Shown here: positions 1 to 27,371 of the stretch, piece after piece
How the letters are laid out: each line of letters opens with the position of its first letter
Position numbering within the stretch: position 1 is the first letter of the stretch
Virus record (IMG/VR): IMGVR_UViG_3300037603_000044
Location: 1-27,371 of that record
DNA length: 27,371 nt
From: a virus
Taxonomy: Duplodnaviria > Caudoviricetes
Strand: one strand, 5' to 3'
The notes under the pieces: model-generated
The model's input: only the letters and a program-made list of their open reading frames with translations
Database searches by the model: none
What the model was told of the DNA's origin: nothing
Program-made: the position numbers and the translations under genes

Positions 1-1
1 G

Positions 2-1039
2 CCGGTCGGCGACGCCCGTCGCCGACTCGCCCTCGTTCGCAATCGGCAGCGGCCGGCCCATGCGCGGCAGCACGGCCATGCGGTAGCCCGCCGCCTCGCA
101 GACCTGGTGGATCGCGTCGAAGACGCCCAGGTTCTGCACGTCCACCTCGGGCAGCAGCTTGTCCAGGCCGCCCCACCTGTCCCCGCTGGCGTCGTCGGTG
201 AAGAGCGCGCTGTAGGTCTCCGGTTCGAGGTCGACCGCGCGGGGCAGCTCGCCCTGGGCGTCGCCGCCGGCCGACTCCAAGATCCCGAACAGCCAGCACA
301 CGACCAGGTGCCGCAGCGCCTCCTTGACCGTCCAGTACTCGGCGGCAGGATCACCCCCGGAAGCGCCACCGTCCGAGCTGAACAGGTACGCCTGCATGAC
401 GTTGGGCGCTTCGCCGGTGTCCGCGTCGACCTTGGGCGCGGCGCTTCGGTTGGGCCTGCCGCCGGCGTTGAAGACGCACGGCAGCGACGGCCCGTCGATG
501 AGCACAGGCGTCGGCGTGGTGCCCTGGGCGTACCAGCGGCCGATGACGTAGTGCTCGGGCCGCAGGTTGTCGATCGCCGCGACGTCGGTGCCCACCAGCG
601 TGACGGTTTCGGACTCGTCGCGCGTTGCCGTCGCGCCGCTCATCCCGAAACCAGTGATCTGAAGCGAGCCCTCGAAGACGACGACGCCCGTCCCCTCCTT
701 GGAGGTCGGGTCCGGGTCGGTGGCGACCGAGGTGCCCACCGTTGGCGGGACCATGACGACGCGGACCTGGTCGTCAGGCCCGTAACCAAAAAGCCCCAGC
801 TCGAAGCCGTCGATCACGCCGTCGAGCGGGAGGCGTTCAAAGTCCGCGGTGCCGCTGCGCGGCCAGGCACCCATGCGAAGTTCGTTGAAGCGCAGGTTGC
901 CCGCTAACGACCAGCCGTTCTCGGCGTCCGACGCCGAGTCGATGATGCCGCCTTCCGGAGGCGTGCCGTACACGGCCTTGACGTAGACGTCGAAGACCGC
1001 GGCGGGCATCGTCTGGTTGGGGGTGTTGAGCGCAGTCAT
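2..1039 (-). CDS. Putative tail/baseplate hub protein, runs off the left edge (not in ORF track)
   Basis: ATG 1039 overlaps TGA of upstream gene (ATGA); open frame MTALNTPNQTMPAAVFDVYV... to the edge; position after tape measure and distal tail gene. Confidence 0.7.
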   Translation of the reverse strand, partial: MTALNTPNQTMPAAVFDVYVKAVYGTPPEGGIIDSASDAENGWSLAGNLRFNELRMGAWPRSGTADFERLPLDGVIDGFELGLFGYGPDDQVRVVMVPPTVGTSVATDPDPTSKEGTGVVVFEGSLQITGFGMSGATATRDESETVTLVGTDVAAIDNLRPEHYVIGRWYAQGTTPTPVLIDGPSLPCVFNAGGRPNRSAAPKVDADTGEAPNVMQAYLFSSDGGASGGDPAAEYWTVKEALRHLVVCWLFGILESAGGDAQGELPRAVDLEPETYSALFTDDASGDRWGGLDKLLPEVDVQNLGVFDAIHQVCEAAGYRMAVLPRMGRPLPIANEGESATGVADR

Positions 1040-1461
1040 GCCAGCACCTGAAAAATGAAGCGGGCGCGGATGCGTGCGCCGGCGGGGTCCTCGGTTCCCT
1101 GGTCGATCTTGTAGGCCAAGGGGTACGGGTCGAGCACCTCGAAGAACAGCGGGGCGACGACGTAGGTCTTGTCGTGGATGGTGACCGTGGTCTGGTGCGT
1201 CTGGGCGACCCACGCGCGGTGCTGCTCGATCAGCTCGTGCATGAGCGTGAAGCTGTCGGCGCGCAGCACGCCGGTGATCGGAAGCGTGCTTTGTCGGCCG
1301 GCCCCTTTCATGACGAACGGCCGGTCGCTGCCGGGGAAGTAGTTCACGCCCACCGACGGCCGGCCGGGCTGCACGCCGTGGCGCGTGTCCTGGTACTCGA
1401 AGCCGTCGAGCTGTGTGTTGCCGACCTTGAACTTGGCCAGCTCGGGATCGGGAAGGGTCAT
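1036..1461 (-). CDS. Putative distal tail protein, 141 aa
   Basis: ATGA-coupled on both sides; immediately follows tape measure gene. Confidence 0.6.
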   Translation of the reverse strand: MTLPDPELAKFKVGNTQLDGFEYQDTRHGVQPGRPSVGVNYFPGSDRPFVMKGAGRQSTLPITGVLRADSFTLMHELIEQHRAWVAQTHQTTVTIHDKTYVVAPLFFEVLDPYPLAYKIDQGTEDPAGARIRARFIFQVLA

Positions 1462-3407
1462 ACGCGGTCCCTCCCGTCCAAGTGGTCATAAAGCGGGTTG
1501 CCCAGGGCCTGGTAGTTCGTGCCGTTGTTGATCGACAGGCGGTCGATGCGGACGACGGTCTGCTGGCCGGCGTTGATGCCGCGAGCTTCCATCGCGCGGA
1601 TGATCTGATCGGCCAGGCCGTCGCGATCCGCCGGGTCGAGGAAGCTGGACTGGTCGACGGGTTCTTCTTCGCCGTTCGCGGGCAGGCGCGGGCCTTGTTC
1701 GAGGCCGCGTTCGACGGGGTCCTGCAGGAAGTCCGAGTCGGCTTGAAACTCTGTGCCAAAGAACTGTTGAGGGTTTAGCGGCAGGCGGACACCGAGCCCC
1801 GGGATGCGTGGCGACTTCACCCCCGCGCGCGTCTGCTCGGCGTAGTTCGCGGCAACGGCTGGCGACTTCCCGCGTGCGATCTGTGTATCGAACTCTTCTA
1901 GGATCGCCTTGCGATCCGCCTCGGTGATGTTTCCTTCGTTGATTTGTGTCGCCAGCTCGCGCTCGACGATCGCGCGGGCCGCGGACGCCTGAGCCGCGCG
2001 GGTGCTGTTTGACCTGACAGACTGTGCTTCCGACTCGGCCTGTTTTGCGAGCAGGTTGAACGCCTGGATCGAACCGGGCTCGAACAGCGAAGCGGCTTTG
2101 TCCGCCGCGATGCTGCCCTCGAACGACTGCGCTCGATCGACGGCGCTCACCGAGGCGAGGAAGTTTTCAAGCTTCGTCGGGTCGGCGAGCGCGGAAAAGA
2201 CCGGCGCGGCCTCGCGCCCGCCGAGCGTTTCGAGCTGGGCGTCGGTGATGTTGCCGGCGGCACGCTGCTCGGCGATCTGCTTTAACGCCGCGATGACGTT
2301 TTCGCGGTCGATCCCGAGCTGGTTGAGCAGCTCGTTGCCCTCCGGCGTGCCCTTGCCCCGGATCGCAAACAGGACGTTGCGCAGGCCGGTCGTCGCCTGC
2401 TCGTTGGGCAGGCCCAGCCCCGTGCCCGCGGCGGCGAAGCCCGCGGCCTGGCCGGTGTCCAGGCCACCGATCTGGCGACCGACGCCGACGAAGCGGCCGA
2501 TCTCTGCGGCCAAGCGACCCGGCTCCGCTTCACCCGCCTGCTGGATCGACTCTTGCAGGATGTTGCCCGACGCCCGCGTGTCGCCCGTCTCGCGGTACAG
2601 CACCGACAAGCCCTGGGCCAGGTCGGTGAGCGGCGCGTCGGTGAGCTGGCCCGCCGCGCTGACTTCCTGGATGAGGGATTGAATCTCTTCCGCGTCAGCA
2701 TTAGGGAACTGGCTACGGAACACGCCCGCAACGCGGAAAACTTCGCCAGGGTCGCGGCCGGAGACGGCCGCCGCCGATTCGAGGTTGCGCAGCGTCTCGG
2801 GGTCTTCCACGCCCTGCAGCGCGACGAAGTTCAGCCGCGCCTCCGCCAGTTCGCGCACGAGCGTGATCTGCTCGCGCAACCCTTCCTTGGCCGACTCGAT
2901 GTCGGAGATCCACTGCTGGTACGCCGCAACGACACCACCCGCGCCGACCAGGCCGGTGGCGAGCGCCGCGAATTGCCCGGTCGCGTCGCCAGCGATCCGG
3001 GTCAGAAGGCTTTGCGACTGAGCCGCCTCGGCCGATCCGGTCGCCGCGTCACGGACTGCCTCGTTGGTGCGACGCTGCACGCGCTCTTCATCCGCCAGAA
3101 CGCTAGACAGCCGGCGGATTCGGTTTTCGCGACGTTGTGCCGCGCGCTGATCTTCCTCGGTCGCCTGCGTGCCCTGCTCGATCTGCTGCTCATAGCGGTC
3201 CTGAGCGCGGACGGTTTCTTCGAGCCGCTGACGGATGGACCGCAGCCGCTGCTCACGCGATCGCTCGGCGCGTTCGGCCTGGCCGGTCTCCCTGGCCGAA
3301 TCCCGCGTGGCGTCTTTGAGCCCGTCCAGCGCGCGCTCGGTCTGCTCGACGCCGCTGGTGTCGGCGGTCGTCTCGATGCGTTGCTGGATGGGCTTGGGGT
3401 CGGCCAT
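1458..3407 (-). CDS. Tail tape measure protein, 649 aa
   Basis: N-terminal IETTADTSG motif then coiled coil; Ala/Gly/Gln-rich helical core (EQATTGLRNVL...LNQLGI); position after tail tube-like gene. Confidence 0.8.
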   Translation of the reverse strand: MADPKPIQQRIETTADTSGVEQTERALDGLKDATRDSARETGQAERAERSREQRLRSIRQRLEETVRAQDRYEQQIEQGTQATEEDQRAAQRRENRIRRLSSVLADEERVQRRTNEAVRDAATGSAEAAQSQSLLTRIAGDATGQFAALATGLVGAGGVVAAYQQWISDIESAKEGLREQITLVRELAEARLNFVALQGVEDPETLRNLESAAAVSGRDPGEVFRVAGVFRSQFPNADAEEIQSLIQEVSAAGQLTDAPLTDLAQGLSVLYRETGDTRASGNILQESIQQAGEAEPGRLAAEIGRFVGVGRQIGGLDTGQAAGFAAAGTGLGLPNEQATTGLRNVLFAIRGKGTPEGNELLNQLGIDRENVIAALKQIAEQRAAGNITDAQLETLGGREAAPVFSALADPTKLENFLASVSAVDRAQSFEGSIAADKAASLFEPGSIQAFNLLAKQAESEAQSVRSNSTRAAQASAARAIVERELATQINEGNITEADRKAILEEFDTQIARGKSPAVAANYAEQTRAGVKSPRIPGLGVRLPLNPQQFFGTEFQADSDFLQDPVERGLEQGPRLPANGEEEPVDQSSFLDPADRDGLADQIIRAMEARGINAGQQTVVRIDRLSINNGTNYQALGNPLYDHLDGRDRV

Positions 3408-3414
3408 GGGGTTG

Positions 3415-3456
3415 GAGTAAGGAGCGGGGAGTTAGGAGCGAGGAGCGAGGAGCGGA
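3415..3456. repeat. Imperfect heptamer tandem repeat (AGGAGCG-type) upstream of tape measure start
   Basis: ggagta aggagcg gggagtt aggagcg aggagcg aggagcg ga. Confidence 0.8.
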
Positions 3457-3474
3457 TACTTCCGGGGGCGGGGG

Positions 3475-3885
3475 TCAGGCCGTGTCGGCGATCGCAACGT
3501 TGGTGGCTTCCCAGTCGTAGACGGCGTCTTCGAGGCTGGTGCGGTTCGCGCCGAAACCAACGCCCTTGATCAGCATGTTGGTGATCGTGAGTGTCTTGGT
3601 GTTGCTGGCGTGAGTGATGTCGCGGATGATCATCGTGGCCGATGCGATCGTCGTGCCGATGAGCGCGTTGGCGTTGGGCCCCGCCAGCAGGACCTGACCG
3701 GACCACGGCGGCGTGGTCGACTCGACCTCTTCGAGCCGCGTCGGTTCCAGGTCACCTTCCAGGATCGAAGCCACGGTTGGCCGCGGGTTCTTTCGCCCGC
3801 GAATCTGCTTGACGCCCTTATAGGTGTCGGTGCCGTCGCTGAAGGTGCCCGGCTTGAGGAGGTGAAACTCTGCGATGTCTGCCAT
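3475..3885 (-). CDS. Putative tail tube/major tail protein, 136 aa
   Basis: Beta-rich Thr-rich protein, AAAGGA RBS, between neck genes and tape measure. Confidence 0.55.
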   Translation of the reverse strand: MADIAEFHLLKPGTFSDGTDTYKGVKQIRGRKNPRPTVASILEGDLEPTRLEEVESTTPPWSGQVLLAGPNANALIGTTIASATMIIRDITHASNTKTLTITNMLIKGVGFGANRTSLEDAVYDWEATNVAIADTA

Positions 3886-3943
3886 GTCGAAGTCCTTTCG
3901 TTAAGCGGGGCCGGCCTGGCCCCGCGTGGTGTGTGTCCCTGGC

Positions 3944-4426
3944 CTACGCCTCGTCCGCGCCGACCGCGGCCGCGCTGCCCGTGACGGTCCAGCGCTCGCC
4001 GATCACGCTGGTGCCGTCGAAGTCGTCGCCGTCGCTGGGCCTGATCCCGCCCTTGTCCTGGGCCGGGAACGCCAGGCCCTCGAACTGCGAATTGAAGTGG
4101 CTGTCGTCGTCTTCGATCCCGATCGCGAGGCTGCGCCGCATCGCGTAGTACGTCGCGATCGCCTGCTCGAGCTCGGTCTCGCTGACCTTGCCCTCGTCCT
4201 TGAAAAACACGATGCCCGTGACGACCTCCGCGCCGTCATGGATCTCGCGCCCGTCCTCGAAGCGGATCGGGTCCGCGGCGAACCAGACGAACATCGCGTA
4301 GGGCCCCTTGTTCATCGCGCGGTGGGGCCAGCCGATGTAGGCGTCGGGCGCCTTGGCCGGCTTGCCCGAGTTCATCTCGTCGCGGAAGGCGCGCAGCACG
4401 CGCAGCAGCCAGGCGTTCTGACTCAT
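3944..4426 (-). CDS. Putative tail terminator/completion protein, 160 aa (start MSQNAW)
   Basis: ATG 4426 overlaps upstream stop; start corrected from track ORF 3944..4789; synteny. Confidence 0.6.
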   Translation of the reverse strand: MSQNAWLLRVLRAFRDEMNSGKPAKAPDAYIGWPHRAMNKGPYAMFVWFAADPIRFEDGREIHDGAEVVTGIVFFKDEGKVSETELEQAIATYYAMRRSLAIGIEDDDSHFNSQFEGLAFPAQDKGGIRPSDGDDFDGTSVIGERWTVTGSAAAVGADEA

Positions 4427-5130
4427 GACGCACCCCCTGGTATTGCACGCGCGATCGCGTCGGCGAGCAGCTGCTGGCCGCGCGGCATCATGCGCTGCAC
4501 GCCCTTGGCCAGGGCGTCGGTGCCCTCGATCACGACCTGGTCCTTGAGGACGAAGTAGAGCTTGCCCTTGGCGTCGCCCTGGCGCGAGACGCGCCCGTCG
4601 TTCTGGTAAACCGTCTTCTTGTACGTCGCCCGGCCGCCGCCCTCGGTCTTCGGGTCCTCGACGAAGACGACGGTGTTGCCCTTCTTGGACTCGAAGATCT
4701 TCACCCGGTCGCCGAAGGTGTCGAACAAGGCGCGCGGCGTGTAGCGCGCGATGCCGGACGGGGTGAGATTGGCGGCGACCGGCACCCACAGGTGCTTGGC
4801 GCGCTTGGGCGTGATGGTCGTCTTGTCCGGGCCGAGGATCGCCCGCGCGTACGGCGTCGTCGTGCCGCGGTTCGTGCCCACGAAGCCGCCCAGCGGCTTG
4901 TCGACCTCGCCGGTCACCGCCTGGCGCAGTGCGCCGCTGCGCACGCCGACTTGGTCCTTGCTTCCGGGGGTGCCGCTCAGCTCGTTGGCCTTGATCGACG
5001 ACTCGGCCTCGTTGACGAACTGGACGAAGGCGCGGTCCAGTTCATCGACCAGGCGGCGGCTGGTGCCGTCCCACTGCGCGAGCAGCGCGGACGACTCGGG
5101 CGTGAAGCCGATGCTGATCGCGACGGCCAT
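4423..5130 (-). CDS. Neck/virion morphogenesis protein (HK97 gp10/Mu gpG-like)
   Basis: RSGALRQAV, VGTN..PYAR and TITPKRAKHLWVP motifs; GGAG before ATG 5130 (alternative GTG 5154). Confidence 0.65.
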   Translation of the reverse strand: MAVAISIGFTPESSALLAQWDGTSRRLVDELDRAFVQFVNEAESSIKANELSGTPGSKDQVGVRSGALRQAVTGEVDKPLGGFVGTNRGTTTPYARAILGPDKTTITPKRAKHLWVPVAANLTPSGIARYTPRALFDTFGDRVKIFESKKGNTVVFVEDPKTEGGGRATYKKTVYQNDGRVSRQGDAKGKLYFVLKDQVVIEGTDALAKGVQRMMPRGQQLLADAIARAIPGGAS

Positions 5131-5150
5131 GAGGAGTACTCCGAATCGGT

Positions 5151-5780
5151 TCACAACTGGACCCTCCGGTAACGGCCCGCGGCGGCGATGAGCGCGGGGT
5201 GGGTCTCGACGTCGCCGAGCTGGCCCGACGCGCCGCCCGCCTCGATCCCCTTGAGCCCCGCGGTCTTGCGCAGATTGAAGAGCTGCACCGCCTGGATCAC
5301 GTTGGCCCGCTGCAGGTCCTCGGGCGGCTCGATCCCCCCGGAAGGCGCCTCGTCGTCGGGGTCATAAAAGCCGGTGGTCGCGACGACCTGGTTGGCCCGC
5401 TCGCAGTTCGTCCACCAGTCGTCGAAGAGCCCGATGAGCGCCAGCTCGTCGGACGCGACGTAGTAGTCGGTGTCTTCGACCAGGGCCGTCGCGGCGTCGA
5501 ACTCCGCCGGCGTCGACGGCACGTAGAGGCGCTTGACGCTGGTGATCGATTCCAGCGGCCGGCGGTCCAGGCCGACCACTTTCGAGCGGTCGCCGGCCGG
5601 CAGCGGGTAGAAGGTGCGGTCGACGGTGCGGCGCAGCCCGCCGTCGACGACGCCGGCGACGCGCTCGGTGATCGACGCGCACACTTCGAGGATCGACGTC
5701 AGTTCGTCGTCCCGCTCCGTGCTGTCGTAGATCTCAAGGGCGGTCTTGAGGTCGTCGAGTTTCGCGAGCTTGTTGGCCAT
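5151..5780 (-). CDS. Head-tail connector/adaptor (HK97 gp6-like), 209 aa
   Basis: LAKLDDLKTAL..ERDDELTSIL N-terminus, RPLESITSV, PEDLQRA..., ends GRYRRVQL. Confidence 0.75.
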   Translation of the reverse strand: MANKLAKLDDLKTALEIYDSTERDDELTSILEVCASITERVAGVVDGGLRRTVDRTFYPLPAGDRSKVVGLDRRPLESITSVKRLYVPSTPAEFDAATALVEDTDYYVASDELALIGLFDDWWTNCERANQVVATTGFYDPDDEAPSGGIEPPEDLQRANVIQAVQLFNLRKTAGLKGIEAGGASGQLGDVETHPALIAAAGRYRRVQL

Positions 5781-5782
5781 GC

Positions 5783-5816
5783 GGGGCAGGGGCGAGGGGC
5801 TAGGGATCAGGGGCGA
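5783..5816. repeat. Imperfect heptamer tandem repeat (AGGGGCN-type) upstream of connector start
   Basis: ggggc aggggcg aggggct agggatc aggggcg a. Confidence 0.7.
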
Positions 5817-5831
5817 AAACTTCCGGGGGCG

Positions 5832-6098
5832 TTAAACCGGCTCGGCGGGGATCTGCCGGCGGCGGACCTCGTCGGCCGTCGCGTCGATCGCGGTGCCCTT
5901 CTTCAGGACGACGCCGTTCTCCTTCTTGAAGTCGGCGGTGAGCCGGTAGCGCACCTTCTTGTGCTTGTCCGCGAGCGCGGCGAGGTCCTTGGCCGGCTTC
6001 GCCGCCGGGTCGGTTTCCGGATGCGGTGCCGACGCCTGGTCGCCGGCGGGCTCGGCCGCGGGCTTGCGCGTTTTGCTCTTCGTCTTCTTGTCGCTCAT
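5832..6098 (-). CDS. Small head-associated hypothetical protein, 88 aa (start MSDKKT)
   Basis: GAGG RBS before ATG 6098; low-complexity N-terminus; between decoration and connector genes. Confidence 0.65.
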   Translation of the reverse strand: MSDKKTKSKTRKPAAEPAGDQASAPHPETDPAAKPAKDLAALADKHKKVRYRLTADFKKENGVVLKKGTAIDATADEVRRRQIPAEPV

Positions 6099-6202
6099 GG
6101 CGTTCCTCGTCGTGGTGTCACTGGGCCGGATCATCCGGTCGCGCTGGTTGGGGAAGTTCGGTTGCATGTCGATGCCTCTTCGAGCCGGGTTTGAAGCCTC
6201 CT

Positions 6203-6235
6203 CAAAACGCTCTGCGGGCGGTCACCCGCAGAGCG
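6203..6235 (-). terminator. Probable intrinsic terminator after capsid/decoration genes
   Basis: 11-bp stem cgctctgcggg/cccgcagagcg followed by TTTT on minus strand. Confidence 0.6.
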
Positions 6236-6257
6236 CCAAGTTCCGGGGTTCCGGGGG

Positions 6258-6713
6258 TCAGCTCACGATCTCGGCGACGCTGGCCGCGTCGTTGTCACTC
6301 GCGACGCCGTAGGCCGGCCAGAGACCGAGCACCAGCGCGCCGACGTCCGAGGACGCCGTGCCCACGGTCAGGGACAGCCGGAAGTGCGTGAACGCGTTGG
6401 CCACGTCCAGCTCTTCGGGCGCGAGGTTGATCACCGCCTGCTTGTCGCTGTCGTCGGTACCGGCCTGAGTCAGCTGCGTGATGGCCTTGCCGGCGATGTC
6501 CTTCGCGCCCGTGCCCGATCCATCGGTCGCCTGTTCGAGCTTTGCGTCGATCGTGGCGTTGGTGCCCAGCGTGCCGGCCTGGACGATGGCCTGGTACTGG
6601 TTGAAGTCCTTGGCCGCGATCCAGCCGGTCGTGACGGTGCTTGCGCCGGTCGCGTCGGGGTCGATGACGCCGAGCACGGCGAGGGCGTCGGAGGCTTTTT
6701 TGGTGGGGTCCAT
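6258..6713 (-). CDS. Putative capsid decoration/cement protein, 151 aa
   Basis: Beta-rich, TIDAKLEQATDGSGTGAKDI motif of proteins commonly encoded right after major capsid genes. Confidence 0.7.
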   Translation of the reverse strand: MDPTKKASDALAVLGVIDPDATGASTVTTGWIAAKDFNQYQAIVQAGTLGTNATIDAKLEQATDGSGTGAKDIAGKAITQLTQAGTDDSDKQAVINLAPEELDVANAFTHFRLSLTVGTASSDVGALVLGLWPAYGVASDNDAASVAEIVS

Positions 6714-6783
6714 GGTGTGTCTCGCTTTATGTGTTTGAAGTAGTGCTTTCGCTTGGTCGCCCGTGGTGCTATCGTGAGTCCAT

Positions 6784-6834
6784 CACCCGGTCGCCCGGGT
6801 GCAAGGCCCCGCCGAGGCGTCACTCGGCGGGGCC
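6784..6834 (-). other. Two tandem GC-rich hairpins after major capsid gene (mRNA stabiliser/pause)
   Basis: ggccccgccgag/ctcggcggggcc (6805-6834) and cacccgg/ccgggtg (6784-6801); no clear U tract on minus strand. Confidence 0.55.
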
Positions 6835-6852
6835 GTTTACTTGGTTTTGGGA

Positions 6853-8187
6853 TCAGGATCGCGTGTCGAGCGTGACGAACGCCGACAGCTTCTTGCTGCC
6901 CTTGTCCGGGTCGATCGAGTTGACCAGCTTGGGGAAGCCGCCCATGCGGTAGGTCATCTTGAAAGCGGTCAGGTCCTGGTCGAACCAGAGATGCATGCTG
7001 GAGGCGGTCTTGATGCCGCCGGCCTTCTCCAGGACCTTGTACATGCCGAGCGCCGCGAGGACGACGTCGCCCTTGGTCCCCAGCGTCTGGCAGTGCTGGC
7101 CGGGCACGATCGGCCGGCCCTTGAGACGGCCGTTGATGTCGTCGTCACGCAGGCCGTTCGGCCCGACGTAGACCGGCTGGTCGCCGATCGCCAACGCGTC
7201 GAGCTGCGGCTGCACGTCGTCGTTCATCAGCCAGACGCAGTTGCGCCGCTTCCACGACGAGGGGATGCGCGCCCACATGTTCGAGACGTTGTCCTGGACG
7301 AACGTCGCGGCGGACTGCCCCGACTTTTTGGCGACCGACACCAGCGCGGCGGTGTGTGTCAGGATGCCCAGGGGCTGACCGACGCCGGTGCCGTTGACGA
7401 TCGCCTCGTCGCCCTTCCAGGCGATCTTGTCGCGGCCTTCGGCCATCAGCTCGCTGGCGAGGTACGGCGTGTCTTCGAGCGACTCTTCGCTGACCGGCAC
7501 GAGTACCGACAGTTTGAACAGCCGGCGCGTGATCGGTTCGAGTTCGGGCTTGGACTGGGTGATCGCGGAGGCTTCGTTTTCCCAGTATGCCTGGACGCCG
7601 GAGCTGTCCCAAGCGCCCTTGGACTTGTTGACTTGGTCGACCACGCTGTTGCCCCCGACTTCGCGCCGGTCGCAGCGCGAGATCAGGTCCGAGTCGTCGA
7701 GCGCGCCCTGCCACAGTTCCTGGCCGAAGTCCGGCGGGATGTAGCCGACGTCCGAGGTGTTGCTCGTTACCGCCGGGTCGCCGGCGGCGGCCTTGTCGAT
7801 CTTCTCGGCGGTCTCCTTAGACTTGAGCAGGCGCTCATCGATGTTGGCGCTGCGCCCGTTGTCCGACGCGCGCACGGCCTGGGCGAACTCGCCCAGGCTC
7901 TTGAAGCCCCACTTGCCCTCGTCGTCGTTGCGCGGCGTGCCGCCGGTGATCTTGACCTGGTCGACTTTCGCTGAGAGGTCCTTGATCGTTTTCTCCAAGC
8001 CCTTGATCGGCGAGTTGTCGCCTTCGAATTGGCCGCGCAGCTCCTCGAGCGCCGACTTGAGCGACTCGACGGCTTCGGCGTCGGCCTTCTGCGCGTCGAT
8101 CGCCTCGGCGATCTTTTGCAGGCCTTCGGCCGCGGTCAGCTCTTTGCGGCTGACCTGTTCCATGATCTCTTTGATTTTCTTGTTCAT
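6853..8187 (-). CDS. Major capsid protein, HK97 fold with N-terminal coiled-coil (delta-like) domain, 444 aa
   Basis: GFKSLGEFAQAV, GYIPPDF, KLSVLVPVSEESLED, NGTGVGQPLGIL, HLWFDQDLTAFK; AAGGA RBS before ATG 8187. Confidence 0.93.
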   Translation of the reverse strand: MNKKIKEIMEQVSRKELTAAEGLQKIAEAIDAQKADAEAVESLKSALEELRGQFEGDNSPIKGLEKTIKDLSAKVDQVKITGGTPRNDDEGKWGFKSLGEFAQAVRASDNGRSANIDERLLKSKETAEKIDKAAAGDPAVTSNTSDVGYIPPDFGQELWQGALDDSDLISRCDRREVGGNSVVDQVNKSKGAWDSSGVQAYWENEASAITQSKPELEPITRRLFKLSVLVPVSEESLEDTPYLASELMAEGRDKIAWKGDEAIVNGTGVGQPLGILTHTAALVSVAKKSGQSAATFVQDNVSNMWARIPSSWKRRNCVWLMNDDVQPQLDALAIGDQPVYVGPNGLRDDDINGRLKGRPIVPGQHCQTLGTKGDVVLAALGMYKVLEKAGGIKTASSMHLWFDQDLTAFKMTYRMGGFPKLVNSIDPDKGSKKLSAFVTLDTRS

Positions 8188-8245
8188 CGCGTGCGTCCTT
8201 GCAGGGTGGGTTTGTGTTGTCCGTGTAGCGTTCGCCGACAGCGCG

Positions 8246-9187
8246 TCAGGCGAACATCGCGTCGAGCGGGTCGGCCGACTTGGCCTCGCCGCCGTCGTGT
8301 TCATCGCCTGTCGGGTCGTCGTCGAACGCCCGGCCGTACAGACCCTCGGAGTCAGCCACGTAGCCGGCGATGAGCTTGGCGAAACGTGGCCCCACACTCT
8401 CGGGGTCGGAGAAGATCTTGAGGAGCGCGGCCTCGACCGCCGGCTGCAGCGCTGCGTCGAAACCCGCTTTGATGTCCTTGTTGATTTCCTCGGCGATGGC
8501 CTTTGCGATCGCGGCCGACTGGCCGGCGTCGTGTTCGCCCATGTCTTCGCCGACCAGCGCGGCGGCGGCCGAGGCGACCGAGCCGAAGCCCGCGGCCTTG
8601 AGTAGCGCCTGGCGGTTCGCCGGCACCGCGACGATGGAGATCTCGATCAGCTCGATCTTGGTGAACTTGCGGACGGACTTCTTCGCTTCGCCGCTACCGA
8701 CCTCGGCCATCTCCCAGGCCCGGACCAGGAAGCCGATCGAGCAGGCCCGCAGGTCGCCGGAGCGCACCAGCTGCCAGTACTCCTCGCCGAGCTTGGACGT
8801 GTTGAACTTGCAGACGCCGATCACCCGGTCGCCGTCGCGGCGGATGCTGACCCAGCGGCCGATGACCGTCGACTCGCCGGCGAAGCCGGAGTGCTGGTGC
8901 GCCGCGAGCATGACCGGGTTCTGCATGAACGCCTTGACGGTCTCGCGGTCAAAGGCCTTGGGGTCGACGATCTCGCCGTAGCGATCGACCTCGCCGGAGC
9001 TGATGACGAACTCGACGGTGCGGTTGGCCTCGTCGATGCCCTTGGCGACCTCGTTGCCCGCGTCGTCCTTGGCCCACTCGATGAACATTCGGGTGAAGCC
9101 CAGGTCGCCGTCTTCGGGCGTGATCTCGGCGTGTCGCTGGTCGAGGATCTTCGTGCCTGGGATGTAGCGTTGTGCGTTCGCAACCAT
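8246..9187 (-). CDS. HK97-family prohead protease
   Basis: VDRYGEIV, NPVMLAAH, CSIGF, ELIEISIVAVPAN motifs. Confidence 0.92.
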   Translation of the reverse strand: MVANAQRYIPGTKILDQRHAEITPEDGDLGFTRMFIEWAKDDAGNEVAKGIDEANRTVEFVISSGEVDRYGEIVDPKAFDRETVKAFMQNPVMLAAHQHSGFAGESTVIGRWVSIRRDGDRVIGVCKFNTSKLGEEYWQLVRSGDLRACSIGFLVRAWEMAEVGSGEAKKSVRKFTKIELIEISIVAVPANRQALLKAAGFGSVASAAAALVGEDMGEHDAGQSAAIAKAIAEEINKDIKAGFDAALQPAVEAALLKIFSDPESVGPRFAKLIAGYVADSEGLYGRAFDDDPTGDEHDGGEAKSADPLDAMFA

Positions 9188-9189
9188 GC

Positions 9190-11583
9190 CTATGCCGCCT
9201 TCCGTTGTTTGGCGTCGCGTGCGGTGAGTTGGTCGTGGGTGAGTGGCCCGCGCTTGATCAGCGCATTGATCAGCCGCGCGTCCTTGATCGTGTCGTCCGG
9301 GTAGCGGCTGATCGTGGTGCAGCCGCAGTTGATGACCTCGCCCGCGGGAAGCGAGGTGTCGCGCGGGTGCTGGCAGCGGAAGCTGCCCTTCTCGCTGCTG
9401 ATGACGAACGCCTCGTCGACGTCGATCGGGTCGGCGAGGTAGACGCGCTCGGCGGAGATGTGCCCCTGCCGGCCGGTCTCCTTGCGGCTGTGCAGCCAGG
9501 ACTTCATCGGGACGCCGGCCTGGAGCCGGCCGAGGTGCTGGCCGCGCTCGACCGACGAGGCGACCTCGGTGCGGGCGATGGTCTTGGCCCGCTTGCTGGA
9601 GACGTCGAACTGGCGCTGCAGGCGTTCGGCGAGCGTGGTGGCCGACTCGCCCTGGGCCAGGCCCTCAGCGAGCTGCTCGCGGATCTCGCGGGCGAGCGTG
9701 TCGTTGATGTCGGTGATCTGGATGACGCGCTGGCGGATCGCTTCACGCGCCGGGCCGCCGTCGATGTTGAACGGGTCCGCGTCCGCGGGTGCCTTGCCCT
9801 CGGCCGCCGCCGCGTCATCCATCGACTGCTGGCCGCCCAGGCGGAACGAGGCGACGATGATCGGCCGGGCCTTGCCGCGCAGCGCCTTGTCGGCGGCGAT
9901 GAGGTCGAAGAGGACCTCCCCTATCAAGTCGCGCACCTTGCGTTGATCCAGCGAGCGGAGCTGCTCGGGCGTCATGCCCTTGAGCCGCTTGCGCAGGTTG
10001 GCGATCGTCTCGTTGCGCAGCCGGTTGTAGTGGCCGGCGACGCGCTTGCGCATCTCGCGCTGCAGCGGCAGGTGCGTGTTCCACCACTGTTGGTGCAGCT
10101 GGTCGAGCTGCGACTCGGTCAGCTCGCGGACGTGTGTCGGTGCGGTCGAACGGGCCGGCGTTTGCTTTGGCTCGGCGGGTGGGTCATCCGGCCCGTCGTC
10201 CGGATCGGCGGGGTCGGGCTCTTCGCCGGTCGGCGGCCCGAAGTCGCCCAGGTCTTCCTGGACGTCGACCAACGACATGGGCTTGTACCAGGTGTCGCCC
10301 CAGGGCTGTTCTTCGAACGGCGCGTCGGTCGAGCGGAGGATGTCGTTCAGCGGCACGCCCATCGCCAGCCACTTGTCCAGCTGATCAACGCTGGCCAGCC
10401 GCATGCGCTGGACCGGGCCGATCGACGCGGCGTCGAACCAGGCGTAGAGCATGCCGCCACCTTGGGCCGCACGCATCGCCGCGTTGCGGCGTTGCCACGA
10501 CCGGGCGCGGGTCGTGTCGAGTTCGCGGCGGCGTTCGCGGCCGCCGGCGACGCCGAGGTTGCGGCTCGCCAGGGCGTCGGTCCATTCCTCGGCGAGCCAC
10601 TCCGCGTCACCGAGGATCGAGTCCCACAGCAGCTCGTGCGCCGCGTTGGCGTGCGCGTAGTTGGAATCCTCGTAGTAGCCGATCGTCGCCGGCGGCACAT
10701 CGTAGCCGGCGCAGATGTCGGTCCGGCTCATCTTCTTGAGCTCGGTGAACTCCATCTCCGCGAAGGCGTTCTGGATGCGGTGGAAGTCCATCTCGCCCTC
10801 GGCGAACATGAGCTTGCGCCGCTTGAGCACGCCGGTGTATCGATCGTTGACCTGTTCGCGCAGGTCCTGGCGTTGCGGGTCGCTGAGGTTGGTCTTGAAG
10901 TTGAGGATGCCCGACGGGGCGACGTCGTTATCGAGCGACGAGACGTTCGCCACGTCGGCCTTGAAGTACTGCTGCACCGCGAGGTTCACCGCGTGCCGCA
11001 CGCTGAGCGGGCAGTCCAGGCCCCGCTCGTAGTCCGGGCTCACGACCGGGTGGATTTCTTCCAGCGGCAGCTCGATCCACGCCCCGGCGTTGGTGCGGTA
11101 CCACCAGCCGTCCTGGACGCCTTCGCATTGCTCGCCCGGCAGCGTCTCGCCTCTGTACCGCGGCTTGATGCGCCATGCCGGGAACGGCATGCAGTTGATC
11201 GGCTGCGCCCCGTCGGCCATGTCGCCGCCGGCGGTGGCGAACCACCAGTAGGCCGCGCCGCTGAGGTCGAGGTAGCTGCTGGTGACGTGCCAGAACTTGC
11301 GGCGCGTCAGCTTGGGATGCGGCTGCTCGGTCAGCTCGACGGCCGGCCCAGACTCGACCACGACGTCATCGCCGGTAGACAGTCGCAGCGGCATCTGCCC
11401 CAGCGCCTTCGCCCGCTTGCGGACACAGGCGTAGACAACCGAGACCTGGCGATACGGCGAGGTCGCGTCCTCCTGGTTCAGGTGATCCGGCCCGACGAAG
11501 TAGCGGTCGTACGGGTCGCTGAAACCGCGCAGCGCCTTGGCGGCAGCTCCGAGTCGAGTCAAGATGTTTGCTTTGATCTTCAT
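9190..11583 (-). CDS. HK97-type portal fused to C-terminal MuF/SPP1 gp7-like head morphogenesis domain, 797 aa
   Basis: Portal motifs VYACVRKRA..MPL, LSGAAYW, DICAGYDVPP; Pro/Asp linker; MuF motifs RAKTIARTE, KSWLH, R.GH, EVINCGCT. Confidence 0.88.
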   Translation of the reverse strand: MKIKANILTRLGAAAKALRGFSDPYDRYFVGPDHLNQEDATSPYRQVSVVYACVRKRAKALGQMPLRLSTGDDVVVESGPAVELTEQPHPKLTRRKFWHVTSSYLDLSGAAYWWFATAGGDMADGAQPINCMPFPAWRIKPRYRGETLPGEQCEGVQDGWWYRTNAGAWIELPLEEIHPVVSPDYERGLDCPLSVRHAVNLAVQQYFKADVANVSSLDNDVAPSGILNFKTNLSDPQRQDLREQVNDRYTGVLKRRKLMFAEGEMDFHRIQNAFAEMEFTELKKMSRTDICAGYDVPPATIGYYEDSNYAHANAAHELLWDSILGDAEWLAEEWTDALASRNLGVAGGRERRRELDTTRARSWQRRNAAMRAAQGGGMLYAWFDAASIGPVQRMRLASVDQLDKWLAMGVPLNDILRSTDAPFEEQPWGDTWYKPMSLVDVQEDLGDFGPPTGEEPDPADPDDGPDDPPAEPKQTPARSTAPTHVRELTESQLDQLHQQWWNTHLPLQREMRKRVAGHYNRLRNETIANLRKRLKGMTPEQLRSLDQRKVRDLIGEVLFDLIAADKALRGKARPIIVASFRLGGQQSMDDAAAAEGKAPADADPFNIDGGPAREAIRQRVIQITDINDTLAREIREQLAEGLAQGESATTLAERLQRQFDVSSKRAKTIARTEVASSVERGQHLGRLQAGVPMKSWLHSRKETGRQGHISAERVYLADPIDVDEAFVISSEKGSFRCQHPRDTSLPAGEVINCGCTTISRYPDDTIKDARLINALIKRGPLTHDQLTARDAKQRKAA

Positions 11584-11586
11584 CGT

Positions 11587-13077
11587 TTAGGCAAACCAGA
11601 CCTTGGGGATGACCGTTTGCACCGCGTGCCCCGACCGCAGCGCAAGCGCGGCGCTGTACGCGATGTCGCAGTGGCTCTCGGGCAGCAGCGGGTTCTGCGA
11701 CTCGACCAGCTTCAGCCGGGCCTTGCCATCCTCGCCGCCGGCCCGCTCGCTGCCCGCCTCCTTCTGGATCGCGTACAGGTCCGTCGCGATGAACTTCAGC
11801 GCGTTGCGCGATGCTCCGCCTTGCACGTTGCTGAAACCTCGGTATCGATAACGCGATGCGCCGCCTGGGTCATTGCCGAAGTATGGGATGGTCTGCGCGC
11901 CGTCCTTGAACGCCGTCGCCAGGCCGCTGCCCAGGTCGCTCTTGCGCTTGCCGCCGAAGTCGACGCCCTCCCAGCGGTCGGGGAACTCGGCTTCGAGCGT
12001 CTCGTTGCTGTCCATGCCCAGGCCCGTCGCGTCGCCACAGCCCACGCCCGTCGGCTTGGCCTTCATCGCCGAGCGAACGATCTCACGCTGCAGCGCGAAG
12101 TCGCAGTCGCGCATGAGCACCAGGGCCCGCAGCCGCTTCTGGTCCGGCCGGCCGTCGTTGACCCACAGCGACGAGAGGTGGCCGCGCCGCGCGACGTCCC
12201 AGCCGTTCTCCGGCCGGCCGCCGAAGTCCATCGCCGAGAAGAAGCCCGCGTCCCAGCCCGAGCCCTTGGTCACTTCCAGCAGGTCGAACGCCAGGCCCTT
12301 GCCCGCCTGCGCCGCCGCTTCGAGCTGTGCCCACTTCAAGAGCGAATCGAGCGCGCCCATGAACTTGCACTCGTACTCGCGCTGGAAGCCGACGTCGTCG
12401 CCGTAGAGCGCCTTGAAGGTGTCCAGGTCGGTCGGCTCGCCGTTCTGATCCAGCAGCTCGAAGCCTTCGGCGATCGACTGGTGGATGTCGCAGAAGTGGA
12501 CGCTGTAGGTGTCGGGCTGGCTGCACAGCTCGTAGAACTTCGTTTCCTTGCCGCGCGGCGTGCTGATCACGATGACGTGGAAGCCCCGCGTCGCCAGCGG
12601 GAAGACGACGCGCCAGTGGTCGTAGCCGCCGTTGGGAAACAGGCCGAACTCGGTGAAGATCACGTTGCCCGTCAGGCCGGCGAGCGCGTCGGGCGAGCGG
12701 CCGGGCAGCGACACGACGCGCCCGCCGTTGGGCAAGAGCAGCTCGCGCGACTTGAAGGTGAACCAGTGGTCGAAGTCTTCGTCGTACTCGTAGCGCTCGG
12801 CGTGCTCGACCTCGCGGGCCTCGCCGATCTTGTCGCGGTACCAGCCGGCCCACGCCTTGCACTTGTCGAAGGTCGCGTCGGCCTGGCGTTGGGTGAGCGA
12901 AACGATGAACCAGGACTGGCCGGTCTCCATCGCGCTGAGAACGGCCTTGGCCGCGGTGGTGAAGTCCTTGCCCTTCTGGCGGTGCCAGTTGACGACCTGG
13001 ACGCGCGCGTCGTCCATGAAGAAGCGGCGCTGCGCGGCGTCGAGGGTGATCTTGGTCGGCAGGTTCATCACCATCAC
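11587..13077 (-). CDS. terL: Terminase large subunit (Mu gp28-like)
   Basis: RQKGKD Walker A, NVIFTEF Walker B, ISTPRG motif III, FQREYEC, GWDVAR, DATGLG and HCD nuclease motifs. Confidence 0.92.
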   Translation of the reverse strand: MMVMNLPTKITLDAAQRRFFMDDARVQVVNWHRQKGKDFTTAAKAVLSAMETGQSWFIVSLTQRQADATFDKCKAWAGWYRDKIGEAREVEHAERYEYDEDFDHWFTFKSRELLLPNGGRVVSLPGRSPDALAGLTGNVIFTEFGLFPNGGYDHWRVVFPLATRGFHVIVISTPRGKETKFYELCSQPDTYSVHFCDIHQSIAEGFELLDQNGEPTDLDTFKALYGDDVGFQREYECKFMGALDSLLKWAQLEAAAQAGKGLAFDLLEVTKGSGWDAGFFSAMDFGGRPENGWDVARRGHLSSLWVNDGRPDQKRLRALVLMRDCDFALQREIVRSAMKAKPTGVGCGDATGLGMDSNETLEAEFPDRWEGVDFGGKRKSDLGSGLATAFKDGAQTIPYFGNDPGGASRYRYRGFSNVQGGASRNALKFIATDLYAIQKEAGSERAGGEDGKARLKLVESQNPLLPESHCDIAYSAALALRSGHAVQTVIPKVWFA

Positions 13078-13838
13078 GCGGCCCTCCCGCCCCCGGAAGT
13101 CCCGGGCGTTTGCGCTTCGCTGGATAGGCCGGCGAGTTCGTCGCGGATCGCGTCGAAGACCGACTGCGGGATCTGCTGGCCGCCGGCGGCGCGTTGCTCC
13201 ATGTCCTTGACGCGCGTTTGAAGCGTCTTCAACGCCTCGTCGATGTGCTGCCGTTTGAGCTCCATGTCCTGGCGGAGTTTCTCGATCTGGGCCTCGGCCT
13301 TCGCCGCGCGGTGCTCGGCCTGGCCTTGCAAGAGCAGCAGCTTCTCGCGTTCGAGCTTGCCCTTGTCGTGGGCCATCACCGCCGACAGGATCGTGTTGAG
13401 GCGCGACGTGTCGATGTCCTCGGACGACTCGGCGGTCATGACCTCCTGGGCCATGAGCTTGTGGACGCGGTTCTTAGTCAGCTCCAGCAGCGCCTCGTTC
13501 TGAAACTCGGGCTTGGTCGACAGCTCGGCGATCATGAGCTTGCTCGCCCACTCGCCGGTCACCCGCTTGAGCACCTCGCGGAAACGCAGGTCGAAGCGGT
13601 AAAAGCTCGACCGCTTGATCGTCGCGCCGCCTTCCTTCGTCGCCAGCCACTCGAACTCTTCCTGCCGGTTGACACCGGGCATGGCCAGGCGCCGGGCCAA
13701 CTCGTTGAGCACCGGGCGCGACAGCTTCATCACCGACGACGGGTAGGCGTCGATGATCAGCTGCTGCACCGCCTGCACCGCGCGGTCCTCGATCGGCGGC
13801 AGGGAGATGCTCGGTTTGTCGACGTCCGTGTCGGGCAT
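13074..13838 (-). CDS. Mu gp27-like (DUF3486-like) probable terminase small subunit
   Basis: IKRSSFYRF HTH-like motif, helical C-terminus, coupled to terL. Confidence 0.65.
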   Translation of the reverse strand: MPDTDVDKPSISLPPIEDRAVQAVQQLIIDAYPSSVMKLSRPVLNELARRLAMPGVNRQEEFEWLATKEGGATIKRSSFYRFDLRFREVLKRVTGEWASKLMIAELSTKPEFQNEALLELTKNRVHKLMAQEVMTAESSEDIDTSRLNTILSAVMAHDKGKLEREKLLLLQGQAEHRAAKAEAQIEKLRQDMELKRQHIDEALKTLQTRVKDMEQRAAGGQQIPQSVFDAIRDELAGLSSEAQTPGTSGGGRAA

Positions 13839-13865
13839 GTGTTTGCGGGGTTGCTAGTGCCGGGA

Positions 13866-14237
13866 TTACTTCCGGGGGCGCGGGTCGTCGATGAGGGGGT
13901 GCGGTTCGGCGGCGTAGCTCAAGAGCGCGGTCGCCGCGGGCGTGACGCAGACCGACCAGGTGTCGAGCCGGAACGGGTCGCCGTTGAACTCGCGGTCGTC
14001 GCGTTCCTGCATGAAGCCCGAGCCGATGAGGTCGCGCAGCAGGTCGGCGGCGTGGTCGTCGGAGTCGGGCGCGGTTTCCTGGACGATCGACGCCTGGAGC
14101 ACGTCGAGCAGGTAGCGGGCGGTGACCCAGCCGCCGACGCCGTTGCCGCGCATGGTGTTGGCCGCGCTGAGCATCGCGCGTCGGATGCGTCGGTCGCGCA
14201 GGGCGCGGCGTTTTTCGCGTTGATGGAAGTCGCTCAT
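13866..14237 (-). CDS. Mu gp26-like winged-helix protein, 123 aa
   Basis: RRAML...LRDLIGSG...VTPA, basic/Pro C-terminus; gp25-26-27-28 synteny. Confidence 0.6.
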   Translation of the reverse strand: MSDFHQREKRRALRDRRIRRAMLSAANTMRGNGVGGWVTARYLLDVLQASIVQETAPDSDDHAADLLRDLIGSGFMQERDDREFNGDPFRLDTWSVCVTPAATALLSYAAEPHPLIDDPRPRK

Positions 14238-14671
14238 GCGTCACCCCCTGACGCCTGCTCGGCCCGCACGCGGACCAGGTCCTCGCGCATCGCGGTGAGC
14301 ATCTTGTTCAGCTCTTCGACGCCGTTGCGGGTCGCGCAGTGCTGGGTGACGTAGAGCCAGAGCTTGTGGATCTCTTCGGCGTTCTTCAGCTCGGCCTCGT
14401 GGTCCTGGCTGTTGAGCCTTGCGAAGCGCTGTTCGCCCTGTTCCAGGCGTTTCTCGATGCGCCCGATCGAGTCGGCGAGCGTGCCGATCTTGGTGTCGAC
14501 CGCGGCGTCGACCTGGGCGCGGATGGTTTCTTCGCGCTGCTCGACCTTGGTCCTCAGTTCGTCGTGCTGGGCGAACTTGCGCCGCATGCCGAACATGAAC
14601 AGCCCGAGCAGGCCGTTGTAGATCATCTGCGCGGCGGCGAGGACGATCGCGATGATGAGGGTGGCGTCCAT
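14234..14671 (-). CDS. Mu gp25-like (DUF2730-like) membrane-anchored coiled-coil protein, 145 aa (start MDATLI)
   Basis: N-terminal TM then coiled coil; start corrected from track ORF 14234..15388; synteny. Confidence 0.65.
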   Translation of the reverse strand: MDATLIIAIVLAAAQMIYNGLLGLFMFGMRRKFAQHDELRTKVEQREETIRAQVDAAVDTKIGTLADSIGRIEKRLEQGEQRFARLNSQDHEAELKNAEEIHKLWLYVTQHCATRNGVEELNKMLTAMREDLVRVRAEQASGGDA

Positions 14672-14710
14672 GCGTGGCTCTTCGGGGTGCGGGTCGGGGT
14701 CGTCAACGAT

Positions 14711-14750
14711 GAAAAGCGCCCGGTACGCGGCGTCCCGCGTCCGGGCTTTC
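14711..14750 (-). terminator. Possible terminator hairpin after lipoprotein gene
   Basis: gcccgg-acgcgg/ccgcgt-a-ccgggc stem followed by gcTTTTc on minus strand. Confidence 0.45.
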
Positions 14751-14760
14751 TCAAGGGGGT

Positions 14761-15423
14761 TTAGCGTTGTTCGGCGATCGGCTTGAGCGGCACGGCGGTC
14801 AGCGTCGGCCCGACCTTCTCGCGGGCCCGTTCGACCAGCGTGAGCGCCTCGGGGTTCTCGCCCATGCGCGACCGCAGCGACGCCTTGGTCGCCTTGTCCT
14901 CGAAGTCGATCTTGCCGCCGTTCGCCGCCTTCTCGTGTTCGATCGCTTTGACCACCGTTTCGGCCGCTCGTCGCGTTCTCACGGCTTTCAGCCAGCGGTT
15001 GCCCGCCAGCAGCAGCGAGCCGCCCGCGGCGATGTACGCCCCCCACGGCGGCGGCACGACGCCGCCAGCGGTCTGCAGCGCCACGGCGACCGCGTCGACC
15101 CCGTCGGCGTCCTCGCCCAGCGTGTCCAGACGAGCCGACAGGTCGGTGATCACGCCGTCGACGCGGGCCTTCTCGGTGGTCGCGGTCTCGACGATTTTCA
15201 GGAGCTCGTCGCGCTGCTCGCCTTCGGGCAGCGCGTCGGCCTGGGCCTTGGCGTCGTCGATCACCTGGTCGAGCTGCTGGCTGGCGAATTGCGCGTCGTC
15301 CAGGGCGGCCCGGATGTCCGAGACGCCCGTCGAGTCGCAGCCGGCCGGCAGCAGGAAAATCGCGCAGAGCAGCGCGGCGAATACGCATCGCATGAGTCGG
15401 GTTTTGGGTCGTGTGCCTGGCAT
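14761..15423 (-). CDS. Lipoprotein with coiled coil and internal hydrophobic segment (possible lysis/spanin-like), 220 aa
   Basis: Signal peptide with lipobox LPAG|C; AAGGAAAGGA RBS; at the lysis-cassette position of Mu-like phages. Confidence 0.65.
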   Translation of the reverse strand: MPGTRPKTRLMRCVFAALLCAIFLLPAGCDSTGVSDIRAALDDAQFASQQLDQVIDDAKAQADALPEGEQRDELLKIVETATTEKARVDGVITDLSARLDTLGEDADGVDAVAVALQTAGGVVPPPWGAYIAAGGSLLLAGNRWLKAVRTRRAAETVVKAIEHEKAANGGKIDFEDKATKASLRSRMGENPEALTLVERAREKVGPTLTAVPLKPIAEQR

Positions 15424-15507
15424 GGTTCCGAGTCCTTTCCTTGGCCGTTTAGCGTCGGGCCGCGAGGCCCGGGTGGGTTTGTGAGCCGGGGCCTTCCGGC
15501 CCGCGCG

Positions 15508-15735
15508 TTAAACGTTTTTGATCGGGGCCAGCCACGCCCGCGAGACGTCGATGCAGTGGTCGTATTCGTCCGTGGGCCGTTCAACGCGCGCGACCTTGGC
15601 GGTGCGGGTTTCAATCAACAGCACCATCACGGTCTCGACTGAGCCGTCGGGCCAGTGCAGATCGACGTAGTCGCCGGGCTCAAGCCGCAGCAGCGCCTTG
15701 GTCGCGGGTTTGAGGGATTCGCTCTTGATGCTCAT
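15508..15735 (-). CDS. Hypothetical protein, 75 aa (small beta-barrel-like)
   Basis: GGAGG RBS, ATGA coupling. Confidence 0.7.
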   Translation of the reverse strand: MSIKSESLKPATKALLRLEPGDYVDLHWPDGSVETVMVLLIETRTAKVARVERPTDEYDHCIDVSRAWLAPIKNV

Positions 15736-15938
15736 GACCGGTGCCTCCGTGTTCGCCCAGACAGCCGACGGCCACGTCGCATCTTCGACTTCGTACCCGG
15801 CCGTGCGTTCGCTCGTTTCCGCGGCGTGGGCTCGACCATGCGCGTAGGCAGCTTCTCGTCGCAGCGCTCGATCACGAGCGTCGACGTCGCGGCGGCCATC
15901 GCCAGCAGGGACAGGGAGGGTCGGATTCCCTTGTTCAC
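15732..15938 (-). CDS. Small basic hypothetical protein, 68 aa (start GTG, MNKGIR)
   Basis: GAGGGGG RBS; GTGA and ATGA overlaps with both neighbours. Confidence 0.55.
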   Translation of the reverse strand: MNKGIRPSLSLLAMAAATSTLVIERCDEKLPTRMVEPTPRKRANARPGTKSKMRRGRRLSGRTRRHRS

Positions 15939-16372
15939 GCTAGTACCCCCTCGCCGCCGATCACGGTGGCGTCCAGCGCCGCCGCGCCCGCTTCCTGCGC
16001 CGCCTGCAGCGCGCTGGCGACGCGTGTGCTGCCGACCGGCGCGGGCTCGCCTGTGGGCGTTGCGGTTTCGTGCTGGTCGCGCAGCCGGACGCGGTTGATG
16101 CGCACCGACCGCGGGACGTTGAAGAACAGCTTCGCGCCGCGTTTGGTTCGCTTGTCCAGTTCGACGCGTGCCGGGCCGTCGAAGTAGCCGTCGAGGTGGA
16201 TCGAGTCGGCCACGTCGAGCCAGGCGGTGATGCCGTTTCCGTCGCGGTCGCGGACGACCAGGCGTGCCCCAAGGTCGCGCGTCTGGTCGAGCGTGATCGT
16301 GACGCACTCGCTGTCGCCGGTCAGGCTGACGAGGTCGATGCGGTCGCCGATATCCAGGCCGAGCTTGAGCAT
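15935..16372 (-). CDS. CsrA/RsmA-like protein with apparent tandem duplication, 145 aa (start MLKLGL)
   Basis: MLKLGLDIGDRIDL resembles CsrA N-terminus; ARVELDKRTKRGAKLFFNVPRSVRINR resembles CsrA C-terminal half; AAGGA RBS. Confidence 0.55.
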   Translation of the reverse strand: MLKLGLDIGDRIDLVSLTGDSECVTITLDQTRDLGARLVVRDRDGNGITAWLDVADSIHLDGYFDGPARVELDKRTKRGAKLFFNVPRSVRINRVRLRDQHETATPTGEPAPVGSTRVASALQAAQEAGAAALDATVIGGEGVLA

Positions 16373-16410
16373 CCCTGCGGTCCTTGCCCGCCCGGCAGCC
16401 GTGCCGTGGC

Positions 16411-16469
16411 GGAAAAACAAAGGCCGAAACCATCGCGCGAAGTAAGCCCTGGTGCGATGGCTTCGGCCT
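16411..16469 (-). terminator. Intrinsic terminator/attenuator in late-operon leader
   Basis: 16-bp stem (one G-U pair that forms only on minus-strand RNA) running into TTTGTTTTT. Confidence 0.8.
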
Positions 16470-16548
16470 CGGTGGCCGTTTGGGATTTCTACGAAGGGTT
16501 CACCCCTCGACAAGCTCGGGGTGGCCGGGTGATGAAGCCGGTCTTTAC

Positions 16549-16577
16549 AGCGTGCCCTATCGGGCGATGCTTGTCAA
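16549..16577 (-). promoter_or_regulatory. Putative sigma70 late promoter
   Basis: TTGACA (16577-16572), 17 bp, CACGCT (16554-16549); A-tracts upstream. Confidence 0.6.
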
Positions 16578-16609
16578 GGGGTTAAGTTTTTTACGCGGGC
16601 GGAGCCTTT

Positions 16610-17074
16610 TTATGTGGCATATTTCGCGTCCCCAGGGCTGTTGAGCAACTGCTCCCCTACTTGGTTGATCGATGAACGCGCTGAAAGCAGATTGTCGTTC
16701 AGCAGGTTACTTCTCGTTTTATGGAAAGAGTTTCCAAACGACTCGGTTACCTTCTCAATGCTCATCTTCAGTTCAACGAAGCCTTCATCGACCATATGCT
16801 CTGGGAGTTCGATCGCATGGATTCGGTGGCTGTTCTTGCCATATTCGACGAGTACGCCGTCCTGTAGTTCTTGTTTGGCAACACGCTCCTGGTCGATGTA
16901 GCGGAACTCAATTCTGAAGCCTTTACCCTCTCGAACTACAAGCGCTCGCACTGCGATCGGCATTGCGTGAGGCGACATCATCATCCGGATCTGCGTACCA
17001 CCGCCGGGCTTTTTCTCTACCTTCGGAGTAACGTCGCGGAAAGACTTGTTGTCGATGCGAATCCAATCTTTCAT
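16610..17074 (-). CDS. Moron gene 2: hypothetical with DUF2283-like segment, 154 aa
   Basis: FRIEFRYI...QELQDGVLVEYGKNSHRIHAIEL resembles DUF2283; AT-richer; starts 2 bp after upstream stop. Confidence 0.7.
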   Translation of the reverse strand: MKDWIRIDNKSFRDVTPKVEKKPGGGTQIRMMMSPHAMPIAVRALVVREGKGFRIEFRYIDQERVAKQELQDGVLVEYGKNSHRIHAIELPEHMVDEGFVELKMSIEKVTESFGNSFHKTRSNLLNDNLLSARSSINQVGEQLLNSPGDAKYAT

Positions 17075-17076
17075 GG

Positions 17077-17886
17077 CTACACCTTCTTGAGCATTGTATT
17101 CAGAGAATTTCCAAACATCTGATACATCTGCATGGCGTTGTCCTGTACGCCGCCTGGCGCTACGCTATCAATGACGATGACACCCCATGGGTTCTCGTTA
17201 CTTCCGACGGGGATACCGCACATGGATCTGGGAAGCGGTTTGCCCTTGTTGAGTCTGTCATGGACCCAATCAACATCAACGTGGGTTGCTTTGGCATATT
17301 CATCGACACGTTGAGGTACCCGCTTGTGCTGTTCAATTTCGGGGAGGTCTTGAGCAATCAACGTCCGATTGCATGACCAGGTGTGCCCCGCCCAGCCGGA
17401 GGCAGTGCGGTCATCCCGAGATACTACGAAAGCTGCTGTCGATTTTTGCGTTTGATGGCCTGAGCGTGCAACTGGGACAAGAAAAAGGCCTCTCTTAAAC
17501 CAAAGGTCTCTACGCCCGAGGCACCTCCACCATGGGCAAACCCGAAACAATGTTACGCGGTGTGAGTGGTTGGGGTCTTCCAAATACTCCTGAAACAAGG
17601 CGTTTCTGAGTTCGTTGAGTTGCTCGTTGATAGCCTTCCAGACCCAAGGTCTCCCCATCCACTTGACGAGGACTGCCCCACAGATAGCCACCAACGAGGC
17701 AATGGGGATGATGACGTGAGCGTGGCTCGACATCGGATCGATGAAAAAAGCAGACCATTGCCATCCCCGGGCGTCCGTATCAACGCCAGTAGCCCAACCA
17801 GTGACACCTGACACCCCTGCGCCCAAGAACCCCAAGGCGTTGGTCGCGTGGTAAATGATTGCTCTTCTACCCGAATTCACGATCAA
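17077..17886 (-). CDS. Moron gene 1: two N-terminal hydrophobic helices plus GAF-like domain, 269 aa
   Basis: Two hydrophobic segments; RVTLF, GWAGHTW, RSMCGIPV..PWGVIVIDS GAF-type motifs; TTG start; AT-richer. Confidence 0.75.
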   Translation of the reverse strand: MIVNSGRRAIIYHATNALGFLGAGVSGVTGWATGVDTDARGWQWSAFFIDPMSSHAHVIIPIASLVAICGAVLVKWMGRPWVWKAINEQLNELRNALFQEYLEDPNHSHRVTLFRVCPWWRCLGRRDLWFKRGLFLVPVARSGHQTQKSTAAFVVSRDDRTASGWAGHTWSCNRTLIAQDLPEIEQHKRVPQRVDEYAKATHVDVDWVHDRLNKGKPLPRSMCGIPVGSNENPWGVIVIDSVAPGGVQDNAMQMYQMFGNSLNTMLKKV

Positions 17887-18065
17887 GGGACATCCCCAGT
17901 TGCAGACAGGATATTAGCTTAGCAAATAAACCTAAGCCAGTTCATTTGCAGGCAGCATCTTCCCCCCCGCCCCTTGCATTCTGTTCGTGTTCCGTTAGTA
18001 TATTCAATAAGCATCGAAGTTTCATTATTGCCTATTTTGACATGGATTTTCTGCGAGGGGCTGGG

Positions 18066-18482
18066 ATGGGTATGCGGGTCGAGATAGGCGGGGTCGGGTA
18101 CGAGTTGGTGCTGGTGCAGCGCGACCTGTTGCACCCGCGTGACGGCGGGCGGTGTCGGGGGCTGACCTGGCCGGACCGGGCGCTGATCGAGGTGGACGGG
18201 CGGCTGCCGCCCGAGGTGCGGCGGAAGGTCGTATGGCACGAGCTGGGCCACGCGTTCAAGGCCGAGCTGGACGTGAGCGCGGCGCTGCAGCTGCCGGAGG
18301 AGATGTTCTGCGACCTGGTCGCGCTGGCTTTGACACGGCTGAGCCCGAAGCTGTACGCCCGGCTGTGGCTGTTCGCGACGCGAGGTTACGAGGCGGCGGA
18401 CGTGATCATGATCCCCGGCCTGCCCGAGCCGATCCCGGTTATTCGCTATCGCGATCCTTCGACTGCTCACGGCACTGCATGA
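18066..18482 (+). CDS. ImmA/IrrE-like zinc metallopeptidase
   Basis: GLTW...IEVDGRLPPEVRRKVVWHELGHA (HExxH) with downstream EEMFCD; GAGGGG RBS (alternative starts 18042/18072). Confidence 0.75.
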   Translation: MGMRVEIGGVGYELVLVQRDLLHPRDGGRCRGLTWPDRALIEVDGRLPPEVRRKVVWHELGHAFKAELDVSAALQLPEEMFCDLVALALTRLSPKLYARLWLFATRGYEAADVIMIPGLPEPIPVIRYRDPSTAHGTA

Positions 18483-18663
18483 GCTCGGCGATAATGATCC
18501 AAAGGCAGCCGACGATCGACAGCGCCGCTCCAATGATCGTGGTCTTCAGCGTCTCGCCGCTCGAACACATCGTGACCGAGCCGGCCATAAAGACGAGAGC
18601 ACCGAAGATCCAGGCCCCCTTCCAGCCGCCCACGCGGATCTCTTGTTCAGGTTGATCGCTCAT
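18439..18663 (-). CDS. Small two-TM membrane protein, 74 aa
   Basis: Two hydrophobic helices; GAGGAAG upstream; follows repressor candidate. Confidence 0.65.
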   Translation of the reverse strand: MSDQPEQEIRVGGWKGAWIFGALVFMAGSVTMCSSGETLKTTIIGAALSIVGCLWIIIAELMQCREQSKDRDSE

Positions 18664-18722
18664 AGTGACCGTGATCTTCCTCGTGACCTTTGGGCCTTGT
18701 GCTTCAAATCAAACCACTTGAT

Positions 18723-19013
18723 TCACTTCGGGTCTCGCGTGTTGCTTGCCTTCGGCCCTGCCGCGCGCTTGGCTTTGACTTCAGCCTCTTGAACCAGGGA
18801 TCGCGCCCCTCCGATCATGTTCGATGACAGCACCCGCTCGACGAGGGTGTCGCGGGAGGCTTCCGGCTGGGACAAGTAATTGAAGAGTGCGGCCTCCAGG
18901 ATGGTCTGCCGCATGCCCTTTGCGCCGCCGAGCCGCTTGACCTCAGCGTCGAGCTGCACCTTTAAGGCGTGGCGGAGTTGCGTGCCAACCGAGATGCGCT
19001 CGTCATCGCTCAT
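18723..19013 (-). CDS. Ribbon-helix-helix-like DNA-binding protein, candidate repressor, 96 aa
   Basis: ISVGTQL-RHALKVQLDAEVKRLG-GMRQTILEAALFNYL fits the beta-alpha-alpha RHH pattern; divergent from early operon. Confidence 0.65.
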   Translation of the reverse strand: MSDDERISVGTQLRHALKVQLDAEVKRLGGAKGMRQTILEAALFNYLSQPEASRDTLVERVLSSNMIGGARSLVQEAEVKAKRAAGPKASNTRDPK

Positions 19014-19034
19014 TTCAAGACGTTAGCGGAGCGG

Positions 19035-19118
19035 TATCTAGGGTGAGTCAACATTATTTCTAGAAACAGTCTTGACAAGCCGACATCGTCAAGGTAACTT
19101 CTAGAAACACCCTAGATA
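19035..19118. promoter_or_regulatory. Divergent promoter/operator switch
   Basis: Rightward TTGACA(19072-77)-17-TAACTT(19095-100); leftward TTGTCA-16-TAATGT; inverted TATCTAGGGTG/CACCCTAGATA; two TTCTAGAAAC; CTTGAC/GTCAAG. Confidence 0.8.
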
Positions 19119-19121
19119 TCC

Positions 19122-19310
19122 ATGCCCAAGCCAGCCCTCAAACCCGATGCAAAAGACCGCTGCTACGTCACGGTCAAGGACCGGCGCACCGGCAAGTCCA
19201 AGTGCCTGACGGTCTACGACATCCGGCCGGACCGGCTGATCGACCTGATCCGCAAATCCATTAAAGACGCAGACGACAAACGCTCGCCGGCCAACGCCGA
19301 CGCCGCGTGA
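19122..19310 (+). CDS. First early gene (Cro/Ner position), basic 62 aa, no clear HTH
   Basis: Directly after rightward promoter; GC-biased codon usage. Confidence 0.75.
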   Translation: MPKPALKPDAKDRCYVTVKDRRTGKSKCLTVYDIRPDRLIDLIRKSIKDADDKRSPANADAA

Positions 19311-19314
19311 TTTT

Positions 19315-19380
19315 GGTTCGCCGGGCACGGTGCCCGGCGGTTTCTACGAAGGGCTTGATGAGCCCTACCCCTCGCGGGCC
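19315..19380 (+). ncRNA. Candidate structured antisense RNA
   Basis: Two hairpins and possible closing stem; exposed segments complementary to late leader at 16486-16509. Confidence 0.45.
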
Positions 19381-19653
19381 GACCCCTCCGCCGGCCCGCG
19401 GGATTGCCCCCGGAAGCTGGGGCGGCGCGTCACACCCACGCCCGCCCCGGTTTGATCCCCCTCCCTCGGGTGGCCCCCGCCATGGCGGGCCGCCCGGGTT
19501 TCTCCCCGCCCCCGGAAGAGGGGCGGGATTCAGACTCAGGCGTGACACGGCCGTCATGCCAAGCATCTTCGCCCACGCGGCACTCGCAAGGACGCGACCT
19601 TGGACACGAACTTTCCAGCCACGCCAGAACGCACCCCGGAAAGAGGCCAGCCC

Positions 19654-20181
19654 ATGTCGATCGACCTGATGCGCGAGATCAAAGAAGAGGGGGCCAGCTC
19701 GATCGCCGAGCTCCGCGTCATCCTCAACCGCAGCGAGTCCGCCGTCTACGACTACTTCAACCGCACCGAGCTGTCGGCCGGCCAGTTCTTCCGGCTCTTC
19801 GCGCTCGCCAAGTCCGACCGTGTCCGCGAGATCATCCTCAAGCACCTGCTGCCCGGCTCGGGCTGCCAGGTCGTCTGGCTGCCCGACGCGCTGGACGCCG
19901 ACGGCGACGGCGACGTCGATACCGACGACGCGACCAGCCGGGCGATCAACGCCGTCGGCGTGCTGCACAAGACGCTCAAGGCGCTGCGCGACGAGTCGGG
20001 CGACCGCTCGGACGCGGCGAGCCTCCAGGCGATGCGCGAGAGCTTCATCGGCCTGGTCGAGGAAGCGACCGCCGGCCTGGCCATCATCGACTGGCTGATC
20101 AAGCAGGCGATCGCCCACCCCCGCCGGCGCGCCCGGCCGGTGCTGAACGGCGAAACGCGGAAGGGGGCGCGAGGTGTCTAA
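19654..20181 (+). CDS. HTH regulator (CII-like position) with EF-hand-like loop, 175 aa
   Basis: SIAELRVILNRSESAVYDYF HTH; DADGDGDVDTDD loop; AAAGAGG RBS before ATG 19654. Confidence 0.7.
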   Translation: MSIDLMREIKEEGASSIAELRVILNRSESAVYDYFNRTELSAGQFFRLFALAKSDRVREIILKHLLPGSGCQVVWLPDALDADGDGDVDTDDATSRAINAVGVLHKTLKALRDESGDRSDAASLQAMRESFIGLVEEATAGLAIIDWLIKQAIAHPRRRARPVLNGETRKGARGV

Positions 20182-20434
20182 AGGCGCACGCATCCCCGAG
20201 TTGATCCTGCAGCGCGGCGACGCCCGCGGCCAGCGGTGCAAGCTGCAACGCCGCAGGCACTACCGCTACACACGCACCGGCGAGCGCGTCCGCTACGCCG
20301 GGCCCGCGATGCGCGCCGACGGCACCTGGACCGGCCGGGTCAGCATCGAACGCGCCGACGGCCGCAAGGCGTCGGTCGCCCCTTCTTCTTTAGATGCGCT
20401 ATCGAGCGCGAAGGGGGCCGCGCGTGTCGCTTGA
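20174..20434 (+). CDS. Hypothetical basic protein, 86 aa
   Basis: AAGGGGG RBS, overlap coupling. Confidence 0.65.
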   Translation: MSKGARIPELILQRGDARGQRCKLQRRRHYRYTRTGERVRYAGPAMRADGTWTGRVSIERADGRKASVAPSSLDALSSAKGAARVA

Positions 20435-20651
20435 CGATTACGAACTCACCCTCCGCGACGGCTACCGGCTCAAGCCGGTCGGCAACCGCTTCGTCGTCCT
20501 CAACGAGGGCGGCATGGCGGTCGGCCCTCCGCTGCGTTGCGAGAGCTACGCGGTGAAGAAGCTGATCGACCTGCGCATCGAACGAACGCGCCGCGAACGG
20601 CAGCGCCGCGCGGCAGAGGCCCATCGGCAGGGGGAGGCCGTCCATGCTTAG
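20424..20651 (+). CDS. Hypothetical protein, 75 aa (start GTG, MSLDDY); paralogue of next gene
   Basis: AAGGGGG RBS; similarity to 20644..20862. Confidence 0.7.
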   Translation: MSLDDYELTLRDGYRLKPVGNRFVVLNEGGMAVGPPLRCESYAVKKLIDLRIERTRRERQRRAAEAHRQGEAVHA

Positions 20652-20862
20652 CCCGCAAGAAACCTCACTCCAATTCGGCCACCGCATCGACGCGGTCGGT
20701 ACGCAGTTCGTCGTTGTCAATGAACGCGGCGAAGTCCAGGAACGCACCGCCAGCGAGTCGAAGGCGATCAAGGAGCTGCGCAAGCTGCGCGGCGCGTGGC
20801 TCAACGGCAAGTACCACAGCACGGACGCGCCGCCGCCGGCCGGGAGGATTGCCGTCGCATGA
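20644..20862 (+). CDS. Hypothetical protein, 72 aa; paralogue of previous gene
   Basis: GGAGG RBS; shared motif. Confidence 0.7.
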   Translation: MLSPQETSLQFGHRIDAVGTQFVVVNERGEVQERTASESKAIKELRKLRGAWLNGKYHSTDAPPPAGRIAVA

Positions 20863-21254
20863 ACATCACAACGACACAAAACGTCGTCCCCCAACTTCCG
20901 GGGGAGTTCACCTACGAACCGCTCGGCGTGGTGCCCGCGACGATGCACCGCCAGCGCGAGCGACGCCTGGCCAACGGCCGGCGCGTCCAGTGCCCGACCT
21001 GCGGCAGCGTCAAAGCGCCCGGCGCGGTCGTCGCCCACGGCAAGCCGACCTGGTCGACCAAGTACGAGTGCCTCGCCGGGGTCCGGTCCATCTACTGCGA
21101 CGGCTGCGACCACGTCGTCAAGTGGCTGGAGGAGTACCTGGGCGACACGCCGATCGGCGTCGTCCTCGAAGGCCCCGGCTACAGCTCGGGCACCGACTAC
21201 ATCCGCCGCTACCTCACCGCCCACCCACAGGCCCAGGAGGTCGAGCAGGTATGA
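20859..21254 (+). CDS. Zn-ribbon protein, 131 aa (start MNITTT)
   Basis: CPTC and CDGC pairs; GGAGG RBS; ATGA coupling. Confidence 0.7.
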   Translation: MNITTTQNVVPQLPGEFTYEPLGVVPATMHRQRERRLANGRRVQCPTCGSVKAPGAVVAHGKPTWSTKYECLAGVRSIYCDGCDHVVKWLEEYLGDTPIGVVLEGPGYSSGTDYIRRYLTAHPQAQEVEQV

Positions 21255-21451
21255 GTGACCGCACCTTCTTCATGTTGGCATGGTGGATCGCGATGTTCGT
21301 GATCGGTTTCCTGCTCAGCCGTCTGGGCTTTTCGATCGGCGACGTCATCGCGATCGCGGCCGGGCTGGTCGCGGCGATGGTCATCGTGCCCTGCGCCTTC
21401 GCCGGCCTCTTCATCGACCTGGACAAGTACAAGGACCAACGCCAGCAGTGA
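21251..21451 (+). CDS. Small two-TM membrane protein, 66 aa (start MSDRTF)
   Basis: Hydrophobic; ATGA/GTGA coupling on both sides. Confidence 0.7.
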   Translation: MSDRTFFMLAWWIAMFVIGFLLSRLGFSIGDVIAIAAGLVAAMVIVPCAFAGLFIDLDKYKDQRQQ

Positions 21452-23688
21452 CCGCCCTCCGACTCACCCAACCCGACGCCCCGGCCGGTCACATCGACTT
21501 CGCCAACTGGCTCACGCTGGACCAGGCGGCCGACAAACTCGGCATCACCGCCGGCCGGCTGCGTGGCAAAGCGCCCGCGCTCGCGGCCAGGGGCCTGGCG
21601 ACCAAGGCCCAGGCACCCGGGCAGTCGCGGCCGGTCTGGTGGATCGCCCGGCAGTACGACCCGCGGCTCTGGCGCGGCGAGGCGGGGCGCAAACAGCAGC
21701 CGGCCGACCTCGGCCAGCTCACCGCGAAAAACCGCGACCTGGTCCGCCAGCGCATGGCCGCCCTGGACAGGTTCCGCTCGACCCGCGCCGCCGAGTCGCG
21801 GCCGGTCAAGGACTGGCTGCCCGAGCTGATCGACCAGCTCCGCGCCGATTTCCCCGACGCCTCGGTCAGCCGGTCACACCTGTACGAATGGGACAAGGTC
21901 GTGCGGACGCCGGCCGACGCGATCGAGCTGGCCGACGGGCGCGGCGGCGACCAGTACCACGACCGCTACACGGAGTTCTGGAAACGCTTCGAGCTCGACT
22001 TCCTCGACCCCAACCAGCCCAAGGTCAAGCACAGCTACGACCGCGTCCGCCTGGAGATGCGTGCCGAGGGCGCGGACCCCAAGACGATCCCGTCGCTCCG
22101 CACCGTCCACCGCCAGCTCGACGACCGGATCGCCCCGGCGACCCAGGCGTACCACCGCGACCGCGAGGGCGAATACAAGAGCAGGTTCCTGCCGACGATC
22201 CAGCAGGACACCGAGCGCTTCGCGGCTGGCCGCTGCTGGGTCTTCGACCACACGACGATGGACCTGTTTGTCCGCGCGGGTGAGCGCGTGTTCCGGCCCT
22301 ACCTCACGACGGCCCAGGACTGGCGAACCCGCAAGATCGTCGGCTGGTGCCTGACCTACACGCCCAACAGCGACTCGATCCTGATGACGCTGCGCGAGGG
22401 CATCCTCGACCGCTCGAACATGGGCGGGCCCGAGCACATCTGCTTCGACAACGGCAAGGACTTCGACGCGTGGTTCTTCGACGGCCGGACCAAGCAGCAG
22501 CGCCGCCGCAAGGTGCAGAACGACTGGCTGGCCGAGTCGAGTTTCCGCGGGATCTTCGCGGAGATGAAGATCGAGCCGCACTTCTCGATCGCCTACGCCC
22601 CCAACGGCAAGGCGCGGATGGAGCGCTGGTACGGCTACCTGCACGACAGCTTCGAGCGCACCTTCCCCACCTACTGCGGCAAAGACACGACCAGCAAGCC
22701 CGCCGACCTCGACAAGCGCCTGGCCAATCTTCCGGGGGTGCCGACGTATGAGCAGCTGCACGAGCGGCTGAGCGACTGGGTCGACGCGTTCAACCGCCGG
22801 GCCGACCACAACATCGAGGACCTCAAGGACGAGGGGCTGCGCCTCTCGCCGACGCAGGCGATGGCCGCCTGGTGCGACACGCGCCGGATGTTCGGCACCA
22901 GCGACGAGCACGAGCGCGGTGTGCTGGACAAGCTGCTCATGCACCACGACCGCCCGACGTCGGTCGGCAAGACGGGCGTCGGCATCACCGTCGCGGGCAG
23001 CAAGCTCTACTTCGGCCTGGTCCACGGCGTGATCGTCCCCGAGCTGCGCGGCTACCAGGGCCACGCGAAGAAGAAGGTGCGCTGCGCCTACGACCCGCGC
23101 GACCTCTCGGCGATCCACGTGTACGACGACGCCGACGGCCGGCTGATCTGCATCGCGCCCAACAACCAGACCGACTCGGCCGGCGGACGCCAGCGCGTCG
23201 CCGAGGCGCACCGCGCGATCCGGGCCCACCACAAGAAGCTGGCCGACGCCGGGGTCTACCGCGGCCGGCCCAAGCTCAGCGCGCTCGAGTTCCAGCTCGC
23301 GACCGACACGCTGCCCGACGCGCCCGAGCCGTCGACCCGCTCGATCAAGCCGGTTCAAACGGGCTTCGACCAGGCGTCGAAGCAGGCCCAAGAGCAGCAG
23401 TACAAGCAGGCCGCCGGGGCCGAGTTCGACCAGGACGAGGACGAACCGGACATCCTCGACGCTCTGGCGAACCAGGGCGGCCCGAGCCCGACCCAAGACG
23501 ACGAAGAAGACGAGGCCGACGTGTTCAGCCTCGCCGACTTCACCGACCCCTCCACGCCGGCGGACGGTCCGCCGGATGACCAGGAGGATGACGACGACGA
23601 CACGGATGTCTCGCTGACCTTCATGCCCCCCGACGATCGCGACGAGGACGACGACGATCTGCCGGGGGTCCTCGACGTGCTCCGATGA
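21448..23688 (+). CDS. MuA-like DDE transposase, ~746 aa (start GTG)
   Basis: N-terminal HTH, WVFDHT / FDNGKDF / KARMERWY catalytic triad, YDPRDLSAIHVY C-terminal barrel. Confidence 0.93.
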   Translation: MTALRLTQPDAPAGHIDFANWLTLDQAADKLGITAGRLRGKAPALAARGLATKAQAPGQSRPVWWIARQYDPRLWRGEAGRKQQPADLGQLTAKNRDLVRQRMAALDRFRSTRAAESRPVKDWLPELIDQLRADFPDASVSRSHLYEWDKVVRTPADAIELADGRGGDQYHDRYTEFWKRFELDFLDPNQPKVKHSYDRVRLEMRAEGADPKTIPSLRTVHRQLDDRIAPATQAYHRDREGEYKSRFLPTIQQDTERFAAGRCWVFDHTTMDLFVRAGERVFRPYLTTAQDWRTRKIVGWCLTYTPNSDSILMTLREGILDRSNMGGPEHICFDNGKDFDAWFFDGRTKQQRRRKVQNDWLAESSFRGIFAEMKIEPHFSIAYAPNGKARMERWYGYLHDSFERTFPTYCGKDTTSKPADLDKRLANLPGVPTYEQLHERLSDWVDAFNRRADHNIEDLKDEGLRLSPTQAMAAWCDTRRMFGTSDEHERGVLDKLLMHHDRPTSVGKTGVGITVAGSKLYFGLVHGVIVPELRGYQGHAKKKVRCAYDPRDLSAIHVYDDADGRLICIAPNNQTDSAGGRQRVAEAHRAIRAHHKKLADAGVYRGRPKLSALEFQLATDTLPDAPEPSTRSIKPVQTGFDQASKQAQEQQYKQAAGAEFDQDEDEPDILDALANQGGPSPTQDDEEDEADVFSLADFTDPSTPADGPPDDQEDDDDDTDVSLTFMPPDDRDEDDDDLPGVLDVLR

Positions 23689-24824
23689 GCGACCAGCGCG
23701 ACATCTTAGATGGGCTTCAAGACGACGCCCGGAGACTGCGAGTGGCAAGGACGCTGCCCCCCACCGGTGACCTACCCCCCGACCAGATCAAGCTGGTCGC
23801 CGAGGACTTCGAGCGCTTCCTCCAGGCGACGGGCCTGTCCCTGGACAAGGTGAGCAAGTCGCTCGGCTCGGGCTACAGCGCCTCGGTGCTGTCGACCTTC
23901 AAGTCGATCGGGCCCGACGGCCGGACCAAGTACACCGGCAACGTCGACAAGGTCGCCCGCGCGGTCAACGGCTACATGGAGCGCTACGCGCAGCAGCAGG
24001 AGGCGTACCGGCCCGAAGGCTTCGTGCGGACCGAGGCCGCGGTGCGGATGCTCACGGTCGTGCAGCAGGCCCAGCGCTTGCGGGCGATGGGCCTGATCAC
24101 GTCCGACCCGGGCCGGGGCAAGACGATGGTCCTCAAGGCCGCCCAGGCGATCTACCACGGCGCGATCTATATCCGCGTCCGGCGCAAGCGCCGGACCGAC
24201 GCCGGCCTGATCCGGGCGCTGCACGACGAGATGCGGCTGCGGGCCAAGGGCACCGGCTACGACATGGAGCAAAAGATCATCGAGACGCTCGGGGGCACCG
24301 ACCGGATGCTCCTGATCGACGAGGCGCACCAGCTGACAAAGAGCGCGCTGGAGTTCATCCGCGACATCAACGACGAGTGCGAGATCCCGATCGTCCTGGC
24401 CGGCACGCGCGACCTCGAGCAGAACACCCAGGACCAGGGCGTGTTCTTCGGCCAGTTCGCCAGCCGCGTCGCGCTCCGCTACGACGTGAACGACAGCGCC
24501 CGCTCGGGCAAGGGCGGCGCGCCGTCGGACCCGACGATCAACAAGCCGATCCACACGGTCAAAGAGATCCTCGAACTGTTCCAGGGCAGCAAGCTGCGGC
24601 TGACCGACGACGGCCGCGACTTCCTGTTCCAGCTGGCCAACCTCGAAGGGCGCGGCGGCCTCCGCCTGGTCCGCCAGGTGCTGTCGATCGCGATCCCCTA
24701 CGCCAACGGCAAGCAGCTGAGCCGCAAGGTCCTGATGAAAGTCGTGCGCGACATGCATGGCAAACGCCGGGCCGACGTGCAGCTCGCCCGCGAGATCGAG
24801 CAGTTGAAAGTGAAGGCGGCATGA
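23685..24824 (+). CDS. MuB-like AAA+ transposition ATPase, 379 aa
   Basis: N-terminal HTH, SDPGRGKT Walker A, LLIDEAH Walker B, LEFIRDI, SRV finger; coupled to transposase. Confidence 0.92.
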   Translation: MSDQRDILDGLQDDARRLRVARTLPPTGDLPPDQIKLVAEDFERFLQATGLSLDKVSKSLGSGYSASVLSTFKSIGPDGRTKYTGNVDKVARAVNGYMERYAQQQEAYRPEGFVRTEAAVRMLTVVQQAQRLRAMGLITSDPGRGKTMVLKAAQAIYHGAIYIRVRRKRRTDAGLIRALHDEMRLRAKGTGYDMEQKIIETLGGTDRMLLIDEAHQLTKSALEFIRDINDECEIPIVLAGTRDLEQNTQDQGVFFGQFASRVALRYDVNDSARSGKGGAPSDPTINKPIHTVKEILELFQGSKLRLTDDGRDFLFQLANLEGRGGLRLVRQVLSIAIPYANGKQLSRKVLMKVVRDMHGKRRADVQLAREIEQLKVKAA

Positions 24825-25138
24825 TCACCCACTCCGACCCATCCCGGCTCTCGCCCACCGCCGCCGAGCGCGTCGAGCGCATCGCGGCCGTGCTGCGCGA
24901 GCACCGCGGCGAGCCGGTGCGCCTGCAGGTCATCGTCAACCGGCTGCGGGCCGACTCGCTCGTCTCGGTCGGCAAGACGCAGGTCTGCCGGGCGCTCAAC
25001 GTGCTGCGCGATGGCTTCGGCTGGACGATCCGCCGGGGCTACTTCGGCGTGCAGCTCGAAGGCGACCCGCCCCCGCTCAGCTGGCAGCACGAACGCGACC
25101 AGGACCCCTTCGCCTGCCTGGAGGGCATCGACGCTTAG
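24821..25138 (+). CDS. Winged-HTH-like protein, 105 aa (start MITHSD)
   Basis: VGKTQVCRALNVLRDGFGWTI...GVQL pattern; ATGA coupling. Confidence 0.6.
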   Translation: MITHSDPSRLSPTAAERVERIAAVLREHRGEPVRLQVIVNRLRADSLVSVGKTQVCRALNVLRDGFGWTIRRGYFGVQLEGDPPPLSWQHERDQDPFACLEGIDA

Positions 25139-25161
25139 CAAGACACGGAAGACGCAATCGC

Positions 25162-25857
25162 ATGGACGCGACCAAGCCCAACATCCCGGACCCCGACCAG
25201 ATCGAGCGCGAGCTGGCCGCCGCCTCGGCCGAGCACGACGACGGCAAGCGGTACGTCCGCGCATCGGTCGCCGCGCGGATCATCGGCGTCGGCCCGGGCT
25301 TGCAAACGCGTTGGATCAGAGACGGCCGGATCATGCCGATGCGTTTCCGCGTCCCACGCGGCCCGCGTGCGCCACGCGGCATTTTGACTGCCTGGCCGCT
25401 GAACCAGGCCATCGTGTGCGCCCGGCGTTACTGGACCAACTCGAACCGCAAGTGGACCGAGGAAGAGGACGAGTTTCTGCTGGCCGCGCTCGGCGAGCTC
25501 GACCACGCGACCATCGCCGCGGGCCTACAACGCTCGGCGTGCGCGATCGCTCAGCGAGCGACCGACCTGGGCTACACCCAGCGCAACGCCCAGGGCCTGC
25601 TTACCACCGGCGAGGTCGCGCGGCTCTGCGGCGTGTCACGTGAGGCGGTGAACAACTGGTGCTTGAAGATGGCCCGCCCGCTTCGCTTTTCCCGCGTGCC
25701 CTCGGCCGACCGCGCGAAGCTGATCAGCACCGACGACCTGCGCGGTTTTTTCAAGGCGAACCCGGCGTCGTTTGAACGCCTCTCGAAACAAGCTCAAGCG
25801 CGGATCGATCGCGTCACGATGACGGTCCACCAACGCCGAAAGGCGGTGGCCGCATGA
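25162..25857 (+). CDS. Multi-domain DNA-binding protein (HTH + Myb-like + excisionase-type HTH), 231 aa
   Basis: KWTEEEDEFL...IAAGLQRS..AI..RA..LG; LLTTGEVARLCGVSREAVNNW. Confidence 0.8.
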   Translation: MDATKPNIPDPDQIERELAAASAEHDDGKRYVRASVAARIIGVGPGLQTRWIRDGRIMPMRFRVPRGPRAPRGILTAWPLNQAIVCARRYWTNSNRKWTEEEDEFLLAALGELDHATIAAGLQRSACAIAQRATDLGYTQRNAQGLLTTGEVARLCGVSREAVNNWCLKMARPLRFSRVPSADRAKLISTDDLRGFFKANPASFERLSKQAQARIDRVTMTVHQRRKAVAA

Positions 25858-26060
25858 CGACGACGACGGTCAAACAAAAAGCCCGCCGCCGCCCCGGTCC
25901 CTGGACACCGATCCGACCGACGATCGTGCCGTGCAGGGTGATCTACACCGACGCGCTGTGCGCCGACGTGCCGGTTCGGGAAGTCGGCCAGTCCAGCCGG
26001 CTGCGCCTCACCCCGCGCCAGCAGTGCAAGCTCGCCCCGGAAAGCGAGGCCGCCGCATGA
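25854..26060 (+). CDS. Hypothetical protein, 68 aa
   Basis: ATGA coupling on both sides. Confidence 0.6.
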   Translation: MTTTTVKQKARRRPGPWTPIRPTIVPCRVIYTDALCADVPVREVGQSSRLRLTPRQQCKLAPESEAAA

Positions 26061-26539
26061 AACGCTCCGGCTGGACCGACAAGCAAAAGCGTCTCGCGAT
26101 CATCGCGTGCCGCGACGCGCGGATCAGCAACGACCGGCGCAAGCTCATCCTGCGCCAGCTCGGCGGCCACGCGATCCCGTCGCGCGGCGGCGAGCCGACG
26201 TCGACGAGCCCGCGCCTGACCGACGCCGACTTCGAGAAGTTCATGTCCTGCGCCGAGATGTCGACGCCCGACAACCAGCTGCTCAGCTTTGCGCCGTTCT
26301 ACTGGCAGGACAAGTACATCGACGGCCCGTTCGGCCGGCTCAAGCACCGCGCCGTCAAGCTCAGCCTCGCGCTCACCGACGCGGGCGTGGAGTGGATCGG
26401 CATCGTCACCAAGGCGATCGGCCGCGACTTCGACAACCACCTGGCCAACCTCGACCAGGACGAGCTGAACAAGGCCATCGACGCGATGACCGCCGTCGGC
26501 AAGCGCCCCGCCCCCGGAAGCGGAAAGGGGGCGGCGTGA
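26057..26539 (+). CDS. GemA/Mu gp16-like (DUF1018-like) protein, 160 aa (start MKRSGW)
   Basis: ISNDRRKLILRQL..STSPRLTDADFEKFM and LDQDELNKAIDAM patterns; Mu-like context. Confidence 0.6.
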   Translation: MKRSGWTDKQKRLAIIACRDARISNDRRKLILRQLGGHAIPSRGGEPTSTSPRLTDADFEKFMSCAEMSTPDNQLLSFAPFYWQDKYIDGPFGRLKHRAVKLSLALTDAGVEWIGIVTKAIGRDFDNHLANLDQDELNKAIDAMTAVGKRPAPGSGKGAA

Positions 26540-26877
26540 ACAGCGACGACCTTCAACTGGTTTGTGAGAAGTCCGAACCGATCGGCACCGTTGGTCTGGA
26601 TCGCCAACGTCTTCGGCTCACCGGCGTCGACTTGGAGGAACTGCTGCAAGAGATCGCGCGCGGCGGCGAGGTCTGGAAACTGCTGGACCTCATCGATCGC
26701 GATGTCCTCCTTGACTACGTCGATCCCGACGGCCGTTTCGCCAACCTCGAAGACGAGGTCGAGGAATTGACAGACCAGCTCATCTTCGCACGCCGACAGC
26801 TGGACAAGCTCAAGCAGAACAACAAGCCAACGAAAGACGAGACGCCAGTCGACCAGGCGGGGAGGGCACAGCGATGA
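26536..26877 (+). CDS. Hypothetical protein with C-terminal coiled coil, 113 aa (start GTG, MNSDDL)
   Basis: AAAGGGGG RBS, GTGA coupling. Confidence 0.65.
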   Translation: MNSDDLQLVCEKSEPIGTVGLDRQRLRLTGVDLEELLQEIARGGEVWKLLDLIDRDVLLDYVDPDGRFANLEDEVEELTDQLIFARRQLDKLKQNNKPTKDETPVDQAGRAQR

Positions 26878-27116
26878 CCCCGGCCCTCGAACAATTCGTG
26901 ATCGATTCCTTCGCCGTCGGCGACCTGATCGTCTTCGCCGCGACCCAGGCGAACCGGGACGAGGGCTTGGTCAATCGTCACGGCGTCGTGCGCGCGGTGC
27001 GCTACCAACACGACTGCGGCGGCGACCTGCCGCGCTACGACGTCGAGGCCGACTTCCTCAACACGATCTTTATTAAAGTCCACCCCAGCCACCTGATCAA
27101 GGACCGGATCGCATGA
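26874..27116 (+). CDS. Hypothetical protein, 80 aa (SH3-like pattern)
   Basis: GGAGG RBS; FAVGDLI...GVVRAV...RYDVE. Confidence 0.65.
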   Translation: MTPALEQFVIDSFAVGDLIVFAATQANRDEGLVNRHGVVRAVRYQHDCGGDLPRYDVEADFLNTIFIKVHPSHLIKDRIA

Positions 27117-27334
27117 GAGTACAAGACGCCGTGCAACAAGTGATGACCGAACTGTCCAAGACGACAGACAAGGCCGTGCCGATCGCGTCGCCACACGAGG
27201 GCTACGCCTTCCTTAAAGACGAACTCGATGACCTCTACGAAGCGGTCCGCACGAACAGCGGCAAGCCACATCAACGCGCAGAGGCCAAGCACATCGCAGC
27301 GATGGCAATCCGCTTCATGATCGACTGTACATAA
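27113..27334 (+). CDS. MazG-like all-alpha nucleotide pyrophosphatase, 73 aa
   Basis: SPHEGYAFLKDELDDLYEAV...EAKHIAAMAIRF. Confidence 0.65.
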   Translation: MRVQDAVQQVMTELSKTTDKAVPIASPHEGYAFLKDELDDLYEAVRTNSGKPHQRAEAKHIAAMAIRFMIDCT

Positions 27335-27371
27335 ACGACGCTATAGGCCTATCCAATGAATACGCAGGCAA

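Follow-up and report, generated by a model that had tools for sequence, protein, structure and literature searches.

An early-transcript RNA complementary to the late-operon leader and its terminator in Mu-like phages: a candidate natural counterpart of STARs

To our knowledge, the switches from early to late transcription that have been described in phages use proteins, such as Mu C, lambda Q and sigma factors; the Q protein, which is the key to late control in lambdoid phages, modifies polymerase. Phage RNA can also act through split complementarity, as in the C4 RNA of P1, which comes from the transcript that it regulates and is flanked by its target sites. The CI RNA of P4 is described as being processed from the transcript it regulates, with targets that flank it, and as causing termination (PMC4825925). 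Late control in lambdoid phages is outlined in one source as a promoter, PR', that is always on, with transcription terminated and then read through by antitermination (PMC7547250), and the late promoters of phage Mu are reported to lack a -35 element and to need the protein C (PMC2582627). RNAs that act in trans to turn on transcription by disrupting an intrinsic terminator have so far been synthetic constructs: STARs are engineered trans RNAs that bind the 5' stem of an intrinsic terminator and cause read-through, and the 2015 preprint on them states that no natural or synthetic sRNA transcription activator was known before (10.1101/022772).

The DNA analyzed here, called the window throughout (27,371 nucleotides; a 27-kb record that occurs in pond metagenome runs, with no RNA run among those listed), is a fragment of a Mu-like transposable phage. 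It carries adjoining genes for a MuA DDE transposase and a MuB ATPase on the plus strand (positions 21280-24824; PHROG 310 and 296; Pfam Mu-transpos_C, DDE_2 and AAA_22) together with virion genes (PHROG and Pfam), which on the minus strand encode a terminase, a portal fused to a Mu F domain, a prohead protease and an HK97-type capsid protein. The host probably belongs to the Phycisphaerae, because the nearest named relatives (L007 and L008) are prophages in Phycisphaeraceae genomes and the MuA matches are labelled Planctomycetota. A prophage of this kind is also present on a 4.1-Mb contig of G427. The first late gene (15935-16372, minus strand; 145 aa) has homologs 3' of the terminator in L091 and L164, and is followed downstream by genes in the lysis position and for terminase, portal, protease and capsid. 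Its product had no Pfam match at E ≤ 1, and by eye it resembles two CsrA-type repeats. A C-rich 9-mer with a GGA core is present in 13 copies on both strands of the window (0.18 expected), at positions 354, 3460, 4962, 5335, 5821, 6249, 13090, 13870, 19407, 19509, 20896, 22730 and 26511; two copies lie just 3' of the early RNA described below, and the motif is common in relatives, for example L007. It could be a protein-binding or translation signal, and the 145-aa protein and this motif might constitute a second, protein-based layer of RNA control.

The region that separates the divergent operons contains a low-GC insert, a gene resembling IrrE/ImmA (Pfam E 0.014, under the cut-off), a 96-aa gene and the early promoter. 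The insert (16610-17886) separates the late promoter from the immunity region and contains two genes with a GC content of 0.53-0.60, one product having a weak GAF match. Further genes were noted around the late leader in relatives: a small gene that by eye is acyl carrier protein-like early in the late operon of L004 (about 1800-2050) and L087 (about 9790-10040), a tRNA-Met gene directly after the late terminator in L006 (2004-2076) and L002 (1484-1556), and, in L091 (1872-1961), a tRNA 5' of the leader and on the opposite strand.

The early promoter (19047-19116, plus strand), placed from sequence, has its -35 at 19072-77 and its -10 at 19095-19100, and was absent from the list of a strict promoter scan. 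Two repeat copies with a palindromic core (19058-65 and 19099-19106) overlap this promoter and are putative operators. The 96-aa gene (18723-19013, minus strand) diverges from it, has homologs in the same place in L006, L141, L164 and L166, yields a product with no Pfam match at E ≤ 1, and by position would encode the repressor. On the early side, the first ORF (19122-19310, plus strand; 62 aa; homologs in L006, L007, L141, L164 and L166) is followed, at or near its stop codon, by the putative regulatory RNA segment (19307-19366, plus strand), which was delimited by its predicted fold and whose layout is kept and sequence changed in relatives. This segment consists of site 0' (19307-11), hairpin H1 (19319-39), site A' (19339-53) and hairpin H2 (19350-66), the last containing site B' (19359-66), which is partly paired within the RNA's own fold. 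Two hairpins with a closing stem had been suggested here in a preliminary description of this DNA; both hairpins are found in the MFE fold (z -2.88), while the closing stem lies outside it and is not kept in relatives. A 175-aa gene 3' of the RNA (19654-20181, plus strand), presumably CII-like and with no Pfam match over the cut-off, served as a position marker in relatives. An Rfam match to SorX at 19278-345 was rejected, with 20.3 bits against a cut-off of 46.6.

The late promoter has a consensus -35 hexamer (16572-16577, minus strand), identified from sequence and an alignment of three leaders, and a -10 at about 16549-16554 that is weak in the window and better in the close relatives G503 and G706; the start site is inferred to lie near 16543. 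This promoter was likewise absent from the strict scan's list. The leader extends about 125 nt from the consensus -35 promoter to an intrinsic terminator (16412-16470, minus strand) with a 17-bp stem (16470-16454 with 16436-16420), a 17-nt loop and a U-rich tail, and relatives likewise have a consensus -35 followed, 77-200 nt further on, by a strong hairpin. The terminator hairpin (-35 kcal/mol) is near-identical in G503 and G706, the leader fold is highly stable (z -4.49; none of 200 shuffles was as stable), and the terminator is the default fold of the leader, no helper being required. Three minus-strand sites within the leader are complementary to the early RNA. Site 0 (16529-16533), the loop of the first leader hairpin, was found by eye and is weak in the window, where it comprises only 5 bp, compared to 11-12 bp in L021, L085, L090 and L016. 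Site A (16484-16498) forms 13 Watson-Crick pairs, or 15 pairs with one G-U, with early positions 19339-19353. Site B (16443-16450), the terminator loop, forms 8 bp, one of them G-U, with 19359-19366; it had been missed before, and by energy alone it is not above chance in the window. Sites 0, A and loop B are all unpaired in the finished leader. Nascent folds further contain a small competing helix of 5 bp (16464-16478, minus strand), a putative antiterminator that is predicted to hold the 5' base of the terminator until the 3' arm has been made (in the window, p 0.013 against shuffles and 0.20 against random 18-mers).

The preliminary description had proposed that two repeats, 19341-53/16486-98 and 19367-74/16502-09, make the early RNA complementary to the late leader. 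Both repeats are present on the same strand and in the same order, with the late copies 16-40 nt upstream of the terminator hairpin, and because the operons diverge (MuA/MuB on the plus strand; terminase, portal, protease and capsid on the minus strand) the plus-strand early RNA is indeed complementary to the minus-strand late leader. The 13-mer alone is only modestly beyond chance, since a common word of at least 13 letters occurs in 11 of 4905 random pairs of stretches of the same sizes, and the window contains 125 repeated 13-mers; it is judged real because of the evidence from relatives. Contigs of runs X3 and X4 cover both sites with no differences, and therefore the match is not an artefact of assembly. 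Site A has a third near-copy, at 18048-60, which coincides in part with a likely ribosome site.

Compensatory changes at site A were found among the window, G503 and G706, the last a third close relative that came from the blind set described below. Of the 13 early positions of site A, 6, 5 and 6 differ among the three (5 of 13 between the window and G706), and every early change is matched at the paired late position, with one extra unmatched change at the end in G503; cross combinations of the three break the pairing in the middle. The G503 leader is almost identical to that of the window apart from site A, and its partner could be predicted from the leader: the prediction had two exact matches in the genome, one being the leader itself and the other lying on a separate contig, where the surrounding sequence can be aligned with the early RNA of the window and a MuA gene 76% identical to that of the window follows about 2.1 kb downstream. 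The G503 locus (L093, 1546-2640) keeps the RNA pair and has a different immunity module, with two divergent HTH-like genes by eye and other operator-like repeats, in place of the 96-aa and 62-aa genes. Site B forms 9 Watson-Crick pairs in G503 and 8 in G706. The second of the original repeats, in which 16502-16509 is the 3' strand of the second leader hairpin, fared differently: by pairing counts, all 8 positions pair in the window, and at best 6 of 8 in G503 and 5 of 8 in G706; this site is specific to the window and at most a helper. The conserved second site lies within the terminator itself, in its loop or its 5' arm. Pairing in trans at more than one site, and its co-variation in related phages, are thus upheld by the relatives, with a different second site.

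To extend the comparison, terminase searches yielded 16 loci, the window included, for which it was possible to locate both the late -35 and the first early ORF; their terminases are 48-69% identical to that of the window and spread over a quick tree. Fixed windows, chosen after several of the loci had been seen, were used (170 nt for the leader, and from 100 nt upstream to 120 nt downstream of the stop of the first ORF), and every leader was scored against every early segment. The energy trace over cognate pairs was -901.7 kcal/mol compared to -709.0 ± 24.1 for permutations, and the Watson-Crick trace was 165 compared to 60.0 ± 10.6; for each, none of 100,000 permutations was as good. By energy, the cognate early segment was the best in its row for 10 of 16 leaders, the window itself ranking third in its own row and seventh in its own column. 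Within single loci, 11 of 16 cognate windows scored above every background window of the same locus; this comparison failed in L007, L012, L081 and L082, of which L081 and L082 fall in an outlying group of the tree, and was tied in L087. The opposite strand at the same place scored 2-7, and the inverted orientation was at background. Loci were left out for too little upstream DNA (L001, L003, L005, L011, L017, L018 and L020), for a late side only (L002, L004 and L091), for a short layout with MuA about 2-5 kb from the terminase (L008, L014, L015, L080, L088, L089 and L092), for a promoter or first ORF that could not be placed (L024, L083, L084 and L086), or for a terminase only 23-29% identical (L009, L010 and L026-L036). 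The seven short-layout loci are one clade (support 96) and have in common a hairpin with a U-tract before the early genes. L002 shares the late sites of L006 and has tail-like genes upstream (1-1420); an early partner for its leader was not found within its 24%-complete record.

A blind set of new loci was drawn from a MuA alignment, and a fixed rule (a -35, then a strong hairpin with a U-tract) was applied to its 55 stretches, 22 of which qualified, including three pairs of near-duplicate loci. At 8 of the 22, no non-cognate leader scored as well on the early side as the cognate one (binomial 6.6e-6 at p 0.05; 8.8e-4 at p 0.10), and at 4 further loci only one non-cognate leader was equal or better; the remaining 10 showed nothing. 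The early sites again adjoin the stop of the first ORF. In the Phycisphaeraceae loci of this set (L157, L159, L164 and L165), site A precedes the terminator by 26-36 nt, and in L157, L164 and L165 site B is found 19-25 nt inside it. A looser look at seven other loci, which was not blind, revealed two clustered matches of 11-16 nt in L103, L141, L154 and L166, and none clustered in L137, L146 and L163. Searches by other routes added little: MuA alone found no viral relative, a pattern combining the two original repeats had no match in viral contigs, and a terminator consensus pattern hit 33 loci, with Mu-like early genes only in L065, which is the contig of L016. Taken together, the co-variation, the prediction in G503 and the blind test indicate, at the level of sequence, that the pairing between the early RNA and the late attenuator in trans is real. 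It is conserved as complementarity and not as sequence, the site sequences having nothing in common between distant phages. Chance matching in GC-rich DNA, to which the random stretch pairs sharing 13 or more letters would lend some credit, has a negligible probability in the face of the permutation, prediction and blind tests; it is ruled out for site A and may account for the second of the original repeats and for site 0 of the window.

The repeats could also be DNA elements, either binding sites for a protein that all face the same way or the borders at which the immunity module recombines. Direct DNA repeats give the same Watson-Crick signal as pairing RNAs, and the count of G-U wobbles against A-C mismatches, which showed no enrichment (helix edges 15 versus 19, internal 3 versus 1), did not separate the two; in addition, a different immunity module lies between the same repeats in G503. 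However, each phage has two or three unrelated site sequences, located in hairpin loops or terminator arms, the site spacing differs on the two sides, and the inverted orientation scores at background. Furthermore, the window and G706 share the 96-aa and 62-aa regulators, yet their site A changed in step at 5 of 13 positions. For this last reason above all, we regard DNA sites as very improbable and RNA pairing as the preferred reading.

The anatomy of the pair falls into two classes. Class I (the window, G503, G706, L006, L007, L013, L016, L021, L025, L087, L142, L157 and L165) has up to three sites: the early side of site 0, at the stop of the first ORF, pairs with the loop of the first leader hairpin; A', which follows an early hairpin, pairs with a part of the leader that is unpaired; and B' pairs with the terminator loop, often extending into the upper stem. 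The sites are mostly in the same 5'-to-3' order on both RNAs, L021 being the exception, which fits docking as each site emerges, and their spacing is unequal on the early and late sides. A cis helix at the 5' base of the terminator was present in 10 of 14 nascent leaders (at least 4 cross pairs; Fisher p 3e-4 against shuffles and 0.06 against random 18-mers, with 11 non-redundant leaders). In class II (L019, L023, L085 and L140; L110, L112, L113, L114 and L145), the early RNA covers the 5' arm of the terminator over 11-18 bp, and in the last five loci a helix of 17-18 bp spans both the arm and the loop and exceeds the hairpin in stability. The three class II leaders tested (L019, L023 and L085) have no cis helix, as expected if the RNA does that job. 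Overall, 22 of 23 hairpins have their best helix with the early RNA over the 5' arm or in contact with the apical loop, a count made without a chance control in GC-rich terminator arms that attract chance helices. Pairing is kept in L090, L103 and L141, where no clear U-tract follows the long hairpin, and the terminator tails of L154 and L166 are weak. In the former three leaders, site B lies within the long hairpin, as does a second hairpin with an ATG. In both G503 (10 bp) and G706 (8 bp), the best pairing with the terminator hairpin forms on the hairpin's 5' arm. The early strand of this helix lies, by eye, a little 5' of the stop of the first ORF (about 19285-19292 in the window, where the helix is shorter, with equivalents in L093 and L164), and it may be an extra site like those of class II.

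The 3' tail of the first early transcript is complementary to the late-operon leader in two or three short segments, one of which is in or at the terminator hairpin. From where these segments bind, it can be argued that the sign of regulation is activation, and we think it likely that the early RNA is a trans-acting antiterminator that lets polymerase read into the virion genes. In a lysogen, the late promoter would fire and transcription would stop after about 125 nt. Once the early promoter is freed of its repressor, early RNA would accumulate and dock at sites 0 and A, the first to emerge from the nascent leader, and pairing at site A would open H2 and free B'. In class I, B' would capture the terminator loop and upper stem while the small cis helix holds the terminator base; in class II, B' would capture the 5' arm itself. 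The terminator hairpin would then be unable to close in time, resulting in read-through into the virion genes, and the early RNA would stand in for the Mor/C protein cascade of phage Mu. Antitermination is favored because the RNA binds at places where it would prevent or slow the folding of the terminator, which is the leader's default structure, because the 5'-arm targets are open only in nascent RNA, because the RNA lies under a repressible early promoter, and because the late promoter has the -35 that the C-dependent promoters of Mu lack. It is also favored because the Mor/C family (PF08765), whose replacement by RNA had already been suggested, was found in none of 10 relatives (genomes or records, most of them incomplete: 40-66% complete, or metagenome bins) and in none of the 43 window ORFs scanned, the window ending within the early operon. 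However, it should be noted that site B in the family of the window is 8-9 bp inside a 17-nt loop and could coexist with the stem, and that the loop site of the window is not its best helix by energy.

Under the opposite sign, the early RNA would promote termination in the late leader and delay the late genes during transposition. A loop-loop contact as in the window need not break the stem, the competing helix is one that the RNA might disfavor, and P4 CI is a precedent, pairing with two sites and causing termination (PMC4825925). Nevertheless, the terminator is already the stable fold, site A is located upstream of the competing helix and not on it, and the hairpin cannot form when the 5' arm is covered or when pairing extends through the upper stem; moreover, another activator would be needed, and no Mor family member was found in those relatives. 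The pairing geometry, as modelled, argues against termination as the outcome, and this alternative appears distinctly improbable. Only a little less improbable is activation by another route, in which the RNA blocks Rho loading, frees the start site or delivers a protein antiterminator, and the hairpin is secondary; L090, L103 and L141 pair strongly in spite of having no clear U-tract, and sRNAs that block Rho-dependent termination are known (PMC6582626), but most leaders have a strong hairpin with a U-tract on which the sites are centered.

The strongest rival to antitermination is the reverse direction, for which the same base pairs would serve. The terminated late-leader RNA, being made constantly, would pair with the nascent early transcript past the first ORF and cause its termination or decay. 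A constitutive promoter with an early terminator would yield abundant short RNA, such a short RNA is described as regulatory in Shiga-toxin phages (PMC7547250), the open sites 0, A and loop B of the finished leader would be available to it, and a hairpin with a U-run lies right after B' in L013, L016, L019, L023, L085 and L140. Against this, the class II target is the 5' arm of the terminator, which is locked in a hairpin of -24 to -39 kcal/mol once the leader is finished, the window has no scored terminator after B', and a protein repressor with operators probably already acts on the early promoter. We consider the reverse direction unlikely, and a role of the leader RNA in immunity or feedback, in the manner of P4 CI, unlikely to the same degree. 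Even with the sign or direction reversed, the pairing would connect divergent operons through RNA in a way not yet described, as a further variation on P4 CI.

With antitermination as the preferred reading, the comparison with known systems is as follows. The short leader between a promoter and a terminator is a gate on the late genes like that of lambdoid phages, but the key here is likely RNA pairing with the leader and not a protein. Mu is the same type of genome, in which Mor and C do the same early-to-late job; the late promoters here, in contrast, have a consensus -35, and PF08765 is unmatched in the 10 relatives. The CI and C4 RNAs resemble the early RNA as phage RNAs with split, multi-site complementarity that control termination, whereas here the RNA (plus strand, 19307-66) and its target (minus strand, 16412-16533) belong to divergent operons 2.8 kb apart and, compared to CI, the target is the terminator of the virion operon. 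The proposal that the RNA might belong to the C4 families of Rfam was not borne out, as no C4 family was among the 8 window matches at E ≤ 10 and only tRNAs reached the gathering score in 11 relatives; the early RNA is not a C4 or CI RNA. Read-through driven by RNA also occurs where sRNAs block termination, which there is Rho-dependent, unlike here (PMC6582626), and with antiterminators such as canT, which act in cis and not in trans on an intrinsic hairpin (PMC11658703).

A natural phage RNA that breaks an intrinsic terminator in trans was not found in searches of the open-access literature. The claim of novelty is tempered because a review mentions in general terms, in a passage on cis-encoded RNA that gives no example, that antisense RNA may induce an antiterminator (PMC6524683). 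The main text of a survey of 224 motifs does not mention Planctomycetes, and its supplements could hold one half of the pair, in spite of there being no Rfam match (PMC5737381). We think it reasonably probable that these phages contain natural STARs, that is, that in a widespread Mu-like lineage a phage RNA dismantles an intrinsic terminator and turns on the virion genes with no protein activator. If so, such a natural family would be a new class of regulator and would show that short split pairing can outrun the folding of a terminator; each phage would have its own RNA key, the pairs forming a natural orthogonal set, and about 25 sequence-distinct pairs would be at hand for direct testing and for synthetic circuits. 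Because the pair is conserved as complementarity, profile searches miss it, and other phages may hide such pairs.

The early RNA appears, by analogy, to work most like the synthetic STARs and, among natural systems, like the T-box. As with STARs, the default fold of the target leader is an intrinsic terminator (not clearly so in L090, L103 and L141), and at the class II loci (L019, L023, L085, L140, L110, L112, L113, L114 and L145) the RNA is complementary to its 5' stem; the conserved terminator site in the window, in contrast, is the loop. The phage pair also differs from STARs in being natural, in using two or three short sites, often in a loop, and in that activation is inferred. It would resemble the T-box in that an RNA supplied in trans contacts the nascent leader at two points and tips the balance from terminator to antiterminator; the T-box, however, has a host tRNA as its ligand, which stabilizes the antiterminator bulge, and a leader conserved in sequence (PMC7430163). 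No T-box match was found with Rfam in the window or 11 relatives, where the partner is instead the phage's early RNA: a ligand that the phage itself encodes, that hits the terminator and whose sequence is private to each phage.
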